Virus record (IMG/VR): IMGVR_UViG_3300020473_000013
Coordinates: 124,001 to 188,000 of that record
Reading direction: 5' to 3' (one strand)
DNA: 64,000 nucleotides
Shown: piece after piece, positions 1-64,000 of the stretch
How positions within the stretch are numbered: position 1 is the first letter of the stretch
How the letters are laid out: each line of letters opens with the position of its first letter
Notes under the pieces: generated by a model
Seen by the model: the letters and a program-made list of their open reading frames with translations, nothing else
Told to the model about the DNA's origin: nothing
Database searches by the model: none
Translations under genes and position numbers: made by a program

Positions 1-252
1 ATGGACGAGTTCTTCGAGGAGAACCTACGAAGCAACGAAAAGCTGGATGCTCGCGTCGCTGTGGTTCTGACGGGTGAACAGTTAGTGCGGATGGCTCTGA
101 TCGGAAATAGATATGCTGACAAATACAGGGAAATGGAGCTCGATAACGCACTCAAGCTCCTGAAGCCAAAGATCGACAAGCTGGAAGGGAAGAAATATAG
201 CGAGGTGATGGAGCTCCTGAAACAAGCGGAGGCCGGCTATGGCAAGGGTTAA
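1..252 (+). CDS. hypothetical protein (possibly 5'-truncated by the window edge)
   Basis: ORF with phage-like codon usage; overlaps the start of the next gene. Confidence 0.55.
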   Translation: MDEFFEENLRSNEKLDARVAVVLTGEQLVRMALIGNRYADKYREMELDNALKLLKPKIDKLEGKKYSEVMELLKQAEAGYGKG

Positions 253-1393
253 GCGCGGTACGGGAACAATCAAACGGAAGAACGCCCGTAACTATACACA
301 CAAGCAGGCTCAAGCCCGATTGCAGGAAACTGTCGAACCGTTCAACCAGCAGGTGCTCAACTCCCTGTACGTGGACAGCGTTGAGGTGGACTACTATCAG
401 GCGCAAGCGCGTATAGGTAAGACGTGCACCTGCGAGAAGGTGGAGGTTCGTCCTGAACACAACTCTATCACAGGCCATGAGAACGATTACCATGTTGAAC
501 CTGTGGTGCCGACTGTTGACGAAGACAGCAGCTCGGAACTGGGAGTCCGCCTGCAAGACGACAACCTGTTCGGCGATAGCCCTGCGGAAAAGCTGTACGG
601 CGAAAACGTCATGGACGTCAGTGGGTATGACGACATGGCGGATGACGACATTCCTGAGGAGCTGTATCGGGACGTTACCGCTAAGGAAGGAGACGTTGCT
701 TTCACCGAGACCACCATGTTTGGCTCTAATGCCAACTGCGGTATCTGCTACAAGACGGGCTTCCAGCCGGGATACAAGGCGTACGGCAAACAGCGCCATG
801 TGTTGACGACGTGGGACATCGAGCGGATCAGCGGGTACACGGTGGTAACGACGAACGCTCCAAACTCCATGCGGCGCCAAGGTCCTATCGAGCCCTACAA
901 CTTCGTCGAGTTCGCGATCAACGTTCCCAAATACTTCCAGTCGGTGACGTACAGCCTGCGAAACAATACGCAGGTCCTGACGGGCGAGAAATTCATGATA
1001 GACTGGGAACCCGCATCACTGCGCAAACTCAAGGAGTACGCAGGGAAGACAGCCGTTCTTCAGGTTCAGGCGAAGGAGTTCACGCATCTGGTGCTGGAGT
1101 TCGATCTTGGCATGGACAAGGTACGCGCCAACCTAGGACCTGAGAGCCGTGCGCTGGATTACAGCAAGATGGACGCGCTGTCCAACTTCCCAATCGTGCT
1201 TCCGCCAAATATACATGAGGTTAGCACAGGAGACATCGTTGTGGTGCGCGACCGGCGCCTCGTCCTGAAAGTCATGGACATGGAGAGGAAGATCACCGCA
1301 GACAAGAGGCAACTCGAATGGATGGTTCAGACGAGGCTCGTCCAGAGAACGGAACCGTTAAGAGAAATAGCGAAAGGCCTGAAACTCCTCTAG
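239..1393 (+). CDS. hypothetical protein with CTC and CGIC motifs (possible Zn-binding virion neck/head-completion protein)
   Basis: 384 aa ORF; KTCTC ... NCGICYKTG; function is inference only. Confidence 0.5.
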   Translation: MARVKRGTGTIKRKNARNYTHKQAQARLQETVEPFNQQVLNSLYVDSVEVDYYQAQARIGKTCTCEKVEVRPEHNSITGHENDYHVEPVVPTVDEDSSSELGVRLQDDNLFGDSPAEKLYGENVMDVSGYDDMADDDIPEELYRDVTAKEGDVAFTETTMFGSNANCGICYKTGFQPGYKAYGKQRHVLTTWDIERISGYTVVTTNAPNSMRRQGPIEPYNFVEFAINVPKYFQSVTYSLRNNTQVLTGEKFMIDWEPASLRKLKEYAGKTAVLQVQAKEFTHLVLEFDLGMDKVRANLGPESRALDYSKMDALSNFPIVLPPNIHEVSTGDIVVVRDRRLVLKVMDMERKITADKRQLEWMVQTRLVQRTEPLREIAKGLKLL

Positions 1394-1537
1394 CCTAACG
1401 CTTCGACGTAACGACGAAGCGTAGCAGGCCGCCTACGCCTTAATTAAGCGGAATGGAGAGTGGGAACGAATCAAAGGGCTGCACGTCCATCACGATAACG
1501 CCGTGAAAACGGTATACGGAAACGAGAGGGTAACCTA

Positions 1538-2158
1538 ATGGATCGTAATCAAGCAATAGCAGGTAACATGATCGCGCTGGCGCGCCGCAAGAAAAAGAAG
1601 GGAAGCTCCCGCTCCCAGATGCTGCGCATGGTAATGCCGATGCTGAGCAGGGAACACGGAGAGAAGCTGGCGGCGGCTATCAAGGACAAGAACGTCACAA
1701 AGCTGCGCCATGTGTGGGACCAGATCAAGAATGATCTGTCTGACAAGCTGGCTGCCGAAGCGAGCGCTATCAACAAGGAAGCCTCGTTCGAGGAAGCGAT
1801 AACTAAAATCTTCGACGACTTGTTCGCGGACCTTGAGACCGCTCAGGCCTCCAACCGTGACCTGTCCAGCCTGTTCGTGGGAAGCTCCGTGATTCCCCGT
1901 CGTAGTCGGGAGCTGGTGGCCAACGGCCGGATCGAGCTTACAGACTACAAAGGCGACACGTTGAATGTTCGCCTGGCCTCGATCAAGGTGAAACAATCCG
2001 GCTCGCCGGACACCAACCCGCAGGTGGACGTGGAAGCTGCGGTGTATCGCAACAAGAGCCGCAACCGCGAGAACACACTCAAGGCCAGCGGTGAACTCGG
2101 GGCGGCGTGCTCCGAAATCGCCATCAGCGCTCTATCGCTCATCGAGAGCGAAGGGTAA
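1538..2158 (+). CDS. hypothetical protein
   Basis: 206 aa ORF with GAGGG RBS upstream. Confidence 0.7.
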   Translation: MDRNQAIAGNMIALARRKKKKGSSRSQMLRMVMPMLSREHGEKLAAAIKDKNVTKLRHVWDQIKNDLSDKLAAEASAINKEASFEEAITKIFDDLFADLETAQASNRDLSSLFVGSSVIPRRSRELVANGRIELTDYKGDTLNVRLASIKVKQSGSPDTNPQVDVEAAVYRNKSRNRENTLKASGELGAACSEIAISALSLIESEG

Positions 2159-2175
2159 GAAACAGAGGCGGGCAG

Positions 2176-2601
2176 TCACGGCTGCTCGCCTTTCACGAAC
2201 ATCTGGTCCTCCGATAGTCCTAGCGTACCCCTGCCCCTTTTCACGGCGTTCGATGCAGTAAAGCCGCTGCCGAACGTCGCCCGCACGTATTCCTTCATAG
2301 ACTCCAGCATCGCCTCTTCCCCGCTGTCCTCTACCACACACGCAGCAACCTCGATCCTATCGTGGAACCGCATACGGCTATGTTCGTCCATCGTCCGAAA
2401 GACCTGAAGCATCCTAGCAATATCGAAGGTAGAAGACGGATCGACGAACAGTAACACCACGTCGTCTGTGTTCCGAGACAGCACCTCCAGTATGTCGTCG
2501 AACGTCTTTGGATTGAAGTCCGCAAAGACACATCCGCGTTCCGACTCCGCAACATAACTCCACTTTTCCTTAGGCATGTTCATGTTCTCCGCTTGGCTCA
2601 T
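2176..2601 (-). CDS. hypothetical protein (only clear minus-strand gene in the window)
   Basis: 141 aa ORF filling the gap, convergent with 1538..2158; no competing + strand gene. Confidence 0.6.
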   Translation of the reverse strand: MSQAENMNMPKEKWSYVAESERGCVFADFNPKTFDDILEVLSRNTDDVVLLFVDPSSTFDIARMLQVFRTMDEHSRMRFHDRIEVAACVVEDSGEEAMLESMKEYVRATFGSGFTASNAVKRGRGTLGLSEDQMFVKGEQP

Positions 2602-3430
2602 CGTTTCTCACTTTTTCGAGTGTCGCAAAGCGTCAAAAATCCGGTCTGTTACACTCTGTTACAAAAAAGATTAGGTGGTTACATAGGCCTTTGTGTTGGC
2701 CTGCACGGTAGGCTTGACGTGTCGTACCGTCCTTTCTGAAAATTAGCAGTTGTGAGGTTGGTCCCGTTTTGCTTCTAGGTGCTTTCGGCTCAAAACCAAA
2801 AAGTGTCAATGCGTATACGCTAGTAGCGTTGGCGAAGTGCTGCAAGCAGCGAGAGCGCCGCAGCTAACGCGAGCCGCCGCAGGTCGGCGAGAATTAGCGA
2901 GAACGCCGAAGCGTAGCCTGCAAAAGCTGAGCAGGCGCAAGCCGGATCGAGAGTCCGTAGATCGGCTCGCCCGCGAGCGTCGTCCCAGACGTAAGCGAGC
3001 CTCCAGAGCGAAGCGCCAGCGAGCGATCCTCCGTGCGAAGCCGTAGCGTAAGGCACCGTCAGGTGCCGTATGCGACGACATTTTCGCGCACTCCCGCCTC
3101 CCGTTAGAAAGCGCGTTAGAAAGCGCGTTCAAGACCAGTTGTTAAACGGCACACCTCTGTCTTAGCTCGGAGTCGGAAGACATCCGACGGTTGATTACGG
3201 AGCGGAGGTCTGTTACCATGGATACATTCGGTTACACTGGGAGATCGGGAAAGGAAATGAGCGGGAAATGCTTATCGGTAACACTCGCCTACGGCTCGCG
3301 TCACCAGCGAGCTTCGCTCGCGTCTCTATCGAGAGGAGGTCGGAAAACCGCTCCGCCTACGGCTCCGCTCTCGGTCGCTTCGCTCCCTCACGGAAATGGA
3401 ACCGCGAATCCTAATTTCCACGTACTGTAA
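2602..3430. other. large structured non-coding region; candidate replication origin or genome-terminus element
   Basis: No credible ORF; GTTAC repeats, a 12-bp tandem repeat and many GNA/GNRA mini-hairpins; lies between divergent genes. Confidence 0.45.
3103..3126 (+). repeat. tandem direct repeat GTTAGAAAGCGC x2
   Basis: Exact duplication at 3103-3114 and 3115-3126. Confidence 0.9.
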
Positions 3431-3500
3431 ATCGAAACCCTGCAAGCAGGTAAATGCAAGAGCTACGTTCCGCTCGCCGAAAAGTATGCAGGAGCACACC

Positions 3501-3767
3501 ATGCCGAAAGAACGCCTCTATTCCGTCAGTTATATCAGCTTCTTCGATAACGAAATGCACACCGCCTTCGTTATCACTAGCGAAGGTGAAATGGAAGCGC
3601 TACGTTCCGGCCTCCGCCAGATCATGCAGGTCGAAGACGACAATCCCGACGGCACCGGCTTCGATCACTGCAAAACACTGGAGGAAGCGAAGGAGCTAGC
3701 CTTCAACACCGACAGTATGCTGGACGTGAAGCGTTACCGCCGTTCAGAGGCCATCCAGGCTCGTTAG
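3501..3767 (+). CDS. small hypothetical protein
   Basis: ATG at 3501 with AGGAG RBS; 88 aa. Confidence 0.7.
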   Translation: MPKERLYSVSYISFFDNEMHTAFVITSEGEMEALRSGLRQIMQVEDDNPDGTGFDHCKTLEEAKELAFNTDSMLDVKRYRRSEAIQAR

Positions 3768-3777
3768 CAGCGGAAAG

Positions 3778-3792
3778 TGTAAATAGAGCGCA
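3778..3792 (+). promoter_or_regulatory. putative phage promoter TGTAAA-N6-GCA
   Basis: TGTAAATAGAGCGCA upstream of the ParB-like/modification operon; motif recurs before many genes. Confidence 0.6.
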
Positions 3793-3821
3793 TAGCCTCA
3801 ATTCAACAGGAGATAATCCCA

Positions 3822-4532
3822 ATGGCTAAGAAGGCACCTTCCGCCGAGAAGAAGGCAAAGTCTACCAAGAAGGCTGCGAAGACAGGCGGCAAGGTCAAGA
3901 AGTCCAAGCTGCCGAAGAAGCTCACGGTCAAAGCGCTCGCAGACGCCAGCGCTGAGTACAACCCGCGTGTCATCAGCGCCCGTCAGCTCAAGGGTCTCCA
4001 GACCTCATACGAGACGTTCGGTGACCTGAGTGGTATCGTGCTCAACCGTGCTACCGACACCATCGTGTCTGGTCACCAGCGCCTCAAGACACTGAAAGGC
4101 AAGAAGACTCGTGTGGTGACCGAGGACCACAAGGATAAGTACGGCACTGTCGAAGTCGGACATATCGAGGTCCTCGAGGATGGTACGCTCACCAAGATTC
4201 CTTTCCGCGTCGTAAACTGGTCCGACGACAAGGCGGAGAAGGCAGCCAACATCGCGGCGAACGCCCACGGCGGGGACTTCGACAACAACAAGCTGGGTAA
4301 GCTGTTGGAGGAGCTGGAACCTACTGAGGCCTTTGAGATCGAGCAGCTCGGTTTGGACCCGTTAACCATTCGCTCGCTCGGTGGTGGAGCCTCCGCTGCT
4401 GAGGAACCCAAGACAAGTAAGAAGGACAAGCCTGTCGAGGGCGAGCAGGATGATGACGATTCGTTCGGCGAGTACGACGAGAACTCCTTCGAGTTTGAAC
4501 ACCAGTGCCCTCGCTGCTCCTTCAAGTGGTGA
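3822..4532 (+). CDS. ParB/Srx-like domain protein with Lys-rich N-terminus and C-terminal CxxC ribbon
   Basis: YNPRVIS...FGDLSGIVLN...IVSGHQRL ParB-N signature; HQCPRCSFKW at the C-terminus. Confidence 0.8.
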   Translation: MAKKAPSAEKKAKSTKKAAKTGGKVKKSKLPKKLTVKALADASAEYNPRVISARQLKGLQTSYETFGDLSGIVLNRATDTIVSGHQRLKTLKGKKTRVVTEDHKDKYGTVEVGHIEVLEDGTLTKIPFRVVNWSDDKAEKAANIAANAHGGDFDNNKLGKLLEELEPTEAFEIEQLGLDPLTIRSLGGGASAAEEPKTSKKDKPVEGEQDDDDSFGEYDENSFEFEHQCPRCSFKW

Positions 4533-4537
4533 TCTGA

Positions 4538-5734
4538 ATGGCAAAGAAGAAGACGAAGACCAACGAGAAGTTTGTACCGAAGGACCCTACATCCAAGGTC
4601 GCCAAGATCGACGGCAGGGAAGTCGAGTACAACGGCGTGACGCTGGCTGATGATACCGGCGTCTCCCGCAATCATCTGGCTATCGCCGAGCCGTTGGAAG
4701 GCGGCAAGAGCCTCGTGCCTACGATGGCCAAGATCAATAAGAAGCGCAAGGACTTCACGTCCGTCAGCTTCTTTGCGGGTTGCGGTGGTGCATCCGTCGG
4801 CATGAAGATGGCAGGCTTCAACGTACTGCTATCTAACGAGTTCATTCCCGCGGCTCAGGACACTTATCAGCTCAATCATCCTGGCACCATCCTGAACAAG
4901 TCCGACATTCGTGAACTCGACCCTAAGGCCTTGCTCAAGGAGCTTGGCCTTAAGAAAGGCGAGCTGGATCACATGGACATGAGCCCTCCTTGCAAAGGCT
5001 TCTCCGCTGCAGGTGTTCAGGAAGACGGCTGGAACAAGGAGGTCCTTTACTCCGACGGTGTGAAACAGCGCGTGGATGACCTATTCGATCAAGGCATCCG
5101 GATGCTCAAGGGTATGAAGCCCAAGACGTTTACCGCCGAGAACGTGTCTGGTCTGGTGCGCGGCGTGTCCCGAGGTCTGTTCGCTGAGACCATAGAGGAC
5201 TTCAAGAAGGCCGGCTATCGCGTCAAGGCTGCGATGATCGAGCCCGTGAAGCTCGGCGTCCCGCAGACACGCGCCCGCCTCATCATCATTGGTGTGCGCA
5301 ATGACCTGAAGATGGACCCTGTATTTCCGAAGCCGTTGAAAGGACGGCCCGTTACCGTGCAGGACGTTCTCCCTCACATCGCATACCTCAAGACGAGCCT
5401 CAAGTCTCGCCTGACCTACGTTCCTGCTGACCGCCCTAGCCCCACGATCGTGGCATCCGATTTTGATACAGGGGAGAACGCGCGGTTCAGTTGCGGAGGC
5501 TGGGTAGAAGACGATCAAGGCCGCCGTCGTAAATACACGTTGCCCGAACTCCGCCGCGTCATGTGTTTTCCTGACGACTTCAAGTTGTCTGGGACTCCGC
5601 GCCAGCAATGGGAGCGTCTGGGCCGTTCACATGTCCCTCTCCAGGTTTACCACCTCAGCAAGGCAATCCGGGAGAACGTTCTGGAGCCCTACTATGACAG
5701 CAAGGGAGCGGATTACACCGACACGATTAAGTGA
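4538..5734 (+). CDS. DNA cytosine-C5 methyltransferase homologue, predicted carboxymethyltransferase
   Basis: Motif I FAGCGG, IV SPPC, VI ENV, VIII QTRAR, IX RRVMCFPD; motif X reads LGRSH (Asn->Arg). Confidence 0.9.
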   Translation: MAKKKTKTNEKFVPKDPTSKVAKIDGREVEYNGVTLADDTGVSRNHLAIAEPLEGGKSLVPTMAKINKKRKDFTSVSFFAGCGGASVGMKMAGFNVLLSNEFIPAAQDTYQLNHPGTILNKSDIRELDPKALLKELGLKKGELDHMDMSPPCKGFSAAGVQEDGWNKEVLYSDGVKQRVDDLFDQGIRMLKGMKPKTFTAENVSGLVRGVSRGLFAETIEDFKKAGYRVKAAMIEPVKLGVPQTRARLIIIGVRNDLKMDPVFPKPLKGRPVTVQDVLPHIAYLKTSLKSRLTYVPADRPSPTIVASDFDTGENARFSCGGWVEDDQGRRRKYTLPELRRVMCFPDDFKLSGTPRQQWERLGRSHVPLQVYHLSKAIRENVLEPYYDSKGADYTDTIK

Positions 5735-5738
5735 CCGC

Positions 5739-6011
5739 ATGACCGACCAAGACCTACACCAACTGAGGGAGCACATCCGTTCCCTTGAAAACCGCCTCCT
5801 CATAATGGGCTTGGCTCGCGAGGAGGCAGTTCAGGAATACCGGGTCCGTGTATCCTCCGAGTTGTCCATTGATCCGGACAGCCCTGGCTTAGCCTGCATG
5901 GAGCGAAGCATGTTCGTCTCCCGAGGCCAGCAGTTGGGGCTGTCCGACTCCGTATTGGAGAGCATGGCTGATGCACTGTTCCCTGCCACCGTCAGACCTG
6001 ACTGTAAATAA
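5739..6011 (+). CDS. hypothetical protein within the modification cluster
   Basis: 90 aa ORF filling the gap between the MTase and cmoA. Confidence 0.55.
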   Translation: MTDQDLHQLREHIRSLENRLLIMGLAREEAVQEYRVRVSSELSIDPDSPGLACMERSMFVSRGQQLGLSDSVLESMADALFPATVRPDCK

Positions 6012-6017
6012 AGGGCA
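6003..6017 (+). promoter_or_regulatory. putative phage promoter TGTAAA-N6-GCA
   Basis: TGTAAATAAAGGGCA directly upstream of the cmoA RBS; overlaps the upstream stop codon. Confidence 0.6.
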
Positions 6018-6036
6018 AACAACCGGAGGATTGACC

Positions 6037-6756
6037 ATGTACGAAGAAGATCGCGTTACCCCGAAGGATAACTGGGAGTTCGACGAGGACGTTGCCAAGT
6101 GCTTCGACAATATGCTGGAGCGCAGTATTCCCATGTATCAGGAAATGCGCAAGCTGTGTCATAAGCTCGGACGCAATTTCGTCCAGCCTCACAATTCCAT
6201 CATCGACCTCGGCGCTAGCCGCGGTGAAGCGCTCCGCCCTTTCATCGAGGACGACACTGCCAACAAATTCATGGCCGTGGAAATCTCCGAGCCTATGCGC
6301 ACTGTCATGCAGGACTTGTACCGGCATAATCCCAAGGTACGTATCTCCGATATGGACCTGCGCAAGCTCGACCAGAACGTGGGCACCCTCAGCTCTCATT
6401 CCATCTCTCTGGCTATGTCCATCCTGACTATCCAGTTCACTCCTATCGAGTATCGCCAGCAGATCATGCAGGCTATCTACGACATGTTGGAGCCCGGTGG
6501 AGCTTTCCTGTTTGTCGAGAAGGTGATCGGCAACACGGCGTCTCTGGACCGCATGTTTGTTCAGGAATACTACGACATGAAGAACCAGAACGGTTACAGC
6601 TACGAGGACATCCAACGCAAGCGCAGTTCCCTCGAAGGTGTTCTGGTTCCCGTGACAGCTAGCTGGAACGAGGACATGTTGAAGAACGCTGGTTTCCGTC
6701 AGGTGGACTGTTTCTACCGCAATCTCAATTTCGCTGGCTGGCTCGCAATCAAGTAA
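6037..6756 (+). CDS. cmoA: carboxy-S-adenosyl-L-methionine synthase (CmoA family)
   Basis: WEFDEDVAKCFDNMLERSIPMY, DLGASRG, LTIQF, VEKV, QRKRSSLEGV (conserved CmoA Arg), NLNFAGWLAIK all match CmoA; GGAGG RBS. Confidence 0.9.
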   Translation: MYEEDRVTPKDNWEFDEDVAKCFDNMLERSIPMYQEMRKLCHKLGRNFVQPHNSIIDLGASRGEALRPFIEDDTANKFMAVEISEPMRTVMQDLYRHNPKVRISDMDLRKLDQNVGTLSSHSISLAMSILTIQFTPIEYRQQIMQAIYDMLEPGGAFLFVEKVIGNTASLDRMFVQEYYDMKNQNGYSYEDIQRKRSSLEGVLVPVTASWNEDMLKNAGFRQVDCFYRNLNFAGWLAIK

Positions 6757-6764
6757 GGTGCATC

Positions 6765-7583
6765 ATGACTCTCCAAGTACGGGAACACATCACCAACACC
6801 GTAGCCAAGACGGGTGACCGATCCTGCTCGGTGCTGATGTCCTCTGGGATCGACAGCCACAGCGTCCTGTTCTCGTGCTTGGACGCTGGTCTGAAACCTG
6901 TAATCACCTCATTCACCTTGGATGACCGCGAGTCTCGCGACTTCCGAGCAGCGCGCCACGCTGCGGCCTACTTCGATCTGGAGTTCAGGCCCGTAGTTCT
7001 CAGCACGGACCTCACCAAGTTGAAGAAGCGCGTTCTCCAGATGGCGCGCCTTGGAGTTAAGGGTAAGACCGCCTTCGAGTGTCTCTGGCCTATGTTTACC
7101 GCGTTCTCTGCAATCAAGGAGGACGTGGTGTTTAGCGGTTACGGCGCCGACGCCTATTTCGCCTTGAGCAAGCGCGGCACCATGCACTATAAGGACGACG
7201 TGAGCAAGTACGCTCTGGAGGCTTTCGAGAAGTACAAGGAGCCCGACTCCCAGCTCAACGTCCTCAAGGCGTTCGCTGCCAAACGCGGTATCACCTACGC
7301 TCCTCCGTGGTTGAACAAGCACATCACCCGCCAGGTTCGGGAGCGTGTCTTCACCTGGGACGAGTTGAATCGGCCCAAGCAAAAGAATCCCGTCCGTGAG
7401 CAGTACGCCGAGTACCTCGCGGGCTGCATGGTGTACAATCATGTAAACTACCAGCTAGGCGACAGCGGAATCTCCGAGTTATTCACCAAACTACTGGACG
7501 ATCCTGTCTGGAACGCTGCGGGCTACAAATCAACCACGGGCATTTTTAACTCCGTGGTTCGAGGGGAGATCACTCAGGTATGA
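6765..7583 (+). CDS. asparagine-synthetase-like PP-loop ATP-dependent amide ligase lacking the glutaminase domain
   Basis: PP-loop SSGIDS and SGYGAD motif of the AsnB synthetase domain; 272 aa; no N-terminal Cys GATase. Confidence 0.8.
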   Translation: MTLQVREHITNTVAKTGDRSCSVLMSSGIDSHSVLFSCLDAGLKPVITSFTLDDRESRDFRAARHAAAYFDLEFRPVVLSTDLTKLKKRVLQMARLGVKGKTAFECLWPMFTAFSAIKEDVVFSGYGADAYFALSKRGTMHYKDDVSKYALEAFEKYKEPDSQLNVLKAFAAKRGITYAPPWLNKHITRQVRERVFTWDELNRPKQKNPVREQYAEYLAGCMVYNHVNYQLGDSGISELFTKLLDDPVWNAAGYKSTTGIFNSVVRGEITQV

Positions 7584-8032
7584 ATCCGTTTACCCATCTA
7601 CGCGCTCAGGTGAAAGCCAATCTGGAGCGCGAAGCGAAGCTGTCTCCTGCAGAGAGACGGCAGCATCAATGGCAGTTCTTCACGACCGTAGGCGAAGTCA
7701 CCTACATCGTAGGCAAAGGCGGTGCCAACACCATGTTCTATATGGTTGGCCAGAACGGTGAACGACACATGTGCAGCCCCAAGGACATGCTGGACATTAT
7801 CAGCTCCTGGGGCCAGTCACGGTTCGCTGTGTACGCTGTCTGTAAGAAGCCCAGCAAGTTCAGCCACGGTCCTTTCCAATCCGAGGAAGAGGCACTCGCC
7901 GTAAAGGATGCGCCGAAAGGAAGCTACATCGTTGGCATCACACCCGAGAACAAGGTGATCAGACTCCACAAGCTCAAGAGCGGCCTGATGGATGACAAGT
8001 GGGTCCCGTTCAAGCCGAAGAAGAAAGGATAG
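7580..8032 (+). CDS. hypothetical protein
   Basis: 150 aa; ATGA overlap with the upstream gene. Confidence 0.7.
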   Translation: MNPFTHLRAQVKANLEREAKLSPAERRQHQWQFFTTVGEVTYIVGKGGANTMFYMVGQNGERHMCSPKDMLDIISSWGQSRFAVYAVCKKPSKFSHGPFQSEEEALAVKDAPKGSYIVGITPENKVIRLHKLKSGLMDDKWVPFKPKKKG

Positions 8033-8036
8033 CACT

Positions 8037-8258
8037 ATGTTTGGATGGCTCCGTCGATTATTCCCTGCGCGTGACTGGTACCGCGAGGGTTGGGACACCG
8101 CTGATAAGGCTATGGAGAGTGCGGTTGATCCTGAGGACACGGCAAAAGAACTCTACATAATGTCCGACGGAGCATTCAACTTCAAGAAACGCCACTACGA
8201 ATTTGATCGAGGGATACAGGCACGACTTGCCGAGCTTGGATACTTCGATAACGATTAA
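8037..8258 (+). CDS. small hypothetical protein
   Basis: ATG at 8037 with AAGGA RBS; 73 aa. Confidence 0.6.
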   Translation: MFGWLRRLFPARDWYREGWDTADKAMESAVDPEDTAKELYIMSDGAFNFKKRHYEFDRGIQARLAELGYFDND

Positions 8259-8413
8259 ACCACCCGCGGGCGTAGAGGTAGTGTGGGAGACTTTGAAGCT
8301 GCCCGAAAGCAGTGGAGTCGCTAATGTCCTCCGGCATCCGTCCTTCGTGACGTAAAACGCAACACTGCCGCCGATAACCACCATCCGTCCGCACCTTATT
8401 CCGAGGAGAGATC

Positions 8414-8704
8414 ATGCGTAAGGTTCTCGTCCTGACAAGCAGAACGCCCTTGGCTCTGGTCGTTGTGTTGGCTTTAGCAGGAGTGACCGGTTGTTCCGAC
8501 AACGAAGCCGACGCACAGGAGCCTGGCAGATTCACCCGAATCGACAACTTCCGCATCTTCGATGGAGATCGGCGGAAAGAAGGATATACACTACGCGACA
8601 GAGAGACTGGCAACTGCTACCTGTGGTTGTGGGGCGGGTCCGGAAACGGCGGGCCTGCCATTACGTCCATCGACTGTCCAGACCCTGAACAGGAGGCACC
8701 ATGA
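8414..8704 (+). CDS. putative lipoprotein
   Basis: Basic N-terminus, hydrophobic stretch, lipobox-like VTGC; GAGGAG RBS. Confidence 0.7.
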   Translation: MRKVLVLTSRTPLALVVVLALAGVTGCSDNEADAQEPGRFTRIDNFRIFDGDRRKEGYTLRDRETGNCYLWLWGGSGNGGPAITSIDCPDPEQEAP

Positions 8705-9684
8705 CCGTAGCAGTAGAGAAGGACGATTACATCATCGTGAAGCATCGGAACAACAAGCCGACGCTTTGCTTCGTCCTCAACGCCAAGACCAAACGGGCTG
8801 TCATCGAGAAGACCTTGCTGTCCGACGAGCCGGAGCATATCACCTACGAAGACGAGAAGCTCCTGTGCAATCTCGGGCCCAATCCTCAGCACGGGAAAAT
8901 CTACGGTGTTGATGTTACGCCTTACAAGGACACCATCGAGACCAAGCGCTTCGGCCCTATTTTGCTTTTCCGCGACCTGGACAAGAAGGAACTCAAGGCT
9001 CTACGCAAAGCCATGAAGTCCGTGTTCGATATGTTCGAGAAGGAAGCGAGCACCGCGTTTCTTCCGCTGTATCAGATTCACCTCTTGCCGAAGAAGGGTA
9101 AGTACGCCGGCGTGTACATCGCCAAGACCAAAGGTTCCGAAGTATACGATCAGATCAAGCTCCATCCCGAGTCCTTCGCCGACCCTATCTACAACGAGTA
9201 CCTTATCGCCCACGAGTTCGCGCACGGCCTCTGGTACCGTTGCGTTCCACTGGAGCTGCGGGTCAAGTGGATGAAGCTCTACCAGAAACGCCTAAAGCTC
9301 AGCTCCATCGACGAGAAACACCTCGGTGAGTTGTGCCACGACGTTGTTCGGTACGAAGGCGGTATCCGCGACTACATGAAGGAAGTGGCGGACGATGATG
9401 AGAAGCTGGTCATCAAGGAAGTCCTGACCTACTTCAAGAAATATCACAGCATGGCGGCGCAAGACGTTGACCTGATGCTTGCTCACGACAGCGGTAAGCT
9501 GGCTGATATGTGGCCTACCCGCGCCCTGTTGTCCGAGAGCCGGCCTGACATTTCTCAGTATTCGATGACGAAGGTCGAAGAATTTTTCGCCGAGGCCGTA
9601 GCTTATCACTTCTCCGGTCGCCAGCTTCCGAAAGACGTGGCCAAAGGTCTCAAAGCCACCTTCGCAAAGGCGAAACTGGTATGA
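8701..9684 (+). CDS. zincin-like metallopeptidase domain protein
   Basis: HEFAH (HExxH) plus distal EEFFAE. Confidence 0.65.
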   Translation: MTVAVEKDDYIIVKHRNNKPTLCFVLNAKTKRAVIEKTLLSDEPEHITYEDEKLLCNLGPNPQHGKIYGVDVTPYKDTIETKRFGPILLFRDLDKKELKALRKAMKSVFDMFEKEASTAFLPLYQIHLLPKKGKYAGVYIAKTKGSEVYDQIKLHPESFADPIYNEYLIAHEFAHGLWYRCVPLELRVKWMKLYQKRLKLSSIDEKHLGELCHDVVRYEGGIRDYMKEVADDDEKLVIKEVLTYFKKYHSMAAQDVDLMLAHDSGKLADMWPTRALLSESRPDISQYSMTKVEEFFAEAVAYHFSGRQLPKDVAKGLKATFAKAKLV

Positions 9685-9784
9685 GCACTATCACGGTATT
9701 CCTAGAGGCTGGGTGCAAGCGTGCGTTGGCGCCTGCTTCTTGAGTATCGCGCACACCTCTATTAAAACCTCCGTTACATCCTTG

Positions 9785-9807
9785 GGGAGCCTTTGGGCTC
9801 CCTTTTT
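9785..9807 (+). terminator. intrinsic terminator
   Basis: GGGAGCC-TTTG-GGCTCCC followed by TTTTT. Confidence 0.85.
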
Positions 9808-9818
9808 CGTTCCAAAAC

Positions 9819-9833
9819 TGTAAATACTGGACA
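9819..9833 (+). promoter_or_regulatory. putative phage promoter (TGTAAATA class)
   Basis: TGTAAATACTGGACA immediately after the terminator. Confidence 0.55.
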
Positions 9834-9861
9834 ATAGCTTTCTTTACTTTGGTGATTGTAT

Positions 9862-10608
9862 ATGCACGTCTTGGCGGAGATCGTCGAGAGGAATACTGAG
9901 CTTTTTAGCGGAGTGCACCAGCACAGGCCCAACGGCCTGCGGACTGTCCGCCCATTGTATCCCAATCGAATCAAGTTTATTTGTAGCCCTAATCGCTACC
10001 AGTTTTTGTATCCTGGTTTGTACTTTGAAATTCCTGAACGCCTGTCCTTGTATGAGATGGAGTTGTTAGAGTCAGCCGTGCTTAAGGTGCTACGCACTAA
10101 GGCGCACAAGGCAACAACAACTCCTCTCCAGATTCCCGAGACTTTAGGCAGAAAGTTGAGTGCGTCCACGAGTTCGTTCCTGTTCAATGGATTCGTAACG
10201 CGCAAGCACAAGACGTACCTGAAGTCGGCCAAGTGCGTCTGGATCGACCCGACGCCCGGCCTGTACTCTACTTCGATTCTGGAGCCTGAGTACGGGGAGG
10301 TGTTCTCCATCGAGGACACAGGTTCAATCCTGAGTTCCTTGATCACCATGTTGACCCTGTGTTGTGGTCCTGTACGCGACAGTCGGGGAGACGTTGCCAA
10401 GCGCAATATTTCCCTTGTCCGTGCTGCGTATCCCGAGGCGCACACTCCTGACCTGAACATCGGTAAGCTCGGAGAGTTGTCCTTGTCGTTTGGCAGCATC
10501 ACCCTGCAGGACTTCGAGAGTCCCCTGGGTGTAAATGTTGTGCAGGCGATGCTGTACTCTTTCCTGGACCTGCAGACCGATCTATCCAATTACATGAGGT
10601 GGCGTTAA
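9862..10608 (+). CDS. hypothetical protein
   Basis: ~248 aa ORF; stop overlaps the dnaX start. Confidence 0.65.
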   Translation: MHVLAEIVERNTELFSGVHQHRPNGLRTVRPLYPNRIKFICSPNRYQFLYPGLYFEIPERLSLYEMELLESAVLKVLRTKAHKATTTPLQIPETLGRKLSASTSSFLFNGFVTRKHKTYLKSAKCVWIDPTPGLYSTSILEPEYGEVFSIEDTGSILSSLITMLTLCCGPVRDSRGDVAKRNISLVRAAYPEAHTPDLNIGKLGELSLSFGSITLQDFESPLGVNVVQAMLYSFLDLQTDLSNYMRWR

Positions 10609-11774
10609 TGGCTAAGAAGAAAACATCTAAGTCCGATAAGGAACCCCAGGTTAAGGGAGCGGCTACTAGCCAGTCGCTCGCCGTGAAGTATCGACCGCGG
10701 AAGATGAAGGACCTCGTCGGTCAGAATCACATCACGTCCCAGCTCAAGGGCATGATGAAGCAGAACAAGGTACCGGGAGCTTTCCTGCTGGAAGGTCAAA
10801 CCGGTGGCGGTAAGACAACGCTGGCTCGAATCCTCCATCGGTACCTGAACTGTGAGAAAGGCACGGCGTGCGGCAAGTGTGAGTCCTGCCGCATCAACCC
10901 GAACAGCCATCCCGACCTCGTCTCTATCAACGCGGGTGAGAACGGGCGTGTGGATGACATCCGCAAGCTGATCAAAGGTAGCAAGGTCGCTCCGTATCAC
11001 AACAAGCGCATCATCCTGATCGACGAGGCTCACAAGCTGACTGGTGCTTCTGCCGAGGCTCTGCTTGTTCCGATCGAGGAACCGAGTCGTGATACCATCT
11101 GGATTCTCTGCACCACGAATCCGGAGAAGATGCTGCCAACTATCGTGAACCGCTGCACCCGCTTCACCATGAAGCCTGTGGAGCATGAGCCCATCGTTAA
11201 ACGTCTGGGCGACATTGCGCAGAAGGAAGGCGTGGACCTGTCATCCGAGTCTGGTGTTGAAGCGCTCGGCCTTATCGCCGACTTCTCCAACGGCAGTATG
11301 CGTCAAGCCATCGCGTTGTTGGAGAACGTGCTGTATGCCGCGGCAGGCGGAGCTGACATTAGCAGCAAGGACGTTCTGGCGTCTTTCATCCAGAACTCCG
11401 AGGTCGATCTGGACAAAGCTGCCGTCAGCCTCGTGGCCGCCCTGATGAACAACGACCTCAAAGGCGCTATCCGGTTCGTGCGCAAGGCCGCTAACCCACG
11501 CGGCATGCTTAGCAAGTCCCGCTGGCTCGTCGATTATCTGATCGGCACTAAGACCAAGACCGCCAAGTTCAAGCCGTATTCAGGCCGCGTGTTCGAGAAG
11601 CTGGCGAAAGACAAGGGTATCGAGGTGCGTCTGGACATGCTCCTCATGTTACAGATGGCTCTGGTCGATGCGGAAATGAAGATGAACAGCACGTCCATCG
11701 ACGAGTCCGTTCTTCTCCAGACGGCTATCGCCAAGTTTGCCTTCGATAATGCGGAAGAAGAAGAGGATGAGTAA
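10608..11774 (+). CDS. dnaX: DNA polymerase III gamma/tau-like clamp loader subunit
   Basis: LAVKYRP...DLVGQ, Walker A GQTGGGKTT, Zn motif C..C-GKCESC, Walker B IDEAH, NRC arginine finger. Confidence 0.92.
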   Translation: MAKKKTSKSDKEPQVKGAATSQSLAVKYRPRKMKDLVGQNHITSQLKGMMKQNKVPGAFLLEGQTGGGKTTLARILHRYLNCEKGTACGKCESCRINPNSHPDLVSINAGENGRVDDIRKLIKGSKVAPYHNKRIILIDEAHKLTGASAEALLVPIEEPSRDTIWILCTTNPEKMLPTIVNRCTRFTMKPVEHEPIVKRLGDIAQKEGVDLSSESGVEALGLIADFSNGSMRQAIALLENVLYAAAGGADISSKDVLASFIQNSEVDLDKAAVSLVAALMNNDLKGAIRFVRKAANPRGMLSKSRWLVDYLIGTKTKTAKFKPYSGRVFEKLAKDKGIEVRLDMLLMLQMALVDAEMKMNSTSIDESVLLQTAIAKFAFDNAEEEEDE

Positions 11775-11907
11775 GCGTCGTCATCCAACTCGGCCTCGCG
11801 TCAGCGTTCAGGTCCTCGATTCGTCTGAGGTTCGCCCGAAACCTGAGCGCGTCGAGTTCATCATCACCGCTCCGAAAGGCCCGATCATCACAGGAGGCAA
11901 GAAATGA
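11767..11907 (+). CDS. small basic protein (46 aa, not in the ORF track)
   Basis: MSKRRHPTRPRVSVQVLD...; overlaps both neighbours, consistent with translational coupling. Confidence 0.5.
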   Translation: MSKRRHPTRPRVSVQVLDSSEVRPKPERVEFIITAPKGPIITGGKK

Positions 11908-12242
11908 GCGCACTGATTCCTGGTTCCAAATGGTTCAGCAAGTCCGGTGACCAGTACACCGTTATAGGTGTGACGAACTCTGCCCTCAAGGCAGAAGGCA
12001 TCGAGCCGGGTGAGATCGTGCTGGCCAATGAGCGGGCGTCACCCGATCGGCGTGCCCAATATCCGCTCACGGCCATCATTGTTGGCGGCAACGGTATGTT
12101 GCATGCCTACACTTACGACGATATGGTGGCGTATAACACCTCGCTCGGAACCCTCAACCGCTTCGTCGTCTACAGAGGCCCGGATGGTCTAACATGGGCG
12201 CGCCATCCAGACAGCTTCCTCGAATCAATGACGCCCCAATAA
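11904..12242 (+). CDS. DUF1653-like hypothetical protein
   Basis: Y-x-V-IGV and VVYRGPDGLTWAR..F pattern; GGAGG RBS. Confidence 0.55.
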   Translation: MSALIPGSKWFSKSGDQYTVIGVTNSALKAEGIEPGEIVLANERASPDRRAQYPLTAIIVGGNGMLHAYTYDDMVAYNTSLGTLNRFVVYRGPDGLTWARHPDSFLESMTPQ

Positions 12243-12252
12243 GGAGAGTAAC

Positions 12253-12810
12253 ATGGGTAAGAAAAAGCAGAAGCCTCATACCCCGAACCAACCCATCGCA
12301 GACAAGGTGGACGTGCGGACGCCTGTTCCGCGCTCCGACCAGCCAGAGCGAAAGCGTACGGAATCCGTTCAGATTCTCGACGCTGCCACGCACCAGCCCG
12401 TCAATGAGCCTGAACCGGAACAACCGAAGCAGGATGAAGGTGCTGGAGAGCAGCTCGGTTATCAGGAGCGCGTCGATACGTGGCTCCGCGAGACCTTTGG
12501 CGAACGTGTGCCTTACGATAAAACCCAGCGTAACCATCGCTTCCTCGAGGAAGCTCTGGAGCTGGTGCAGGCCTGCCATTGCTCTCGCGAGGAAGCCCAC
12601 AAGCTGGTGGACTACGTGTTCAGCCGTCCGCGAGGTGAGCTACGCCAAGAAGTAGGAGGCGCCGTGCTGTCTCTTGCCGCACTTTGTAACGCACAAGGTG
12701 TGAATATGGATGAGTGCGGCGAAGCAGGCCTTCAAGAGGTCTGGGAGCGCATCCCCGAGATTCGTGAGAAGCAGGCAAACATCCCGATGTTCTCCGCCCT
12801 GCCACGGTAA
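12253..12810 (+). CDS. MazG-like NTP pyrophosphohydrolase
   Basis: RFLEEALELVQA...QEVGG all-alpha NTP-PPase pattern. Confidence 0.7.
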   Translation: MGKKKQKPHTPNQPIADKVDVRTPVPRSDQPERKRTESVQILDAATHQPVNEPEPEQPKQDEGAGEQLGYQERVDTWLRETFGERVPYDKTQRNHRFLEEALELVQACHCSREEAHKLVDYVFSRPRGELRQEVGGAVLSLAALCNAQGVNMDECGEAGLQEVWERIPEIREKQANIPMFSALPR

Positions 12811-12834
12811 CCAACCAAAAGTAGGGACTGACCT

Positions 12835-15228
12835 GTGATTGAAGTTGATTCCTTTGTACTCCGTAACGTTGTCCATTTTAACGAGGCTAAAGTTCCCGTC
12901 AAAAAGAACTGCGGCCTCGTAATCATTTCTGGGTTGAATAAGGACAGCCGCATCGCGGAAGACCAAAACAACGGAGCGGGAAAGTCCCTTCTATGGAGCG
13001 CTATCCCGAACTGTCGTTATGCGGCTGCCCCTTCCTCCACCCTTAAGAACACCAAGAAAGACATGCTCGATAGCTCCAAGTCGGAGATCGAGATTCGCTT
13101 CCGTAACAACCACGGGCAGAAGGTGAGGTTCATCCAGAAGCCTACCAAGTGGTTGATCGAGGAGCAAGACCCTGAAACTGGTGAGATGGTAGACAGCAAG
13201 GCGCGCACCACTGCCATCCAACAGGAGAAGATGGCGGAGCATTTTCCTCTAACACAGGACGAGTTCTATGCCTATACTTACCTGTCGTCTATTCAAGGGC
13301 AGCGCCTGCACTTTCAAGTGGAGAAGCCGGCAGAACGCCTCAAGTTCATCACCTCTATCTTTCAGCTCGATTCTTACGACAAGCTGAAAAAGTATTTCAC
13401 CAACATGCTTGGTAGGATCAAGGACGAGCAGACCAAGTTCTCCGTCCTGGAGTCCAAGCTGTTGAACGTCAACACCCAGCTCGATAAGGTGGGCTGGACC
13501 GAGGACGACGCCAAGGACGCGAAGAAGGTAAAGGCTGAGTTCGCCGAGCTGCAGGATGAACGCGATTTGGTAGCCAAGAAGCTATCCGAATGCGAGCGGC
13601 TCCTCTCGTCTCTCAAGTCGTTGCTCAAGCTGGTTCGCAAGCGCGATGATCTTCTGGAGTCCTTTAACTCGGATAAGCCCCTTGAAGAAATCGTGGATAA
13701 GCTGCGCAAGCGGAAGAAAGTCATCCGCGAGTACGAAGCCTACCTTAAGTCCATGAAGTCCTACGAACGCAGCACCCAGCGTATTCGTGACAATCTGGAG
13801 GAGTTGGAGAAGCACGATCTGGAGCCCGCCAAGCGTTTGCGTAAGCGTCGCAAGGCTCTTATCAAGCGCGAAGAGGAGCTTCGTGCGCAGTGGGAAGATG
13901 AGCGCGATACCGTTGTCCGCCACGACCGCTGGACTAAGGTATACGACAAGGCAAAGGCCGCCCTGCAAGAACTTGGTTATGATTCTCCTCGGGAGGTCGA
14001 TACCGAGACGGACATAGACGACGAAATCTCCATCTGCCGCACCACGTTGAAGCTGCGTAAGCTATTGGACTCTGATCAAGACTCGCAGTGTCCGACGTGT
14101 ATGCAGTCCGTGGACATGAAGGCGATCACCAAGAACGTCAAGAAAGCTGAAAAGCGTCTGGTCAAACTCCAAGCTCTGGAAGAAGCACGTCAGGTGTACC
14201 GCCGCTGTTCCGACGCACGCACCGAACTCAAGAATATCGGTGACCGCCCTGACATCGAGAGCATCAAGGAGCAGCTCAACGAGGTACGTGCGGAGCGCAA
14301 GTCCATCGACGAGAAGCTCCATACGCATGAGCGCATCGCCGAGCTACGGGAGAACCTGAGCAACATCGAGAAGCCGACCGAACCGTCCAAGACACCTCCC
14401 AAGGGCGCGTCTGTCGATGACATCGACGATGCTCTGGCCCAGTGCCGCGAGCTATCCAACGTCGAGCACTCCATCGATAACATGGTAAGCAACGATGACG
14501 ACCTGGCCAAGGCTCTGGATGATCCTGAGTCCTATACCAGCAAGATGAAGAAGCGGAAGAAGAAGCATCAGGACAAGCTGGAGAAAATCGACGCACGTTA
14601 CCGCAAGCTGGTGAAGAAGAACAGCGACTATGACCTGCGTCTAGGCGAGTATCGTGTCTTGTCCAAGCAGAAGTTGGAACTGGAGTCGGACATGGAGGCA
14701 ATCCGTCCGATTCTGGAGAAGCGCGATCTGTACAAGGCTCTGGAAAAAGCGTACAGCGCCAAAGGCCTGAAGGTAGCTAAGGCAAACGAGATCGTCCGCT
14801 TGCTTGAAGCCAACCTCAATCGTTACTCCAACCTTGTGTTTGCCGAAGCATTCAAGTTCAACGTGTACGCCGCGGAGCAAGGTGTGTTCTGTGAGGTCGA
14901 TCGAGGTAACGGCAAGATAACGGACGTCCGCCTTATGTCTGGAGCGGAATCCGACAGTTTCCGTTTGCTGTTCATGCTTAGCTTGTTGCTAATGATCCCT
15001 GCGGAGCGTCGCACCAACTTCGTCGTGCTGGATGAACCTGATAGTCACATGGACTCGCGCACCCGATCCCTGTTCGCTGAGCGTTTCCTTCCGTTCTTGC
15101 GTGAAGTGGTCCCCCACGTGTTCCTCATCACTCCGAAGGATCACCACCTCTATCAGGAGTGTGAACGCTGGGTAGTCGTTAAAGAAGGTGGTGTGTCTAT
15201 CCTCAATCGCAAAGGTATCGCAGCATGA
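12835..15228 (+). CDS. sbcC: SbcC/Rad50-like ATPase (recombination nuclease subunit)
   Basis: Walker A NGAGKS, coiled coils with Zn-hook CPTC, signature MSGAE, Walker B VVLDEP. Confidence 0.9.
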   Translation: MIEVDSFVLRNVVHFNEAKVPVKKNCGLVIISGLNKDSRIAEDQNNGAGKSLLWSAIPNCRYAAAPSSTLKNTKKDMLDSSKSEIEIRFRNNHGQKVRFIQKPTKWLIEEQDPETGEMVDSKARTTAIQQEKMAEHFPLTQDEFYAYTYLSSIQGQRLHFQVEKPAERLKFITSIFQLDSYDKLKKYFTNMLGRIKDEQTKFSVLESKLLNVNTQLDKVGWTEDDAKDAKKVKAEFAELQDERDLVAKKLSECERLLSSLKSLLKLVRKRDDLLESFNSDKPLEEIVDKLRKRKKVIREYEAYLKSMKSYERSTQRIRDNLEELEKHDLEPAKRLRKRRKALIKREEELRAQWEDERDTVVRHDRWTKVYDKAKAALQELGYDSPREVDTETDIDDEISICRTTLKLRKLLDSDQDSQCPTCMQSVDMKAITKNVKKAEKRLVKLQALEEARQVYRRCSDARTELKNIGDRPDIESIKEQLNEVRAERKSIDEKLHTHERIAELRENLSNIEKPTEPSKTPPKGASVDDIDDALAQCRELSNVEHSIDNMVSNDDDLAKALDDPESYTSKMKKRKKKHQDKLEKIDARYRKLVKKNSDYDLRLGEYRVLSKQKLELESDMEAIRPILEKRDLYKALEKAYSAKGLKVAKANEIVRLLEANLNRYSNLVFAEAFKFNVYAAEQGVFCEVDRGNGKITDVRLMSGAESDSFRLLFMLSLLLMIPAERRTNFVVLDEPDSHMDSRTRSLFAERFLPFLREVVPHVFLITPKDHHLYQECERWVVVKEGGVSILNRKGIAA

Positions 15229-15563
15229 TCGTACACAGCTCTAAGTACACGCTGACGCTTCCGCGCACCAACCAGCTGGAGCAGTTCAAGCTCTGGCTGG
15301 ATGATACCTTGCTGTCTCGGGACTTCCTTGTTGAGGAGGGCGATGCTGAGGAGTTCTTCATGACTCCTGGAGCTTACCTCCGCATATCCAATCTGGTAAA
15401 ACCTGTCGAAGGCTCCGATACACCCAGCCCGTCAGGAGGCACTATCATAGGCACGCTGTGTGGTGTGCGTGTGCGCTCTCCTCTGTTTGTTCGCTCGGAG
15501 CTTCGCGATCTGGAAGGCCTGGCGGACATGCAACTCGAATACAGAATAATCAGGAGCGAATGA
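15225..15563 (+). CDS. hypothetical protein
   Basis: 112 aa; ATGA coupling. Confidence 0.6.
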   Translation: MIVHSSKYTLTLPRTNQLEQFKLWLDDTLLSRDFLVEEGDAEEFFMTPGAYLRISNLVKPVEGSDTPSPSGGTIIGTLCGVRVRSPLFVRSELRDLEGLADMQLEYRIIRSE

Positions 15564-16333
15564 TGCGCGTGTTCGGCTCAGCCAACCATTCTCCGGACTT
15601 CCTCATCCGTTACTTGTACCGCAAGCTCAACGTCCCTCTGGATTCCATCTTGATCGTCAGCTCCGGAGACACGCTGGCGCGCAAGACCAATAACACACAC
15701 TTCATCTTTCTAGGCTCTGCCGCACTACGCCGTAACCTGGACACGGTTAACTCCAGGAAGTACAACGGCAAGGTAGGCATTGTTTGCGCGTCGCCTCTCC
15801 ACCTGCATGAGTTCGACGCGGTCCTTCCTTTGGATTACTCAGAGTCAGATAATCCTCATCTGGATGCGTTCGAGCTTGGTCCTATAGCTCGACGCGCCTT
15901 CAACATGGCGGACGTTAAGGTGCGCTATGAGAAGCGAGATTACACCGACGTTGTTCAGGCCAAAGTGGAATCGTTTACGGGTATCCTGACTCAATTCATG
16001 ACGTTCGTATACACGACTCCCAGCGCTACGCACCAAAAGCCTATAAAGGAGCTCGCTTGCACATGGCTTGTGTCAGGCGAGGATCACAAGGTGTTGGTGG
16101 ACCGCCTTGAAACCCTGATCAAAACCGTTCCTCTTACAGACAAACAACAGGCCAAGTTTCTGTCTCTAATGACATCCGCCGATGCTGGCACGTATGGTGT
16201 TGCCTTGCAGGAGGCCAAGGAGTGCGAGTCCGTCGATAGTACCGAGTTCAAAGCCGTGGCGTCCAAGTACGCTGTCTCGGCGTATGAAATGCGCTATATT
16301 CTGTCCGTGGCTTCGACTGCCAAGTGTAAATAG
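15560..16333 (+). CDS. hypothetical protein
   Basis: 257 aa from ATG 15560 with AGGAG RBS. Confidence 0.7.
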   Translation: MMRVFGSANHSPDFLIRYLYRKLNVPLDSILIVSSGDTLARKTNNTHFIFLGSAALRRNLDTVNSRKYNGKVGIVCASPLHLHEFDAVLPLDYSESDNPHLDAFELGPIARRAFNMADVKVRYEKRDYTDVVQAKVESFTGILTQFMTFVYTTPSATHQKPIKELACTWLVSGEDHKVLVDRLETLIKTVPLTDKQQAKFLSLMTSADAGTYGVALQEAKECESVDSTEFKAVASKYAVSAYEMRYILSVASTAKCK

Positions 16334-16339
16334 AGAGCA
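16325..16339 (+). promoter_or_regulatory. putative phage promoter TGTAAA-N6-GCA
   Basis: TGTAAATAGAGAGCA upstream of sbcD; overlaps the upstream stop. Confidence 0.6.
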
Positions 16340-16357
16340 GACACGAACGGAGGCACT

Positions 16358-17425
16358 ATGAGTCGCACACTTGAGGCAATCGCCACATCAGACTGGCACT
16401 TCATGGGGTTGGCCAAGCACTTCCCCAACCACGTTGAACGCACCATCTACGAGCTGGACAAAATCTACCAGTACGCTGTGGCGAATGGCATCCCCTATGT
16501 CCTTGTGCCCGGCGACATTAGCGATACTCCTCACATGCCGTACGAGGTCTACATCGCTCTGGTGCTGTTCCTCAAGAAGTACGACGGTCTGGTGGAGACG
16601 CACTACATTCCCGGCAACCATGACTTCTCCGACGTGAAGAAGACTAGCATGGACCTGCTGAGCGTCCTCCAACAAAACCAGTTCTTCGAGTCGTTCCACC
16701 TTCACATGGGACACACGGAAATAGAGCTTGAGGACGTGCCTATAAACTTCCTTCCATACCCGTGGAACGAGGCTCCTGCATCTGACATTCCGCATCTGAA
16801 CTTCTCCCATATCTCCTACAACGGAGCAATCGGGGACAACGGGCGAAAGATACGGGTGAAGGACGAGTTTATTCAGAACCCTGGCGACTTCAACATCAGT
16901 GGTCATATCCACCAGTATCAGTATATGGAGTCCAAGCGCGCCTTGTACTGCGGCAACCCCTTCCAAAAGAACTTCGGAGAGAAGCTGCCCAAAGGGTTCG
17001 TCCACTTCAAGGCAAAGCTAAAGGACGAGCGGATCGCGTTCAAGCACAAGTTCGTGGATAACAAACCTGACTTCCGCCTCATTAACATGAACATCGAGTC
17101 GCGGGAAGACTTCGCCCGACTGTCCGACAGTGATTCTATACGGTACAAGTTATGGCTTGCTGCGGGTGTAGAGATTCCTAAGGACCTTCGCCTACGCTTT
17201 CCTAACATAACAGGCGGCATCTTTGATCTGGATTCCAAGGTGCGCGCGCAAGATCGGGAAGAAGTGAAGACGTTGATCCAGGACCCAAGCGCTAATCAGG
17301 TGGACCTCATGTACGGACTCAAGGACTACATGAAAGGCGCAGGCTTCAAGAAACGGGACTATCAGGAAGCGCGGTCCCTTGTTAAACAGGCGGCCAACGA
17401 ATTGGGCCTCGACCTTGTGGAGTGA
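16358..17425 (+). CDS. sbcD: SbcD/Mre11-like metallophosphoesterase nuclease
   Basis: SDWH, PGDISD, PGNHD, SGHIH, YCGNPFQKNFGE. Confidence 0.92.
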   Translation: MSRTLEAIATSDWHFMGLAKHFPNHVERTIYELDKIYQYAVANGIPYVLVPGDISDTPHMPYEVYIALVLFLKKYDGLVETHYIPGNHDFSDVKKTSMDLLSVLQQNQFFESFHLHMGHTEIELEDVPINFLPYPWNEAPASDIPHLNFSHISYNGAIGDNGRKIRVKDEFIQNPGDFNISGHIHQYQYMESKRALYCGNPFQKNFGEKLPKGFVHFKAKLKDERIAFKHKFVDNKPDFRLINMNIESREDFARLSDSDSIRYKLWLAAGVEIPKDLRLRFPNITGGIFDLDSKVRAQDREEVKTLIQDPSANQVDLMYGLKDYMKGAGFKKRDYQEARSLVKQAANELGLDLVE

Positions 17426-17427
17426 TC

Positions 17428-17871
17428 ATGTCTAAGACCCATCGTTTCTACCACATCTGTGACCCCAATCTTCCAGTTGCTCGTGCCTGGGGTCGCCAGC
17501 GTACCCGTATGGGTAGAGCCCATATATTCCTACTTTTGGAGAGCGGTCCTGAGTTCGTGGGTGCGTGCGAGGTGACTGTCTCTCGCAAACACCGCGGCAA
17601 TAAGTCCATGTCCACTGGGATCGGCGTGCCGCTCGACATGGCAAAACGTTTGGCAGACTTGAGCTTGTCGCGAGTCTATATGCTGTACACGGAGCTTGTT
17701 CGCTTCGACGATGAGGATGCGTTCGTGCGCAGCGTTATCGAGTCCTTGTCTCCCAAGGAATCCGATTATTGGCACCCTCCTGCAGGGTTCCGCCTTAAGG
17801 ATTACCAGAAGCCCGCGGCGGAGTTCGTCGAGAGAAAGCTGTCTGAGAATCCGACAGTGTCTCTATTGTAA
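17428..17871 (+). CDS. hypothetical protein
   Basis: 147 aa ORF following sbcD. Confidence 0.6.
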   Translation: MSKTHRFYHICDPNLPVARAWGRQRTRMGRAHIFLLLESGPEFVGACEVTVSRKHRGNKSMSTGIGVPLDMAKRLADLSLSRVYMLYTELVRFDDEDAFVRSVIESLSPKESDYWHPPAGFRLKDYQKPAAEFVERKLSENPTVSLL

Positions 17872-17908
17872 CGATAGGAAATTTTTTGGAGGTAACTCCT
17901 CACAATAA

Positions 17909-17914
17909 TAATTT
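17909..17914 (+). promoter_or_regulatory. putative late promoter core TAATTT
   Basis: CTCACAATAATAATTT, nearly identical to the context upstream of the tail sheath gene. Confidence 0.5.
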
Positions 17915-17987
17915 GTACATGTCACCGGAGTGCGGGGCGACCCGGGCGCAAGCCCTTCGCTCCGGCAACGTTGCTACGTGTACAAAT
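17911..17987 (+). ncRNA. structured 5' leader (multi-branched RNA) of the H1-like gene
   Basis: 12-bp outer stem, 8-bp inner stem, two GNRA tetraloop hairpins (GCGA, GCAA). Confidence 0.5.
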
Positions 17988-18005
17988 CAATTGGAGGCTT
18001 CCATC

Positions 18006-18920
18006 ATGGCCACTCGTAAGAAGACCCCTGCCAACGCAGTGAAGGACCCGATGCAGAAGAAGCGTCGGGTGAAGAAGGACACCAGCGCTGAGGCGCAGAA
18101 GAAGCGCCGCGCCGCTCGTCAGGACTACCAGAAGAACAAGTCCAAGGCGAAGCAGGAACGTGCCAAGCGCGAACGCACCATGACTCCGAAGGAGAAGCAG
18201 GCCAAGAAGGAGCGTGCATACGTCAACCGCCTGCGTCGCAAGGGCGAGTCCGATGCTCAGATCAAGGTCAAGCTGAAGGACTACCGCGCCAAGCTGAAGG
18301 GCATGCCGACTACCGCCCAGAAGCGCAAGGAGAAACTGGCAGCTACCCGTCAGCGTTTCGCTGATCGTCGCCAGAAGCTGATGGAGCGTTCCAAGACTAC
18401 CCGCGAGGCGTACAAGGCGCAGCGCGAGAAGAACGCCCAGAAGGCCACTCCGGCCGCTCGGAAAGCCGCCAACGCCAAGGCCAAGGCTGCCTACCAGAAG
18501 AAGATGGCAGCTATCAAGGATCAGCGCGCCAAGCTGACCGCGCAGCGTAAGGAAGCAATCGCCAAGCACAAGGCCGATGCTCCTGCCAAGAAGGCCCCGG
18601 CCAAGGCAGCTCCGGCTAAGGCAGCTCCGAAGGCAGCAGCCAAGAAGGCCCCGGCTAAGAAAGCCGCTGGCACCAAGGCTTCCACTGCCAAGAAGACCAC
18701 TGGTACCAAGGCAGCAGCCAAGAAGACCACCGGCACCAAGACCGCAGCCAAGAAGGCTCCGGCTAAGAAAGCCGCTGGCACCAAGGCAGCCGGTACCAAG
18801 ACCGCAGCCAAGAAGGCCCCGGCCAAGAAGGCCCCGGCCAAGAAGGCTCCGGCAAAGGGTGGCGCCGCCAAGAAGGAAGGCTCCGTCCCGCGTCGTCGCG
18901 GTCGCGCCAAGTCTGAATAA
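18006..18920 (+). CDS. histone H1-like / AlgP-like Lys-Ala-rich DNA-binding protein
   Basis: 304 aa, extremely basic; KKAPA and GTK[AT]AAKK repeats; GGAGG RBS. Confidence 0.8.
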   Translation: MATRKKTPANAVKDPMQKKRRVKKDTSAEAQKKRRAARQDYQKNKSKAKQERAKRERTMTPKEKQAKKERAYVNRLRRKGESDAQIKVKLKDYRAKLKGMPTTAQKRKEKLAATRQRFADRRQKLMERSKTTREAYKAQREKNAQKATPAARKAANAKAKAAYQKKMAAIKDQRAKLTAQRKEAIAKHKADAPAKKAPAKAAPAKAAPKAAAKKAPAKKAAGTKASTAKKTTGTKAAAKKTTGTKTAAKKAPAKKAAGTKAAGTKTAAKKAPAKKAPAKKAPAKGGAAKKEGSVPRRRGRAKSE

Positions 18921-18959
18921 TTTTACGCACGCTGCGTAGAACAGACGATAAACCCTAAG

Positions 18960-19000
18960 AAACGCGCAGTGGGCTAACACCTGCTGCGCGTTTTTTTTTT
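18960..19000 (+). terminator. intrinsic terminator
   Basis: AAACGCGCAG...CTGCGCGTTT stem followed by a T10 run. Confidence 0.85.
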
Positions 19001-19016
19001 CGCACAAGGACTTAGT

Positions 19017-20132
19017 ATGAGCGACTCCCTCAAGCAATTGGATAAGAGCAAAAACATGGAGGACCTTAGGTCTGCTAGGTCCTTCAACGAAATCGTGGTA
19101 GTCTTGAGTCGTATTAAGAATGCCGCGTCCAGTATCAACTCTAAGCTCAGCCGCAAGTTAGAGAAGGTGCAGACCTCAGAGGTTGAGATACCCATTTCCG
19201 AACAACAGGAAGGAGAGTTCTCTTTGGATCGCTCCTCCCTCAAAGCATCGCATGAGGACCTTGAGTCTCTCCAGATGTTCACGTACCAGCTCCACTTTGC
19301 CCGATCTATTTCCGGGGTTGTGTCGAGCGACGCGAAGATGGAGAAGTTTCGCAAGCTGTGCGAGCAGCTGGATGCCGTCCTGATAAAGACCCAGAACATG
19401 GCATTCAAGTATCTGAACGCTGTAGGTTCTCGCGTGGAGCCTGCGCGATTGGGTACCTTCGCATCACGTGCCGAGAAATACCTGGCAAAACTGACGGACT
19501 CCAGTCGTGTCAACTCGTTCGTAGTGCCGGATGCCGCATTCAAGGTATCGTTCACGCACTACGTCGTGGTTCACAATGTCCCTACCCAGAATGGCTACGT
19601 GCTATCCGAGCTACTGGTAGCCCTACACGCTGACAACAACTATGATAACACCTTCTCCTACTCTATCTCATTCCCAGATCGGGTAGGAGATGCGTCGGAG
19701 CGTTTCACCATATCCAATCCCAAGCAGTTAACCCGCGCTCTGGATACCCATCTATTTGAAGGTTTCGAGATTCAAACGATAGGTGAACTGGAATCCGGCT
19801 CCAAGCGCTATATCGAGACGATGCCTAACGTGTTGTCCACCTATGTGGATGATAACAACTTGGTGATCGAACTTGAGTCCGGAGTTACAGGGTCCGACGT
19901 TAACTCCGTCCTTACCAAACTCCTGCCCTGCGCGCATACCGCTCTTGGTGTTTCCGATCCTAGAACGGACATCGTACATCGTGTAGCACAAGGCCCTCGA
20001 GGCAACAAAACCATCAGAATCCAGTTATCGGATCGTAATTTCTACAATCAAGGCGCCTTCAAACAGCTTCGCAAGATGTTGGCGCTGGATTCTAGGACCT
20101 ACAAGGCCGTTATGTCTGCAACCAAGGGGTAA
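19017..20132 (+). CDS. hypothetical protein, paralogue of the next gene
   Basis: 371 aa; shares motifs with 20137..21354. Confidence 0.75.
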   Translation: MSDSLKQLDKSKNMEDLRSARSFNEIVVVLSRIKNAASSINSKLSRKLEKVQTSEVEIPISEQQEGEFSLDRSSLKASHEDLESLQMFTYQLHFARSISGVVSSDAKMEKFRKLCEQLDAVLIKTQNMAFKYLNAVGSRVEPARLGTFASRAEKYLAKLTDSSRVNSFVVPDAAFKVSFTHYVVVHNVPTQNGYVLSELLVALHADNNYDNTFSYSISFPDRVGDASERFTISNPKQLTRALDTHLFEGFEIQTIGELESGSKRYIETMPNVLSTYVDDNNLVIELESGVTGSDVNSVLTKLLPCAHTALGVSDPRTDIVHRVAQGPRGNKTIRIQLSDRNFYNQGAFKQLRKMLALDSRTYKAVMSATKG

Positions 20133-20136
20133 CCAC

Positions 20137-21354
20137 ATGCTCGCAAACTACGTGCGCTCGAAATTCCGTAGCCTACGGGAGATCGTGCAATTCATCAAGA
20201 AGGCCTCGGCCTCTGCCATCATCCGCCTGTTCAACACGCGACGGTCACGCTATGAGGACCTCATTCAGCGTATGGACTCGTTTACGCACGTTGTTCAGGC
20301 ATCGGACGACGTGACGGAGATCGACGTTACGGGCTCCAAGCCGAAGCCTGACGGTAAGATCAACGGTAAGAGCGTGAAGACTGTCCGGTTCCGTGACGGT
20401 ATCGCCCTGCCTATTATCGGCTTCAAGGCCCCCAATCGTCAACAACTGGCGAAAGACGTCCAGATGTTCGATGAGGCCGAACAGTACATGCAGGAACTCA
20501 AGGAAATGATCGACCGTCTCAGTAAGAAGACGGACGCCGCTTCCAAGAAGTTCGTGAAGGAGATGCAGACCTACCGCAATACCATCAAGGAAAAGCGGGA
20601 CGCCTTGTACGACACCATCGAGGAACTGTCGGACAAGCACGCGCCGGACGAGATGATGCAGCTCGCGCACCAGCTCATGCAGCACGTCAACGATACCATT
20701 CCGGCTGATGCCTACTCCGAAATGGGTTGGGACCTCCATATCTCCAGCCAGAACTCGCTGACCAGTAAGAAGCGAGAGCCCATCGAGTTCACCTACTACC
20801 TGTATATCGACGACCTGAACAAAGACCAGTTCAAGAGCGAGCAGCTGGTGATCGTCCTGACTGGGGTAGTGCATGAGGTTAAATCAACCAAGGCTCGCGG
20901 CAAGCCGTCATTCTATTTGACGTTCCACATGACCGCCTTGCCTCAGTTCATGTCGCCTGGCAGCTTCAAGATCGGCCAACAGCTCTCGGGACAGACCATC
21001 AACTCCTTGGTCTCCTCGGCCAAGCGTGAGGCTACCAAGCTGATCTCCCTACACAGCATGTTGCCTTCGATCGGCCGCCGCAAGATCAATGTCACCCAGC
21101 AGCAGCTACGGCATAGCGGTATCCTGGATTTGGATGGCATCGTGGATGTGGACGTCGAGGACGACGAAATCGTGATCGACCTCTCTCAGGTGAGCGACGA
21201 TGTTATTCGCGACGAAATGTGGCCGGAGATCATTGTCTACCTGCGCAAGCTCCTCCGCGCTCCGAAGAAGTCCAGCTTCGTCTACAACATCGAGAAGGTG
21301 GGCCGTCACAAGGTGATGCACGTCACCAATGTGAAGAACGTCACCGACAACTAA
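20137..21354 (+). CDS. hypothetical protein (probable virion protein)
   Basis: 405 aa; TAATTT motif ~100 nt upstream. Confidence 0.75.
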   Translation: MLANYVRSKFRSLREIVQFIKKASASAIIRLFNTRRSRYEDLIQRMDSFTHVVQASDDVTEIDVTGSKPKPDGKINGKSVKTVRFRDGIALPIIGFKAPNRQQLAKDVQMFDEAEQYMQELKEMIDRLSKKTDAASKKFVKEMQTYRNTIKEKRDALYDTIEELSDKHAPDEMMQLAHQLMQHVNDTIPADAYSEMGWDLHISSQNSLTSKKREPIEFTYYLYIDDLNKDQFKSEQLVIVLTGVVHEVKSTKARGKPSFYLTFHMTALPQFMSPGSFKIGQQLSGQTINSLVSSAKREATKLISLHSMLPSIGRRKINVTQQQLRHSGILDLDGIVDVDVEDDEIVIDLSQVSDDVIRDEMWPEIIVYLRKLLRAPKKSSFVYNIEKVGRHKVMHVTNVKNVTDN

Positions 21355-21372
21355 TCCGACGTAGGAGGCACC

Positions 21373-22368
21373 ATGATCCATCAACGATCAGCGTCCACGT
21401 TTCGCGTGGTCGAGTGGCCCACGTCTCAGGCATCGCACTTTCGCATCTTCAATACGCCCAAGTTGCGGTACGACCTGTCCGTGCTTGTGGACTTCCTGGC
21501 TCAGGCGCTGTATGAGACCAACAAGGCGTTCGTCCGTTACTCCACGTTCTCGCTCGTTAACGTGGTGAGCCCGATCGCCGGCCTCAGCTTTGGATATGAC
21601 AAGCCTCCTTATGAGGACATTCGTCATTTCCATCCTCTGTCGTTCACTTTCGCCTTCACACGGCGCGACGAGTACAATGGGGAGATTCGCCCGCGCTTCC
21701 AGATGCGGCCTGCGCAGTACGTGACGTTCTGGGGCCACACGCAGATCGGTAACGCCGACTTCGTGACGATCAACGTACCGAAGCGCGTTATGCGGGACGT
21801 GCGCCTCCTGACTCCCAATATGCGTGAGATGGAGTGGTTGTACATGGCGATCGGAGCGTGGTCCAAGAACTTCGCTCAGCGCTTTGACTTCTACACGCGG
21901 AAAGGCTGGTACAACAGTGATCCCATCTCGGTAGAGACGGCACGCGCCAAGTTCTACTACCAGAAGATGCAGCACCTGTTCAAGCACGTCCCATACGATC
22001 AGTGGGGTTACGCCAAGGATATGTGGGAGTTGGCTCCTAACTTCCTGAACCCGAAAGCTGCAAACACGGACTTCATCGACTACTATTGTCGGTACCTGGC
22101 GCATGACTACTACCGTAAGTATAGCGTGCCCAACGTGCAGAAGATCGAGAAGCTGGCCGAGAAGTACGTAGCATCCGGCGTGTTGGATGCACTGCCTATG
22201 GTTGTGCCCGACGCGGAACAAGGCGACGCCCCCGGAGAAACCTTCTCCCGTAATCTCACAACCGTCTTGGACATGCTGGGCGGAAACTTGAACCTGCTGG
22301 CCGATCGCAGCGATGTCCAGAATATCGCTCGTGACCTGCTCTCAGGAAACCTAAGGGGAGCACAATGA
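21373..22368 (+). CDS. hypothetical protein
   Basis: 331 aa; AGGAGG RBS. Confidence 0.75.
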   Translation: MIHQRSASTFRVVEWPTSQASHFRIFNTPKLRYDLSVLVDFLAQALYETNKAFVRYSTFSLVNVVSPIAGLSFGYDKPPYEDIRHFHPLSFTFAFTRRDEYNGEIRPRFQMRPAQYVTFWGHTQIGNADFVTINVPKRVMRDVRLLTPNMREMEWLYMAIGAWSKNFAQRFDFYTRKGWYNSDPISVETARAKFYYQKMQHLFKHVPYDQWGYAKDMWELAPNFLNPKAANTDFIDYYCRYLAHDYYRKYSVPNVQKIEKLAEKYVASGVLDALPMVVPDAEQGDAPGETFSRNLTTVLDMLGGNLNLLADRSDVQNIARDLLSGNLRGAQ

Positions 22369-23603
22369 GCAATGAGATAGTAACGGTATTGGAGGGCGAA
22401 ACTTGCACGTTGGTCGAATCGTTCGTGGACGAGTTTGACGAACCGCTTGACCTCGCCAACACGGAGCCGGGCCCTATCGTCCGTGTGTTCGACGACACGA
22501 AGGAAATGGTGATCGAGCAGATTGCCGTTCCTGATCCGAACGGGCAGCCCGGCGACTGGTCCGTCGATGTCTCCATGCCCAAGATCGGGCTATCGGAGAA
22601 GAAGCAGTTTACCGCGCACTGGACGTACAAGTCGGCAGAAGGTGACATCCACCGCTCTAAGCAGGCGCTGTTCGTGGAGCCTGACTCCGAGGAGCGCGAT
22701 TCGGACGTCCTGGTAATCAGCGGTCGCGATAAGGTGATGCAGCTCATCCTCCCTATCGCGTTCGAGCGTCCTGTGGAGAAGAAGGAAGGCGACGTGAAGA
22801 ATCGCATTCCTGCCACGCCTGGCAAACCTGGGGACACGCTCCGCTTCTCCCTGTTCCGGAATAACATGGCTATATTCGGCGAGGAAGGGCTGAGCAGCGA
22901 TGATCCTGACAGCGGTATCCACATCGAAACCCACATCAACAAGACAGTGGTGACGTTGCCTGCAGCGGTCGGCGCTCCTAAGATGGAGCCTCTGATCATG
23001 CTGGTGGAGCATAACAAGCCCGGCGTGATGATGCCTCAGACGCTGACCTACAAGGTATGGGCTATCACGCCTCAGGTCCTCGTCGCAGCCTCCCAGCTGG
23101 AGGACTTCATCAACAAGGCTCGCATCCAGAACGTGATCCCGGAGCTGGACTACACGCAGGCGGACCTGATTCAGTACCTGCATCGTGGGCTGGCACTGTT
23201 CAACTCGTTCCCTCCGCACACGTCCAGTTTCAACGGAAACAACATGCAGGGGATTATCCTCGACGCATGGCTACAGTGTAGCTCGTACTACGCTCTGGCT
23301 TCCCAGCTTCAAGCTGAAGGTGCCATGGCATTCGACTTCTCTGGTCAATCCGTCAGCTTGAACGTGGATCGCACGCCTACGATTGAAGGTGCGCTCGGTC
23401 GCGTGGAGAGCGCGCTGGAGCAGAACGTCAAGCCCCTCAAGAAACTGCTGGCTAAGGCTGGCGTGCTTGGCGGGGATGGATCGCAAGGCGGACAAGCTAT
23501 CAACGGCGCTCACAGCCTTGGTACTTTGGGTGTTCTCAACGCTCCGACCACTCGACTGCCTCATGCAGGTCACCGTGGTTCTTGGTTCCGCCCGTTTTAC
23601 TAG
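22365..23603 (+). CDS. hypothetical protein (possible head-tail connector/neck protein)
   Basis: 412 aa; beta-rich N-terminal part and helical C-terminal part; function is inference. Confidence 0.55.
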   Translation: MSNEIVTVLEGETCTLVESFVDEFDEPLDLANTEPGPIVRVFDDTKEMVIEQIAVPDPNGQPGDWSVDVSMPKIGLSEKKQFTAHWTYKSAEGDIHRSKQALFVEPDSEERDSDVLVISGRDKVMQLILPIAFERPVEKKEGDVKNRIPATPGKPGDTLRFSLFRNNMAIFGEEGLSSDDPDSGIHIETHINKTVVTLPAAVGAPKMEPLIMLVEHNKPGVMMPQTLTYKVWAITPQVLVAASQLEDFINKARIQNVIPELDYTQADLIQYLHRGLALFNSFPPHTSSFNGNNMQGIILDAWLQCSSYYALASQLQAEGAMAFDFSGQSVSLNVDRTPTIEGALGRVESALEQNVKPLKKLLAKAGVLGGDGSQGGQAINGAHSLGTLGVLNAPTTRLPHAGHRGSWFRPFY

Positions 23604-23718
23604 GATGTACTCGCGGCAGCGTCTGTGTTATACTGGTCTTTTCAGGGATAGCACTGGCGCTTTTGCTACGGTTACGGAAATAGGTAAGGCCCGCTCGGTG
23701 GTACCTCCTACCTAATCG

Positions 23719-23724
23719 TAATTT
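23719..23724 (+). promoter_or_regulatory. putative late promoter core TAATTT
   Basis: Intergenic, ~45 nt before a strongly codon-biased gene. Confidence 0.45.
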
Positions 23725-23769
23725 ATCCACGCTATAGCAAGCATTCCGTTCCTATATAGGAGAATCAAA

Positions 23770-24660
23770 ATGAGCAGCATGAATCATTCCCGCAGCGTCG
23801 TGGACTCTATGGTGTCCGACCTGCGTAAGGCCCGCAAGCCGCACATCAACATCGTGGACATCGCTCGCACGTCCAACGAAGGCTTCGCTCGCGTCACTGC
23901 CTCGGTAACTCACACCTCCGCCAGTCGTCAGGATCACAGCCAGGTGCTGTCCGCTCTGAGCGAGAAGTTGGGTGCCAAGGTTCGCCCCATCGAGGGTTCC
24001 TTCCATGCTGTGGCAGGAAACAGCGTAGGAGACACTATCAGCGGTATCGTGACCTCCAACCCGGAAGTCGTCGCCTATGACGAGAACATCGCCGAAGGCT
24101 TCAAAGCCATCGCAGGCAACATGTTCATGGATGACGAGGAACAGCTCTGGGCCCTGCGCAAGACTGAGGCAGGTGACCTGCTGGTCAAGAGCCGCGGCAA
24201 GGAAGATGCCGACATCATTTCCGACCTGATGACCTCCCTGTCCAGCGCGGACGTTGGCACCATGGCGTTCGAGGCTCAGGCCAGCGCTCAGCGTGACGAA
24301 GGTATCCGCTGCGGTCTCCAAGGTGGCGACTTCATCACCTTCGTGAACCCCGAGACCGAAGACGTGCAATTCGGTGCCGTGGTGGCCTCCGTGTGCGATG
24401 ATACGGGTCGCGAGACTGGTAATGTGGTCGTGCAGTCCGTCGAGGCGTCCTCCAAGCCGGTCATGATCGACCGTCAGATGACTCTCGGCAAGTTCGATGA
24501 TGTGGACTTCGACGACACGGGTCTGGTGGATGACAACGTGGCCGAGGCCAGTGCGCATACTCTGGACTTCATCGCCTCCTACTACCAGCGTCTGTTCCAG
24601 CGCGATCCGAGCTACTACGAGAAGTTCATGGAGCGCTGGATGGCCCACACCTTCGGCTAA
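23770..24660 (+). CDS. hypothetical protein (probable abundant virion/prohead protein)
   Basis: 296 aa, acidic, strong codon bias, AGGAG RBS. Confidence 0.7.
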   Translation: MSSMNHSRSVVDSMVSDLRKARKPHINIVDIARTSNEGFARVTASVTHTSASRQDHSQVLSALSEKLGAKVRPIEGSFHAVAGNSVGDTISGIVTSNPEVVAYDENIAEGFKAIAGNMFMDDEEQLWALRKTEAGDLLVKSRGKEDADIISDLMTSLSSADVGTMAFEAQASAQRDEGIRCGLQGGDFITFVNPETEDVQFGAVVASVCDDTGRETGNVVVQSVEASSKPVMIDRQMTLGKFDDVDFDDTGLVDDNVAEASAHTLDFIASYYQRLFQRDPSYYEKFMERWMAHTFG

Positions 24661-24675
24661 TCTGGTTCAAGGTCA

Positions 24676-24700
24676 AAGGGCGCATCTTGTGTGCGCCCTT
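24676..24700 (+). terminator. stem-loop (weak terminator or mRNA-stabilising hairpin)
   Basis: AAGGGCGCAT-CTTGT-GTGCGCCCTT; only a short U tract. Confidence 0.5.
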
Positions 24701-24719
24701 ATCCGCCTAGGAGGCAAGT

Positions 24720-25463
24720 ATGCGTGTAGAGATACCGATGCAGGTTTCTGAGTCCGCGGCAGTTCGCACTGTCAAGAATCCCGAACTGCAGGAGAAGTCT
24801 ACGATTCCCACAATCAAGCAAGCTGAGAAAGAGAAGCTGGCGCGCCAGAAGGCAAACGCTCGCATCCTGTTCGGCTCACGCTGGGAATCCATCTTCAACG
24901 GTCTCAAGGACTTCGAGTCCAAGCCCGAGCTTGTTATTCCGTGCGCCAGCAAGTTACTCCAGGTTCTGGACAAGGCGGACGGTGACAAGCTGGAGAAATT
25001 CGCCGAGTTCAAGGCGATCAAGTCATTCGTCAAATCTGTGGAAAAGCTGGTCGATGCAAAGACTATGAAGGAGCTTTTCGCTGCGTCCAATACGCTGCGC
25101 TTGCCGAAGCCCCTGCAGTCCATCCACGACTCGTTCCCGCAGTGGGGAATGAAGCAGAACTCCAAGTACACTCCGACGGTGAAGCTGGGTTCCGCACACG
25201 GCGACGAGCTGCGCAAGCTGGAGTACATCAAGGAATCCAAGGCCCACTTTATCCAGCACATCAAGGATGGACTGATGCGAAATCATTCCTACTTGAAGCT
25301 GGAGATCAAGAACAGCAAGATGGACGATCCTTCCGGGAAGGGCAAGATCGAAGTGGCCTCGTTCTACCTGACTAACGGCAGTAAATCTGCTCTGGTCGGA
25401 CGATGGCAGCGCGGTGGCCAAGGCTGGCATTACGATCGGTTGCCTAAGTCCATCGCACGCTAA
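24720..25463 (+). CDS. hypothetical protein
   Basis: 247 aa; AGGAGG RBS. Confidence 0.75.
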   Translation: MRVEIPMQVSESAAVRTVKNPELQEKSTIPTIKQAEKEKLARQKANARILFGSRWESIFNGLKDFESKPELVIPCASKLLQVLDKADGDKLEKFAEFKAIKSFVKSVEKLVDAKTMKELFAASNTLRLPKPLQSIHDSFPQWGMKQNSKYTPTVKLGSAHGDELRKLEYIKESKAHFIQHIKDGLMRNHSYLKLEIKNSKMDDPSGKGKIEVASFYLTNGSKSALVGRWQRGGQGWHYDRLPKSIAR

Positions 25464-25475
25464 CAGGAGTTCGTC

Positions 25476-26444
25476 ATGGCCCGCAGCAGAGGTATTAGAG
25501 AAGTCGATGTTTCCGGCGGCGGGCACATCGACGATCGTGGTCGGCATATCAACACAGACATTCCCCAGGAAGCTCGTGGCAAAGGCTCAACCGGGAAGTC
25601 GAATGCCAAGAAACGCCTCAAGCAGTCTCAGTCCAAGGCTAAGAAGAGGCAGGACGAGATTCAGGAGGAGCTGGACAGCGAGAAGCCTAAGAAGAAAAAG
25701 CGCGCCAAGAAAGACAGGGAAGAGGACGTTAACGACTTGAGCGCCGCCGTCCAGAAAAAGAAGTCGAAGAAAACCAAGACTAAGCCGTCCAAACCTAAAT
25801 CGAAACACGCTGAGGAAGACGGCACTCCCAAGAAGAAAAAGAAAAAGAAAAAGAAGACCGTCGGTGAGCTGTTAGAAGAAGGAAAGACGGAGCAAGCTCG
25901 CAAGAAGGTAAATAAGCTGGCCTCCAAGGCAGTTGCTATATCGGGCGATGTTGAGCCTGTGGTCGAGGAAGCGCAGCCTGTTAGCGGGCACTACGTTCGT
26001 TCCGGAGGTAACTCGGAAGCGGACTTCCTCGATGAGTACCACCACATCTACGGTACTCTGGGCTCCATCATCCGCAAGTTGGAAGATCGGATGACGGATG
26101 GTGACGCTCAAGTGAGCAGCAAGGATGTCTATGCTCTGATGACCATGTACAGTCAGATGCGTGAGACCATTGCTGACATGCGCTCCATCAAGGACATGAA
26201 CGATCAGGCTGAGGACCTGGCCCAGCAAGTGTTCGACCCTGCGGCCAAGAGTTCCGGCGAAGCCCTTGTTAGCCTCTACTTCAAGGTCACCACGGACATT
26301 CGCCAGAAGGTCAGTGATCCTTCTACCGTAGAGGAGCTTATCGCCACTCTCAAGGTGGACGTTGCTGATCAGGCGAGCAATCTCCAACAGCAATTCGACA
26401 TCGCACGTTCCCGCATCGTGGACGTCCTGAACGGAGGACGCTAG
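25476..26444 (+). CDS. hypothetical protein with poly-Lys disordered N-half and helical C-half
   Basis: 322 aa; run of nine Lys; directly upstream of the HNH gene. Confidence 0.7.
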   Translation: MARSRGIREVDVSGGGHIDDRGRHINTDIPQEARGKGSTGKSNAKKRLKQSQSKAKKRQDEIQEELDSEKPKKKKRAKKDREEDVNDLSAAVQKKKSKKTKTKPSKPKSKHAEEDGTPKKKKKKKKKTVGELLEEGKTEQARKKVNKLASKAVAISGDVEPVVEEAQPVSGHYVRSGGNSEADFLDEYHHIYGTLGSIIRKLEDRMTDGDAQVSSKDVYALMTMYSQMRETIADMRSIKDMNDQAEDLAQQVFDPAAKSSGEALVSLYFKVTTDIRQKVSDPSTVEELIATLKVDVADQASNLQQQFDIARSRIVDVLNGGR

Positions 26445-26771
26445 ATGGCTAAACGTGTGAAAGTAGGACCTCCCAAGGTGGGAGCGAAGACAGTAGCCAA
26501 GGTGCGGCGCACACGGCAACAAGCGTATGGTTCGCGTCAGGACTGGGGAGAGATTTCCGCTGCCGTCAAACGGCGCGATGGTCATAAGTGTCGCAAGTGT
26601 CCGGCCACCGACTACCTGCAGGTGGACCACATCATCCCTGTTCACAAAGGAGGGAGAACGATTATGTCCAACCTGTGGACTTTATGCGACCTGTGCCATT
26701 CCAAGCGACCAGGCCACAAGCGAGCCAAACACCTTATCCTTCACAAACGCAACGCTGAGAGAAAACGATGA
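26445..26771 (+). CDS. HNH endonuclease
   Basis: RDGHKCRKC...VDHIIP...GG...NLWTLCDLCH. Confidence 0.9.
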   Translation: MAKRVKVGPPKVGAKTVAKVRRTRQQAYGSRQDWGEISAAVKRRDGHKCRKCPATDYLQVDHIIPVHKGGRTIMSNLWTLCDLCHSKRPGHKRAKHLILHKRNAERKR

Positions 26772-27547
26772 AACTCAGTGTATCCAGCAAGCTGACCCTG
26801 TTGTTCCGCGAGCTGGGTGTTCCCGCCCGTGGCGAATTGAAAAATTCCTTTCCCACAGTGGTGAGTAGCGATTACCTTCCCGTATGGCAGGAGTTCATCA
26901 AGACTCGCGCCATCACCGACCTTATGCGAGCATTCGGTAAAGACGGGCTTGGGCGCTACTACGTTTGTGCGGCTTTCGTGTCTTACGTTGAGAGCCTCGA
27001 CCCAAAGGCTGTGGCCTCGAAGGTCAACCTCCTCAACTCCGCCGACTTCTATCGCCCATCCTCATCGTACCGGAAGATGACCGACTACCTCAACAGGAAG
27101 CGCATCATTTCCTCGTTGAACCTAAGCCGGTATTCCCACAAGTACGATATGAGTGCAGATCACTCCGATTGGCTGCGAGCCCTTATGTACCCGAAGTGCT
27201 CCGGCATCGCCATCTACAAAGTTCAAGGCAGGCAACCATTTGACAAGCTGATCCACTCGTTGGTGCCCACGCTTTTCAAGTCTGTTCCGTACGAACTGCG
27301 TAGGGAGGTAAATGGCAAGACCCGGAAAGTGCTGCGCGCCGAGGAGCAGATCGCCTCCAGCTTGGGCTGGTTTTCGTTATTGGAAGATGATGATGTGTCC
27401 CTGCACATGGCACGGGCTCAGTACGGTACCGTCATCTTCAAGTACCAGATCAAGTCAGAGGTAGTCGTATTTCACGGAGCCAAACCCGTGAATAAGGCGG
27501 AAAAGGACCTCAGAAAGCGCCATGAGCGGGCTATCATCCTGCCCTAA
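26768..27547 (+). CDS. hypothetical protein
   Basis: 259 aa; ATGA coupling. Confidence 0.7.
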   Translation: MKLSVSSKLTLLFRELGVPARGELKNSFPTVVSSDYLPVWQEFIKTRAITDLMRAFGKDGLGRYYVCAAFVSYVESLDPKAVASKVNLLNSADFYRPSSSYRKMTDYLNRKRIISSLNLSRYSHKYDMSADHSDWLRALMYPKCSGIAIYKVQGRQPFDKLIHSLVPTLFKSVPYELRREVNGKTRKVLRAEEQIASSLGWFSLLEDDDVSLHMARAQYGTVIFKYQIKSEVVVFHGAKPVNKAEKDLRKRHERAIILP

Positions 27548-27583
27548 CAGTGTAAACTACGTGTACAGTCCAAGAGGTGTACC

Positions 27584-28099
27584 ATGCAAATGAGCCTAAC
27601 CGATGCCATTGAGAGCATCGCTGGGACATCAGAATTGGCGGACGCCATCATCGCCCGGCGGTTTGGCGATATGGAGTCGTTGTCTGCGTCCCAGAGTACC
27701 ACCACGTTGACCGACGATCAGTACCAGGACATCATCGACGATATTCTGGCTAATCGGTTCGACACCAAGAACTCCGATGGCGCTCGCCAGCTTATGCTGG
27801 TTGTGTTGCGGTTGCTCGACGAGCTTTCTTCTGCGCAGGACCGCGATCAGGGTGAGGAGAAGGATCACGATACGGAGGTCGACGAGCGCAACATGGAGAA
27901 ACTCGCCCAGTTTCGCGAGGCTATCCAAGGCGCACGTATCGGGGACCTCCGCTGTTACTACACGGATTCCCTTTTCAAGGGCATGAAGCAGGAAACGCGG
28001 AGTTTGGTGGCACAGGCTCTTGTGGAGTACAGCCACTCGCTCGACAAGGAGCCAGATCGTCTCTGGGTCTCACTCATGCAAAACAATGGCATCATGTAG
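27584..28099 (+). CDS. hypothetical protein
   Basis: 171 aa; GAGG RBS; TGTAAA motif at 27551. Confidence 0.7.
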   Translation: MQMSLTDAIESIAGTSELADAIIARRFGDMESLSASQSTTTLTDDQYQDIIDDILANRFDTKNSDGARQLMLVVLRLLDELSSAQDRDQGEEKDHDTEVDERNMEKLAQFREAIQGARIGDLRCYYTDSLFKGMKQETRSLVAQALVEYSHSLDKEPDRLWVSLMQNNGIM

Positions 28100-28110
28100 G
28101 AGCCGAATCT

Positions 28111-31100
28111 ATGGGTACTCAATTTGAGGAAGACCTCAAAAAGGTCCATCAGACGTTGAACGAGGGAGAGGCCGGTGCTGGTCCTATCGCTCCTGCCGTC
28201 GCTACGTCCGAAGGCTTCAAGCCTTCCGTGTTCAGTTCTCTCGCTGCCGCCTCCGATGAAGATGGCGCTGGCGACTCCATTATTTCCTCGCAGCTCGTTC
28301 GTGTGAACCTTCCCAAGGAACGCATGTCAGCTTACGAGGACTTCTTCTTTCCGAAGCGCACGGCTCAGTTCCTGCCGCTGATCGACGAACTCGCTACCAT
28401 CTCAGCCCGCACCAGTGGGTTTTTCGCGCTTCTGCGGTTCTGCCTGGCTAATGCTCGTCGTCTGGCCGCTCTCGACAAGACGGAGCGTGCTGCTGCCGTC
28501 AATCGCGAGGCTGAGCGCATCCTGAAGAACGTCTCCAGCTCCGACAAGTCGGATAGCGTGGGTGAGTTCCTCGACATCATGAACGCGGGTAACAGCCACG
28601 TCATCGTTCCGTCGGATCGCTATGATAGCGGACTGGACATCCAGTTCATCGGCTCTCCTGCTGCTCCTTCCTCTGCCGTTTCCACCAAGGTTCCGACGCT
28701 CAGCCTCCCGTACGGTGAGTACAGCGTGATCGACCTGCTACCTCGCGGCAAGGCCAACGACTCTCGGTACGAGTACGAGTATCTGGAAGCCTACGCGACC
28801 GAGTTGTCGCAAGCGTGTGTCAAGGTCGGCGAGGAAGTCCTCAAGCTGATCCTTGGGGAACAGGCCACCTCCTATACCGACGCCGGCAAGCGTGTGGTTC
28901 GGACATTACCTCTGAACTTCGACTTCCAGCAGATCAACCACATGTTCTTCGACCACACGGGTATCATCCTGACTGTGGACTTCATGGAGAACATCAACTC
29001 CGACGTGGCCAAGCACTTCGGAGAGTTCCTGAGTGCGAACGTCATCCGTACGCCCAAGAACAACCTGATCCGCGAAGTCCAGAATCGCATGGATCGGAAT
29101 GCACGTGAGGCCGAGGACCCGGATAACCCTGCGCCAGTCGCTCCCGACTTCATCGAGAAGATCATGACTCGGGAAGGCATGGCGCTGAGCCAGGTGCTGT
29201 CGTTCTCCTTCACCATCAACCTGCCGTCCGACATCGCGCACTACATCACGCAGGCTGAGGAAGGTGAGCGTCCGTCCCTCCTGTCGCTTCACAACTGGGC
29301 TAGCATCTGGACCCGCCGTCACATGCGCCGCAAGGGTGCGCGTACTCAGGGCGGTCGCATCAAACGCTCCGAAATGCCCAAGTTCGTGCTGCCTCTGTCC
29401 AAGGCGCAGCGTGCGACCGAGGTGCGTACCGAGAACGGCTTCCACGTCGAACCTGGTAAGGGCGACGACCACAACGTCTTCATCGCTCCGTCTGGTGCGC
29501 TCCAGTTCGCTCCGCCTACCGAGGCTAAGGACGCGATCAAGGAGAACCTGGACAACTACGAGCGGGACATGGAGGAGTACCTGAACTTCTGCTTCGAGCA
29601 TGGGTTCCCGGTACAGAAAGGCGCTACTCTCCCGCGCGAGGTTGTGGTTGATCGTGCTGACCCTGCTCTTGCCAAGCAGTTCACCGAGCTGCACAACAAG
29701 GTCCACCGGTACAACGGCAAGCTCCTGTCCTACGACTGGGATTACAACAACATCATCACCGCGAACGCTCAGAACCCGACCTCGATCGTGGCTAACGACA
29801 TGGTCGGTGCGGCCACTGTGGACTCGCTCACCTTGGCTGATTATCTGGGCTTCAACTTCGCCGAGGAAGGTGAGCAGCCTATCCGTAAAGGCTTTGGCGA
29901 CTCTCTGGTGCTGCTGACCAACACCACGCTGGAGAAAGATGGCCGTGCCTCTGACGTGGTGGGCACTACCTCAGACCCGACCATATTCCTGAAGTCAGGC
30001 GGTATCGCTTCCGACCTCCTTAGCTTCTACGCCTACTGTTGGGCTCAGGAGCGTGTACCTGGTCTGCAAGACCTCGTCACCGAAGCGATGAAAGAACTCG
30101 GCCTCAGCGAGCTTGGGACCTTCGACGCTACCCAGCTCTCTGGCATGGTCAGCCCGGGTGGTAGTGTCGCCGAGTCTTACACCAACACCGTCACCGATAT
30201 TCAGCGGTTCATCACCAGTGCGCTCAACCAGACAATGCTGCACTGTGCTGGCGGTCCTATGTTCCGTCAGATGATCGCGGATGAGAACGAGGGTGCCAGC
30301 TACGGGGAAATCGAGGAGCAGATGCGCGAGCATCCGCACTACTTCAACCCTGTCAATAGTCCTGCGGCCGACTTCGGCAACCTCTACAACTACGTCGGCG
30401 GCATGGTCTTCAAGCTGGCAATGGAGCACCTAACCAAGGTCGAGCTGAAGGACCTGTTCAGCATCGAGCCTCCGGTTCAGGCCAACGCCTACAACACGCT
30501 GAGCAAGCCGAACTTCTCATCCGTGTCCAAGCGTATCATGCCTCTCGCGGTCCTGTTCAGCAAGTACGTGCCGAACGCCGAGCAGATTCTTCGCGAAGCC
30601 GATGAAATGATGGAGGCCAATCGGGCTGACGACTCACTGGACGAGAGCGACATTCGCGTATCCGGTGCTGTGGACGGCGCCCAGATGTTCCCGCACCAAG
30701 TGCGCGCACATCAGAGTCTCCGTAAGCGTCCCAAGTTCTCCATCCTCGACATCGCACCTGGCGGCGGTAAGACTACGCTCGGTGTTACCGACATTGGTTC
30801 GATGGTCACCGAACTCAATGAGATCGGCGGCAAGAACGTCAAGCCCATCATCCTGTGTCCGGACGGCCTGATTAAGAACTGGGTCGATGACATGAAAATC
30901 TTTACCGGGACCAAGTGGAACATGATCCCGGTGAACAAGCACGTCATCAATCGGTGGGGCTATGAGAAGCTGGAGGAACTGATCCGTGAGGCGCCGGTGA
31001 ATACCATCGTCGTTTGTGGATTCAACTTCCTGACCTCTCGGCGCGAGACTGTGGTGTTCGGCACCCATAGTTCTCGCGTGTCCAACAACCTTGAGTTCAT

Positions 31101-34100
31101 GAAGCGGTTTGCCTTCGATTATATCTGCATCGACGAATCGCACAAGCTCAAGAATAAGAACTCTCAACGCCACAAGACCATCAAGCAGCTCACCACTGCT
31201 TCCCACGTGCGGTTCATCCGCCTCGCCACTGGTACGCTCATCAGCAACCGTGTGGATGACATCGTGGGTCAAGCCAGCCTGTGCAACGGCCACATCTTCC
31301 GCGACGGTGAAGTGTCCAACGCCTCAGTCGCTGATTCTGTGGAGCGCCGCATCGAAATGAACGGCGATGAGGTTCCTGTCTGGGAAGTGGACAGCCCTCA
31401 GCGTGCTCGCCAGAAGCTCAGCCGTTACGCCTCGGTCATCACGATGAAGAAGAAGGAGTGGGCCTTCATGTTGCCTTCTCCTATCGAGACTTTCATCGCG
31501 GTGCCTATGGTCCCGTCCGATGACGGTAACGCTAGTCCCGAGGACATTCAGCTCGGCGAAATGCACAAGCAGCTCTACGATGCGGTGTTGCAGGAGTCAG
31601 TCGAGGAACTGGAGCAGCTTCTCAAGAAGGCCAAGTCTCGTCGCAGCGCGGGTGAGGATGACGAGGACGAAGGCGGCGAGGATGAAGGTGCCAGCGAAGG
31701 TAACATGGAGATGGAGGAGAACGAAGAACTCTCCATGCTCAATGCTGCTGAGCTCCGTCCTTATCTGGCTCGTATCGAGCGCCTCGTTACCAACCCGATG
31801 GCCGATCCTCTGGCTCCGGACATCTTCGGTGCTGCCGGTGTTCAGGACTACCACTCCACCAAGGCGCGCTACATCGCCAATCGGATCGACAAGCACTTCA
31901 ATCCTGAGAAGTGGAGTAAGGACAAGGTCTACAAGGAGTACACGCTCCTCGAACACAACGGCAAGCTGTACCTCAGCCGTAAGCTCGACAAGTCCACGTC
32001 TACTCCTGGCGACCTTCCCGAGACGACTCGCGGCAAGTCTCCTGAGGAGGATACGGAGACCTGGAAGGAAGAACCTGAAGGCAAGGTCATCGTCTTCTGC
32101 CGTTACACCAACAGCGTCAATGGTGTGTTCGCCGCGCTTCCCGAGCACTACAAGCGTATTGCCGTGAAGTTCACTGGCGAAGAAGACGACAAGTGGGGCA
32201 ATCTGGATTCGTTCCTGAACGATCCCAAGACCAAGATTCTGGTCGCCAACGAAATGGGTATCGCGGAAGGTCACAACATGCAGTTGGCCTCTCGCATCAT
32301 CCGTGTCGAAAGTCCGTGGGCGCCCGGCGATCTGGACCAGTCGTCCTCGCGTATCTTCCGTCCTGATCCAAGCGCTCAGAAGGACATGGTGAAGAACGGT
32401 AAGCCCGGCGAGCTGTCGCGTGAAGCGATCTTCCTCGATTGGATTCTCTGCGATTCTACGATGGAGGTTGCCAAACAGGCTCGACTCATCGCCAAAATCT
32501 TCAACAAGGCGCGGTTCGACGAGGCGGAGAACGAGACCTACAACGACGTCCTCAGCGAGTTTGAGCTGGACGAGATTCGGATGAGCCTCGACACTCTGCG
32601 TTCGCGTGCGTCACTGGAAGACTTTAGCGAGTACGTGGAAGCCTACGCTACCCTGAACGGGATTCAGCGTGAGGAGTTCCATGAAATGCGGGTCAACATG
32701 GATCACACCATGAAGGACCTGGAAGCGCAGCCTGAGGTTCCTGGGTCTGCGAAAATCCAGACTCCTTTCGTGTCGAACCAGAAGCCGGAAGACCCGGAAG
32801 GGCTACAGCTCGTCTCTCTGCGTAACATGCTCCGCAACGAGCAGCACCGTGAATTGGCGCAGGACCCGACGAAGCTGGAAGGCATGCCTGTCGTCACCGA
32901 CCTCGGTAAAGGCCGTATCGCTAAGGTGCGCGTGCGCTATCTCAAGCGTGCTGTCCTTGACGAGGAAGGACACCCGGTCAAGACTCGCGGTGGCTCCATT
33001 AAGAAGGAGGACGTGCTGGACGGTCAAGGACGTAAGGTCGTCGATCCTGACAACCCGATCGTCAGCTTCGTGGTGAAGCAGGCAGGCACTAACGAGATTC
33101 TTCCTTCGTTCAGTGACACAGGTGTGGTGTTCATGCCTACCAAGCTGGATGCCAAGACTGCGAAGCGCGACTTCCACGTTAACAACCTCCGTACCACCAA
33201 GACAGAGGAGCGAAAAGCCCAACGTCAGGCGGAGTCTGCCCGCGAGGCCGAACGTAAGCGTGAGCGCACTGCTGAGGAGGAACGTCGCAAGGAAGAGGAA
33301 CGTGAGCTGGTACGCGAGGAGCGTCGTCGTCGCAAGATGAAGAAGGAGGCGGAAGCTCGCAAGGAAGCCGCGAAGGACGGACGTAAGCGCCGCAAGAACC
33401 TGGAGGAAGGCCAGCCGGTCAACAAAGGGATCAAGCGCGTTAAGGACGTGCCTCCTATTAAGCGGGGCCGCATGGATGAGCAGGACGAGGACATGTCCAT
33501 CACCTTACATCCTGCGTACTTCCACGGGTACCTTACTCTTGAACTCAAGGGCGATGCTGCGGATGCCAAGCGCCTCAAGAAGTTCGGCTTTAAGCCTACA
33601 GGCCCGTACGCCTACGTGACGGCGGACCGGTACAGCCGCTTCGATAAGGTTCTTGATTACCTTGAGGATCACTTCCAGCTCTCCAACGCTAGTATAGGGC
33701 GTCTGGATGAGATTCAGGATGCGTTCGAGGAAGGACCCAAAGGCGTCTACCGCATGGAGCTCGCTCCGCAACGGTCACTGCCGTACTTCTTCGCAACTCG
33801 GAAGCGGCCCGTCCAAAAGCGTAACGAGATTCGCCCGTACCCAATCGTCATGCCTAATGAGCTGCAGGTAGCCGTCGATCTCAAGACGAACCCTGCAATT
33901 CGCAAGCATGTCGGGAAAGCGGTGCCGGGCGCAGCGACCAAGTGGCAGCAAAGCGATGGTCACCTCCTGTACTTCGCCTCCGCCAAGAAGGACCTGCGTG
34001 CTAAGGTGCGCGACCTCAAGAAGGCCGGGTTCACTATCGAGAACGAGGCAGAACTCAGTAAGGAGATAACCAGCATTCGTTTCCGCGCTTCTTCCAACAA

Positions 34101-34107
34101 GAAATAG
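28111..34107 (+). CDS. giant SNF2/SWI2-family helicase/translocase (1998 aa)
   Basis: FPHQ, DIAPGGGKT, IDESH, LATGT, EGHNMQ, W..GDLDQSSSRIFR. Confidence 0.88.
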   Translation: MGTQFEEDLKKVHQTLNEGEAGAGPIAPAVATSEGFKPSVFSSLAAASDEDGAGDSIISSQLVRVNLPKERMSAYEDFFFPKRTAQFLPLIDELATISARTSGFFALLRFCLANARRLAALDKTERAAAVNREAERILKNVSSSDKSDSVGEFLDIMNAGNSHVIVPSDRYDSGLDIQFIGSPAAPSSAVSTKVPTLSLPYGEYSVIDLLPRGKANDSRYEYEYLEAYATELSQACVKVGEEVLKLILGEQATSYTDAGKRVVRTLPLNFDFQQINHMFFDHTGIILTVDFMENINSDVAKHFGEFLSANVIRTPKNNLIREVQNRMDRNAREAEDPDNPAPVAPDFIEKIMTREGMALSQVLSFSFTINLPSDIAHYITQAEEGERPSLLSLHNWASIWTRRHMRRKGARTQGGRIKRSEMPKFVLPLSKAQRATEVRTENGFHVEPGKGDDHNVFIAPSGALQFAPPTEAKDAIKENLDNYERDMEEYLNFCFEHGFPVQKGATLPREVVVDRADPALAKQFTELHNKVHRYNGKLLSYDWDYNNIITANAQNPTSIVANDMVGAATVDSLTLADYLGFNFAEEGEQPIRKGFGDSLVLLTNTTLEKDGRASDVVGTTSDPTIFLKSGGIASDLLSFYAYCWAQERVPGLQDLVTEAMKELGLSELGTFDATQLSGMVSPGGSVAESYTNTVTDIQRFITSALNQTMLHCAGGPMFRQMIADENEGASYGEIEEQMREHPHYFNPVNSPAADFGNLYNYVGGMVFKLAMEHLTKVELKDLFSIEPPVQANAYNTLSKPNFSSVSKRIMPLAVLFSKYVPNAEQILREADEMMEANRADDSLDESDIRVSGAVDGAQMFPHQVRAHQSLRKRPKFSILDIAPGGGKTTLGVTDIGSMVTELNEIGGKNVKPIILCPDGLIKNWVDDMKIFTGTKWNMIPVNKHVINRWGYEKLEELIREAPVNTIVVCGFNFLTSRRETVVFGTHSSRVSNNLEFMKRFAFDYICIDESHKLKNKNSQRHKTIKQLTTASHVRFIRLATGTLISNRVDDIVGQASLCNGHIFRDGEVSNASVADSVERRIEMNGDEVPVWEVDSPQRARQKLSRYASVITMKKKEWAFMLPSPIETFIAVPMVPSDDGNASPEDIQLGEMHKQLYDAVLQESVEELEQLLKKAKSRRSAGEDDEDEGGEDEGASEGNMEMEENEELSMLNAAELRPYLARIERLVTNPMADPLAPDIFGAAGVQDYHSTKARYIANRIDKHFNPEKWSKDKVYKEYTLLEHNGKLYLSRKLDKSTSTPGDLPETTRGKSPEEDTETWKEEPEGKVIVFCRYTNSVNGVFAALPEHYKRIAVKFTGEEDDKWGNLDSFLNDPKTKILVANEMGIAEGHNMQLASRIIRVESPWAPGDLDQSSSRIFRPDPSAQKDMVKNGKPGELSREAIFLDWILCDSTMEVAKQARLIAKIFNKARFDEAENETYNDVLSEFELDEIRMSLDTLRSRASLEDFSEYVEAYATLNGIQREEFHEMRVNMDHTMKDLEAQPEVPGSAKIQTPFVSNQKPEDPEGLQLVSLRNMLRNEQHRELAQDPTKLEGMPVVTDLGKGRIAKVRVRYLKRAVLDEEGHPVKTRGGSIKKEDVLDGQGRKVVDPDNPIVSFVVKQAGTNEILPSFSDTGVVFMPTKLDAKTAKRDFHVNNLRTTKTEERKAQRQAESAREAERKRERTAEEERRKEEERELVREERRRRKMKKEAEARKEAAKDGRKRRKNLEEGQPVNKGIKRVKDVPPIKRGRMDEQDEDMSITLHPAYFHGYLTLELKGDAADAKRLKKFGFKPTGPYAYVTADRYSRFDKVLDYLEDHFQLSNASIGRLDEIQDAFEEGPKGVYRMELAPQRSLPYFFATRKRPVQKRNEIRPYPIVMPNELQVAVDLKTNPAIRKHVGKAVPGAATKWQQSDGHLLYFASAKKDLRAKVRDLKKAGFTIENEAELSKEITSIRFRASSNKK

Positions 34108-34119
34108 ATCGGCACTCAG

Positions 34120-34149
34120 GGGGGAGGGCAATCGCTCTCCCCCTTTTTT
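34120..34149 (+). terminator. intrinsic terminator
   Basis: GGGGGAGGGC-AATC-GCTCTCCCCC followed by T6. Confidence 0.85.
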
Positions 34150-34168
34150 GCAGTTCGGGAGACCAACC

Positions 34169-34780
34169 ATGGTTATTGTTGTAACAGGTCCCGCGTACAG
34201 CGGCCGCCTCACTATGGCTAACGCTATAGTGTCTCACGTAGACGGCGCCATATCGGTTCCAGTTGTGACCACACAACGGAATGAAGCCGATGAGCACCTT
34301 CCGTACACCACAGTTGATCGAGAAACGTTCGAGTCTATGCGGGATGAAGGCAGGTTGATCGCCATAACGACGTTCGGTGAGCACCTCTATGGATTCGACA
34401 AGGATGCGCTGGTTCCACGCGCAGGACAGATTCCTGTGGTGATCAGCGATGCTCGCTCCGCATACAAACTGGGCGAGTATCTTACCGCAGAAGGCGTGCA
34501 AGGTATTTGCGTCTATATGCACTGTTCCGTCCGCACAATGTTGTTCCGCAGAGCGACGTTGTGCCGCGTATATTCCGACGATGATCTGGCCGTCGTTCAC
34601 GATGTATACGGCGACCATTCCATCCAGTACAGTCGCCTCCACCGCTTGTCCGACTCAGGCAAAGGTTTCATCAAGGTCATCCCCGTGAACTCGGACACTA
34701 TGGCGAGCCGCAGTTATCCCGAGAAGTTTATCAAGCCTCTGATCGGCCAACTGCTCAATACGGCCCGGTTAGAAAGGTAA
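34169..34780 (+). CDS. guanylate-kinase-like protein with degenerate P-loop
   Basis: VVTGPAYSGRLT, TTQR..E....Y..VDRETF, FGEHLYG match the GK fold. Confidence 0.7.
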   Translation: MVIVVTGPAYSGRLTMANAIVSHVDGAISVPVVTTQRNEADEHLPYTTVDRETFESMRDEGRLIAITTFGEHLYGFDKDALVPRAGQIPVVISDARSAYKLGEYLTAEGVQGICVYMHCSVRTMLFRRATLCRVYSDDDLAVVHDVYGDHSIQYSRLHRLSDSGKGFIKVIPVNSDTMASRSYPEKFIKPLIGQLLNTARLER

Positions 34781-34807
34781 TTTATGTAGTCAACAAGGAG
34801 ATTCATT

Positions 34808-35308
34808 ATGCAGACTCGCAAGCCTCAACTGCAACGGCAGCAGGTCATCATGGCAAAGCTGGGCTTCTACCGCCACCGGTGTGACGGCATCTGGGGCCCG
34901 GAGTCAATCGCGGCCAAACGTAAGTGGGAGGCCGATCGCTCGTTCATCCCAGCGCTTCCTAACAACGGGCTTCCGTTCGGCGAGCGCGATCCATTCCCGA
35001 AAGGCATCTTCGTCAAGCGTCCTGAACGCCTGCTTACAATGGCGGACCTGACCTATGAGGAAGAGGAGAGATTTCTGCGCCGAGGTATGAAGACCTCAAA
35101 GGCGGATCAGGAGTCCGAATCTCCGCAGGAGCTTGATACTGTTCAGGACTCCGCCTCTGAGTCCGAGCCGGAACAGGAAGACACTAGCGAGCCTGCAAGT
35201 GAACAGCCCGAACCGAACAGCGTCCCTTCCTACTCTCCTGAGCCTCAGCAGGAAGAAGCGCCGCCCGTTCCTCAATTCACAGGCAAGAAGAAAAAGAAGC
35301 GGGGATAA
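34808..35308 (+). CDS. peptidoglycan-binding-domain protein
   Basis: Q..MAKLGFY....DGIWGPES..A PG_binding_1 signature; acidic disordered tail. Confidence 0.7.
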   Translation: MQTRKPQLQRQQVIMAKLGFYRHRCDGIWGPESIAAKRKWEADRSFIPALPNNGLPFGERDPFPKGIFVKRPERLLTMADLTYEEEERFLRRGMKTSKADQESESPQELDTVQDSASESEPEQEDTSEPASEQPEPNSVPSYSPEPQQEEAPPVPQFTGKKKKKRG

Positions 35309-35309
35309 C

Positions 35310-36083
35310 ATGCTCAATATCGAACTGTCCGCTTTTGCTGTACGCGCTAGTCGGTTCGAGGATGCCTACCTGTTCGCCCACTTCGAGAACGATGATGACT
35401 TCAAGAGTACGGAGTTCACGTCGGACTATCTCGGTTACTTCGGATTCGGAGCAGGTATGCCTCGCCGTGCGTCAACGACCGCACCTGATTGGGCTTATCA
35501 GCTCCAGTTCTTCGAGTTTCCAAGCCTGAACGGAGAGAAGGAGCACCTGAGCCACCTGCCTGACGACGAGCTTCAAGCTACGGTGTTGGCAAACCAGATT
35601 CGACGCATGTACGACTTGCTCGACTGGTACCGCAGACAGCACAACATCCTGATCGACATTGGGGACATTCGTGCGTTCGTCGACCTGCTCGGGGATTACA
35701 TGTCCCATGAGTTTTCCTACGACTTCCTTGACACCGTTATGGAAGGGTTCAACGGGCATGTCCGCAGCAATCGTCCCAAGTACGAACATCGTACCGGGGC
35801 GGTCGCTATGCACGTCTCTAAGGACGGTAATAGCCACTTGATGCTCGCTGGTCCAAAGGTGGACACGTCTTCCTTGCCTGAGCTGGGCGTGCGCCCCGTT
35901 GATCTAACGGGCGATTACTCCATCTTCAAGTGGGAACACGTCTCCCAACTCGGTTCCGTGCAGAACGTTATGAGCATCCTGAAGTCCATGCGTCCGCACA
36001 AGTTCACGACTAAGGATAGAGACGAGCAGGACAGGATGATTGACAACATTCATCACCAGCTCTCCCTCATCCGACATTTCTAA
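35310..36083 (+). CDS. hypothetical protein
   Basis: 257 aa from ATG 35310. Confidence 0.7.
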   Translation: MLNIELSAFAVRASRFEDAYLFAHFENDDDFKSTEFTSDYLGYFGFGAGMPRRASTTAPDWAYQLQFFEFPSLNGEKEHLSHLPDDELQATVLANQIRRMYDLLDWYRRQHNILIDIGDIRAFVDLLGDYMSHEFSYDFLDTVMEGFNGHVRSNRPKYEHRTGAVAMHVSKDGNSHLMLAGPKVDTSSLPELGVRPVDLTGDYSIFKWEHVSQLGSVQNVMSILKSMRPHKFTTKDRDEQDRMIDNIHHQLSLIRHF

Positions 36084-36095
36084 GAGGTATATCCA

Positions 36096-36464
36096 ATGTC
36101 CGTCAACATTCTCGGTGCTAAGCCGCCTTCAAACGGTGTTGGCACCCAAGCGATTCCGCAAGACTTCCGCGCTCCCATCCGCTACAAGGTGAAGCCGGAA
36201 GACGGCGTGGAACAGATCATCCTGCTTCCGCACAGCTTCCAGTGGTGTACCGTCAGCGTCGCACCTTCCGTAGGAAGTACCGCTACGCTGTACCGTACTG
36301 TCAGCTCTCCTGAGCGCATCCGTCAGGGGAAGGCTATCTGGCACAAGTGGGACCACGGCGAGATCAATGCTCCTGCCTACTACGACTGGGAGAACCCGTG
36401 GGTGGCGTTCAAGATCGAATGTAGCGGCCCTACTCTAGTAGAGATCGTGGCCAAATACGCATAG
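36096..36464 (+). CDS. hypothetical beta-rich protein
   Basis: 122 aa; GAGG RBS. Confidence 0.7.
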   Translation: MSVNILGAKPPSNGVGTQAIPQDFRAPIRYKVKPEDGVEQIILLPHSFQWCTVSVAPSVGSTATLYRTVSSPERIRQGKAIWHKWDHGEINAPAYYDWENPWVAFKIECSGPTLVEIVAKYA

Positions 36465-36476
36465 GAGAAAGCAGCA

Positions 36477-37550
36477 ATGACAGTACGTGTTTATGGAGAA
36501 GCCTTCTTCGCCTTGGCTTCCGCCAAAAAGAAGGACCCGACCAAGTACGCCTGGTACCAGATTACCCGCGGTAAGGTGAAGCTCGACAACCATCACAAGA
36601 CCTTCGAGGTGGAGCTGAGCAAGGGTGAGAAGTTCGGGTTGAAGCGTTACCGTAACGACTTCTTCCTTATCGACGAGGACGACCTCACCATTCAGTTCAA
36701 GCTGAGTGCCGAGGAAGCTAAGGAGGTGGTGCGTCGATCCAAAGGGTTCTCAGGCAAGATTGACGGCAAGGACGTGAATCCTGGCGTGTTCGAGTTCGAC
36801 GGTCAGCCTCCCAAAGGCCACAAGAAGCCTGGACCCAAGCCTAAGACCAAAACGCCGGCTGCTAAGACTCGCGGTAAGTCCCAGGCAGCCAAGGCGCGAA
36901 CTCAGGCCACCAAAGTGAACAAGCTCCTCCGCCAGTTCTCTGGTGAAGATAAGGAAGTGGTTCGCTCCGTCGTCGAGTCCCTGCGAGATAACGACTTAGA
37001 GTCCGCTGGTCACACCCTGAAGACCGCAGACACTGCCGTGCGGGAACCTGTGCTCGATGTCATCGACCGTGAGTATTGGCCTGCGCTCGGGTTCAAAGCC
37101 CCTGTCTCTAAGCCGTCATCTTCTCGCCGCAAGAAAGCTGCCCGGAAGCCGCAGACCAAGGCCAGCAAGCATCCTGGGCTGGAGATTCCGCAGGGCCAGA
37201 CAGCCAAGCAGGACAAGCAGGGCGAGAACCTGAAGCGTATCGCCGAGAAGGATATTACGCCTACGCTCAAAAAATTCGGCCTGAAGTTGGAGCGTGTTGC
37301 TGGTTCTCCTTCCGACTGGGTCGCTACAACTGCTGTCGATGCTAAGACTATCCGCACTATCAAGGACACGTTCCAGAATGCGGGGTGGAAGATCGACTAT
37401 CGGAAAGGAGGCAGTAAGACGCGCCGGCGAGGTGTTGGAGGCTCCTTCACGTACATGAACATCGCTCTAACAGGAGCCAATCGCCACATCACCATTCAAA
37501 CCACAGGCAAGAGCAAAGGCCGTCTCGTCATTCGCTCTGGGAAAAGCTAA
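36477..37550 (+). CDS. basic hypothetical protein; N-terminal domain shared with 59675..61069
   Basis: 357 aa; AGGAG RBS. Confidence 0.75.
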   Translation: MTVRVYGEAFFALASAKKKDPTKYAWYQITRGKVKLDNHHKTFEVELSKGEKFGLKRYRNDFFLIDEDDLTIQFKLSAEEAKEVVRRSKGFSGKIDGKDVNPGVFEFDGQPPKGHKKPGPKPKTKTPAAKTRGKSQAAKARTQATKVNKLLRQFSGEDKEVVRSVVESLRDNDLESAGHTLKTADTAVREPVLDVIDREYWPALGFKAPVSKPSSSRRKKAARKPQTKASKHPGLEIPQGQTAKQDKQGENLKRIAEKDITPTLKKFGLKLERVAGSPSDWVATTAVDAKTIRTIKDTFQNAGWKIDYRKGGSKTRRRGVGGSFTYMNIALTGANRHITIQTTGKSKGRLVIRSGKS

Positions 37551-37562
37551 CCGGAAGGGCCT

Positions 37563-37886
37563 ATGGTAACTAAACTGAAAGACTCCAACTTCTCGGAGGC
37601 GCTTGCTTCGGAGAAGCCTGTTCTCGTCCTGTTTAGTGCGCACTGGAGCGGTCACTCTGAACTAATGGAGAAGGTCGTCGAAGGTATCGCTGAACGGGAC
37701 GATTCTATCGACATCTATACGGCACCTGCCGTCGATTGTACGAGGACTATCGCCAAGTTTGGTATTCGTACCGTTCCCACGCTGGCTCTGTTCGATCAGT
37801 CAACGTTGGTTGGTATACGTATCGGCCCTCAGCTTTCGGAGAATGTCACCAAATTCATCCAATCCTCCTTAAAGAAGGAATCATGA
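37563..37886 (+). CDS. thioredoxin-fold protein lacking catalytic cysteines
   Basis: KPVLVLFSAHWSGHS (vs DFWAxWCGPC) and FGIRTVPTL cis-Pro loop; 107 aa. Confidence 0.8.
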   Translation: MVTKLKDSNFSEALASEKPVLVLFSAHWSGHSELMEKVVEGIAERDDSIDIYTAPAVDCTRTIAKFGIRTVPTLALFDQSTLVGIRIGPQLSENVTKFIQSSLKKES

Positions 37887-37951
37887 TGGGTACGTCTCGG
37901 GTGTTGCTACACGGTGTAAAGACATAGTGATACCTGAAGTACGAGGCCGCT

Positions 37952-38128
37952 ATGTTCGATAACAGTTGCATCACCCCGCTCCGCAAGCACAAGCCACACA
38001 TCGTCCTGATAGGAGGCTACTGGAGAGTAAGCAAGCTCCACAAGCCTTACATCAACAGTGTGTGGTGGAATCACGCGCACGCCTTTATCACGCGCCTCAA
38101 TTCCGAGCAGCGTCCCAATGAAGCCTAA
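37952..38128 (+). CDS. small hypothetical protein (58 aa, not in the ORF track)
   Basis: MFDNSCITPLRKHKPHIVLIGGYWRVS...; GAGG RBS; TGTAAAG at 37915; terminator directly after. Confidence 0.55.
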   Translation: MFDNSCITPLRKHKPHIVLIGGYWRVSKLHKPYINSVWWNHAHAFITRLNSEQRPNEA

Positions 38129-38130
38129 GG

Positions 38131-38166
38131 AAAAGCCCCGATCGCCTAGTGCCTTCGGGGCTTTTT
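38131..38166. terminator. intrinsic (possibly bidirectional) terminator
   Basis: AAAAGCCCCGA...TCGGGGCTTTTT. Confidence 0.8.
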
Positions 38167-38180
38167 CGTGTCTATGGAAC

Positions 38181-38195
38181 TGTAAATATCTGGCA
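38181..38195 (+). promoter_or_regulatory. putative phage promoter TGTAAA-N6-GCA
   Basis: TGTAAATATCTGGCA between the terminator and polA. Confidence 0.6.
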
Positions 38196-38228
38196 TAAGC
38201 GATACACGCTTTGTTCGGAGTCCATTTT

Positions 38229-41210
38229 ATGAAGAAGCCCAAGTATGTAGACTTGAGCTACAGGTTCTCCCCATCGTATCGGAATCTCCAAAACGATTTC
38301 AGTTACGTGCAGTTGGCCAAGCATAAGACCTCGAAGTCTAAGGAGAAGATTCTCCTTGTGCTGGACTACATGCCTACGGAGGACCTGAAGTCTGGTCGTA
38401 TTCTCTCAGGTGCCACAGGGACGTTGCTCAAACGCATCCTCCAGGTATCCAATCAGTTTTACGGTGAAGAAAGGACACTCGACAGCTATAACTGGCTAGC
38501 GGTGTCCTATCATGCGTTCAAGACCTCTGGTGAGAGCCCTGCCTTCAAGGAGGGAGCCCACAAGGAATTCCGGAAACGTCTCAACCACATCATTGCTGAG
38601 TACAAGCCCGACACGGTGATCACCTTCGGCCCTGATCCTTACAAGGCGCTGAATGGCACCAAGATCAACGAGTACAACGGTAAGCTGCACCATCTGTTCG
38701 GCGTCCCGACCCCGACCACCATCAAGCACAAGGGCGAGAAGCACAAGTTCAAGCATGTGCCTTCCCTCAGCCTGAATACGCTGGTGAACGACGCTGGCAA
38801 GGGTAGCGAGATGGCGCTCGCCGGTTACGTGGCACGTAACCTCGTGAACGGCCTACACGGCAAGCTCAAGTACCGCATACCGAAGCGGCCCGACTACCAG
38901 ACAACACTTATCGACACCGTGGAGAAGTTCGATAAGATGTTGAAGAAGTTGCTGCGGGCCAAGTACGTGGCAATCGACACGGAGACGGAGAACCTAAACA
39001 GGCGCGCTAACAGGATGCTGACGCTCCAGTTCGCCTGTAGTACCAAGCGTGCGTTCGTTTTACCGTACTTCCACAAGGACAGCCCGTTCACCGCGCAAGA
39101 GCTGGAGTACATCGCCAAGAAGCTCCGCAAGTTCTTCGAGGTGAAGAACGAGAACAAGTACCACGTATTCGCCAACGCCACGTTCGATCTGACGGTCCTC
39201 CGCAAGAACCTCGGCATCCGGTACTTCAAGACGCAGGTGTGGGACCTGTTCGCCGCCGAGTTCGCGCTCGACGAGAACATGAAGTTCCTTAGCGGCGTCA
39301 CAGGCCACTATTACTACAGCCTGCTCAACCTGAGTATGCAGTACGGGTGCCCTGCGTATTACGAGGCGGAGTTCGGCAAGGAGAACAGGAAGACCATTGT
39401 CTCCGCCGACCTGAACGACGCGCTCCTGGAATACTGTTCGCTGGACGTTGTGATACCGCTGCACATCATGCGGGTCCAGATGGAGCGGGCGGCCGACATC
39501 GAATACGAGAAATACGAGTCCATCGTATCGGAGCAGATCAGTGACATGCTCCACTCGTTCTCTACGTTCGAGTACAACGGCGCCTACACGGACATCGAGT
39601 ACCTGTTCTACCTCAAGACGAAGGACAGTCCGATCCGTGCGGAAATGCTCAAGATCGAGGAGCGCCTCAAGAATACCAAAGGCGTCCAGAAAGCCAACAA
39701 GATACTCAGTAAGAAGAAAGGCGCTCCGACTGTCGGCCTGTGGGGCAAGTCCACCTTCGACCTGTTCGACATCGGCAAGCAGGACCACCAGCGCCTCCTG
39801 TTCTTCGACATCCTCAAGCTCAAGCCGTTGCAGAAGGGTAAGTCCGGGCACGGCAAGATCGACAAGAAGTTTCAGGAGAAGTATTCGGACGTCGAGGAGG
39901 TCAAGCTCTACTCCGAGCTCCAGAAAGCCAAAAAGCTGTTCAATGCCTACGTCAAGTCCTTCATCAAGAACTGGGGAGAAGACGAGGACATGCGGTTCGA
40001 CCGTCGCATCCGTCCTCACTTCAAGTTCCTCGACGTTGTGACGGGTCGTACATCAGCCCAGAAGCCCTCGCTTCACCAGATTCCTTCTCGGTCCGAACTA
40101 GGCAAGCATATCAAGCGCCTGTTCATCACCGAGGAAGGTCGCATCATGATCAAGGTCGACTATGCTGCGCACGAGGTGCGCTGTTGGTCCTTGTTCACAG
40201 GCGATAAAGATGTGGCCAACCTGTTTGGTAAGGGTATGGACATGCGCCAGCGCTACAAGCTGGCACCTGATCCTGGCCTCCTCAAGAAGATCGACCTCGA
40301 GGGCGACGTTCACAAGATCAACGCCAGTTACTTCTTCGGCGTACCGATCGAGAAGGTGGACAAGCCGATTCGTAACGCGGTTAAGCAGGTTATCTTCGGT
40401 CTGATCTACCAGCAGGGTCTGAAAGGTCTGGCTGAATCGACAGGCCAACCGCTCGCCGTCATCGAGAAGCTGGTCGAACAGTTCAAGAAGAAGTACCCGG
40501 TCGGTGTATCGTGGTTCGACGACATCAAAGGGTTTGCTCGCAATCACCTATACGTCGAGTCTCCGCTCGGTCGCCGCCGTCACGTTTGGGGTCTGTTGAT
40601 TCCCGACGATGCTCCGAATGCTGATTCGTGCAAGGCGCGTAACGAGCGTCAGAGCGTGAACAGTCCTATTCAGGGTATGGGTTCCGACTTCCTGATCAAT
40701 GGTAGTCGCCAGATCGAACGCCTACGCTTCGAGCATTTGCAGGAGACCGGTCACTACCCTGACTTCTATCAGGCTAACTCGGTGCACGACTCCATCATCT
40801 TTAGCTGTGCTATCGAGGACTTCTGGACAGCCATCAAGATCATCGAGGAAGGTCTCACCGCCGCCGTTGCAGAGGTGTCCTACGAGCGTCACGGTATGGA
40901 GTTCCATGTTCCGCTGGAGATCGACTTCGAGATTGGCTCCAACGAGCGTGATGTCGAGGGTTGGGATTACAGCATGGAGCATCTGTCCAAGATCATCAAG
41001 GGTACGGCCAAGACTCACAAGGAGTGGGAATATAAGGCCAAGGTCAAGACGATGCACGACGACATCATGTACCAGCAGTACGACCAGATGCCTGATTGGG
41101 CTAAGAAGCAGTGCTGGAATCTCGGTTGGAAGCTCAAGGGTATGAAGAAAGACCCTCGCTCCAAGAAAGACAAGCACAAGGTTGTCACCGAGAGAAAGAA
41201 GGCGGCCTAA
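38229..41210 (+). CDS. polA: family-A DNA polymerase with N-terminal UDG-like domain and 3'-5' exonuclease
   Basis: ExoI IDTET; TGRTS..PSLHQIP; motif A DYAAHEVR, B RNAVKQVIFGLIY, C SVHDS; N-terminal ED..SGR..SGATG.LL / YKPDTVITFG resembles family-4 UDG. Confidence 0.93.
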   Translation: MKKPKYVDLSYRFSPSYRNLQNDFSYVQLAKHKTSKSKEKILLVLDYMPTEDLKSGRILSGATGTLLKRILQVSNQFYGEERTLDSYNWLAVSYHAFKTSGESPAFKEGAHKEFRKRLNHIIAEYKPDTVITFGPDPYKALNGTKINEYNGKLHHLFGVPTPTTIKHKGEKHKFKHVPSLSLNTLVNDAGKGSEMALAGYVARNLVNGLHGKLKYRIPKRPDYQTTLIDTVEKFDKMLKKLLRAKYVAIDTETENLNRRANRMLTLQFACSTKRAFVLPYFHKDSPFTAQELEYIAKKLRKFFEVKNENKYHVFANATFDLTVLRKNLGIRYFKTQVWDLFAAEFALDENMKFLSGVTGHYYYSLLNLSMQYGCPAYYEAEFGKENRKTIVSADLNDALLEYCSLDVVIPLHIMRVQMERAADIEYEKYESIVSEQISDMLHSFSTFEYNGAYTDIEYLFYLKTKDSPIRAEMLKIEERLKNTKGVQKANKILSKKKGAPTVGLWGKSTFDLFDIGKQDHQRLLFFDILKLKPLQKGKSGHGKIDKKFQEKYSDVEEVKLYSELQKAKKLFNAYVKSFIKNWGEDEDMRFDRRIRPHFKFLDVVTGRTSAQKPSLHQIPSRSELGKHIKRLFITEEGRIMIKVDYAAHEVRCWSLFTGDKDVANLFGKGMDMRQRYKLAPDPGLLKKIDLEGDVHKINASYFFGVPIEKVDKPIRNAVKQVIFGLIYQQGLKGLAESTGQPLAVIEKLVEQFKKKYPVGVSWFDDIKGFARNHLYVESPLGRRRHVWGLLIPDDAPNADSCKARNERQSVNSPIQGMGSDFLINGSRQIERLRFEHLQETGHYPDFYQANSVHDSIIFSCAIEDFWTAIKIIEEGLTAAVAEVSYERHGMEFHVPLEIDFEIGSNERDVEGWDYSMEHLSKIIKGTAKTHKEWEYKAKVKTMHDDIMYQQYDQMPDWAKKQCWNLGWKLKGMKKDPRSKKDKHKVVTERKKAA

Positions 41211-41226
41211 CAGTCGGAGAACAATA

Positions 41227-41649
41227 ATGGCACTGATTCGATTCGGCGTCGAGGTTGATAGACCTCTCGCCACTTTCTTCCAGCTCACTGGGTTGGACGA
41301 AACCGAAGTTCCGCGAATCATCCGCGACTCTCCTCGCCTGTGCATGAAGACCTGCGTTACGCGGGAAAACGGCGGTGATACTATAGACACTAGCCGTATC
41401 GACATGTATTTGGAGACTCTGGAGAACGCTGTAAATAAACACGCAGAGAGACAACTGGAGAAAAATGGGTTCAAGGCCCGCGATCCTAAGATAAGGGTCG
41501 TTTGCTGTTTTGTCGAAGACGAGGACCTGAGTAAGAAGGCTCGTGGAGACGGCACACTCCAGATCAAATTCTACCGCTGTGACGCGCTGGAACCCAAACC
41601 CGGCTCCCGCCTCATCGGAATACTGAATCGCACCGAGACGTACCATTAA
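41227..41649 (+). CDS. hypothetical protein
   Basis: 140 aa; GGAG RBS. Confidence 0.65.
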   Translation: MALIRFGVEVDRPLATFFQLTGLDETEVPRIIRDSPRLCMKTCVTRENGGDTIDTSRIDMYLETLENAVNKHAERQLEKNGFKARDPKIRVVCCFVEDEDLSKKARGDGTLQIKFYRCDALEPKPGSRLIGILNRTETYH

Positions 41650-41663
41650 GGAGATAGGCAGTA

Positions 41664-42854
41664 ATGCTCAAGAAAATTTCAATCAAGACTGGCGCTAGCT
41701 TCGGGTTCGTCTGCGAGTCCTCTAAGTTGTCAGGTGCTATTACCAAGGCTCTGACGGTAAGCTCCTTTTCCAACAGCGCGGATAGCGAGAAGCACCACTT
41801 CATCCTGTCCAGCAAGGGAAACCTGTATGTCATCGGCTATTCGCCTGAGACATTCATCATCATTCAGGTTCCCAATGTCGAAACAGAGAAGGATGGCATC
41901 CTCGGCTTCACTCCTGGCATCTTGCAAGGCTTGATCAAGAACAGGAAAGAGCTGGAGTTCAGCTTCAACAAGGGCCAGCTCGACTTCAAGGCTATCAAGG
42001 GCAAGTACAGTGCCAACATCGAGACCATTGCCGTCACCGATGATCACGTTCCTCATATCGAGCGGATGCTTAACCCTAAGTCCAAAACTAAGGCCAGTTC
42101 CATGAGCGGGTCGCTGCTGGAGGAGATTCGTAAGGGCGTGAAGTGCGCGGACCTGCGCGACTTCTATAACGACGAGCAAATCCTCTGCGCCATCCGCGTC
42201 AAGAAGAATACGCTCGACGTGTCGGCCCATGATAACTTCCACATGTCCTACTACAAGGCTCAGGTGGAGGACGCCAACGACTTCGAGCTGGCGATCCCTG
42301 TCAACACTTTCAAGCTGATCGACCGCTTTATCTCCGACGAGAAGGAAGATGCTGACTTCTTCCTCGACAACAAGCAGTTCCGCATTGTGGGCAAGACCTA
42401 CATGGTGACCCTGCCTCCTGTACAGGTAGACGAGGACTACTTCGACCGCGTGCCCGGGTACATTCAGTCCCTCAAGAACCCGCTGGTCCAGTTGAAGTTC
42501 AACGCCGAGGCTATCCGCACAGTGGACAACATGTTCACCATAGCGGACGACGAGACGCGCCTCAGCCTGACAGTCCAGAAGTCGGGCACAGTCGGTATTT
42601 CGCTGGCTACCGAGAGCGGCAAGATCAGTGACGGGTTCAAGTCGAAGAAAGTGAGCATCGACGGTATGGACAAGGTCTCCTTTATGATTGACCCTCGCAT
42701 CTTCGCCGACCTGTTTGGCAAGGTGCGTGATCGTAAGGAGGTTCCGATGCGCCTGTTCAGTAAGAGGAACAAGGGCGTGTCTTCCTGCTTCATGATTTCC
42801 GGTTCTACCGAGACGTCCAAGTCCTTTCTGGTAGGTACGTACTATGAAGAATAA
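41664..42854 (+). CDS. dnaN: probable sliding clamp (DNA polymerase III beta-like)
   Basis: 396 aa with three repeated alpha/beta units; VSAHDNFHM resembles clamp ATDGHRL; next to polA in a genome encoding DnaX. Confidence 0.6.
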   Translation: MLKKISIKTGASFGFVCESSKLSGAITKALTVSSFSNSADSEKHHFILSSKGNLYVIGYSPETFIIIQVPNVETEKDGILGFTPGILQGLIKNRKELEFSFNKGQLDFKAIKGKYSANIETIAVTDDHVPHIERMLNPKSKTKASSMSGSLLEEIRKGVKCADLRDFYNDEQILCAIRVKKNTLDVSAHDNFHMSYYKAQVEDANDFELAIPVNTFKLIDRFISDEKEDADFFLDNKQFRIVGKTYMVTLPPVQVDEDYFDRVPGYIQSLKNPLVQLKFNAEAIRTVDNMFTIADDETRLSLTVQKSGTVGISLATESGKISDGFKSKKVSIDGMDKVSFMIDPRIFADLFGKVRDRKEVPMRLFSKRNKGVSSCFMISGSTETSKSFLVGTYYEE

Positions 42855-43287
42855 AGGGAAGATCAGCTTCCTGCATTCTTTGGTCGACCCGTTCGAGTAT
42901 AGCCCGAACGCTCTCAACTCCTTCGAGGAGTTGGGGGCGGGTCCGCAAGGCGAGTACCACGTCGCCGTGTTTTTCCGCAACGTGGTAGCTTCCGTTCTCC
43001 AGATCGACTACAAGAATCCGATCAGAAGCACCAAACACTCCACTCTATACAACATCACCAACACGGGAGGCACCGTCTACGGCCTCCTTTTCGTCGTCAA
43101 TCAAGACAAGTTCCGCATAGGTTCCAATCACATGGTGATCGACGGCGATAAGGCTACCGTTGGAGACTTCTCTCCATTCCCGTTCTCCGGTGACAAGTAT
43201 AGCGTGTCCATGTACCGGGATAGTGCCGATACCCTGTTGGTCAACGTCGGTGAATCCGATTCAAAACTCGTAGTGTTGGATGACTAG
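42844..43287 (+). CDS. hypothetical protein
   Basis: 147 aa; overlaps the upstream gene end. Confidence 0.65.
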   Translation: MKNKGKISFLHSLVDPFEYSPNALNSFEELGAGPQGEYHVAVFFRNVVASVLQIDYKNPIRSTKHSTLYNITNTGGTVYGLLFVVNQDKFRIGSNHMVIDGDKATVGDFSPFPFSGDKYSVSMYRDSADTLLVNVGESDSKLVVLDD

Positions 43288-43289
43288 CC

Positions 43290-43832
43290 ATGGCAGATAA
43301 ACAAGACCTGTTGCGGATCAAGCGCTTGATCCAAAAGGACAAGCGCGTCAAGAAACTGGACCGCGCGTTCGAGCAACTTGCCGAGTACAACCTTCCTATC
43401 AGGGAAATGTACGAGGAGATCGAGCGCATCCACATGACGCGGAAGACGCGACACTTGGACAAGAGCAGCGAGACGTTCGTGCAGGACGTTACCGACGCCA
43501 TGCTCAACGATCAGGCCAGCCGTTCCCGCCTTACCGAACTCCTGATGTCGTGTATCCACGCGAAGCGCAATCTGGAGAACACGCTGGAGAACCTGGAGGG
43601 CTACCTGATGATCGAGTACGCTGACCAGCTATCTCCCATCCGAACCAAGGCGGAGCGCACCAACTTCATCAGCCACCATGTGATGTCCAAGTACCACAAG
43701 TACATCGACCGCGTGGCTCGCATCAAGGAGGCCGCCGAGCTGGCTACGGTGGACATCGACAAAGCCGGTTATATGCACCGTAATCTTATCGAAGCCATCA
43801 AGCTGGCTGCTGGTCGCCGCGAGGTGATGTAG
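43290..43832 (+). CDS. helical protein, possible UvsY-like recombination mediator
   Basis: 180 aa all-alpha ORF with TKAER motif, immediately upstream of the UvsW-like helicase; function is inference. Confidence 0.45.
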   Translation: MADKQDLLRIKRLIQKDKRVKKLDRAFEQLAEYNLPIREMYEEIERIHMTRKTRHLDKSSETFVQDVTDAMLNDQASRSRLTELLMSCIHAKRNLENTLENLEGYLMIEYADQLSPIRTKAERTNFISHHVMSKYHKYIDRVARIKEAAELATVDIDKAGYMHRNLIEAIKLAAGRREVM

Positions 43833-43837
43833 CGCAC

Positions 43838-43852
43838 TGTAAAGACGTTGCA
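43838..43852 (+). promoter_or_regulatory. putative phage promoter TGTAAA-N6-GCA
   Basis: TGTAAAGACGTTGCA in the intergenic gap. Confidence 0.55.
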
Positions 43853-43882
43853 TATTCATCCTAAGAACCATAGGGACCCAAT

Positions 43883-45535
43883 GTGCCTAAACACGACTAT
43901 GACGACGAGACCATCATCGTCCGGGACAAGATATACGTCCCGGCGGATACTGTGGATGTAGAGGCCGCCCAAAACGCCTACACTCACTACATGTATGATG
44001 AGAAGAATTGCAAGCGGTGCCCGAATCGTCCACTGCGTCACAACTTCGAGTGTGACCAGTGCTTGTCTTTCAAGGGCGCCATTGCTACCTGCAACACCAC
44101 GTTCAAGAACGGCATCGAGTATGTAGGTCTTCCTCTGGGCGACCGTTTGAAAGTGGAGCGGAAGGTCGGATTCGACATGTCCGACTACAAGATCATCGAC
44201 ATGCGGAAGAAGCCCAAGTTCGATTATCCTATTAAGCTCCGCAAGAGTTTCAAGCTCCGCGATTACCAGGAAGAGGCTGAGAACGCTTGGTGGGACTACA
44301 AGCACGGCCTGATCGTGGCACCACCCCGCTCGGGTAAGACTCCGACGATGTTGCACCTTGCGGTGCGTATCGGATACCGGATGATCTTGCTTGCCAACCA
44401 GCATGAGTTCCTCCAGCAGTTCGTGGAACACATCGAGGAGCTGACCAACCTTCCGCATCTTGAGAAGAAGTACGGCGTGAAGTTGTACGGGTTCCCGAAG
44501 AAGATCGAGGACTTCGACACGCTCCAGATCGCGGTCTGTACATACCAACAGTTCGTTAGCGAGAAAAATGGGCAGGAACGCTTTAAGCGTGCCATCAAGA
44601 ACTTCGGCACGGTCGGCGTCGATGAGGTACACAAGGCCAACGCCAACGAGTTCGCCCGCGTCATCAACCGCTGGCCTGCTCGCGTGAAGTTTGGTGTGAC
44701 GGGTACCGATAAGCGGAAAGACGGTCGCCACATCGTATCAGCGGAGATTATCGGTCCCGTGGCTGCCCGTGTGGAGATCGACCAGCTCACTCCAAAGCTC
44801 GTCGTCCACGTCTGCGACTATGTGAAGTCGCGCAGCAAGTTCCGAGGTCCTGCTGGATTCACCTATGCTTGCCAGTTCCTCGCCAAGCATGAGAAACGTA
44901 TGGACGAGATTCTGTCCTACGTCCTCAAGGACTTATCGAAAGGCCACAGCATCGTCATCCCAGTGATGTTCAAGGAGCACGTCTGGGACCTCGTCAAGCG
45001 CATCAACGATCTTGCAGGTGACGAGGTGGCTAAAGGCTTCGTCGGCGGCGGAGGCAAGCGCAACAAGGAGCAACGCGAGAAGATCATTGAGGAAGCTCGC
45101 GAAGGCAAGGTACGTGTAGTCGTCGGTATCCGCAGTATCATTCAGCTCGGTATCAACATCCCCCGTTGGTCCTGCCTGTACTATATCGTGCCTATGAGCA
45201 ACGAGCCGAACTGGAAGCAGGAGTCCTCTCGTATCCTGACGCCGATGGAGAACAAGCGACAGCCGTTGATCCGTATGTTCGTCGATCCTGAGATCGGCCT
45301 TAGCCTAGGCTGCTTCGTTAGCACCTACAAGTCCTCCATGAAGTTCAAGCACGCGCCTACCGACACCGCTCGCGAGCGTGCAGGCGAAATGTTTGAGCTG
45401 CAAGGTGCAGGGCGCCGCAGTCTTGAGGAGGATAGCGGTATCGAGATCGACTATGACGCCGACGAGAACTATCAAGGCGGCAAACGTAAGTCCAAACCCA
45501 AAAAGAAGAAGGCGAGCGGCCTCTTCGGACGTTAA
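43883..45535 (+). CDS. SF2 DNA helicase (UvsW/XPB-like) with N-terminal Zn motif
   Basis: LRDYQ, APPRSGKT, VDEVH, VTGT, GINIP, QESSRI; CKRC...CDQC. Confidence 0.88.
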   Translation: MPKHDYDDETIIVRDKIYVPADTVDVEAAQNAYTHYMYDEKNCKRCPNRPLRHNFECDQCLSFKGAIATCNTTFKNGIEYVGLPLGDRLKVERKVGFDMSDYKIIDMRKKPKFDYPIKLRKSFKLRDYQEEAENAWWDYKHGLIVAPPRSGKTPTMLHLAVRIGYRMILLANQHEFLQQFVEHIEELTNLPHLEKKYGVKLYGFPKKIEDFDTLQIAVCTYQQFVSEKNGQERFKRAIKNFGTVGVDEVHKANANEFARVINRWPARVKFGVTGTDKRKDGRHIVSAEIIGPVAARVEIDQLTPKLVVHVCDYVKSRSKFRGPAGFTYACQFLAKHEKRMDEILSYVLKDLSKGHSIVIPVMFKEHVWDLVKRINDLAGDEVAKGFVGGGGKRNKEQREKIIEEAREGKVRVVVGIRSIIQLGINIPRWSCLYYIVPMSNEPNWKQESSRILTPMENKRQPLIRMFVDPEIGLSLGCFVSTYKSSMKFKHAPTDTARERAGEMFELQGAGRRSLEEDSGIEIDYDADENYQGGKRKSKPKKKKASGLFGR

Positions 45536-45544
45536 GGAGATTCT

Positions 45545-45904
45545 GTGTTTATCCTCGACCAAAACACTAGAGAGGTCCAAGCTTGGTTTGCACCGGGCTG
45601 CCCTCCTCTGTTCTTCATCAGCACGGACGCAGGTCCTCTTATGGACCCTCGCATCGTGCATAGCTTGCAAGAACTGCTGGATACGTTCTGTGCCGACCTC
45701 GACTCTCCGAGCGCGGACATCGTTAACCTCGTCGCCTTCTTCAACAGAGGGCCGATCAATCCTCCTTGGGTTATACGGCATGACGGTGATATACAAAACG
45801 CTATCAATCGCGTGCTAGTGTCCAACTATCCGTATCGCGATGTGATCGAAACGGACATGGAAAACCTGCGCGACTTCTTCCCCGCACCTGACAACGACCA
45901 GTAA
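45545..45904 (+). CDS. hypothetical protein
   Basis: 119 aa; GTG start with AAGGAG RBS. Confidence 0.65.
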   Translation: MFILDQNTREVQAWFAPGCPPLFFISTDAGPLMDPRIVHSLQELLDTFCADLDSPSADIVNLVAFFNRGPINPPWVIRHDGDIQNAINRVLVSNYPYRDVIETDMENLRDFFPAPDNDQ

Positions 45905-45912
45905 GGAAAATC

Positions 45913-46227
45913 ATGGAACTGCCCACCTTCATGTACGCCGCATCCGTCATCCTCCTCATCGTCAACAGCGTCCTGCTCATAGTGATGCTCGCTCTCTTTC
46001 GCCTCGGTATTTTCCGCGGGCCTCGCGGCTTCAACGGACCTCCTGGCGCTATGGGTGCGATGGGTGAACCTGCGTCCATCATCAGCTTCATCGCCGTACT
46101 GTCGAGTCTGGACGATCTTCCTGACGATCCTGAGCACGCCGACTGCTATATCGTCAACGGGCGTTACATGGTGTACTCCAACGTGGAGGAGAAGTTTCAG
46201 GATGCTGGGTCCATAAGCCGTGCGTAA
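45913..46227 (+). CDS. membrane-anchored collagen-like protein
   Basis: N-terminal TM helix followed by six Gly-X-Y triplets. Confidence 0.65.
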   Translation: MELPTFMYAASVILLIVNSVLLIVMLALFRLGIFRGPRGFNGPPGAMGAMGEPASIISFIAVLSSLDDLPDDPEHADCYIVNGRYMVYSNVEEKFQDAGSISRA

Positions 46228-46228
46228 G

Positions 46229-46243
46229 TGTAAATAGAGAGCA
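46229..46243 (+). promoter_or_regulatory. putative phage promoter TGTAAA-N6-GCA
   Basis: TGTAAATAGAGAGCA, identical 15-mer to 16325. Confidence 0.6.
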
Positions 46244-46281
46244 TCAGCTAACGAATAGCGCATTGTATATTTGAGGATCGC

Positions 46282-46941
46282 ATGTCCGCCAATCCACTAA
46301 AAGCCCCGAAGTTGAAGTTCCGCTTCGAAGGCAAACGACAGAAGGTAATGCGATCCCGGGGTGTTGATGGTGTTTTGTTCGCAGGCCAGAGGAATGCTTT
46401 TGAGTTCGACATAGCTGCGGTCCGAATGAAACCTGATATTCCCGGGATCATTACCAAAGGTATCTCGGTAAAGCGTCAGGTCAAGACGCTGACCAAATTG
46501 TTTTCCAATCCGCTGCGCGGGCACCCTGTCATAGGCATAGGTAGCTTTCCGTCTGACCTGCGGGCCAAGATGCTAGCCGCTAATCTTATGGATCGCGCAA
46601 TCATGGCTCAAGACTTGGCTAAGCGCGGTCGACTAGCCATTCGCGATTATCCTCTGTGGCACAAAGTCTACGGCGGGCTCGGTGACCCTCTGCGTGATAA
46701 AGGACTGCCTGATAATCCAAGCATGTTGATCATATCTAACGTGGATGCCGACAGCACCTCGTTCAAGATAGAGAAGGTGCGAGATATTCTGGAACAGAAC
46801 ACCCACATTCCGCGCGTCGTCGTGGTAAGCGGTTGCGACCCTATGTGGTTCTTTGCAACCAAGCTTCACATGCCTATGGATTATGGCTACTATATAGGTG
46901 CGGATAACCGCGAAGGGAAAGGGAGCATACTGGACCTATGA
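46282..46941 (+). CDS. hypothetical protein (possibly a degenerate DnaC-like P-loop fold)
   Basis: 219 aa; alpha/beta pattern with MLIISNV, but no intact Walker A. Confidence 0.5.
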   Translation: MSANPLKAPKLKFRFEGKRQKVMRSRGVDGVLFAGQRNAFEFDIAAVRMKPDIPGIITKGISVKRQVKTLTKLFSNPLRGHPVIGIGSFPSDLRAKMLAANLMDRAIMAQDLAKRGRLAIRDYPLWHKVYGGLGDPLRDKGLPDNPSMLIISNVDADSTSFKIEKVRDILEQNTHIPRVVVVSGCDPMWFFATKLHMPMDYGYYIGADNREGKGSILDL

Positions 46942-47246
46942 CCATTACAAGACTTCCCATGCCTCCTCGTATGAAGAAGCACTGGCAGGAAAAGCAACGC
47001 TCCGCGATCGAGGCCAGAATACTTCCTCGGTTACTCAAGCCTGAGACTCGCGAGCTTTGCCACTTCCAGCTCAACGGAGGTTTCAGTCTCACCATCTATC
47101 CTGTGGAGGGACAGGACAGATTTGCCTTGCGTCGAGTGTTGGCTGAGTTGGAGAGCGCGGGTGTTGTGGCTAACTCCATCTTGTTTCATAACGAACTCCA
47201 GACACAGCTTCAATTTGGATGGCGCGACGCGCTGCACCAAGAATAA
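46938..47246 (+). CDS. hypothetical protein
   Basis: 102 aa; ATGA coupling. Confidence 0.55.
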   Translation: MTITRLPMPPRMKKHWQEKQRSAIEARILPRLLKPETRELCHFQLNGGFSLTIYPVEGQDRFALRRVLAELESAGVVANSILFHNELQTQLQFGWRDALHQE

Positions 47247-47256
47247 GGAACCACCC

Positions 47257-47775
47257 ATGAAATTCATATCTAGCCTGTTGGACGCGCTACTCGGTAAACC
47301 CTTCTCCGTACGGGATGAGCCGGACCTGAGCCCTATTAAGGATGCTTCCAAGCTGCTTCGCGCTGTCGATCCGTATATTGAAGGTATGCGCGAAGAGGTT
47401 GAGGTGTGCGGTTCATCCGGCTGGATTTCCATCGAGTCAGAAGGTCTAATCGAGTCCAGACTCGTTAAGTACGGTCCATCCGCAGCTATGATGACAGGTA
47501 CCGCTCTTGAATGTCGCACTCGACGCGGTACGCGCTTCGACCGTCTCTGCGTTTCATGGTTTGACCTCATACACCACTACGGTCGCAGCCTTGTAACGGA
47601 CGACGGTCCAAATCCTGCCGACTTGAAAGGTTCGACGGCTACCCTTCTGGGTGTGTTTCCGCAGGTCGAGACACATGAAGTTATATCGTACCGAGAGACG
47701 CAGGTCGGCCAGTTAGTTTCTAAGCCGACAGGATTCATCAAGTGGTTGTTCGTCTATGACTGCTCTATAACATGA
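47257..47775 (+). CDS. hypothetical protein
   Basis: 172 aa from ATG 47257; AAGGA RBS. Confidence 0.6.
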   Translation: MKFISSLLDALLGKPFSVRDEPDLSPIKDASKLLRAVDPYIEGMREEVEVCGSSGWISIESEGLIESRLVKYGPSAAMMTGTALECRTRRGTRFDRLCVSWFDLIHHYGRSLVTDDGPNPADLKGSTATLLGVFPQVETHEVISYRETQVGQLVSKPTGFIKWLFVYDCSIT

Positions 47776-48122
47776 GGCTTGGAGTAGTTGGCAGCCGGGA
47801 TTTCGGGGATGACGAGCTTGTTTGGAGCACGCTCGACTGGGTTCATGCTACATACGGTATCACCGAAATAATCTCCGGAGGTGCCCGCGGTCCAGATCGC
47901 GAGTCCGTGCGCTGGGCTAAAGCCAACAACATTCCTGTGACCGAGCACCTTGCGGACTGGGAAAAGCATGGACGGGCGGCTGGATACATTCGTAACCATG
48001 ACATCGTGACGGATAGCGAGCGGATACTAGCCTTCTGGGATGGGGTTTCCAAAGGTACGTACCATTCAATCACTCTGGCTCGCCGACACAAAATACCCCG
48101 TAAGATTATCTACCCTTTATAA
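47772..48122 (+). CDS. SLOG-family (YspA/DUF2493-like) protein
   Basis: VVGSRDF, ISGGARGPD, ADWEKHGRAAGYIRN, FWDGVSKGT. Confidence 0.85.
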   Translation: MRLGVVGSRDFGDDELVWSTLDWVHATYGITEIISGGARGPDRESVRWAKANNIPVTEHLADWEKHGRAAGYIRNHDIVTDSERILAFWDGVSKGTYHSITLARRHKIPRKIIYPL

Positions 48123-48132
48123 GGATACCTAT

Positions 48133-49011
48133 ATGGTACCCCAACATGCTCAACTACCCGTGCCGACTTTCCTTCCTGTGCTCTACGCGGGCGATCCGGA
48201 CTACGAGAAGACCCTCGACGACCGTATCGCCGAGACGTCCGCTAAGATGGAAAGTCTGCGTGCGAAGCGTAAAAGCATCGAGAACGAAATGGAGCGCGTG
48301 TCTATGTTGTACCGCGCTCAGTTTCCTAATGTCGCCCAAGGCATCATTGCTGCCGACGAGGAGATCGCAGAGGCTCAGACCGAACTCATGCTCCTTCTCG
48401 GCAATCCTGAAGGCGATGAGAGCGCTCCCGAAGGCGAAGAAGATGAACAACCGGAAGACGTATCGCACGACGAGAAGAAAGCGCGCAAGGCACGAAAGCG
48501 TAACTCCAAGGACATCTACGGCAAAATTTGTAACCTGTGCCACCCCGACAAGAACAAGGGTCTGGAACAGGACCGTCTGGATGAGCTTACCGAGCTGTTT
48601 ATCGAAGCGACCGATGCTTACAAGGCTCGCAACCTCGAACGCCTGATTGAGATTTACGCTACCGTCATGGCGCTCCGCTCTGGCAAGTCCGACCATGAGA
48701 TTGCCGAGGAGAAGCGCAAGCGCCTGGAGTACCTTCTGGACACGGTGGAAGGTCAGCAGCGGCAGATCGATCAACTGCGTGAGCACGTCGTCTACCACGT
48801 CATGGAGCTTCACAACTCTGGCAACCGTGGTCGCGCCAAGTCTATTTACGGTCAGGTGTTCCGGCACATGCTGCAGGAGCGTCACAGTATGCTCAACGGC
48901 ATCCGCTCGGAAATCGCCAAGATCAAGCGTATGCGCAATGGTGACCCGGAGCCGCCTCCCGGCCCTGACGGCTATGAGTTCACAGTCTCATTCAACTACG
49001 GAGATACCTGA
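48133..49011 (+). CDS. J-domain (DnaJ-like) coiled-coil protein
   Basis: IYGKICNLCHPDKN...LF.....AY J-domain pattern. Confidence 0.75.
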   Translation: MVPQHAQLPVPTFLPVLYAGDPDYEKTLDDRIAETSAKMESLRAKRKSIENEMERVSMLYRAQFPNVAQGIIAADEEIAEAQTELMLLLGNPEGDESAPEGEEDEQPEDVSHDEKKARKARKRNSKDIYGKICNLCHPDKNKGLEQDRLDELTELFIEATDAYKARNLERLIEIYATVMALRSGKSDHEIAEEKRKRLEYLLDTVEGQQRQIDQLREHVVYHVMELHNSGNRGRAKSIYGQVFRHMLQERHSMLNGIRSEIAKIKRMRNGDPEPPPGPDGYEFTVSFNYGDT

Positions 49012-49694
49012 TGGAAATGGTTAAGCACGACCGCCTTGTTCTGTGTTCTGATACGCTGTCCATCTCGCAGTACAAACGCATTCTGGATGTCATTCAGGAC
49101 CAACACCCGTTCGCCGACATCCATGGCGCCAACGTCAAGTACATCGACTCCGAGGTGACGATTACCACCGTCAAGGACACGCGAGATTCCTCCGCCTTCA
49201 CCGTAAAGATCGGGATGCGCGCTCTCGGTGACTCCGTCGTGTTCTCTCAAGGCTCTCAGGAGCTCTTGGATATGATGGAGGAGAATCCCGGCGAGGACCC
49301 GTATCATCAGCGCGAGTACAGCGGCAAGTCGATGTTCGAGACGATCACCGAGTACCTGGAGCGCAACGGTAGCAATCGCAAGGCTTTCTCTGCCTCGTCT
49401 ATCGGTCGCCTGAAAGGAGCCAAGTGCATCTTCGGTGCTTATAGCGGTAAGTATCACATGCACGACATCTTCCCAGGGTTCGCGGCCTTCTTGTCTGTTC
49501 GCCACGCGAAGTCAACCCATCTGTTCGAGCTGTATCGGGATGATGAGCTTACAGGGTATCTGGCGTTCGACAACGATACGCGGGATGCCTTGATCTTCAA
49601 CACCGACCAGCAACTGATATTCGCTGGTCGTCTGGAATGTCTCGATGACATGCTCACCGCGCTGCGCCTCGTAGGCGTTCGCACCTCGTATTAA
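49011..49694 (+). CDS. hypothetical protein
   Basis: 227 aa; TGATG coupling. Confidence 0.7.
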   Translation: MEMVKHDRLVLCSDTLSISQYKRILDVIQDQHPFADIHGANVKYIDSEVTITTVKDTRDSSAFTVKIGMRALGDSVVFSQGSQELLDMMEENPGEDPYHQREYSGKSMFETITEYLERNGSNRKAFSASSIGRLKGAKCIFGAYSGKYHMHDIFPGFAAFLSVRHAKSTHLFELYRDDELTGYLAFDNDTRDALIFNTDQQLIFAGRLECLDDMLTALRLVGVRTSY

Positions 49695-49703
49695 GGACTC
49701 CTC

Positions 49704-50285
49704 ATGAGCCGTACCGTAGCAACCATTGATCTGGAGAGTATGTCTCTCCGTACCGATGCTGTGATCGTATCCGTCGGTGTTGTGTTCTTCGATCTGGAGG
49801 AAGTGGACACGTTCGAGGACCTCCTTAAGCGAGGTACAATCTTGTACGTCAGTGCTGAGGAGCAAGCCAAGAATGGAGGGCGGCGAGCTGACTCTGACAC
49901 GCTGGATTGGTGGCGCAAGCGTCCGGAAGACGTGCAGGACCAGTTGAGCCATAAGGGCGTGTCGCCTGCAATGTTGGCTGACCTGATGACTCAGATGATG
50001 TGGGCCAACAATACGAAGCGCAACAACACCCGCTGGTACGCCCGCGGCCCTCAGTTTGACATTGCCAAGCTGGAAGACCTGTTCTGGCAGTTCGAGGTTA
50101 CCAGCCCTTGGCATTACCGCAAGCCTCGGTGCTCCCGCACATTCTTAGAGGAGCACGGCGTCGAGGATGATGGCAAGATCGCGTTTCCTGCAGGAATGAT
50201 TCCGCATAACGCTCTCCATGACGCTGCGTTCGAGGCTTTCATGATGCAACGCGCCTACAACGGCGTCCCGATGATCGTTAACTAG
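49704..50285 (+). CDS. DEDDh 3'-5' exonuclease (DexA/RNase AS-like)
   Basis: IDLES, TLDWW, RGPQFD, HNALHDA. Confidence 0.85.
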   Translation: MSRTVATIDLESMSLRTDAVIVSVGVVFFDLEEVDTFEDLLKRGTILYVSAEEQAKNGGRRADSDTLDWWRKRPEDVQDQLSHKGVSPAMLADLMTQMMWANNTKRNNTRWYARGPQFDIAKLEDLFWQFEVTSPWHYRKPRCSRTFLEEHGVEDDGKIAFPAGMIPHNALHDAAFEAFMMQRAYNGVPMIVN

Positions 50286-50294
50286 GAGTCTACC

Positions 50295-50651
50295 ATGCCC
50301 AACACTACCGCGCCCGGCACTTCTCGCTCTGTTGGTGTTCTGTCCGAGGGAGTTCGAGGCGGAGCCGCTCCGGTCGATGATAACGACCCTCGCAATGTCG
50401 TCAATGCGTCCTCCTATCAGGAGTTAGAAGCCCTTCTCGTGGACATCGCTGAACTCGAAGATCAGCTCGGCCATCTGGAGACAAAACTGGGCCCGATCCT
50501 CAATCCTGCTCTGACGGGTGTTGGTGAAGGTACGAACTCCGATAAGCGCGAGGAGACTAGCGTGATGCGTGAGCGTATTCGCGGCGGTCGGGCACACGTG
50601 GAGCGCCTGTCCGGCATCCTGGGCGACATCCGCCGCCGTATCGACCTGTAA
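50295..50651 (+). CDS. hypothetical coiled-coil protein
   Basis: 118 aa; AGGAG RBS. Confidence 0.65.
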   Translation: MPNTTAPGTSRSVGVLSEGVRGGAAPVDDNDPRNVVNASSYQELEALLVDIAELEDQLGHLETKLGPILNPALTGVGEGTNSDKREETSVMRERIRGGRAHVERLSGILGDIRRRIDL

Positions 50652-50690
50652 CACTCTGTCCTTTTGTTCCCGAAATTCCCTGCGTGATTT

Positions 50691-50722
50691 GGCACCTTCA
50701 GGCAACTGTCGGTGCCTTTTTT
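50691..50722 (+). terminator. intrinsic terminator
   Basis: GGCACC...GGTGCC followed by T6. Confidence 0.75.
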
Positions 50723-50757
50723 GTGTCTACGGTCCTCAGTCCAACCTACTCACAATA

Positions 50758-50763
50758 TAATTT
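50758..50763 (+). promoter_or_regulatory. putative late promoter core TAATTT
   Basis: CTCACAATATAATTT between the terminator and the tail sheath gene. Confidence 0.55.
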
Positions 50764-50841
50764 AGAGCGTGGTGTCTGAGACGAAACTGGCCGAGTTTCG
50801 ATAACGACCATCTATAAGAAACGCTAGAAGGAGTTTCGAGA

Positions 50842-52473
50842 ATGAATACAGTGTACCCCAGCGCGGGCGTGTACCCCAATGAGACGGACCTGTCTCAGCG
50901 CGTCGCCGCGGTGTCCACCAGCATCGGAGCTATCATCGGTGCTGCACGGAAAGGCCCTGTTGGCAAGCGCGTCCTGATTACTGACACCGCTGAGCTTTCC
51001 CAGACGTTCGGTGATCCCAGCGCCCGTTGGTATCAATACATGATGTACTGTGCCGACGCATTCATCCGCAAGAGCAACCAGCTCTATGTCACCCGTGTGG
51101 TAAACGGCGCGCTTACCGCCGGTGCCTACCTGACTGTGGACGACCCGCAGGCTTCGACCCCGATCATGTCACTGACCAATTTCGATGACGGATCGAACAA
51201 CCCGCAAGGCGTGGACGACCCGATGAACAATCTGGCGTTCTCTGCCGAGCAGGCGGATTTGGAGAGCACCATGCTTTTCATCTGCGCTGATAACCCCGGC
51301 GAGTGGAACAACAAGATTTCTGTTCGTATCGTGCCTTCCAACCCCAAGGGCCTGCCTGTCGGCGAAGGGCACGATCCTCACCATTTCTACATCGAGGTGT
51401 ACTACGACTACACAGGTCCTAACAACCTGCCGGTCGAGAAGTTCCTCGTCAGCCGCCGTCAGGGTGAAGTGGACGGTGCCGGCCGTGCCTTGTTCGTCGA
51501 GGACGTGGTGAACAGCGGAAGTCGCTACATCAAGGTGCGCAACAACGCGCAGTGTCCCGAGTACGGCGTCTACAACACCGTGTTCGAGTTCCTGGCAGGA
51601 GGTACCGACGGCGACCCTGTTACCCACGATCAGGTGGCCGAAGCATGGTCCCTGTATGAGGACCCGGAAGAGATCGACGTTAACATCCTGATCAACGGAG
51701 GCTACGCTTCTCCGACGGTGCACCGCACCATGATCGCTCTAGCTGAAGGGCGTGGTGATGCGACTGCTGTTCTGGATATGCCCGACGAGTATTACGAGGT
51801 GGCGGATGCTGTGAACTACCGCCGTAACGACCTCAACGTCAATTCCAGCTACGGTGCTATCTACGGTCCTTGGGTGCAGATTCGGGATACGGCGAACAAC
51901 AAGAAGATTTTTGTTCCGCCTTCTGGTCTGGTTGCCGGAGCCTATGCTGCTACCGACAGCAACCGTGCTCTCTGGTTCGCGCCTGCTGGTCTGAGTCGTG
52001 GCGGCCTGTCCGTGCTGGGCATCCGCAAGAAGTACAATCAGGGTTCACGCGATGCTCTGGACCGTGCGCAGATCAACCCGATCCGTTTCATGCCTGGTCG
52101 TGGCTATGTTGTCTGGGGACAGGAAACTCTCCAGTCTCACGCCAGCGCTCTGTCGAACGTCAACGTGCGCCGCCTCATCAACTACATCAAGAAGTCCGTC
52201 AGTACCGCGGCGAACGTTGGTGTGTTCGATCCGAACGATACATTCCTGCGTACCCGACTCAGCGGTATCGCTGAGAGCTTCCTGAAGCCTATTCGCAACG
52301 GTCGCGGCCTTTACTCGTTCGAGGTCATCTGCGACGAGAGGAACAATAAGGCTGACAACATCGCTAACGGCGACATCATTCTGGACATCTATGCTGATCC
52401 TGTGATTCCTGCCAAGCAGATTCACCTGACCGCTCACGTCCAGCCCACAGGTTCTACTTTCGAGGGCGGATAA
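50842..52473 (+). CDS. contractile tail sheath protein
   Basis: PSAGVYPNETDLS, GAARKGP, NPGEWNN, VPPSG, WFAPAG..RG, INPI, VVWGQETL, VNVRRL, FDPND. Confidence 0.95.
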   Translation: MNTVYPSAGVYPNETDLSQRVAAVSTSIGAIIGAARKGPVGKRVLITDTAELSQTFGDPSARWYQYMMYCADAFIRKSNQLYVTRVVNGALTAGAYLTVDDPQASTPIMSLTNFDDGSNNPQGVDDPMNNLAFSAEQADLESTMLFICADNPGEWNNKISVRIVPSNPKGLPVGEGHDPHHFYIEVYYDYTGPNNLPVEKFLVSRRQGEVDGAGRALFVEDVVNSGSRYIKVRNNAQCPEYGVYNTVFEFLAGGTDGDPVTHDQVAEAWSLYEDPEEIDVNILINGGYASPTVHRTMIALAEGRGDATAVLDMPDEYYEVADAVNYRRNDLNVNSSYGAIYGPWVQIRDTANNKKIFVPPSGLVAGAYAATDSNRALWFAPAGLSRGGLSVLGIRKKYNQGSRDALDRAQINPIRFMPGRGYVVWGQETLQSHASALSNVNVRRLINYIKKSVSTAANVGVFDPNDTFLRTRLSGIAESFLKPIRNGRGLYSFEVICDERNNKADNIANGDIILDIYADPVIPAKQIHLTAHVQPTGSTFEGG

Positions 52474-52502
52474 TCGTCCTCCCTCTATCTGAGGAAAGCA
52501 AC

Positions 52503-52616
52503 GTGACCGATATCCAACGACTGACACGGGCGGCAACCATCGCCCGTTCGGTATCCACTCTCCTCGACCAGTGCTATCAAGCGCACGTCGTGGCAGCAAA
52601 TCAAACGCGAGGCTAA
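52503..52616 (+). CDS. possible small protein (37 aa)
   Basis: GTG start with GAGGA RBS; fills the gap after the sheath gene. Confidence 0.3.
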   Translation: MTDIQRLTRAATIARSVSTLLDQCYQAHVVAANQTRG

Positions 52617-52618
52617 TC

Positions 52619-53257
52619 ATGGAACTTCGACTGCAAAATCTCATCGAGGACTTCGAGCGCGTATCCAACGTCCGGAACCTCGACGAGAACAACCCGATCG
52701 TGATGCGGCTCAGTCACCCGACCAACGCCTCGGTGCATGTCATCGTGTGCGCGCTGACCGAGCCCGAAACTCTGGTGCTCCCGCTGAACGTCACGTGGTT
52801 CGTGTACGATCCGCTGCACAAGTTCTACCGCCAGGCTCTCCGCCGTAAGAGCAAGGACTCCGATCCTACAGGTGAGTTCTCCCATACGTGGGAGCGCGTC
52901 GAAACCTACGATGAAGTGTTCGTCGATCAGTATTATGACGCTGACGATACGGACAAGCTCAGCGATAACTCAGGTCCTGACGTTGCTCAGCCTTCCGTGC
53001 TTGGCATCGCGCGTCTGTCCGTTGAAGCCGAGGTAGCGTCCAATCCTGTCGTCGTTGCCGAAGGTGACCCTCGCCTGAGCGATGCACGCGAACCTCTGGC
53101 CCACACGCACCCGGAACGTCCCGCTCGACAGCTTCGCACTTCCGAAGGTGTTGTCACCATCGAAGGTTCCGCCGAGCCTGTGACTGGTGCCGTCCTCGTA
53201 GCAACGGGACCCAACACCGCTGAGTGGCGCAAGCTCCGCACTTCCGACATCCGCTGA
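52619..53257 (+). CDS. virion fibre-anchor protein, paralogue of the N-terminus of the next gene
   Basis: LPLNVTW..DP....YR.ALRR and PVVV...D.R.S..R.PL.H.HP shared with 53272..57768. Confidence 0.7.
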   Translation: MELRLQNLIEDFERVSNVRNLDENNPIVMRLSHPTNASVHVIVCALTEPETLVLPLNVTWFVYDPLHKFYRQALRRKSKDSDPTGEFSHTWERVETYDEVFVDQYYDADDTDKLSDNSGPDVAQPSVLGIARLSVEAEVASNPVVVAEGDPRLSDAREPLAHTHPERPARQLRTSEGVVTIEGSAEPVTGAVLVATGPNTAEWRKLRTSDIR

Positions 53258-53271
53258 TAAGGGAGCATCCC

Positions 53272-56200
53272 ATGAATCGACTGGAACAATTCGTCGATCG
53301 GTTGATGGCGGTTGCCGATAAGCGTAACCTCGCTTACGAAAACCCCGTCACCATTATGATCGACGTAGGCCAGGAGCAGTTTTACGTGGTGGTCAGCCAT
53401 GCTGAACCTAACCACGTGACTCTGCCTCTAAACGTCACATGGATCGTAGCCGATCCCGAAAGCCCGAACTACCGCAAGGCCCTGCGCCGTGCTTCCGCTC
53501 TACCGTTCGATGGACTGCGTAACACCTGGGCGGAGCTTCGTACCTACGAAGACTTCACCGAGGAACTCCAGTTCTGGGACCTGAGCGCCACCTTCCAGTT
53601 CGGTGAGATTCAGGTTCCCGGCGTCAAGGAGGCCACTCCTACCCGTCGCGGTCTGTTCTCTCTGAATCGCGAAGCTGGTGACCCTGACGATCCTGTCGTG
53701 GTAGGTGACAACGACGAGCGCATGTCCAATCCGCGCCAGCCGCTCCCTCACCAACATCCCCTGCTTCCGAGCACCATGCTGGCAGGCAGCACAGGCATCA
53801 ACGAGTTCTACGTCATCATCAGCGAAGGAGGTAGTCCCGCCGAAGGTCAGATTCTCTGTTTGACCGAGCCTGGGGATGAAGAAGGTGAATGGAACGGTAT
53901 CTGGCGCTACCCGACTGCGGCTGACATCGTGTATGACGGTCCGACGGTTCAAGAAATCGTTATCAACGGCCCCGCCGACGATCAAGTCGAAGAGGGTACT
54001 CCTGTTCCGTTCACGGCTACCGCCGTGTTTACCGACGGTTCAACCATCGAGTCTATCGCTGCGGAGTGGGAGATCATCGCCAATACTGGTGCAGGTACGA
54101 TCAGCACCAGCACAGGTGTCTTCACCTCAGCGGACGTGTCAGGTGATCAGGTCGTCCGTATCCGAGCCTCCTGGGTTCACGAGGAGAGCGGCGAGCAGCA
54201 TCAGGGTACCTACGACCTTACCGTGATCGACACCACGGTCGTGGCCGTGCTGGAGCGTATTGAACTCTCGGGTGTTGATTCCATCGACGAAGGTGGCAAC
54301 ACTTCCCAGTTCACCGTCACCGCGTTCTACGATGACGGCTCCAGCCGCGGTGTTACGCCCACCACCTTCACTTCGAGCAACCTGTCCGCTGGTTCCTTGA
54401 ACAGCAGTACCGGTATGTTCACGAGTGCGGTGGATGTGGTGAACAACCAGACCACAACCCTGAACGCGACCTACACCGAGAACGGCGTAACCGTGTCCGA
54501 TGCTCTCGACCTCACCGTAGTGGACACCACGGTGTACCCGGAGAGCGCGGTCATTCAGGGCCCGGTCGTTGTCGCCGAGAACACCGAGGAAACATACGTC
54601 CTCGTCGTCACGTTTACCGACCAGACCTCCAGCCAGGTCGCGGTGTCCGACTGGGCTATCGACAATGCTAGCGCAGGTGTTATCGGGTCTTCCGACGGCG
54701 TACTTCAGGCCCCGACCAACCTCGACGCGGACGAGATCGCTACGATCAGCGCTAGCTTCACGTCCAATGGGCGTACCGTGAACGCCAGTTACGAAATCAC
54801 CGTGACTGACGAGACCGTGTACCCTGTCAATGCTACCGTCGTTGGTCCGAACCAGATCGACGAAGGTGAAGTGGTTACCTACCAACTCGAAGTCGAGTTC
54901 AGCGACGGTACCACCAGCTTCGTCTCCGTGTCCGACTGGTCTCATGATACTGCGTCCGCAGGTAGCATCGGTCCTTCCAGTGGTGAGTTCACCGCCTCGG
55001 AGGTTACCGCGAACACCGACACTGTCATCAGTGCTAGCTACACTCAGTCTGGTGACACCGTGTCGGACACTCTGACGCTGACCGTGCTCGATACCACGAA
55101 CTACCCGGTGTCTGCTCGCATTGTCGGCAACGCTACCATGGGCGAAGGCTCCACTCAGGACCTGGACCTCGAGGTCACCTACCAGGACAACACAACAGCT
55201 ATGGTTGTCGCCGATTCCTGGGTGAGCTCCGACGACACGCTACTCCCTGTATCAGCCATCGGTGAGGTCGTGGCTAAGGATGGTCTTCGCACTGACAGCT
55301 TTGCTACCATCACCGCCAACTACTCCGAGAACGGCGTCGACCTCGCACCGACTCTCACGATCACTGTGACTGACGATACCCTGTACCCGACAGGTGCTCA
55401 GATTCTCGGTCCTATCGTGGTCAACGAAGGTACCACTGTCGGTTACTCTCTCGAAGTCACCTACGAGGGTGGTGGGAAGCAGGTGGAGCCGGTCAATACC
55501 TTCGCAATCGACAACGCCTCAGCCGGCACCATTACTAACGATGGTCGTCTGTCTGCGCCTGCCGATGTGACCTCCGATGTTGCGACGCAAGTTAGCGCCA
55601 GCTTCACTCTCGACGGCACCACCGTCAGCGCTACTCTCGACATCACCGTGACGGACGACACCGTCTATCCTGCCAGCGCTCAGATTCTGGGTCCTGTTAG
55701 CATCGACGAGGAGACCGTTCACACCTACGAGCTGGAGGTTACCTACACAGATGCTACGAAGGGTGTCGTGACCGTAAGCGACTGGGACAGCAGCAACACC
55801 GCTGCCGCCACCATCGATACGTCCACGGGTCAGCTCACCGCGCTCAGCCTTGCGGAAGACGCGATGACCACCATCAGCGCCAGCTTCACTGAGAACGGCA
55901 CGACCGTTGGAGACACCATGGACATCACTGTCCGTGACGTTACCAACTACCCCGTCAGCGCCCAGATTCTCGGCGTTGCATCCGTTCCAGAGAACGGTAC
56001 CGCCACCTATGAACTGGAAGTTACGTTCAAGGACAGCACCGTTCAGAAGATGCCTGTTACCAACTGGGCTTCTTCCAACACCAACGCTGGTGTCATCAAC
56101 GCAACCACGGGCGCGTTCCAAGCGCGTGCTAACGTGACCGCTGACGTGAACACCACCATCAGCGCCAGCTACACTGCCTTTGGGCAGACTGTTAGCGACA

Positions 56201-57768
56201 CGCATCTGGTGACCGTGACCGACGAAACTGCGTACCCAGTGTCCGCAACCCTCAACGGTCCTGTCACTGTGGACGAGAACACCGACGCCCAGTACACTCT
56301 GCGCGTAGTGTTCGACGACAGCTCCGAGCGTGACGTGCCTGCCACTGACTGGGCTGTGGACAACCCTGCCGCAGGCTCCATCGTGGCAGACACTGGTGTG
56401 TTCAGTGCTGCCGAGAACGGTACTGGTGCCAACATCACTACCGTCGTGTCCGCTTCGTGGAATGTGGATGGCGTTGAAGTGTCCGACCAGAAGACTATCG
56501 GCGTTGTCGATACGACCGTGTACCTCGAATCCGCTGAGGTGCAGGGTGCTGGCTCTGTGGACGAGGGTGCTTCCGAGACGTACCAGCTTCGCGTCTTCTA
56601 CACCGATGGTTCCGACCGCGTGGTATCCGTCGAAGACTGGGGCATCGACAGCGGCGGCGCGTTCGCTACTATCGACCCGGTCACCGGCGTGCTCACCGCG
56701 GACGCCAACTTCATCGGCGACAAGACTGTGACCATCAGTGCGTCGTTCACCGAAGGCGGTATTACCGTCGGCGACAACCTGCTGATCAACCTGGCTGACG
56801 TGATCCTGCGTCCCATCAGCCTCGACATCAGCGGTCAGAACGAAATCGACGAGGGACAGTCCGACACCTACAGCGCAGTGGTGACTTACGATAACGGTTC
56901 CACCGCGTCTGTCTCCCTGACTGATTGGGCTACGGATAACGCTGCCGCTTCCATCGACGCCACAACTGGGGAGCTGACTGCGAATCAGGTGGACGCAGAT
57001 ACCGACGTGATCATCACCGGTTCCTACACGGAGAACGGTGCAACCGCGAACGGTTCGTTCACCATGCGCGTCATCGACGTGTACGCTGTCTCCGCCGCTA
57101 TCACTGGTCCGACGTCCGTACTGGAAGGCACCACCGCTCAGTACGAAATGAACGTGACTTTCAGCGACAGTTCCGTGGATACTCGCGCTATCAGCGACTG
57201 GGCTACCTCGGATGAGGCTGTGGCGACCATCGACGCTTCCACCGGCGAACTGACCGCCGTGATGCTCGATGCTGATACTCCTGTCACGATCAGTGGTTCG
57301 TATACCGAGAACGGCTACACGGTTAATGCGACGCTTGACATCACCGTGACCGACACTCCGCCTGTGACGCAGGCTCTGCCGAAGTGGGGCTACGCTCCGT
57401 ATGCTGGTCCTGATCTGACGGCCGCAGGCGACACCGTTCAGTCGTTCCTAGACGCTTTGCCTAGCGACATGCCGAGCGAGAGCAACGGCGAGGAGTTCAC
57501 CTACGACCTTCCGGATGGGAACACTTATGCGTACTTCGCGCATCCGAAGTCGCTGGGTCTCGCCACGTTCACCGACACGGCTAACAACTTCGCCGGTTCG
57601 TGGGACGGTGCTTCGTGGCAGAGCGATCTGTCCAACATGGACAACACCGGTCCGATCGAGGTGACCTACGACGATGGTTCTGGTCCGGCCCAGTGGTACG
57701 TATATCGTACTGATTGGCCTGGACCCAGCAACAATCCGTCCACCTTCCGGGTCGATTACGCGGGCTAA
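53272..57768 (+). CDS. large Ig-like (Big_2-type) repeat virion fibre protein
   Basis: 1498 aa; 12 tandem ~95-aa repeats starting YPxSAxIxGPxxVxE; T/V/D/S-rich. Confidence 0.85.
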   Translation: MNRLEQFVDRLMAVADKRNLAYENPVTIMIDVGQEQFYVVVSHAEPNHVTLPLNVTWIVADPESPNYRKALRRASALPFDGLRNTWAELRTYEDFTEELQFWDLSATFQFGEIQVPGVKEATPTRRGLFSLNREAGDPDDPVVVGDNDERMSNPRQPLPHQHPLLPSTMLAGSTGINEFYVIISEGGSPAEGQILCLTEPGDEEGEWNGIWRYPTAADIVYDGPTVQEIVINGPADDQVEEGTPVPFTATAVFTDGSTIESIAAEWEIIANTGAGTISTSTGVFTSADVSGDQVVRIRASWVHEESGEQHQGTYDLTVIDTTVVAVLERIELSGVDSIDEGGNTSQFTVTAFYDDGSSRGVTPTTFTSSNLSAGSLNSSTGMFTSAVDVVNNQTTTLNATYTENGVTVSDALDLTVVDTTVYPESAVIQGPVVVAENTEETYVLVVTFTDQTSSQVAVSDWAIDNASAGVIGSSDGVLQAPTNLDADEIATISASFTSNGRTVNASYEITVTDETVYPVNATVVGPNQIDEGEVVTYQLEVEFSDGTTSFVSVSDWSHDTASAGSIGPSSGEFTASEVTANTDTVISASYTQSGDTVSDTLTLTVLDTTNYPVSARIVGNATMGEGSTQDLDLEVTYQDNTTAMVVADSWVSSDDTLLPVSAIGEVVAKDGLRTDSFATITANYSENGVDLAPTLTITVTDDTLYPTGAQILGPIVVNEGTTVGYSLEVTYEGGGKQVEPVNTFAIDNASAGTITNDGRLSAPADVTSDVATQVSASFTLDGTTVSATLDITVTDDTVYPASAQILGPVSIDEETVHTYELEVTYTDATKGVVTVSDWDSSNTAAATIDTSTGQLTALSLAEDAMTTISASFTENGTTVGDTMDITVRDVTNYPVSAQILGVASVPENGTATYELEVTFKDSTVQKMPVTNWASSNTNAGVINATTGAFQARANVTADVNTTISASYTAFGQTVSDTHLVTVTDETAYPVSATLNGPVTVDENTDAQYTLRVVFDDSSERDVPATDWAVDNPAAGSIVADTGVFSAAENGTGANITTVVSASWNVDGVEVSDQKTIGVVDTTVYLESAEVQGAGSVDEGASETYQLRVFYTDGSDRVVSVEDWGIDSGGAFATIDPVTGVLTADANFIGDKTVTISASFTEGGITVGDNLLINLADVILRPISLDISGQNEIDEGQSDTYSAVVTYDNGSTASVSLTDWATDNAAASIDATTGELTANQVDADTDVIITGSYTENGATANGSFTMRVIDVYAVSAAITGPTSVLEGTTAQYEMNVTFSDSSVDTRAISDWATSDEAVATIDASTGELTAVMLDADTPVTISGSYTENGYTVNATLDITVTDTPPVTQALPKWGYAPYAGPDLTAAGDTVQSFLDALPSDMPSESNGEEFTYDLPDGNTYAYFAHPKSLGLATFTDTANNFAGSWDGASWQSDLSNMDNTGPIEVTYDDGSGPAQWYVYRTDWPGPSNNPSTFRVDYAG

Positions 57769-57829
57769 GCCCAAACCAACGGGGCGCATCCAACCGGGTG
57801 CGTCCTACTCTCTCTATCTGAGGTGAATC

Positions 57830-58351
57830 ATGGCAATCCCAATTTCCTCGTATCTCTCGAAGGCGAGTGCCGCCATTCCGTTCCTTCTCAAGGACACCGA
57901 TCTGCGGGGCGGCTTCCGCTGTGTGGCCGATGCTACAGCCCGCGACGCTATCCACGTCGGCGCCAAGACTCACGGCATGCTGGTGTTCGTTATCGCTGAC
58001 GCTACGTATTGGCGCTGGAACAACGACACCGCCGCGTGGGACTCCTGGGACGTGACGGGGCTGGTCAGTCTGGGTGCAGGTATCAAGCGTGACACCAACA
58101 GCGCTCTCGCCGTCGATACCGGGCACCTGAATACCATCTACGCGCTCAAGACTCACACCCATGAAATCAGTGGTGTGAACAACCTCCAGCAGACGCTCGA
58201 CAGCAAGGCCGCCGTGTCGCACAATCACACCTTCGCGTCGCTGCAAAGCGTCCCCAAGGTGACCGCGATGCCCGGCGTCACCGTATCGACTGCGGAGCCC
58301 GGCAGTACCGATGGTGAAGATGGAGACCTCTGGTTCGTCGTTCCCGCCTAA
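57830..58351 (+). CDS. tail-fibre-like protein
   Basis: LRGGF..VAD..ARDAI...GMLVFV, HTH repeats (KTHTHEI, SHNHT), GEDGDLWF. Confidence 0.7.
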   Translation: MAIPISSYLSKASAAIPFLLKDTDLRGGFRCVADATARDAIHVGAKTHGMLVFVIADATYWRWNNDTAAWDSWDVTGLVSLGAGIKRDTNSALAVDTGHLNTIYALKTHTHEISGVNNLQQTLDSKAAVSHNHTFASLQSVPKVTAMPGVTVSTAEPGSTDGEDGDLWFVVPA

Positions 58352-58369
58352 TAGCTAGAGGTTCATATT

Positions 58370-58921
58370 ATGCCTTTGATCACAAAGACCGGAGGCGCTT
58401 GGAACCAACTGCTTCAAGGCGACGTCCATGTGAACGACGGTGGCGCTATGAAAGCCGCCGACCAGGTGTTCGTGAAGGATAATGGCGTTTGGGTACCTAT
58501 GTTCGAGAGTCTGACACAACCCCGCTGGGGCTATGCGTCCTATGCAGGGCCGACTCTTTCGGACAACGGGTACCTCGGTGCTCAGTCGTTCATCGAGGAG
58601 AACCTCACTACCTTGATGGCCAGCGACGCGGACAATCTGGAGTTTACATACGACCTCCCTGATGGTCAGACCTACGCATACTTCGCTCATCCGAAGTCGC
58701 TGGGCCTTGCTGTGTTTACGGACACGGTATCCAGCTTCGCCGGAGCGTGGGATGGCGCCAAGTGGCTCGAAGACCTCAGCAACATGGACGAGACTGGACC
58801 CATCGAGGTAACCTTCGATGCAGGTAACGGTCCCGAGCAGTGGTACGTATATCGTACTGACTGGTCAGGTCCCAGTTCTGAACCCACTACGTTCCGAGTC
58901 GAATACCCCAATCGCTCGTAG
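58370..58921 (+). CDS. fibre-tip-like protein sharing its C-terminal domain with the Ig-repeat protein
   Basis: VKDNGVWVP linker; YAYFAHPKSLGLA...WDGA.W...GPIEVT...QWYVYRTDW. Confidence 0.75.
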   Translation: MPLITKTGGAWNQLLQGDVHVNDGGAMKAADQVFVKDNGVWVPMFESLTQPRWGYASYAGPTLSDNGYLGAQSFIEENLTTLMASDADNLEFTYDLPDGQTYAYFAHPKSLGLAVFTDTVSSFAGAWDGAKWLEDLSNMDETGPIEVTFDAGNGPEQWYVYRTDWSGPSSEPTTFRVEYPNRS

Positions 58922-58932
58922 ACGTGACGGAG

Positions 58933-58955
58933 AGCGGTCCTGCGGGGCCGCTTTT
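58933..58955 (+). terminator. stem-loop/terminator
   Basis: AGCGGTCC-TGCG-GGGCCGCT-TTT. Confidence 0.55.
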
Positions 58956-58977
58956 CGTATCTACGCAGGAGTTCCAC

Positions 58978-59559
58978 ATGCCCTTACTTACCAAACAGTC
59001 GGGGGCTTGGACGGATTTGGCAGCGAGCGCTGTCTTCTTGTTCCACTCTGGACAGATCAAGAACCCGACCCAAGCCTTCATCAAGCGAGCAGGATCATGG
59101 CAGCCAGTATTCGATGCTGGGAATCCATGGCCTGCTTCTCCTCTCCCTGCAGGTACGCCTCGCTTCGGTGTCGCACAGTTCTCCGACACCGACTTCACAG
59201 GAGGCAAGACCGACCCCAACCCAGCTGGCGATCCGTACATCCGCTGGTCAGGCGTTCAAGAGTTCATGGATACCGTACTGCTACAACAAGGTACGGACAT
59301 AGACCTTAACGTTCCCTACCCTGAGTATGGTTACTTCGCGCATCCGAAGTCCATGGGTACCGCATCTATTGTCGATAATGCGTTCGGCTTTGAAGGCGGT
59401 TGGGACGGCGCAGCATGGGAAGAAGACGGCGGCACGGGCTCTACCACAGGTCCTGTCGAGGTGACCTACGATGATGGCGACGGACCCAAACAGTGGCTCG
59501 TCTATCGTACAGACTACTCAGGCCTCGGTCAGATGTCTTGGTCTGCCACCATCTCCTGA
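58978..59559 (+). CDS. paralogue of 58370..58921
   Basis: MPLLTKQSGAW start; YFAHPKSMG...WDGAAW...GPVEVTYDDGDGPKQWLVYRTDY; AGGAG RBS. Confidence 0.75.
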   Translation: MPLLTKQSGAWTDLAASAVFLFHSGQIKNPTQAFIKRAGSWQPVFDAGNPWPASPLPAGTPRFGVAQFSDTDFTGGKTDPNPAGDPYIRWSGVQEFMDTVLLQQGTDIDLNVPYPEYGYFAHPKSMGTASIVDNAFGFEGGWDGAAWEEDGGTGSTTGPVEVTYDDGDGPKQWLVYRTDYSGLGQMSWSATIS

Positions 59560-59674
59560 CGAAAGCTGTAAATTGTAGATATAAAGTGCGTGCCGCGCAC
59601 GGGCAGGCCCTGTAATTGGTAGCCTTGCCCAAATCTGATTATGGGGCCTACGCCCCTCTCTTTGGAGAGGATTT

Positions 59675-61069
59675 ATGTTCTTTGTATCCCTAGCCGCCAA
59701 CATTGACCCGGACGACTATGCTTGGCTGGTGTTCACCCGTGCGACGAAGATGCGCCTCAAAGGCTATCACCAACGCCATGTTCTCAATCTGGAGAAAGGT
59801 GACATCTTTGGCGTCCGCCGTACGCGGTCCAACACCTACCAGTTAGTCAAGTCTGACTCGATGCACATTTTGTATCGCAACATCAAGCCGAAGACGCACG
59901 ATAACATTCTGAACAACAGTATTCCTTACAAGGGACCGACTCCTTCCAAGCAGGAGGTTGAGGAAGGGTTTGTGCGGCCTCGCAAGGTGTCTACGCGGGA
60001 GCCTAGCCAACGCTCCAACAAGCGCACCGACGACTACTTTAAGCCGTCCAAACAGCGTATTACCGAGAAGTACGAGATCGACCAGTCCAACTATCAGTGG
60101 CGCAAGCTCAAGGAAGGGCCCATCCGCGTCCTTAGTAAGAAGCAAGGCAAGGCGCGCGGTATTCTGCGTTCTGGTGATGTGGTAGGTATGCGTTTCCGCA
60201 GCCCTGCCCGAGGCGGTTATGTTCTTCTGGACGGTAACGTTCGTGTTCACGTTTCCCACGAAATGTACACCGAGATAGTCCACGCCTCCCGTGTCGTACC
60301 TGATAGTGAGCAGCGCTCGGACGTGGTTGATCTTGGCAAGAACGTTTCCGAGGAAAAGCTCAAGGAGCAAGAGGCTAAGCGAAAGAAAGCACTTCCTGTT
60401 AAGCGTAAGCCTGCCGCTCCTCCAGAAGACATCGAGGAGGAGCCCATCCAGAAGATGTACGACATCGACGAGGTGGACGAAGACTTCCACGCTCGGACTA
60501 AGCGTCGCGCCAAAACACAGCGCAATTTGCGCAGGACAATCCGCAAGCTGTTGGAGGTACCGGAGCAGGATACTTGGGTAGAGAACGAGGATGAAGGTTT
60601 CGAGGACGAAGGTGAAGCCCCTGTTCAAGGTACCCCGGAATCTGGAGACGAGTTCGAGCCTGAGGATGAAAGCACGCCTGAAGAGGAGCCTGATCTGGAC
60701 GAAGACGCTGATCTGGATGAAGATGAGGACGAGGACGAGGACGAAGAAGATACCTCTCCTGCTATCGAACAGCTTGAACCCGGCACCGTCTTCCGTATGA
60801 CGAAAGGCAGCAACCGTACTTTTGTCGTGGTCGAATCTAATCCTATGGAGCGCAACGAGAACCTGGTGGAACTCACTCTGTTCGATCCTGCTGCTGGTGG
60901 TGATGATGACTACGACATGTACCGCCTCCGTCTTAACGTCAACATGCCGATGTCCAAGTTCAAGGAGAGCGCCGAGGTTTCGGCTGAACCCTTCGATCCC
61001 AAAAAACTCAAAGAACTACAGGACAGTGTAGAGTATGCTGACATTAAATCTATCTCTCTCGTCAAGTAG
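59675..61069 (+). CDS. hypothetical protein with duplicated N-terminal domain and long acidic tract
   Basis: 464 aa; GAGGA RBS; D/E-rich linker. Confidence 0.75.
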   Translation: MFFVSLAANIDPDDYAWLVFTRATKMRLKGYHQRHVLNLEKGDIFGVRRTRSNTYQLVKSDSMHILYRNIKPKTHDNILNNSIPYKGPTPSKQEVEEGFVRPRKVSTREPSQRSNKRTDDYFKPSKQRITEKYEIDQSNYQWRKLKEGPIRVLSKKQGKARGILRSGDVVGMRFRSPARGGYVLLDGNVRVHVSHEMYTEIVHASRVVPDSEQRSDVVDLGKNVSEEKLKEQEAKRKKALPVKRKPAAPPEDIEEEPIQKMYDIDEVDEDFHARTKRRAKTQRNLRRTIRKLLEVPEQDTWVENEDEGFEDEGEAPVQGTPESGDEFEPEDESTPEEEPDLDEDADLDEDEDEDEDEEDTSPAIEQLEPGTVFRMTKGSNRTFVVVESNPMERNENLVELTLFDPAAGGDDDYDMYRLRLNVNMPMSKFKESAEVSAEPFDPKKLKELQDSVEYADIKSISLVK

Positions 61070-63047
61070 GAACCGTGTCGTGCCTAAACGTCCTGAAGGT
61101 GTCTCCTTAGCTGCGTTCAACCGTGATCCGGGTGTGTACGCGGAGAAGCTCAACCGTACGCAATCCATCGGTCTGGCGAAGTACCTCGACTACTGGTACC
61201 ACGAGAAAAACAAGCCAAAGTCTGAGGACGAGGCCTACGACATCCTGCTCGATCTCATTCAGGCCCGCTGGCCCAAAGCTCGCTACCTGAAGAAGGTCGG
61301 CCATAAGGTCGTAACGAAAGGCCGCAAGGAGGTCCAGCTTCCGATCTTCATGCCCTCTCTCGACAAGGCCAAGGCGGATACGAAGAACCTGCCCAAGTTC
61401 CTGTCCGGCGCATTCGTCGTGTCGGACAAGCTCGACGGTATCAGCCTTCTGCTAGAGTATCGCAACGGCATTCCCTACGCCTGCTACACGCGGGGCGACG
61501 GAACTAAGGGGCAGGACGTATCTGGTGTCATCCCCGCCCTCAATATACCGAAGCGTATCACCGACAAGTCTACCGTGCTGGTTCGGTGCGAGTTCATCAT
61601 CAAGCGTACCACATTCAACAAACGCCACTCTAAGGCACAAGGCAAAGGCGAGTATAAGACTAGCCGAAACATGGGTGGTGGCCTTCTCACTCGCAACGAG
61701 CCTTCCAAAGCGGTGAGCGACTTCGATGTGAAGGCCTACGAGATTTCCAAAGGCAAGGGCGCGGGTAAGCCGCTGAGTTCTCAGCTCGCGTACCTCAAGC
61801 GGCAAGGCTTTACCGTGGTACGCCACAAGAAGTACAGCTCCTTGACCGTCGATCAACTGACCGAGCTTCTGGAGCAGTTCCGCTCCACAGCCAAGTATGA
61901 CATCGACGGCATCGTGGTGACGAAGGACAAGTCGTACTCCATCACACGCTCCAACCCGAAGCACGCCAAGGCGTTCAAGATGAACTCCCTCGCCGCATCC
62001 AAGGTGGTGAAGATCAAGGACATCGAGTGGCGTCGCTCGCGCTACGGTAAGCTGGTGCCGCGTGTTATCCTCGACCCGATCGAACTCGGCGGTGTCACGG
62101 TGACCTACCTCACAGGTCACAACTTCTACTATATCCAGCACGGCTTTCGATACCAAGATCGTAACAAGGGTTTGCCTGTTCGCCCCTTGGGCAAAGGTGC
62201 TGAGATTCGCGTCATCCGCAGTGGCGATGTTATTCCGTGGATCATGGAAGTCGTCAAGCCTGTTCGCAAGCCCTCGCAACCTCAGGAACCTTTCACTCTC
62301 GACGAGTCTGGGGTGTTCGCTATGGCCGTGCGGGAGAAAGGTGCCAAGGACCCTGCGCTTCGTAAGCAACGTATCACCCATTTCTTTAGTGCCATGAAGA
62401 TGAAGGGTGTGAAGGCAGGACAGATAGAGCGCTTGTACGATGCAGGTTTCCGCACGTTGCGCAGCATTCTCCATGCTACAGAGGACAAGCTGCTGAATGC
62501 CGGGTTTAAGGAGAAGACTGCTCAGAACATCACGACCACCGTGCGCAAAGGTCTGGCCGATGCCACGTTCGCTAAAACTGCCTACGCCAGCTCCGTTTTC
62601 GGGGACAAGATCGGCGAGTCTAAGATGCAGGCCGTGATCGACGCATATCCTGACATCATGGAGCGCGTCGATACGTTCAGCGCTCAGGAGCTACAGGAGC
62701 AGATCGAGGAGATCGAAGGCATCAAGACGCAAGCTCGCGTGATAGCTCGGCGTCTGCCCAAGTTCGCCAAGTTCCTTGAGCGTAACCGCATTCAGCTCGT
62801 GGGTGAGGTCGCTCAGGTACAGGAGAGCAATAAGCTGGAAGGTATCAAGGTGTTGTTCACTTCCGTGCGTGATGATGACCTGCTTCAATCCATCAAGGCG
62901 AACGGCGGCGACAAGGCCTCTTCGGTCAAGTCAGCCACCCATCTAGTCGTCAAGCCCGGCGCGTCGAACAAGAAGACTGCCGAGGCGGAGGACAAGGGCA
63001 TCCCGATCATGACTGTGGACGAGTTCCGCAAGAAGTTCAAGCTGTGA
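61035..63047 (+). CDS. ligA: NAD-dependent DNA ligase
   Basis: Domain Ia Y..Y...D.AYD, MPSLDK, KLDG adenylation motif, TRGDG..GQDV, IDGIVV, IRSGDVIP, HhH and C-terminal BRCT. Confidence 0.93.
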   Translation: MLTLNLSLSSSRNRVVPKRPEGVSLAAFNRDPGVYAEKLNRTQSIGLAKYLDYWYHEKNKPKSEDEAYDILLDLIQARWPKARYLKKVGHKVVTKGRKEVQLPIFMPSLDKAKADTKNLPKFLSGAFVVSDKLDGISLLLEYRNGIPYACYTRGDGTKGQDVSGVIPALNIPKRITDKSTVLVRCEFIIKRTTFNKRHSKAQGKGEYKTSRNMGGGLLTRNEPSKAVSDFDVKAYEISKGKGAGKPLSSQLAYLKRQGFTVVRHKKYSSLTVDQLTELLEQFRSTAKYDIDGIVVTKDKSYSITRSNPKHAKAFKMNSLAASKVVKIKDIEWRRSRYGKLVPRVILDPIELGGVTVTYLTGHNFYYIQHGFRYQDRNKGLPVRPLGKGAEIRVIRSGDVIPWIMEVVKPVRKPSQPQEPFTLDESGVFAMAVREKGAKDPALRKQRITHFFSAMKMKGVKAGQIERLYDAGFRTLRSILHATEDKLLNAGFKEKTAQNITTTVRKGLADATFAKTAYASSVFGDKIGESKMQAVIDAYPDIMERVDTFSAQELQEQIEEIEGIKTQARVIARRLPKFAKFLERNRIQLVGEVAQVQESNKLEGIKVLFTSVRDDDLLQSIKANGGDKASSVKSATHLVVKPGASNKKTAEAEDKGIPIMTVDEFRKKFKL

Positions 63048-63055
63048 GGTGATGG

Positions 63056-63577
63056 ATGAAGATCGAAAGAGCAGGGTTGGTCGGTGGGTATTTCGAGGAG
63101 TTTCGACTTCCTACAGAAGGCGAAGAGGCTCAGTCTTTAGTGGCGGTTCCTGATGGAATTGTTGTGAAGACCCAAACGGGCGATCGCCCTGTTCCTAGAG
63201 CCTTAGAGGACTTCCTGTCTCCCGGTAGCTTCACATTCACTATCCCTGCAGGCATGACGAGCTTGAAGTACACTCTCTCCGGAGGCGCTGGAGGGTCTGG
63301 AACCGGGTTCTGGGGAGGTAGATACTATGTATCCTACGGAGGCGCTGGAGCCCTCGTAGAAGGCACGTTAGATGTGACAGGCGGACAGGTCGTCAACGTT
63401 ACTGTAGGGGCCATGGGTGATCGCTCGGACGGGTATGCCACGGTTATGGAGATTGACGGACGGCGTATACAAGCTCTAGGCGGCGAGCGCGGTCAAGGGT
63501 GGGGTGTCAATGGGGACCCGGCGCTGCCCTTAGGAGGATCAGACTCTAATGGTTACGCTATGTTTGACAGGGGATAA
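63056..63577 (+). CDS. glycine-rich-domain protein (tail-fibre associated)
   Basis: SPGSFTFTIPAG...LSGGAGG...VTVGAMG pattern. Confidence 0.7.
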   Translation: MKIERAGLVGGYFEEFRLPTEGEEAQSLVAVPDGIVVKTQTGDRPVPRALEDFLSPGSFTFTIPAGMTSLKYTLSGGAGGSGTGFWGGRYYVSYGGAGALVEGTLDVTGGQVVNVTVGAMGDRSDGYATVMEIDGRRIQALGGERGQGWGVNGDPALPLGGSDSNGYAMFDRG

Positions 63578-63579
63578 GT

Positions 63580-64000
63580 ATGAAGATCGAAAAGGCACAC
63601 ATGGTGGGAGGATCCTTAGAACGTCTGTCTCTTCCCACGGTCGGCGATCCCTCGACTGGGGCTCTTGTTGTCCAGGATAGCGACATCCACATAGGCATGA
63701 ACGATCAGTTCAACTCCCTCCGTCCAGAGTTCTCATTTAGCGCTCCAGGGCCTGGGACGTATACCATGACCGTGCCGTACGGCGTACACCGCATAGTCTG
63801 TAACCTGCGCGGAGCAGGAGGCGGAGGCGGCGGCGCCGGACTGCATCCGAACTCGATCTACACGCATCGAGACGCTAACGGTGGCAGCGGAGGGGATGGT
63901 GCTCGACTGTACGAATACATAGACGTGTCCCCTTTTGATGAGATTCGCCTGATTGTTGGACAAGGTGGGTCCGCAGGATCCAACAGGACCGGATATAACG
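63580..64000 (+). CDS. glycine-rich-domain protein, paralogue of the previous gene (3'-truncated by the window edge)
   Basis: MKIEKAHMVGG start mirrors MKIERAGLVGG; PGTYTMTVPYG...LRGAGGGGGG; open to the window end. Confidence 0.7.
   Translation, partial: MKIEKAHMVGGSLERLSLPTVGDPSTGALVVQDSDIHIGMNDQFNSLRPEFSFSAPGPGTYTMTVPYGVHRIVCNLRGAGGGGGGAGLHPNSIYTHRDANGGSGGDGARLYEYIDVSPFDEIRLIVGQGGSAGSNRTGYN

What the first reader, a model, noticed from the sequence alone, without database searches (positions are those of the whole stretch)
2602..3430. 830-bp non-coding region with strand-polarised GNA mini-hairpins and iteron-like repeats: candidate bidirectional origin or terminus
Seen: the largest non-coding gap and the only divergent gene junction in the window. 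On the left, GNA-loop mini-hairpins read on the + strand (GCGTAGC 2911; GCGAAGC 3008, 3035; GGCACC-GTCA-GGTGCC 3052). On the right they read on the - strand (GCCTACGGC 3287, 3355; GCTTCGC 3311, 3377), so polarity flips around 3070-3280. GTTAC repeats occur at 2645, 2655, 2677, 3209, 3229 and inverted at 3278, with a 12-bp tandem repeat at 3103. Established: d(GCGAAGC)-type hairpins are exceptionally stable in ssDNA and occur in ssDNA-phage origins and N4 hairpin promoters. Inference: ssDNA priming or loading signals for two divergent forks, or a packaging/terminus element.
Basis: partly seen in the sequence, partly recalled or inferred. Interest (0 to 1): 0.62.

Follow-up and report, generated by a model that had tools for sequence, protein, structure and literature searches.

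The report
Conserved hairpin-rich non-coding unit, jumbo phage
The 0.9-kb gap holds a deeply conserved, hairpin-studded non-coding element of a marine PaBG/Lu11-like jumbo phage that is transcribed and matches no known RNA family; it is more likely a structured RNA or leader than a proven replication origin, but an origin role is not excluded.

Summary
The sequence features are real, and the gap is non-coding (2602-3500). The window lies in a 224,853-bp marine jumbo phage related to Pseudomonas phages PaBG, Lu11 and HRDY3.

Every relative examined has a homologous 0.45-1.5 kb non-coding element after the same conserved 206-aa gene. This holds down to 30% protein identity in the flanking gene.

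- **Hairpins.** Perfect hairpins with C-GNA-G triloops are 25-55 times denser inside the element than outside. Their stems show compensatory changes (18 pairs against 9.8 expected, 0/500 shuffles).
- **Polarity flip.** It is conserved in the window's clade (Fisher P=0.003) but absent from the Lu11/HRDY3 clade.
These mostly fail. The skew turning point lies 6 kb to the left, at the true strand switch. The divergent junction and the 12-bp repeat are not conserved.
- **RNA evidence.** RNA-library contigs from two samples cover 2975-3331. Both end 10 nt after a conserved GC-rich UUC-loop hairpin with a pyrimidine-rich tail.
- **Promoter.** The sister clade has the phage's own promoter motif directly upstream in 9 of 9 genomes.

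Best reading: a new structured non-coding transcription unit (about 0.5). Main rival: a transcription-fed origin signalled by single-stranded-DNA hairpins (about 0.3).

The parts
1538..2158 (+). Conserved 206-aa gene (phrog_31583-like N-terminal domain) that precedes the element in nearly all relatives
   Evidence: tblastn hits in 28 loci, always just upstream of the non-coding element; PHROG hits. The fold model has low confidence, pLDDT 59.5.
2176..2601 (-). 141-aa gene of unknown function. It creates the 'divergent junction' and is not part of the conserved element.
   Evidence: No Pfam or PHROG family. A homologue exists only in L020/L021, at 28% identity.
2633..2690 (.). Lowest-GC stretch (32-35% GC), with GTTACA direct repeats 10 bp apart (2648, 2658), a third copy at 2678 and an A6 run
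   Evidence: The block TGTTACA-N4-GTTACAAAAAAG is conserved in L005. On the minus strand it reads TGTAAC, 45-65 nt upstream of the 141-aa gene.
2789..2810 (+). 22-nt block ending in TGTCAAT. It sits at the position of the CTGTAAA promoter of the sister clade.
   Evidence: Identical in L005. TGTCAA is invariant in 7 clade-A sequences. It scores only 0.3 bits on the phage's own promoter matrix.
2807..2831 (+). First hairpin, CAATGC...GCGTTG
   Evidence: CAATAC/GTATTG in L005, L021 and L002, with one compensatory and one wobble change.
2830..3070 (+). Purine-rich (58%) arm rich in AGCGA/AAGCG/GCGAAGC, with mini-hairpins at 2911, 3008 and 3035 and perfect hairpins at 2875, 2965 and 3052-3067
   Evidence: AGCGA, AAGCG and GCGAA are the k-mers enriched in 5-8 of 11 homologous elements. 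GCGAAGCG repeats are kept even in L036, a 38%-GC relative at 30% identity.
3102..3129 (.). 12-bp tandem repeat CGTTAGAAAGCG, 2.3 copies
   Evidence: Not conserved in L005.
3155..3188 (+). Conserved block CTCTGTCTT, then hairpin GTCGGA-AGACA-TCCGAC
   Evidence: A related (A)GNTCTGT block occurs in the sister clade.
3207..3283 (.). GTTAC copies (3212, 3231) and an inverted copy (3278)
   Evidence: Not conserved in L005.
3286..3365 (+). Pyrimidine-rich arm with the direct repeat CGCCTACGGCTC (3286-3297 and 3354-3365)
3307..3331 (+). GC-rich hairpin GCGAGC-TTC-GCTCGC plus a GTCTCTATCG tail: a terminator-like 3' end
   Evidence: RNA-library contigs of X5 and X7 both end at 3331. A homologous TNC-loop hairpin with a pyrimidine-rich tail occurs in L005, L002, PaBG, L015 and L036.
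3365..3391 (+). Conserved block CCGCTCTCGGTCGCTTCGCTCCCTCAC
   Evidence: A TTCGCTC(N)GCTCAC-type block occurs in L005, L021, L002, PaBG and L036.
3392..3419 (+). Hairpin GGAAAT...ATTTCC holding the conserved CCTAATTT
3425..3432 (+). CTGTAAAT, a sub-threshold copy of the phage promoter motif, ahead of the 88-aa gene
3467..3473 (+). GTTCCGC, kept near the 3' end of the element in both clades
   Evidence: invariant GTTCC in 9/9 of clade B; also seen in L021 and L002.
3501..3767 (+). 88-aa gene (right flank), followed by a ParB-like gene (3822-4532) and a C5 DNA methylase gene (4538-5734)
   Evidence: These downstream genes are not syntenic in relatives.

Best explanation
The gap holds a lineage-wide non-coding transcription unit of PaBG/Lu11-like jumbo phages. 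In the window it spans about 2789-3331, with a conserved tail to about 3480.

Its order is:
1. a promoter-position motif;
2. a 5' hairpin;
3. a purine-rich stretch of AGCGA/GCGAAGC repeats, with short perfect hairpins capped by C-G(N)NA-G loops;
4. a variable centre;
5. a GC-rich hairpin with a UUC loop and a pyrimidine-rich tail, where transcripts end.

I think it acts mainly as RNA. It would be either a structured non-coding RNA built as a string of hairpins, or a long leader with a leaky terminator feeding the downstream plus-strand genes. On this reading, the strand 'flip' comes from the terminator-like hairpin and the CGCT-rich 3' tail.

Shown: conservation, covarying hairpins, the loop class, presence in RNA libraries with a shared end, and no match to a known RNA family.

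Inferred: the strand of the RNA, its 5' end, and that the RNA rather than the DNA is the active form.
For: - **Synteny and depth.** A homologous non-coding element follows the same 206-aa gene in about 20 distinct relatives, down to 30% identity of the flanking protein.
- **Not coding.** Indels against L005 are not multiples of three, and no open reading frame is conserved.
- **Covariation.** 92% of cells are paired. Eighteen pairs show a change on both sides, against 9.8 +/- 1.8 in shuffles (0/500) and 2-8 in slid controls.
- **Own transcription unit.** In 9 of 9 Lu11/HRDY3-clade genomes the upstream operon ends in an intrinsic terminator. The phage's own promoter motif, AAAAACTGTAAA, then points into the element. 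L036, L029 and L026 have the same arrangement. The motif occurs 32 times in the window's genome, on the strand of the genes it precedes.
- **RNA.** Metatranscriptome contigs from two samples cover 2975-3331, at depth 4-14. Neighbouring genes are at 5-13 in X5 and 56-216 in X7. Both contigs end at 3331, 10 nt after the hairpin at 3307-3321.
- **Conserved 3' hairpin.** That hairpin and its pyrimidine-rich tail are conserved while the stem sequence changes.
- **Loops.** Lu11 has GAAA and L013 has GCAA at one hairpin, both typical RNA tetraloops.
Against: - Stems are almost purely Watson-Crick and show no strand-specific wobble. In helices predicted on both strands there are 16 G-U cells against 11 A-C cells. 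Hairpins with a wobble number 46 on the plus strand and 62 on the minus strand. An RNA should favour G-U.
- The loop set (GAA, GTA, GGA, GCA, GAAA, GCAA, GTTA) fits the DNA mini-hairpin rule at least as well as any RNA rule (PMC13037366).
- The architecture is short local hairpins. No long-range helices are supported by covariation.
- In the window's clade the promoter-position motif is TGTCAAT, which is not a general promoter in this genome (0.3 bits). It also overlaps the first hairpin.
- No RNA contigs cover 2812-2975. Contigs cannot give the strand, and DNA carry-over cannot be fully excluded.
- The tail after the hairpin is weak compared with this phage's clear T-run terminators.
Confidence: 0.5

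Rival explanations
1. A replication-initiation or priming zone fed by transcription. A promoter drives a purine-rich transcript into the element, which could form an R-loop as at T4 oriF/oriG or ColE1. The displaced non-template strand would fold into very stable C-GNA-G mini-hairpins that resist single-strand-binding protein. These would serve as primase or helicase-loading signals, like the G4 complementary-strand origin or RSF1010 ssiA/ssiB. In the window's clade, the second arm carries the same signals on the other strand for the opposite fork.
For: - The loop class is exactly that of the G4/St-1 origins and RSF1010 ssiA (CCGAAGG), as reviewed in PMC13037366. GGGAACC-GAA-GGTTCCC in relatives contains that same heptamer.
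- Stems are Watson-Crick only, with no strand bias in wobble pairs.
- The polarity flip is conserved in clade A.
- The 5' half is purine-rich in all homologues.
- The element lies in the replication module. The primase gene is 6 kb upstream. SbcC-like, helicase, polymerase and ligase genes lie downstream.
- A 32%-GC stretch with GTTACA repeats 10 bp apart is conserved in L005.
- The TGTAAATA motif also precedes the DNA polymerase gene, so it is not a late-only promoter.
Against: - There is no skew inflection at the site. The turning point is 6 kb away, at the strand switch.
- The Lu11/HRDY3 clade has 18 plus-strand and only 2 minus-strand GNA hairpins, so no symmetric design.
- The 12-bp repeat and most GTTAC copies are not conserved.
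- The left-arm mini-hairpins of the window are barely above chance (P=0.095).
- The minus-strand GNA hairpin doubles as a terminator-like RNA end.
- No initiator gene has been identified.
Confidence: 0.3
2. A DNA site for proteins of another process. One option is a packaging-initiation (pac) region read by the conserved 206-aa protein encoded just upstream. Others are a topoisomerase site or a ParB-type site.
For: - The element is strictly linked to the upstream 206-aa gene. The low-confidence model of that protein has an N-terminal helical, basic domain, long helices and a C-terminal beta part.
- Contigs of four relatives end in or just after the element's 3' C-rich tail: L007/L023, the 312-kb L017, L026 and L028.
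- A ParB-like gene lies downstream in the window and in L020/L021.
Against: - Stems change sequence while keeping pairing, which does not fit sequence-specific duplex binding.
- ParB is not syntenic in most relatives.
- Contig ends are as well explained by poor coverage of an 80%-GC, G-quadruplex-prone tract.
- No large terminase was found with two Pfam models, so nothing links this region to a packaging module.
Confidence: 0.1
3. N4-type hairpin promoters: hairpins on the template strand, read by a phage single-subunit RNA polymerase, driving divergent transcription outwards.
For: Hairpins of 5-7 bp with GGA or GAA loops match the N4 early-promoter form (PMC13037366).
Against: - The group uses host RNA polymerase with a phage sigma factor (PMC7412058).
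- No T7/N4-like polymerase was found in the genome. The control genomes also gave no signal, so this is inconclusive.
- RNA contigs lie between the arms, not outside them.
- In the sister clade a conventional promoter points the other way.
Confidence: 0.03

Closest known systems
Single-strand initiation signals: G4/St-1/alpha3 complementary-strand origins and RSF1010 ssiA/ssiB
   Same: Stable hairpins capped by C-G(N)NA-G mini-hairpin loops. In the window's clade they sit on opposite strands in two arms, and a DnaG-type primase is encoded nearby.
   Different: This is a 225-kb double-stranded-DNA phage. It carries an array of many hairpins over 0.5 kb, not one or two signals. The sister clade has no opposite-strand arm. 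No priming or initiation has been shown, and there is no skew signal.
T4 oriF(uvsY)/oriG(34) and ColE1: promoter-driven R-loop origins
   Same: A phage promoter points into a non-coding stretch whose transcript would be purine-rich. The same promoter would also serve the downstream gene, as at T4 uvsY.
   Different: No R-loop or RNA-DNA junction has been shown. The element is much longer and hairpin-rich. In the window's clade the promoter motif is a non-canonical variant.
Hairpin-array regulatory RNAs (CsrB/RsmZ-type sponges) and long structured phage RNAs (GOLLD, ROOL)
   Same: A discrete unit with a promoter, many short hairpins sharing one loop class, and a terminator-like end. It is phage-borne, with tRNA genes nearby in PaBG, L002 and L015.
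   Different: The loops are GNA with any middle base, not GGA. No Rfam family matches. There is no multi-branch core supported by covariation, and no binding partner is known.
Bacteriophage N4 early hairpin promoters
   Same: The form is the same: a 5-7 bp stem with a 3-nt GGA or GAA loop.
   Different: No N4-like virion RNA polymerase was found, and the transcript positions do not fit.

Membership tests
ssi / G4-type primase-dependent single-strand origin | Stable hairpin with a C-G(N)NA-G mini-hairpin on the strand to be primed | tested here: met
   3.3-6.1 such hairpins per kb inside the element against 0.11-0.13 outside. The loops seen are GAA, GTA, GGA, GCA, GAAA, GCAA and GTTA.
ssi / G4-type primase-dependent single-strand origin | Paired signals on opposite strands (ssiA/ssiB arrangement) | tested here: inconclusive
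   Met in the window's clade (5/1 against 0/8, P=0.003). Not met in the Lu11/HRDY3 clade, with 18 plus-strand and 2 minus-strand hairpins.
ssi / G4-type primase-dependent single-strand origin | A cognate primase primes at the hairpin | not testable with these tools
   Only the presence of a DnaG-type zinc-ribbon primase gene, 6 kb upstream, is shown.
Bidirectional replication origin or terminus | Strand-composition inflection at the site | tested here: not met
   The cumulative AT-skew minimum and a local GC-skew minimum lie at genome position ~120.0-120.6 kb. The element is at 126.6-127.5 kb. The global GC-skew extremes are at 1 and 204 kb.
Bidirectional replication origin or terminus | Conserved iterons next to an AT-rich unwinding element | tested here: inconclusive
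   A GTTACA pair 10 bp apart, in a 32%-GC stretch, is conserved in L005. The 12-bp tandem repeat and the other GTTAC copies are not conserved.
Promoter-driven R-loop origin (T4 oriF/G type) | A phage promoter directly upstream, pointing into the element | tested here: inconclusive
   A canonical CTGTAAA is present in 9/9 clade-B genomes and in L036, L029 and L026. The window has TGTCAAT, which scores 0.3 bits on the phage's matrix.
Any described RNA family (Rfam 15) | Covariance-model match | tested here: not met
   No hit at gathering score in the window. The only hit at E<10 in 2500-3600 is a chance-level CRISPR-repeat match. Nine relatives' loci give only tRNAs. ARAGORN finds no tRNA in the window.
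Structured non-coding RNA (generic) | Base pairs kept through compensatory change | tested here: met
   18 pairs with changes on both sides against 9.8 +/- 1.8 expected (0/500 shuffles); slid controls give 2-8.
Structured non-coding RNA (generic) | Strand-specific G-U tolerance | tested here: not met
   16 G-U against 11 A-C cells in helices shared by both strands. Hairpins with a wobble: 46 on the plus strand and 62 on the minus strand.
Structured non-coding RNA (generic) | Present as a discrete RNA | tested here: inconclusive
   RNA-library contigs cover 2975-3331 in two samples and share the end at 3331. Contigs do not show strand or 5' end, and nothing covers 2812-2975.
Intrinsic terminator | GC-rich hairpin followed by a U-run, with an RNA 3' end 7-10 nt after the stem | tested here: inconclusive
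   The hairpin at 3307-3321 and the contig ends at 3331 fit. The tail, GUCUCUAUCG, is only pyrimidine-rich. The pattern scanner did not call it.
N4 hairpin promoter | An N4-like single-subunit virion RNA polymerase in the genome | tested here: inconclusive
   PF00940 found nothing in the genome, but the control genomes were also silent.
CsrB/RsmZ-type sponge RNA | GGA in most hairpin loops | tested here: not met
   The loops are GNA with any middle base. GGA is a minority.
Protein-coding gene | An open frame kept in relatives, with indels in multiples of three | tested here: not met
   Indels of 1, 2, 4 and 7 nt against L005, and a 2-nt indel inside clade B. The ORFs at 2806-3132(-), 2837-3046(+) and 3191-3430(+) are not conserved.

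The most novel reading that the evidence does not exclude
The element is the replication origin, or one of them, of PaBG/Lu11-like jumbo phages. It would be a type not described for large double-stranded-DNA phages. A phage promoter opens the duplex. Arrays of ultra-stable C-GNA-G DNA mini-hairpins on the displaced strand, and on both strands in the window's clade, then act as primase or helicase entry signals, as at RSF1010 ssiA/ssiB or the G4 complementary-strand origin.
Probability: 0.3. Interest if true: 0.8.

Novelty: new variant of a known kind. Interest (0 to 1): 0.55.

Why it matters
Origins and regulatory RNAs of jumbo phages outside the T4 and phiKZ groups are essentially unknown.

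This element is deeply conserved: recognisable where the flanking protein is only 30% identical, and in genomes from 38% to 55% GC. It is present in cultivable phages (PaBG, Lu11, HRDY3), so its function can be tested directly.

- If it acts as RNA, it is a new phage RNA family with an unusual uniform loop class.
- If it acts as DNA, it would carry hairpin-signalled priming, known from single-stranded-DNA phages and IncQ plasmids, into a 200-300 kb double-stranded-DNA virus.

The region is unannotated in PaBG. In Lu11 it carries two small predicted genes that are probably spurious.

Tried and rejected
- **Protein-coding reading.** The arginine-rich ORFs on both strands are not conserved, and indels break every frame.
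- **tRNA, tmRNA or any Rfam family.** None found.
- **Dispersed repeat or mobile element.** There are no paralogous copies in the 225-kb genome.
- **One giant 5'-3' stem or inverted repeat as the cause of the flip.** Left-right complementarity is strong only in L005 (z=-5.6) and L002 (z=-3.2). It is absent from the window (z=-0.6) and from clade B.
- **Antiterminator pairing of upstream GCGAAGC with the UUC hairpin.** Not above composition (P=0.1-0.8 in 6 of 7 sequences).
- **Strand calling from wobble pairs or alifold energies.** No preference. Energies are -40.6 for the plus strand and -45.3 for the minus strand.
- **TGTCAAT as a second promoter class.** Its other copies lie in coding sequence. 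A sigma-70 scan was no better than shuffles.
- **Pattern scan of IMG/VR for the 5' motif.** It returned 35 loci, and only L005's own contig was real.
- **Function of the two conserved upstream proteins.** No solved-structure match. The Atlas gave only unnamed viral clusters. The fold of the 206-aa protein was too uncertain (pLDDT 59.5) to search with.
- **Large terminase.** Not found with PF03237 or PF17289.
- **N4-like polymerase.** The search was uninformative.
- **Whole-region RNA folds.** Only z about -2.6 on either strand.

The costly whole-database protein searches were not used. No other genetic code was needed. The single read-laying run used 5,001 letters.
Full report
**Context.** The window is bases 124,001-188,000 of a single 224,853-bp virus record. 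Its ends overlap, CheckV rates it complete, and its GC content is 55%. The flanking proteins place it with Pseudomonas jumbo phages PaBG (46% identity), Lu11 and HRDY3. More distant relatives are the Erwinia and Dickeya jumbo phages. This is the 'Lupandier' group of PMC7412058, which uses host RNA polymerase with a phage sigma factor. Public runs that hold the stretch are mostly marine metagenomes. One 141-kb metagenome contig carries an identical copy of the flanking genes (L018).

**Observation.** The non-coding stretch runs from 2602 to 3500. On the left is a 141-aa minus-strand gene (2176-2601). On the right is an 88-aa gene that starts at 3501 behind AGGAG.

Judged on the window alone the evidence is mixed:
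- Right arm GCTNCGC: 4 observed, 0.18 expected (P=0.001).
- Left arm GCGNAGC: 3 observed, 1.15 expected (P=0.095). These are 2-bp stems in an AGCG-rich stretch.
- GTTAC/GTAAC: 6 observed, 1.36 expected (P=0.003).

The region has no copies elsewhere in the genome.

**Conservation.** PaBG has an unannotated 1.48-kb gap at the syntenic place. Lu11 and HRDY3 have 0.63-0.75 kb gaps there; Lu11's carries two small predicted genes. Scans of IMG/VR and of metagenome contigs gave about 20 further distinct loci.

In all of them the element follows the homologue of the window's 206-aa gene (1538-2158). That gene was found in 28 loci. The downstream genes differ between relatives. The 141-aa divergent gene exists only in the window and in L020/L021. 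The 'divergent junction' is therefore incidental.

The closest relative is L005, at 68% protein identity and 43% GC. It shares these blocks with the window:
- a 22-nt block that is identical (2789-2810, ending in TGTCAAT);
- TGTTACA-N4-GTTACAAAAAAG;
- AGCGAAGCG;
- CTCTGTCTT;
- CCGCTCTCG..CTTCG..CTCAC;
- CCTAATTT.

L036 is a relative at 30% identity and 38% GC. Even there the unit keeps a promoter motif, a plus-strand GAA hairpin, three GCGAAGCG copies, a TTC-loop hairpin with a pyrimidine-rich tail, and TTCGCTC. Indels break every reading frame, so the element is non-coding.

**Hairpins.** Perfect C-GNA-G hairpins with stems of 4 bp or more occur at 3.3 per kb (window's clade) and 6.1 per kb (Lu11/HRDY3 clade) inside the element. 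In the flanks the rate is 0.11-0.13 per kb.

Stems change sequence while keeping both the pairing and the loop class. One example is GGTGGC-GTA-GCCACC against GGGAACC-GAA-GGTTCCC at the same position.

On the nine-genome alignment of the sister clade:
- 92% of cells are paired;
- 18 pairs carry changes on both sides, against 9.8 +/- 1.8 in shuffles (0/500) and 2-8 in slid controls.

Loops at the best-supported hairpins are GAA, GTA, GGA, GCA, GAAA, GCAA and GTTA. This is the C-G(N)NA-G mini-hairpin class. It has been reviewed for the G4/St-1 origins, RSF1010 ssiA and N4 promoters (PMC13037366).

The polarity flip is conserved in the window's clade. Plus-strand GNA loops split 5/1 between the 5' and 3' halves, and minus-strand GNA loops split 0/8 (P=0.003). 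The sister clade shows no flip, with 18 plus-strand and 2 minus-strand hairpins.

**Tests of the origin idea.** Genes run on the minus strand over 1-120 kb of the genome and on the plus strand from about 124 kb onward. The cumulative AT-skew minimum, and a local GC-skew minimum, lie near 120.0-120.6 kb. A back-to-back pair of promoter motifs sits at that position. This is 6 kb to the left of the element, and there is no inflection at 126.6-127.5 kb.

The skew follows gene orientation, so this is only weak evidence against an origin. The 12-bp tandem repeat and most GTTAC copies are not conserved.

In favour of an origin, the element lies inside the replication module:
- a DnaG-type primase gene at genome position ~120.7 kb;
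- RuvC-like and RecB-like genes in the relatives;
- SbcC-like, a 1,998-aa helicase, DNA polymerase, a second helicase and a ligase downstream.

**Evidence for transcription.** The motif (C/G)TGTAAATA occurs 18 times on the plus strand and 14 on the minus strand, on the strand of the genes it precedes. One copy lies ahead of the DNA polymerase gene. Lu11's authors annotated the same motif as a promoter.

In all nine sister-clade genomes the upstream operon ends in an intrinsic terminator. AAAAACTGTAAA then points into the element, and no second copy lies before the next gene. L036, L029 and L026 show the same arrangement.

The window's clade has an invariant TGTCAA at that position. This variant is not a general promoter here, scoring 0.3 bits.

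Metatranscriptome contigs from two samples cover 2975-3331. X5 has depth 4, against 5-13 for its neighbours. X7 has depth 14, against 56-216. Both contigs stop at 3331, with at most 5 unmatched letters beyond. That point is 10 nt after the hairpin GCGAGC-TTC-GCTCGC. Its counterparts in L005, L002, PaBG, L015 and L036 have different stems, the same loop type and a pyrimidine-rich tail.

Two limits apply to this evidence. Contigs cannot show strand or level, and nothing covers 2812-2975.

**RNA or DNA?** Sequence analysis did not settle this.
- For RNA: the unit has a promoter, a body and a terminator-like end. A shared RNA end exists. GNRA loops occur in two genomes.
- For DNA: stems are almost purely Watson-Crick, with no strand-specific wobble. 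The loop set follows the DNA mini-hairpin rule. The architecture is a string of short perfect hairpins, with no long-range helix supported by covariation. The polarity flips in one clade.

A transcription-fed origin would reconcile both sets of evidence, but it needs more assumptions. I put the RNA unit at about 0.5 and an origin or priming zone at about 0.3. Another DNA site is about 0.1, and N4-type promoters about 0.03.

**Known families.** No Rfam family matches in the window or in nine relatives' loci. The element works like known things in part: ssi signals, R-loop origins and hairpin-array RNAs. It cannot be filed under any of them, because defining features are either untestable here or not met (see the membership table).

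**Verdict.** This is a real, deeply conserved and previously unannotated structured non-coding element. The origin interpretation is a live but unproven minority reading, and the terminus and packaging readings lack support.

Noticed in passing
whole genome; window 3778, 6003, 9819, 16325, 38181, 41430, 46229, 59567: (C/G)TGTAAATA, resembling the T4 late promoter TATAAATA, occurs 18 times on the plus strand and 14 on the minus strand. It lies on the strand of the genes it precedes, often just after a T-run terminator. This is probably the phage's own promoter class. It also precedes the DNA polymerase gene.
   Followed up: partly
G000:C1:120645-120680 (3.3 kb left of the window start): A back-to-back pair of TGTAAATA motifs marks the genome's main strand switch and coincides with the cumulative AT-skew minimum. 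The DnaG-type primase gene starts immediately to its right (120,694).
   Followed up: partly
window 18468-18876, inside ORF 17886-18920: Long 15/30/60-nt tandem repeats encode a lysine/alanine/proline-rich (AKKAP-like) low-complexity protein. It matches no PHROG family.
   Followed up: no
window 3822-7583: A run of DNA or nucleotide-modification genes lies directly after the element: ParB-like, C5 cytosine methylase, a SAM methyltransferase, and an asparagine-synthase/QueC-like protein. It is not syntenic in PaBG or Lu11.
   Followed up: partly
window 53224-57768: The 1,514-aa tail protein also matches an HNH-endonuclease PHROG in its first ~120 residues.
   Followed up: no
L017:10690-10745, L028:6495-6527, L007:10330-10553, L026:4310-4613: Contigs of four relatives, one of them 312 kb, end in or just after the element's 3' tail. 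In the Lu11/HRDY3 clade that tail is an ~80%-GC C-rich tract whose complement has four G-runs, so it could form a G-quadruplex. The cause may be a coverage drop-out or real ends; this is undecided.
   Followed up: no
L003:10000-10197 and 10417-10548 (Lu11_0129A/B); L001:8823-10299 (PaBG): Lu11's two small annotated genes lie inside the conserved non-coding element and are probably not genes. PaBG leaves the same region unannotated.
   Followed up: partly
window 3611-3648: RNA-library contigs of one sample (X5, X8) carry five clustered base differences in the 88-aa gene. This points to a co-occurring strain variant.
   Followed up: no
L005:10205-10392: L005 keeps the minus-strand TGTAAC motifs and a two-way terminator, but has only about 150 nt between them and no 141-aa gene. 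This may be a remnant or a small RNA.
   Followed up: no

What the first reader, a model, noticed from the sequence alone, without database searches (positions are those of the whole stretch)
5609..5638. Natural Asn->Arg swap in MTase motif X, the position that converts C5-MTases into carboxymethyltransferases
Seen: motif X reads WERLGRSHVP (Arg363, codon 5624-5626) where C5-MTases have G-N-[AS]-V; the catalytic PC, ENV and QxRxR motifs are intact. Established: placing a basic residue at this Asn in M.MpeI (N374K) and E. coli Dcm (N436K) gives engineered enzymes that use Cx-SAM, the basic side chain pairing with the cofactor carboxylate. Inference: this is a naturally evolved CxMTase. It is residue-level evidence independent of the adjacent cmoA gene.
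Basis: partly seen in the sequence, partly recalled or inferred. Interest (0 to 1): 0.88.

Follow-up and report, generated by a model that had tools for sequence, protein, structure and literature searches.

The report
Phage DNA cytosine carboxymethyltransferase (CmoX)
The Asn-to-Arg change is real and marks this jumbo-phage enzyme as a DNA cytosine carboxymethyltransferase, but that family (CmoX, working with CmoA and CmoY) was described with a crystal structure in December 2025, so this is a new member and not a discovery.

Summary
ORF 4538-5734 (+, 398 aa) is an intact C5-cytosine methyltransferase-fold protein. Residues 358-367 read WERLGRSHVP, and Arg363 (codon 5624-5626) sits where M.HhaI has Asn304.

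The best solved-structure match by sequence (E 1.9e-48) and by fold (TM 0.76) is 8YF3. That entry is SpCmoX of Synechococcus phage S-B43, a natural DNA cytosine C5-carboxymethyltransferase whose Arg350 binds the Cx-SAM carboxylate (Yang et al., Nat Commun 2025, PMC12783734). Window Arg363 aligns with Arg350, and all nine residues I checked from that paper (five cofactor or catalytic residues plus the SPPC motif) are conserved.

The gene order matches the published system: ParB-like, CmoX, CmoA, CmoY (a short asparagine-synthase-like amide ligase). Pseudomonas jumbo phage PaBG has the same genes in nearly the same order.

Across relatives:
- 118 of the 120 closest homologues carry Arg.
- All 81 further loci whose MTase was picked or fetched without reference to motif X carry Arg, and 68 have cmoA nearby.
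- The two natural Asn variants lie among Arg-type proteins on the tree, and neither has cmoA on its contig.

Still unknown for this lineage: the target sequence, the amine that CmoY attaches, and the role of a conserved 150-aa neighbour.

Verdict: new member of a known kind, with modest interest.

The parts
3822..4532 (+). ParB-like protein (236 aa), ending 5 bp before CmoX
   Evidence: phrog_620 ParB-like partition protein, E 1.8e-31. 52% identical to PaBG_00176 'ParB-like domain nuclease'. No direct Pfam hit. ParBc proteins are reported next to CmoX.
4538..5734 (+). CmoX homologue: DNA cytosine C5-carboxymethyltransferase (398 aa)
   Evidence: PF00145 E 5.5e-45. 8YF3 (SpCmoX) E 1.9e-48 by sequence. 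AF2 model pLDDT 88, with 8YF3 the best PDB fold match at E 2.4e-25, TM 0.76. 51% identical to the PaBG methylase and 36-37% to SpCmoX.
4982..4993 (+). Motif IV, S149-P-P-C152 (catalytic Cys)
   Evidence: Aligns with SpCmoX S95-P96-P97-C98. Invariant in 30 homologues.
5138..5146 (+). Motif VI, E201-N-V
   Evidence: Invariant in alignment A5.
5264..5278 (+). Motif VIII, Q243-T-R-A-R247
   Evidence: Q243, R245 and R247 are invariant.
5609..5638 (+). Motif X, WERLGRSHVP (aa 358-367)
   Evidence: E359, R360 and G362 are invariant and R363 is nearly invariant in A5.
5624..5626 (+). Arg363 codon (CGT), predicted to bind the Cx-SAM carboxylate
   Evidence: Aligned to SpCmoX R350 and M.HhaI N304. The role of R350 was shown in 8YF3.
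6037..6756 (+). CmoA, Cx-SAM synthase (239 aa from the ATG at 6037, which has a GAGGA 7 nt upstream; the ORF is open from 5971)
   Evidence: TIGR00740 CmoA E 2.2e-42, 145 bits, below the equivalog cut-off of 193. Full-length match to E. coli CmoA 4GEK, E 2e-27. 29% identical to the assayed SpCmoA. Start context.
6765..7583 (+). CmoY-like ATP-dependent amide ligase (272 aa), asparagine-synthase C-domain only, no glutaminase domain
   Evidence: PF00733 E 1.9e-10. 31.6% identical over the full length to SpCmoY, the glycine ligase (E 2e-30), and 37.6% to PaBG_00180. Alignment A7.
6840..6857 (+). PP-loop S26-S-G-I-D-S31 of CmoY (ATP pyrophosphatase motif)
   Evidence: S26, G28 and S31 are invariant among six CmoY homologues including SpCmoY.
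7580..8032 (+). Conserved 150-aa protein of unknown function; its start overlaps the CmoY stop by 4 bp
   Evidence: phrog_23597, E 2.4e-46. 46% identical to PaBG_00179, which lies between cmoA and cmoY. Found near the cluster in PaBG-like and Erwinia jumbo phages. AF2 pLDDT 90, with no significant PDB fold match. Membership of the system is inferred from linkage only.

Best explanation
ORF 4538-5734 encodes a CmoX-type DNA cytosine C5-carboxymethyltransferase of a PaBG-like jumbo phage. The neighbouring CmoA converts SAM plus prephenate into carboxy-SAM (Cx-SAM). CmoX flips out a target cytosine and Cys152 attacks C6. The C5 carbanion then takes the carboxymethyl group of Cx-SAM, whose carboxylate is held by Arg363 in place of the usual motif-X Asn, giving 5-carboxymethylcytosine in phage DNA. 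The adjacent CmoY, a PP-loop amide ligase, then adenylates that carboxylate and joins an amine to it. The amine is glycine in the characterised S-B43 system and is unknown here. The hypermodified cytosine would shield the genome from host nucleases. Shown here: the residue, its positional equivalence, conservation of the cofactor-contact residues, the fold match, the gene neighbourhood and the co-occurrence statistics. Shown by others for a homologue 36-37% identical: the chemistry, the Arg-carboxylate contact and restriction protection. Inferred: that this protein does the same, its target sequence and its final product.
For: Position: R363 aligns with SpCmoX R350 and HhaI N304. All nine checked SpCmoX residues (F25, E47, F48, D69, S95, P96, P97, C98, R350) are identical in the window protein. 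Structure: 8YF3, 'DNA cytosine C5-carboxymethyltransferase in complex with Cx-SAM', is the top hit by sequence (E 1.9e-48) and by fold (E 2.4e-25, TM 0.76). Published chemistry: SpCmoX makes 5cxmC, accepts only Cx-SAM, and R350 contacts the carboxymethyl group. Neighbourhood: ParB-like, CmoX, CmoA, CmoY and the 150-aa gene are all on the + strand with gaps of 5, 302, 8 and -4 bp. Phage PaBG has the same genes in nearly the same order. Association tests: every C5-MTase found within 10 kb in 80 viral loci picked by CmoA alone has Arg. All 81 loci picked or fetched by MTase features outside motif X have Arg, with cmoA in 68 and cmoY in 50. The two Asn variants among the 120 nearest homologues have no cmoA on their contigs (12.5 kb and 3 kb), while an Arg-type relative in a Verrucosispora prophage has the ParB, GATase-CmoY, MTase and CmoA-like genes together. 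One Asn variant sits inside an Arg-type clade with SH-aLRT support of 100.
Against: There is no biochemical result for this protein, and identity to the characterised enzyme is only 36-37%. The CmoA scores below NCBIfam's equivalog cut-off (145 against 193 bits). The target-recognition region differs from SpCmoX by several insertions and deletions, so GC specificity cannot be assumed. Arg is not the only route: the C5-MTase next to cmoA-cmoY in Staphylococcus phage vB-SscS-F1 appears to have Gly at this position, read by eye from its C-terminus and not from an alignment. The Asn controls number only two, one of them on a 3-kb contig.
Confidence: 0.9

Rival explanations
1. It is an ordinary SAM-dependent C5-cytosine methyltransferase, the Asn-to-Arg change is tolerated, and the neighbouring cmoA serves another purpose such as phage tRNA modification or SAM depletion.
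For: The fold and all catalytic motifs are those of C5-MTases. PaBG carries tRNA genes about 4 kb upstream of its cluster.
Against: SpCmoX, with the same Arg and the same pocket residues, accepts Cx-SAM only and not SAM. Arg is conserved in 118 of 120 homologues and goes with cmoA. No tRNA genes lie in this 64-kb window. No CmoB-type tRNA transferase showed up among the cluster genes or the larger ORFs scanned, though the scan was not exhaustive.
Confidence: 0.04
2. It is a CmoX-family protein, but its substrate or product differs from the S-B43 paradigm. Examples would be a different recognition sequence, action on single-stranded or replicating DNA only, or a product further processed by CmoY and the 150-aa protein into a base that is not 5-glycylcarboxymethylcytosine.
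For: The target-recognition region is shorter than and diverged from SpCmoX. CmoY is only 31.6% identical to SpCmoY. The paper itself finds ligase clusters with different pocket residues and predicts other amines. A conserved 150-aa gene not mentioned in the paper is linked to the cluster.
Against: CmoY aligns over its full length with SpCmoY and shares its domain make-up with no glutaminase domain, so glycine or another amino acid remains the simplest guess. This is a refinement of the main explanation and not a contradiction of it.
Confidence: 0.3
3. It is an inactive or decaying gene copy whose motif-X change is a lesion.
For: SpCmoX R350N is dead with both cofactors, which shows the pocket is sensitive to this position.
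Against: The ORF is intact and all catalytic motifs are present. The model is confident, with pLDDT 88. The Arg is the conserved state of a large clade.
Confidence: 0.02

Closest known systems
SpCmoX, DNA cytosine C5-carboxymethyltransferase of Synechococcus phage S-B43 (PDB 8YF3; Yang et al., Nat Commun 2025, PMC12783734)
   Same: Same fold. SPPC, ENV and QxRxR motifs. Arg at the HhaI-N304 position inside an ER[LV]GR motif. All named Cx-SAM contacts are conserved. Encoded beside cmoA and a short asparagine-synthase-like ligase.
   Different: Only 36-37% identical. Has a roughly 55-residue N-terminal extension and a shorter, diverged target-recognition region. Gene order is ParB, X, A, Y rather than A, Y, X. 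The host phage is a PaBG-like jumbo phage, not a T4-like cyanophage. Target sequence and activity are untested.
Pseudomonas phage PaBG gp177 'DNA cytosine methylase' and its cluster PaBG_00176-00182
   Same: 51% identical, with ERLGRS at motif X. Same neighbours: ParB-like, MTase, CmoA, 150-aa protein, asparagine synthase, Zn peptidase, clamp loader.
   Different: In PaBG the 150-aa gene lies between cmoA and cmoY, and an extra 203-aa gene follows cmoY. PaBG is annotated as an ordinary methylase and tRNA methyltransferase. I found no paper reporting its DNA chemistry.
Engineered CxMTases: M.MpeI N374K and M.CviPI variants (Kohli laboratory)
   Same: A cationic residue at the motif-X Asn lets a C5-MTase use Cx-SAM to make 5cxmC.
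   Different: Those are laboratory point mutants with Lys in otherwise SAM-using enzymes. This is a natural Arg in a lineage that appears committed to Cx-SAM and is supplied by its own CmoA.
Canonical C5-cytosine DNA methyltransferases (M.HhaI, M.HaeIII; PF00145)
   Same: Same fold and catalytic mechanism through the motif IV cysteine.
   Different: Motif X reads GN[AS]V in those enzymes and GRSH here. The transferred group is predicted to be carboxymethyl, not methyl.

Membership tests
CmoX (phage DNA cytosine C5-carboxymethyltransferase) | C5-MTase fold with the SPPC catalytic motif (a selection criterion of Yang et al.) | tested here: met
   PF00145 E 5.5e-45. S149-P-P-C152 aligned to SpCmoX S95-C98.
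CmoX (phage DNA cytosine C5-carboxymethyltransferase) | Arg at the position of SpCmoX R350 / M.HhaI N304 | tested here: met
   R363 in HMMER and MAFFT alignments.
CmoX (phage DNA cytosine C5-carboxymethyltransferase) | Remaining Cx-SAM-contact residues (F25, E47, F48, D69 of SpCmoX) | tested here: met
   F79, E101, F102 and D123 are identical and invariant in 30 homologues.
CmoX (phage DNA cytosine C5-carboxymethyltransferase) | Closest solved structure is 8YF3 | tested here: met
   Sequence E 1.9e-48. Foldseek rank 1, E 2.4e-25, TM 0.76.
CmoX (phage DNA cytosine C5-carboxymethyltransferase) | Phage-encoded CmoA in the neighbourhood | tested here: met
   CmoA starts 302 bp downstream. TIGR00740 E 2.2e-42 and 4GEK E 2e-27.
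CmoX (phage DNA cytosine C5-carboxymethyltransferase) | Transfer of carboxymethyl from Cx-SAM, not SAM, to cytosine C5 | not testable with these tools
   Needs enzyme assay and LC-MS. Shown only for SpCmoX.
CmoX (phage DNA cytosine C5-carboxymethyltransferase) | GC target motif, as in SpCmoX | not testable with these tools
   The target-recognition region is diverged, with insertions and deletions. No modification data exist for this phage.
CmoA (Cx-SAM synthase) | Scores as a CmoA equivalog | tested here: inconclusive
   Best family by far, but 145 bits is below the cut-off of 193. Full-length alignment to E. coli CmoA. 29% identical to the assayed SpCmoA.
CmoY (5cxmC amide ligase) | Asparagine-synthase C-domain with PP-loop, homologous to SpCmoY, adjacent to CmoA and CmoX | tested here: met
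   PF00733 E 1.9e-10. SSGIDS loop. 31.6% identical to SpCmoY over the full length.
CmoY (5cxmC amide ligase) | Glycine as the amine substrate | not testable with these tools
   The pocket residues are shown only in a figure that is not held. Pairwise E of 2e-30 to SpCmoY is weaker than the paper's network threshold of 1e-56.
Canonical SAM-dependent C5-cytosine DNA methyltransferase | Motif X Gly-Asn-[Ala/Ser]-Val | tested here: not met
   Reads G362-R363-S364-H365.

The most novel reading that the evidence does not exclude
The PaBG-like branch of the system, to which this window belongs, may make a cytosine hypermodification other than 5-glycylcarboxymethylcytosine, at a target other than GC. 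Its CmoY is only about 32% identical to the glycine ligase. A conserved 150-aa protein (7580-8032, phrog_23597) with a confident model, no significant match to any solved fold and no mention in the published description may be a further working part of the pathway.
Probability: 0.3. Interest if true: 0.55.

Novelty: new member of a known kind. Interest (0 to 1): 0.3.

Why it matters
The sequence-only inference was chemically correct: one residue identifies enzymes that write a carboxymethyl group instead of a methyl group onto DNA. That supports using 'Arg at motif X plus cmoA' as an annotation rule. PaBG, the Erwinia, Dickeya and Yersinia jumbo phages and Moraxella phage Mcat8 are still annotated as 'cytosine methylase', 'tRNA methyltransferase' or hypothetical. 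The family itself, its structure and its spread are already published, so the window adds only a diverged member. Its practical value is that it points to cultured relatives such as PaBG on P. aeruginosa PAO1, where the final base and the target motif of this branch could be measured directly.

Tried and rejected
- Near-identical DNA search of the cluster against isolate phages found nothing. The window comes from IMG/VR contig 3300020473_000013, 224,853 bp.
- A single-protein CmoA scan of viral contigs returned only the source contig, so an alignment was needed.
- Pfam does not recognise the ParB-like protein. PHROGs and homology to PaBG do.
- CmoY has no sequence match in the PDB.
- The 150-aa protein has no significant PDB fold match. 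The best was a PURA repeat at E 0.27, and among viral models only its PaBG orthologue matched.
- The 90-aa ORF at 5739-6011 has no homologue in any fetched locus and no family hit. I treat it as doubtful.
- I could not find the window's contig, or any contig list, in the paper's held supplements.
- 'Dcm N436K' could not be verified.
- Side lead: in cmoA loci without cmoX, the C-terminal part of a 530-aa ParB_N fusion was tested for a methyltransferase fold. Pfam Methyltransf_23 gave E 0.037, and hhalign against CmoA gave 1.8% probability with motif I only. This is not established.
- A 'PC' dipeptide in that protein is not conserved, so I rejected the idea of a cryptic C5-MTase.
- Loci whose matches contain stop codons (L066, L067, L112) were left out and not read through.

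Full report
**Observation**

The + strand ORF 4538-5734 encodes 398 residues. In its frame, bases 5609-5638 read W358-E-R-L-G-R363-S-H-V-P367, and Arg363 is CGT at 5624-5626. The protein matches the C5-cytosine methylase family PF00145 (E 5.5e-45) and TIGR00675. It carries FAGCGG (motif I), SPPC (aa 149-152), ENV (aa 201-203) and QTRAR (aa 243-247).

**Positional equivalence**

HMMER alignments against solved structures put R363 opposite Asn304 of M.HhaI (FGNSV) and the matching Asn of M.HaeIII (IGNAVP). The best PDB match, at E 1.9e-48, is 8YF3. Its VGRMVPP stretch aligns residue for residue with the window's LGRSHVP, so window R363 corresponds to 8YF3 R350.

An AlphaFold2 model built on 30 homologues is confident (pLDDT 88, pTM 0.89). 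Its top Foldseek hit in the PDB is again 8YF3, titled 'DNA cytosine C5-carboxymethyltransferase in complex with Cx-SAM' (E 2.4e-25, TM 0.76). It ranks ahead of M.HaeIII and M.HhaI.

**What 8YF3 is**

Yang et al. (Nat Commun, 7 Dec 2025, PMC12783734) describe CmoX of Synechococcus phage S-B43. Their findings:
- It makes 5-carboxymethylcytosine at GC sites and accepts Cx-SAM but not SAM.
- Its Arg350, which replaces HhaI Asn304, contacts the carboxymethyl group in the crystal.
- The R350N mutant uses neither cofactor.
- The phage's CmoA makes Cx-SAM, and an asparagine-synthase-like ligase, CmoY, joins glycine to the carboxylate.
- They report 5,615 candidate CmoX sequences carrying SPPC plus this Arg, with 4,257 CmoA, 2,251 ligase and 1,660 ParBc neighbours.
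- They note that the Arg mirrors the engineered M.MpeI N374K.

All nine SpCmoX residues I checked from that paper (F25, E47, F48, D69, S95, P96, P97, C98, R350) are identical in the window protein.

**Neighbourhood**

All five cluster genes lie on the + strand.
- 3822-4532: ParB-like protein (phrog_620, E 1.8e-31; 52% identical to PaBG's ParB-like protein).
- 4538-5734: CmoX.
- 6037-6756: CmoA. Its best family is TIGR00740 at E 2.2e-42, although that is below the equivalog cut-off. It aligns over its full length with E. coli CmoA 4GEK (E 2e-27).
- 6765-7583: a 272-aa asparagine-synthase C-domain protein with an SSGIDS PP-loop and no glutaminase domain. It is 31.6% identical to the glycine ligase SpCmoY.
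- 7580-8032: a conserved 150-aa protein.

The gaps between these genes are 5, 302, 8 and -4 bp. Pseudomonas jumbo phage PaBG has the same genes in nearly the same order, with the 150-aa gene moved between cmoA and cmoY, followed by a Zn peptidase and a clamp loader as in the window. The rest of the window holds replication and virion genes of a jumbo phage. The source contig is 224,853 bp.

**Does Arg go with cmoA?**

I ran three tests.
1. *Loci picked by CmoA alone.* 80 IMG/VR loci were chosen with CmoA patterns only. Every locus that also has a C5-MTase homologue within 10 kb has Arg at this position.
2. *Loci picked by the MTase outside motif X.* 80 loci were chosen with MTase peptide patterns that lie outside motif X. 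Together with a Verrucosispora prophage, all 81 have Arg. cmoA is present in 68 and a CmoY homologue in 50. Several of the rest are truncated contigs.
3. *Nearest homologues.* Among the 120 nearest homologues in the 5.8-billion-protein search, 118 have Arg and two have Asn. The Asn proteins lie on contigs with a ParB gene but no cmoA or ligase. One contig gives 12.5 kb of context and the other only 3 kb. An Arg-type relative in the Verrucosispora prophage has the ParB, glutaminase-CmoY, MTase and CmoA-like genes together. On a maximum-likelihood tree one Asn protein is nested in an Arg clade with SH-aLRT support of 100. The other has a long branch and an uncertain place.

Among isolate phages, Moraxella Mcat8 and Synechococcus S-CRM01 have Arg with an adjacent cmoA. 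Erwinia phage Yoloswag also has Arg, with its cmoA and cmoY about 14 kb away. Four more distant MTases (Thermus, Burkholderia, Nostoc and Fusobacterium phages) have Asn. For those four, absence of cmoA rests only on the tblastn list. That search also missed Mcat8's divergent cmoA, so absence there is not proven.

**Conclusion and limits**

It is a diverged member: 36-37% identical to SpCmoX, with an N-terminal extension whose residues 20-31 are modelled with confidence, and a different target-recognition region. Nothing about activity, target motif or final base has been measured for this branch. I could not compute the Arg-to-cofactor distance. The amine used by this CmoY cannot be read from sequence with what is held.

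**Novelty**

The kind is known, and the paper's own selection rule (SPPC plus Arg) would include this protein. I rate it a new member of a known kind. The reading left open is that the PaBG-like branch makes a different amide, with the 150-aa protein as an extra component. That protein has a pLDDT-90 model with no significant match among solved structures.

Noticed in passing
window 7580-8032 (+): A 150-aa protein (phrog_23597) whose start overlaps the CmoY stop. It is conserved near the cmoA/cmoY genes in PaBG-like and Erwinia jumbo phages, and also sits beside an Asn-type MTase (L089). The AF2 model is confident (pLDDT 90), with no significant PDB fold match (best a PURA repeat, E 0.27). It is not mentioned in the CmoX paper.
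   Followed up: partly
window 5739-6011 (+): A 90-aa ORF in the 302-bp gap between CmoX and CmoA. It has no homologue in any fetched locus, not even the closest relative L009, and no family hit. It may not be a gene.
   Followed up: partly
L044:7672-9264 (IMGVR_UViG_3300042402_006309) and more than 40 other CmoA-picked loci (L010-L059): A large phage lineage has a cmoA about 50% identical to the window's, but no CmoX or CmoY homologue within 10 kb. The nearest large conserved gene upstream of cmoA (a 164-aa ORF lies between them) encodes a 530-aa ParB_N/Noc-like fusion (phrog_5475, function unknown). Its C-terminal 350 aa shows only a motif-I-like 'ILDFGAGH' stretch, and a methyltransferase fold is not established. 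It is unclear what uses Cx-SAM there. Alcaligenes phage Afa-NA1 (L005) also has cmoA with no annotated C5-MTase nearby.
   Followed up: partly
L007:7500-8507 (Staphylococcus phage vB-SscS-F1): The C5-MTase directly downstream of cmoA-cmoY belongs to a different MTase lineage. Read by eye from its C-terminus, it appears to have 'VVGGVIN' at motif X, with Gly and no Arg. This may be a second way of accommodating Cx-SAM.
   Followed up: no
L088:1058-2569 and L089:1397-2452: Two natural Asn-type proteins (ERLGNSV, ERMGNAV) lie among Arg-type CmoX relatives on the tree, on contigs without cmoA. They look like reversions to methyl transfer, which is notable because the single R350N change inactivates SpCmoX.
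   Followed up: partly
L002:4986-7094 (Erwinia phage Yoloswag gp43) and P0024, P0090, P0094, P0099: CmoX homologues of Erwinia and Yersinia jumbo phages are about 700 aa long and carry intein domains (PF14890, PF13403) inserted in the enzyme. In these phages cmoA and cmoY lie about 14-19 kb away from cmoX.
   Followed up: no
L090:7971-12276 (Verrucosispora sp. TAA-831 chromosome CP192240): A prophage in an actinobacterial genome carries ParB_N, a glutaminase-fused CmoY, an Arg-type CmoX and a CmoA-like gene next to its terminase. The system therefore also occurs in temperate actinophages.
   Followed up: no
L170:3989-5696 (Moraxella phage Mcat8): An Arg-type CmoX (ERMGRMV) is followed by a divergent CmoA. 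Both are annotated as hypothetical, in a 40-kb phage of Moraxella catarrhalis.
   Followed up: no
window 53224-57768 (+) and 28111-34107 (+): A 1514-aa tail protein whose first roughly 120 residues also match an HNH-endonuclease PHROG, and a 1998-aa helicase (phrog_21391). No tRNA genes occur in the 64-kb window, unlike the corresponding PaBG region.
   Followed up: no

What the first reader, a model, noticed from the sequence alone, without database searches (positions are those of the whole stretch)
6765..7583. Stand-alone asparagine-synthetase domain with no glutaminase: the amine donor defines the final base
Seen: 272 aa protein starting almost directly at the PP-loop (SSGIDS), with SGYGAD but no N-terminal Ntn glutaminase; the AYFALSKRGTMHY segment differs from amino-acid AsnB. 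Inference: it cannot release ammonia from glutamine, so it probably ligates free ammonia, an amino acid or a polyamine onto DNA-bound 5cxmC. That would make it a DNA-acting amide ligase and a possible DNA-labelling tool.
Basis: partly seen in the sequence, partly recalled or inferred. Interest (0 to 1): 0.78.

Follow-up and report, generated by a model that had tools for sequence, protein, structure and literature searches.

The report
Phage DNA carboxymethylcytosine amide ligase (CmoY)
This gene encodes a glutaminase-less asparagine-synthetase-like enzyme of the recently described CmoY family, which in marine jumbo phages most likely attaches an amine to carboxymethylated cytosines in the phage's own DNA; the kind is already known, but which amine this unusual variant uses is not.

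Summary
In detail: ORF 6765-7583 (+) encodes a 272-aa stand-alone Asn-synthetase synthetase domain with a PP-loop (SSGIDS) and SGYGAD, and no glutaminase here or anywhere in the complete 224.9-kb phage genome. Yang et al. (Nat Commun, Dec 2025, PMC12783734) showed that phage CmoA makes carboxy-SAM, CmoX carboxymethylates DNA cytosine, and CmoY, a glutaminase-less Asn-synthetase homologue, ligates glycine onto 5cxmC with ATP.

The window holds the full module: ParB-like, CmoX (SPPC and the diagnostic Arg), a hidden chorismate-mutase-like ORF, CmoA, the ligase, and a coupled 150-aa companion. The ligase is 32% identical to SpCmoY and joins its similarity cluster. Natural CmoX-ligase fusion proteins exist.

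What remains open is the amine. The protein belongs to a rare, derived sub-clade that has lost an Arg kept in about 87-99% of the family (A150), gained Tyr at the AsnB-E348 position (Y126), and differs at other positions too. A sibling phage with 65-88% identical flanking genes carries a ligase only 31% identical, so the ligase is exchanged like a cassette. A non-glycine product is plausible but untested. Verdict: new member of a known kind, moderate interest.

The parts
3822..4532 (+). ParB-like (ParBc) protein, first gene of the module
   Evidence: phrog_620 'ParB-like partition protein' E 1.8e-31. It is 53% identical to PaBG_00176, 'ParB-like containing domain nuclease', 42% to the L009 homologue and 68% to the L016 homologue. 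ParBc proteins were reported next to many CmoX genes (PMC12783734).
4538..5734 (+). CmoX: DNA cytosine C5-carboxymethyltransferase homologue. SPPC is at nt 4982-4993 and the diagnostic Arg R363 at nt 5624-5626. The true start may be M63 at nt 4724.
   Evidence: Pfam DNA_methylase E 5.5e-45. The alignment with SpCmoX shows SPPC and R363 aligned to SpCmoX R350, where canonical C5-MTases have Asn (paper). It is 51% identical to the PaBG protein and 88% to the L016 protein.
5739..6011 (+). Small 90-aa ORF, AroQ/CM_2 chorismate-mutase-like, which would supply prephenate to CmoA
   Evidence: The ORF in the same slot in L015 is CM_2 (PF01817, E 1.5e-7, 32 bits against a cutoff of 27). A profile of the three slot ORFs hits chorismate mutases in six of its seven best PDB matches (1ybz, E 0.0022). 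All 100 nearest Atlas clusters are CM_2 (top score 0.87, 186 shared features). The window ORF alone has no Pfam hit, so this assignment is probable, not certain.
6037..6756 (+). CmoA: carboxy-SAM synthase homologue. The mechanical ORF starts at 5971, but the true start is most likely 6037, behind a GGAGG sequence.
   Evidence: NCBIfam CmoA equivalog TIGR00740, E 2.2e-42, 145 bits, below the curated cutoff of 193. phrog_4752 E 1.2e-74. It is 29% identical to the biochemically active SpCmoA and 47-52% to the PaBG and Erwinia phage proteins. Shine-Dalgarno sequence and start.
6765..7583 (+). The finding: a CmoY-family ATP-dependent amide ligase (Asn-synthetase synthetase domain only)
6840..6857 (+). 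PP-loop S26-S-G-I-D-S31 (ATP pyrophosphatase motif)
   Evidence: S26, G28, D30 and S31 are invariant in 115-195 family members. They align to the AsnB S234-GGLDS-S239 motif.
7134..7151 (+). S124-G-Y-G-A-D129, aligned to AsnB S346-G-E348-G-S-D351. Y126 is a hallmark of the sub-clade.
   Evidence: HMMER alignment to 1ct9. Y126 is found in all 9 sub-clade members and in none of the other 186 in the first set. The position is highly variable in the wider family.
7212..7214 (+). A150: the sub-clade's replacement of a near-invariant family Arg
   Evidence: Arg in 184 of the 186 other family members, including SpCmoY and PaBG, and Ala in 9 of 9 sub-clade members. Arg in 124 of 142 diverse 50%-identity representatives.
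7383..7385 (+). K207, an invariant Lys aligned to AsnB K429 (KHILRE motif)
7580..8032 (+). 150-aa companion protein of unknown function, translationally coupled to the ligase (ATGA overlap)
   Evidence: Overlap seen. phrog_23597, function unknown. 46% identical to PaBG_00179, which lies inside PaBG's module; 32% to the L009 neighbour; 76% and 58% to the L016 and L015 neighbours. No Pfam, NCBIfam or Atlas assignment.
9784..9803 (+). Terminator-like hairpin after the downstream peptidase gene, a possible end of the co-directional transcription unit
   Evidence: 8-bp stem with 6 G-C pairs followed by a T-run. This is a pattern match only; terminator-like sites were not enriched over shuffled sequence.

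Best explanation
The ORF encodes a CmoY-family, ATP-dependent amide ligase that works on the phage's own DNA. Inferred pathway: a small chorismate-mutase-like protein makes prephenate. CmoA converts SAM and prephenate to carboxy-SAM. CmoX transfers the carboxymethyl group to C5 of cytosines in double-stranded DNA, giving 5cxmC. The ligase then uses its PP-loop to adenylate the 5cxmC carboxylate, releasing PPi, and an amine attacks the acyl-adenylate to form an amide, releasing AMP. The product is a hypermodified cytosine that presumably protects the DNA from host nucleases. There is no glutaminase domain, so the amine is a free small molecule. For the characterised homologue SpCmoY it is glycine. 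For this protein, a member of a rare derived sub-clade with a remodelled site (A150 in place of a near-invariant Arg, Y126, extra Tyr and Trp residues), the amine is undetermined and may differ. Shown here: the fold, the motifs, homology to SpCmoY, gene context, fusions, and the presence of matching sequence in RNA libraries. Inferred: every catalytic step for this protein, the DNA substrate, and the amine.
For: Homology to the assayed enzyme: 31.6% identity, 88% coverage, E 2e-23 to S-B43 CmoY. The protein is in one single-linkage cluster with SpCmoY at the paper's SSN cutoff of E<=1e-56. Biochemistry of the homologue: PMC12783734. Fold: pLDDT 96.3; best PDB matches are the synthetase domains of beta-lactam synthetase, CarA, ASNS and AsnB. 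Catalytic set conserved: PP-loop, D59 (=AsnB D279), K101, D129 (=AsnB D351), K207 (=AsnB K429). Context: the order ParB-CmoX-(CM)-CmoA-ligase-companion is repeated in PaBG, in L009, a second complete 261-kb genome whose ligase carries the same sub-clade signature, and in L015 and L016. CmoX carries SPPC and the Arg that binds the carboxymethyl group. Rosetta-stone evidence: four proteins fuse a CmoX domain (SPPC plus ERxG/AR) to this ligase domain. Tight coupling of the genes. No glutaminase and no CmoB in the complete genome. Metatranscriptome contigs at 99% identity or more cover pieces of all module genes, including the ligase.
Against: Nothing was assayed on this protein, and identity to SpCmoY is only about 32%. 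Seven of the nine sub-clade ligase loci examined show no CmoX or CmoA in the DNA held around the ligase (up to 8 kb each side; three of the contigs are only 2-5.6 kb). Two of them follow a thymidylate-synthase-like gene and a PLP-enzyme-like gene instead. The sub-clade may therefore accept other carboxylates. CmoA scores below NCBIfam's curated cutoff. RNA libraries can contain DNA, so transcription is not proven.
Confidence: 0.8

Rival explanations
1. Same enzyme class and the same product as SpCmoY: it ligates glycine (or another small alpha-amino acid) to 5cxmC, giving 5gcxmC. The sub-clade's substitutions would then be neutral or compensatory.
For: The protein is in the same single-linkage cluster as SpCmoY at E<=1e-56. 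The paper states that the largest cluster and several smaller ones keep the residues that bind the glycine carboxylate. K136, H141, K101 and K207 are conserved in this protein.
Against: A150 replaces an Arg present in 184 of 186 other members, including SpCmoY. There are correlated changes at Y126 (the AsnB E348 / beta-LS Y348 position), Y149, an inserted Y157, W182, and K100G and K43I. There are also clade-level switches: R58 vs Y56, Q163 vs G161 (the AsnB D384 position), and S256 vs R253. A sibling phage carries a ligase only 31% identical in an otherwise 65-88% identical module, which argues for functional diversification.
Confidence: 0.35
2. Same enzyme class but a different amine without an alpha-carboxylate (ammonia, giving 5-carbamoylmethylcytosine, or an alkylamine, amino-alcohol or polyamine). 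The phage would then carry a cytosine hypermodification that has not been described.
For: The near-invariant R150 and two other basic residues are lost, and about five aromatic residues are gained in a monophyletic, derived sub-clade (SH-aLRT 98). Position 126 lies at the AsnB E348 / beta-LS Y348 site next to the attacking nucleophile (for the alignment; the residue roles are from my knowledge of the AsnB and beta-lactam synthetase literature). The ligase is exchanged like a cassette between sibling phages. The paper itself notes clusters with distinct pocket residues and unknown amines.
Against: It is not shown that R150 contacts the amine; it could bind DNA or the adenylate. R150 is also lost in about 13% of diverse family members, mostly to V, L or I, so it is not strictly essential. 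Outside the sub-clade Y126 usually co-occurs with R150. No amine-supplying gene is seen in the module.
Confidence: 0.4
3. The ligase acts on a carboxylate other than DNA 5cxmC: another modified base, a nucleotide-level intermediate, or a protein or peptide carboxylate as lasso-peptide cyclases do. Its position next to CmoA would then be incidental.
For: Most sub-clade relatives lack CmoX and CmoA nearby and have other partners: a TS-like plus PLP-like pair in L007 and L012, and unknown genes in L005, L006, L013, L014 and L017.
Against: In the window and in L009 the ligase is embedded in, and translationally coupled with, a complete CmoX/CmoA module found in both deep branches of the sub-clade. 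CmoX-ligase fusions exist in the family. The contigs without CmoXA are fragments of jumbo genomes, so the genes could lie elsewhere on them.
Confidence: 0.1
4. An ammonia-dependent asparagine synthetase for free aspartate (an auxiliary metabolic gene), as annotated in PaBG ('asparagine synthase', listed under amino-acid metabolism).
For: Pfam Asn_synthase hit. GenBank annotations and the PaBG paper list the homologue as metabolic.
Against: It scores 40 bits against the TIGR01536 cutoff of 267. The positions aligned to the AsnB residues thought to hold aspartate are not conserved: D384 aligns to Q163 and R387 to V166 (for the alignment; the roles are from the literature as I recall it). About 110 C-terminal residues of AsnB have no counterpart. 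The homologue SpCmoY acts on DNA. CmoX fusions exist.
Confidence: 0.02

Closest known systems
SpCmoY of Synechococcus phage S-B43 (UniProt A0A514ABJ0, GenBank QDH50619.1; Yang et al., Nat Commun 2025, PMC12783734)
   Same: A stand-alone ~271-aa Asn-synthetase synthetase domain without glutaminase. PP-loop, D59, K101, D129, K136, H141, K207 and Q230 are all conserved. It is encoded next to CmoA and CmoX in a phage, and the two proteins are in the same single-linkage similarity cluster at E<=1e-56.
   Different: Only about 32% identical. The gene order differs (cmoA-cmoY-cmoX in S-B43, cmoX-CM-cmoA-ligase here). The host phage is a cyanomyovirus (Kyanoviridae) rather than a PaBG-like jumbo phage. 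The window protein has A150 vs R150, Y126 vs I123, R58 vs Y56, Q163 vs G161, S256/G259 vs R253/D256, a D233 insertion and a 2-residue insertion with Y157. S-B43 has no ParB-like, CM-like or 150-aa companion gene beside its module.
PaBG gp180 'asparagine synthase' (AGS82056.1) and the module PaBG_00176-00180 of Pseudomonas phage PaBG (Baikalvirus)
   Same: The whole locus is syntenic: ParB-like, C5-MTase, CmoA, 150-aa companion, ligase, endopeptidase, clamp loader, SbcC. The ligase is 38% identical, and the other genes 41-54%.
   Different: The PaBG ligase keeps R150 and has H126. Its companion lies before the ligase rather than after it. It has never been characterised and was listed as a metabolic gene.
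E. coli asparagine synthetase B (PDB 1CT9) and human ASNS
   Same: The fold of the synthetase domain (TMq 0.72), the PP-loop, the SGxGxD motif and the KxxxRE lysine; presumably the same acyl-adenylate chemistry.
   Different: No Ntn glutaminase domain and no ammonia tunnel. It covers only AsnB residues ~207-443. E348 is replaced by Y, D384 by Q and R387 by V. A family-specific 'LSK(K/R)' insertion is present. It scores far below the AsnB equivalog cutoff.
Beta-lactam synthetase (1JGT, 1MC1) and carbapenam synthetase CarA (1Q15)
   Same: These are the best structural matches (E 8e-11). They are Asn-synthetase-fold enzymes that adenylate a carboxyethyl or carboxymethyl carboxylate and use a non-glutamine amine. 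A Tyr sits at the position of beta-LS Y348 (the dyad role is from the literature as I recall it).
   Different: Those enzymes keep a vestigial N-terminal domain, form an intramolecular lactam on a small molecule, and pair the Tyr with Glu382. Here the aligned residue is Q163, and the substrate is inferred to be DNA.
QueC (7-cyano-7-deazaguanine synthase, PDB 3BL5)
   Same: PP-loop ATPase N-terminal half (profile E 1e-7 over residues 21-80). A weak PHROG hit labelled 'QueC-like'.
   Different: The similarity is limited to the ATP-binding half, and Foldseek TMq is only 0.34. The context is CmoX/CmoA, not 7-deazaguanine genes.

Membership tests
CmoY (phage 5cxmC-DNA amide ligase; Yang et al. 2025) | Asn-synthetase ATP-binding (synthetase) domain only, without the glutamine-hydrolysing domain | tested here: met
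   Pfam and HMMER cover AsnB residues 207-443 only. The protein is 272 aa and the upstream gene ends 8 nt before its start. No GATase_7 domain in the whole genome.
CmoY (phage 5cxmC-DNA amide ligase; Yang et al. 2025) | Sequence homology to SpCmoY, within the ligase similarity network at E<=1e-56 | tested here: met
   Direct comparison: E 2e-23 (tblastn) and 2e-29 (BLASTP), 31.6% identity. The link at 1e-56 is indirect, by single linkage through P0057 and others, in a 195-sequence sample rather than the paper's 2,251. At 1e-70 the two fall in separate clusters.
CmoY (phage 5cxmC-DNA amide ligase; Yang et al. 2025) | Encoded beside CmoA and a CmoX that carries SPPC and the Arg equivalent to SpCmoX R350 | tested here: met
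   CmoX 4538-5734 has SPPC and R363. CmoA 6037-6756 hits TIGR00740 at E 2e-42, though below the curated cutoff. The genes are adjacent and co-directional.
CmoY (phage 5cxmC-DNA amide ligase; Yang et al. 2025) | Intact adenylation machinery (PP-loop SxGxDS and the conserved Asp and Lys residues) | tested here: met
   S26, G28, D30, S31, D59, K101, D129 and K207 are all present and invariant or nearly so in the family.
CmoY (phage 5cxmC-DNA amide ligase; Yang et al. 2025) | Pocket residues that bind the glycine carboxylate (paper's Supplementary Fig. 8) | tested here: inconclusive
   The residues are shown only in a figure and are not named in the text or supplements held. The best candidate from conservation, R150, is Ala in this protein, but its contact with glycine could not be verified because no coordinates were available.
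CmoY (phage 5cxmC-DNA amide ligase; Yang et al. 2025) | ATP-dependent ligation of glycine to 5cxmC in dsDNA | not testable with these tools
   This needs expression and LC-MS, as was done for SpCmoY.
Asparagine synthetase B (glutamine-hydrolysing; TIGR01536) | N-terminal Ntn glutaminase domain, and a full-length match above the equivalog cutoff | tested here: not met
   40.2 bits against a cutoff of 267.1, and only profile positions 236-369 are matched. No glutaminase domain.
Asparagine synthetase B (glutamine-hydrolysing; TIGR01536) | Residues E348, D384 and R387 of the aspartyl-adenylate site | tested here: not met
   The aligned residues are Y126, Q163 and V166 (for the alignment, for the columns). 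The functional roles are from the literature as I recall it.
Beta-lactam / carbapenam synthetase | Two-domain architecture with a vestigial N-terminal domain, and a Tyr-Glu catalytic dyad | tested here: not met
   The protein has a single domain. The Tyr is present (Y126), but the dyad partner position is Gln (Q163).
QueC | Full-length QueC fold and a 7-deazaguanine gene context | tested here: not met
   Only residues 21-80 match. TMq is 0.34. The neighbours are CmoX and CmoA.

The most novel reading that the evidence does not exclude
The window's ligase belongs to a rare, derived CmoY sub-clade (one representative among 1.84 billion 50%-identity clusters). Its remodelled site (R150A, Y126, added Tyr and Trp, lost Lys) would make it couple 5cxmC to an amine other than glycine, perhaps ammonia or a cationic or neutral amine. 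This marine jumbo phage would then carry a cytosine hypermodification that has not yet been described. The ligase, swapped as a cassette between sibling phages, would be the component that diversifies the final base in the arms race with host nucleases.
Probability: 0.35. Interest if true: 0.65.

Novelty: new member of a known kind. Interest (0 to 1): 0.42.

Why it matters
The CmoA-CmoX-CmoY route gives phage DNA a carboxylate handle that can be amidated, and it has been proposed as a DNA-labelling tool. Only one ligase (glycine-specific SpCmoY) has been characterised, and the authors could not assign amines to other clusters. This window offers a concrete, well-folded candidate with a clearly altered site, in a complete marine jumbo-phage genome, for finding a second amine specificity.

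The comparison also shows that sibling phages keep CmoX and CmoA but swap the ligase. That pattern is expected if the amide group is what escapes host restriction. It also points to residues 126 and 150 as first targets for specificity engineering.

Two side observations bear on open questions from the original paper. A chorismate-mutase-like gene sits inside the module, so prephenate supply may be phage-encoded. Natural CmoX-ligase fusions also exist.

Tried and rejected
- Megablast of the module against GenBank phages gave no match; only protein-level searches found relatives.
- The search for related loci with the single protein found nothing in viral contigs. The sub-clade alignment found one locus, L009.
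I therefore could not check whether sub-clade relatives lacking nearby CmoXA carry it elsewhere on their contigs.
- I looked for the CmoY pocket residues named by the paper. They are only in a figure, and text searches of the paper and supplements returned none.
- I wanted to measure whether residues 126 and 150 line the amine pocket, but structure prediction exposes no coordinates.
- I first thought the Y126/A150 pairing might be a family-wide covariation. The exhaustive search showed that outside the sub-clade Y126 usually occurs with R150, and that R150 is lost independently in about 13% of representatives. I therefore dropped the pairing as a general rule.
- My first tabulation of those representatives was off by one column and was redone.
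- The 150-aa companion gave no Pfam, NCBIfam or Atlas assignment.
- Rejected readings: a tRNA cmo5U route (no CmoB in the genome), a split glutaminase partner (none), and QueC.
- No single partner gene is shared by all nine sub-clade ligase loci.
Full report
**1. The observation**

The + strand ORF 6765-7583 (ATG to TGA) encodes 272 aa.
- SSGIDS is residues 26-31, SGYGAD is 124-129, and AYFALSKRGTMHY is 130-142.
- Pfam Asn_synthase matches only the first 152 of 354 profile positions (E 1.9e-10).
- A 12-sequence family profile aligns to E. coli AsnB (1CT9) residues 207-443 only. That is the synthetase core, without the glutaminase domain and without AsnB's last ~110 residues.
- The upstream gene stops 8 nt before the ATG, and an AAGGTG sequence precedes the start. 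A longer N-terminus is therefore not possible.
- The complete genome has no GATase_7 domain, while the control rang in 14 of 14 genomes.
- The AlphaFold2 model is very confident (mean pLDDT 96.3, pTM 0.92).
- Foldseek's best PDB matches are the synthetase domains of beta-lactam synthetase, carbapenam synthetase, human ASNS and AsnB (E 8e-11 to 1e-7, TMq 0.6-0.72).

**2. Where it sits**

The window is part of a complete 224,853-bp viral genome with direct terminal repeats. It was found in several marine metagenomes. The genes around the ORF are co-directional and tightly packed:

| Coordinates | Gene | Main evidence |
|---|---|---|
| 3822-4532 | ParB-like | phrog_620 |
| 4538-5734 | C5-cytosine methyltransferase homologue (CmoX) | Pfam E 5.5e-45 |
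| 5739-6011 | small ORF, chorismate-mutase-like | section 7 |
| 6037-6756 | CmoA homologue | true start behind GGAGG; TIGR00740 E 2e-42, below cutoff; phrog_4752 |
| 6765-7583 | the ligase | this finding |
| 7580-8032 | 150-aa ORF | its ATG overlaps the ligase stop (ATGA) |
| 8701 onward | peptidase, clamp loader, SbcC | |

The same order is found in Pseudomonas jumbo phage PaBG, so this is a PaBG-like marine jumbo phage.

**3. What is known**

Yang et al. (Nat Commun, 7 Dec 2025, PMC12783734) worked on Synechococcus phage S-B43. They showed that:
- CmoA makes carboxy-SAM from SAM and prephenate.
- CmoX, a C5-MTase homologue with SPPC and Arg350 in place of the usual Asn, installs 5-carboxymethylcytosine in dsDNA.
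- CmoY ligates glycine to 5cxmC with ATP, both in E. coli and in vitro. [quoted passage not shown]
- Native phage DNA carries 5gcxmC.

They catalogued 2,251 associated ligases. They noted one cluster with a glutaminase domain and several clusters with different pocket residues whose amines are unknown. They also proposed the system as a DNA-functionalisation tool. I found no follow-up paper on other amines.

**4. Is the window protein a CmoY?**

- It is 31.6% identical to SpCmoY over 88% of its length (E 2e-23). It is closer (37-39%) to uncharacterised proteins of PaBG and of Erwinia, Yersinia and Salmonella jumbo phages.
- I ran an all-against-all BLAST of 195 family members. At the paper's network cutoff (E<=1e-56) the window protein and SpCmoY fall in one single-linkage cluster. 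At 1e-70 they separate into clusters of 70 and 120.
- The adenylation machinery is intact and invariant: S26, G28, D30, S31, D59 (AsnB D279), K101, D129 (AsnB D351) and K207 (AsnB K429).
- The window's CmoX has SPPC and R363 aligned to SpCmoX R350.
- Independent support comes from the exhaustive profile search. Four proteins of 608-701 aa fuse a C5-MTase domain to this ligase domain. All four MTase domains carry SPPC and the ERxG/AR motif, so they are CmoX domains. Two further proteins fuse the ligase to a weakly UDG-like domain.
- The genome has no CmoB, which argues against a tRNA route.
- Contigs from two marine metatranscriptome samples match pieces of every module gene at 99% identity or more, including three pieces inside the ligase. 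This is consistent with expression, although DNA carry-over cannot be excluded.

I conclude with about 0.8 confidence that this is a CmoY-family amide ligase acting on 5cxmC in DNA.

**5. What is different about this one**

*Clade-level switches.* Comparing the window's clade (75 sequences) with the SpCmoY clade (120) gives these differences: R58 vs Y56, Q163 vs G161 (the AsnB D384 position), S256/G259 vs R253/D256, and a D233 insertion.

*The sub-clade.* Within its clade the window protein belongs to a small group of 9 sequences, or 10 with L009.
- The group is monophyletic (SH-aLRT 98) and nested deep among Arg-150-bearing lineages, so its state is derived.
- It has A150 where 184 of the 186 other members, including SpCmoY and PaBG, have Arg.
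- It has Y126 at the position of AsnB E348, which was never Tyr in the other 186.
- It also has a two-residue insertion carrying Y157, plus F149Y, Y182W, L170Y, K100G and K43I.
- It collapses to a single 50%-identity representative among 1.84 billion (475 bits, with the next hit at 277 bits). The variant is therefore rare.

*Limits on this reading.*
- In 142 diverse representatives R150 is present in 87% and has been lost independently elsewhere.
- Position 126 is one of the most variable active-site columns (L, H, I, S, D, Y, A, F).
- Outside the sub-clade Y126 usually co-occurs with R150.

So the window's sub-clade is one of several lineages with a remodelled site. This fits the paper's remark about clusters with distinct pockets.

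*What I could not verify.* I could not check that R150 touches the amine. Coordinates are not exposed and the paper names no residues in text. From my knowledge of the literature, AsnB E348 and D384, and beta-lactam synthetase Y348 and E382, flank the attacking nucleophile. Residues 126 and 163 should therefore be near the amine. That is inference, not a result obtained here.

**6. The ligase as an exchangeable cassette**

| Gene | Identity, window vs L016 |
|---|---|
| ParB | 68% |
| CmoX | 88% |
| CmoA | 68% |
| companion | 76% |
| peptidase | 77% |
| clamp loader | 78% |
| SbcC | 65% |
| ligase | 31% |

- L016's ligase is of the R150/L126 type. L016 also has an extra DUF1611 gene before its ligase.
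- L015 has a 2OG-Fe(II) oxygenase after its ligase.
- The window ligase's nearest relatives (56-57% and 71%) lie in phage contigs with other neighbours. In L007 and L012 a ~425-aa protein, a thymidylate-synthase-like protein and a PLP-enzyme-like protein sit where the window has ParB-CmoX-CM-CmoA. L007 keeps the window's downstream synteny.
- None of that trio is in the window's genome.
- L009, a second complete 261-kb genome in the other deep branch of the sub-clade, has the same ParB-CmoX-CmoA-ligase-companion order as the window.
- No partner gene is shared by all nine sub-clade loci.

The same data leave about a 10% chance that sub-clade ligases accept other carboxylates.

**7. Side findings on the pathway**

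*The small ORF 5739-6011.* It occupies the slot that in L015 holds a bona fide CM_2 chorismate mutase (32 bits against a cutoff of 27). A profile of the three slot ORFs hits chorismate mutases in six of its seven best PDB matches (best E 0.0022). All 100 nearest Atlas clusters are CM_2. The window ORF alone is too divergent for Pfam. If real, the module makes its own prephenate for CmoA. The paper listed prephenate supply as open and never mentions chorismate.

*The 150-aa companion.* It travels with the ligase in PaBG, L009, L015 and L016 and has no recognisable family.

**8. Verdict**

The kind is already described.
- I file it as a new member of a known kind. It is a CmoY-family ligase in a PaBG-like marine jumbo phage, with an unresolved and possibly different amine specificity.
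- Interest is moderate (0.42). It is not a surprise to a specialist after December 2025, but it is a good, specific candidate for finding a second amide hypermodification and for mapping specificity determinants.

| Reading | Probability |
|---|---|
| Amine is some other amine | about 0.4 |
| Substrate is a different carboxylate | about 0.1 |
| Classical Asn synthesis | about 0.02 |

Noticed in passing
window 5739-6011 (+): An unannotated 90-aa ORF lies between CmoX and CmoA and looks like an AroQ/CM_2 chorismate mutase. It would supply prephenate, CmoA's co-substrate. The same slot in L015 (4163-4429) is a Pfam-significant CM_2, and L016 (3994-4254) has a divergent counterpart. The CmoX/CmoY paper does not mention it.
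   Followed up: partly
window 7580-8032 (+): A 150-aa ORF is translationally coupled to the ligase (ATGA overlap). It is conserved next to or near the ligase in PaBG (PaBG_00179), Erwinia phage pEa_SNUABM_5, L009, L015 and L016. It has an invariant YxVGKGGANTxFY motif. It matches no Pfam, NCBIfam or Atlas family, so its function is unknown.
   Followed up: partly
L016:6120-7004 vs window 6765-7583; flanks in L016:773-13737: The ligase has been replaced between sibling phages. Flanking genes are 65-88% identical, but the ligases are only 31% identical and of different site type (R150/L126 in L016, A150/Y126 in the window).
   Followed up: yes
proteins P0195, P0214, P0223, P0311 (and P0332; P0250, P0322): Natural fusion proteins of 608-701 aa join a CmoX domain (SPPC plus ERxG/AR) to a CmoY-type ligase domain. 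P0332 combines a partial ligase with the C-terminal part of a C5-MTase. P0250 and P0322 join the ligase to a weakly UDG-superfamily-like domain.
   Followed up: partly
L007:5108-7998 and L012:5136-7996: In two relatives of the window's phage the sub-clade ligase is preceded by a ~425-aa protein (weak N6/N4 DNA-methylase hit), a thymidylate-synthase-like protein and a PLP-enzyme-like protein ('threonine dehydratase' PHROG), in place of ParB-CmoX-CM-CmoA. This may be a different, undescribed route to a carboxylated base. None of the three is in the window's genome.
   Followed up: partly
L016:5102-6115; L015:6358-6984: Extra genes are inserted in the module of sibling phages: a DUF1611 (P-loop plus Rossmann-like) protein between CmoA and the ligase in L016, and a 2OG-Fe(II) oxygenase between the ligase and the companion in L015. 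These suggest further or different decoration steps.
   Followed up: no
L015:1857-4154; L016:1633-3981: The CmoX genes of these two sibling phages are interrupted by an intein (Hint and Intein_splicing domains, with a faint LAGLIDADG hit in L016). The window's CmoX has none.
   Followed up: no
window 5971-6036 and 4538-4723: The mechanical ORF starts are probably too early. CmoA most likely starts at ATG 6037, behind a GGAGG sequence; the 22 residues before it have no counterpart in homologues. CmoX has a Lys-rich ~60-residue N-terminal extension absent from S-B43, PaBG and the fusion proteins, so its real start may be M63 (nt 4724).
   Followed up: partly
window 4538-8032: Contigs from four marine metatranscriptomic runs (two samples, one study) match pieces of CmoX, the CM-like ORF, CmoA, the ligase and the companion at 99% identity or more. 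The phage also recurs in several independent marine metagenomes from 2014 to 2025.
   Followed up: partly
window 3822-4532, C-terminus: The ParB-like protein ends in a conserved H-x-CPRCS motif shared with the L009 homologue. This may be half of a zinc ribbon, and it follows an acidic linker.
   Followed up: no
L017:1057-2040: Downstream of the closest ligase relative (P0002, 71% identical) is a 328-aa protein. By eye, its N-terminal 'LFVLDHMPTEDLESGKIFSG' stretch resembles family-4 UDG motif A without the catalytic residues. That would echo the ligase-UDG-like fusions. I did not test it with a profile.
   Followed up: no
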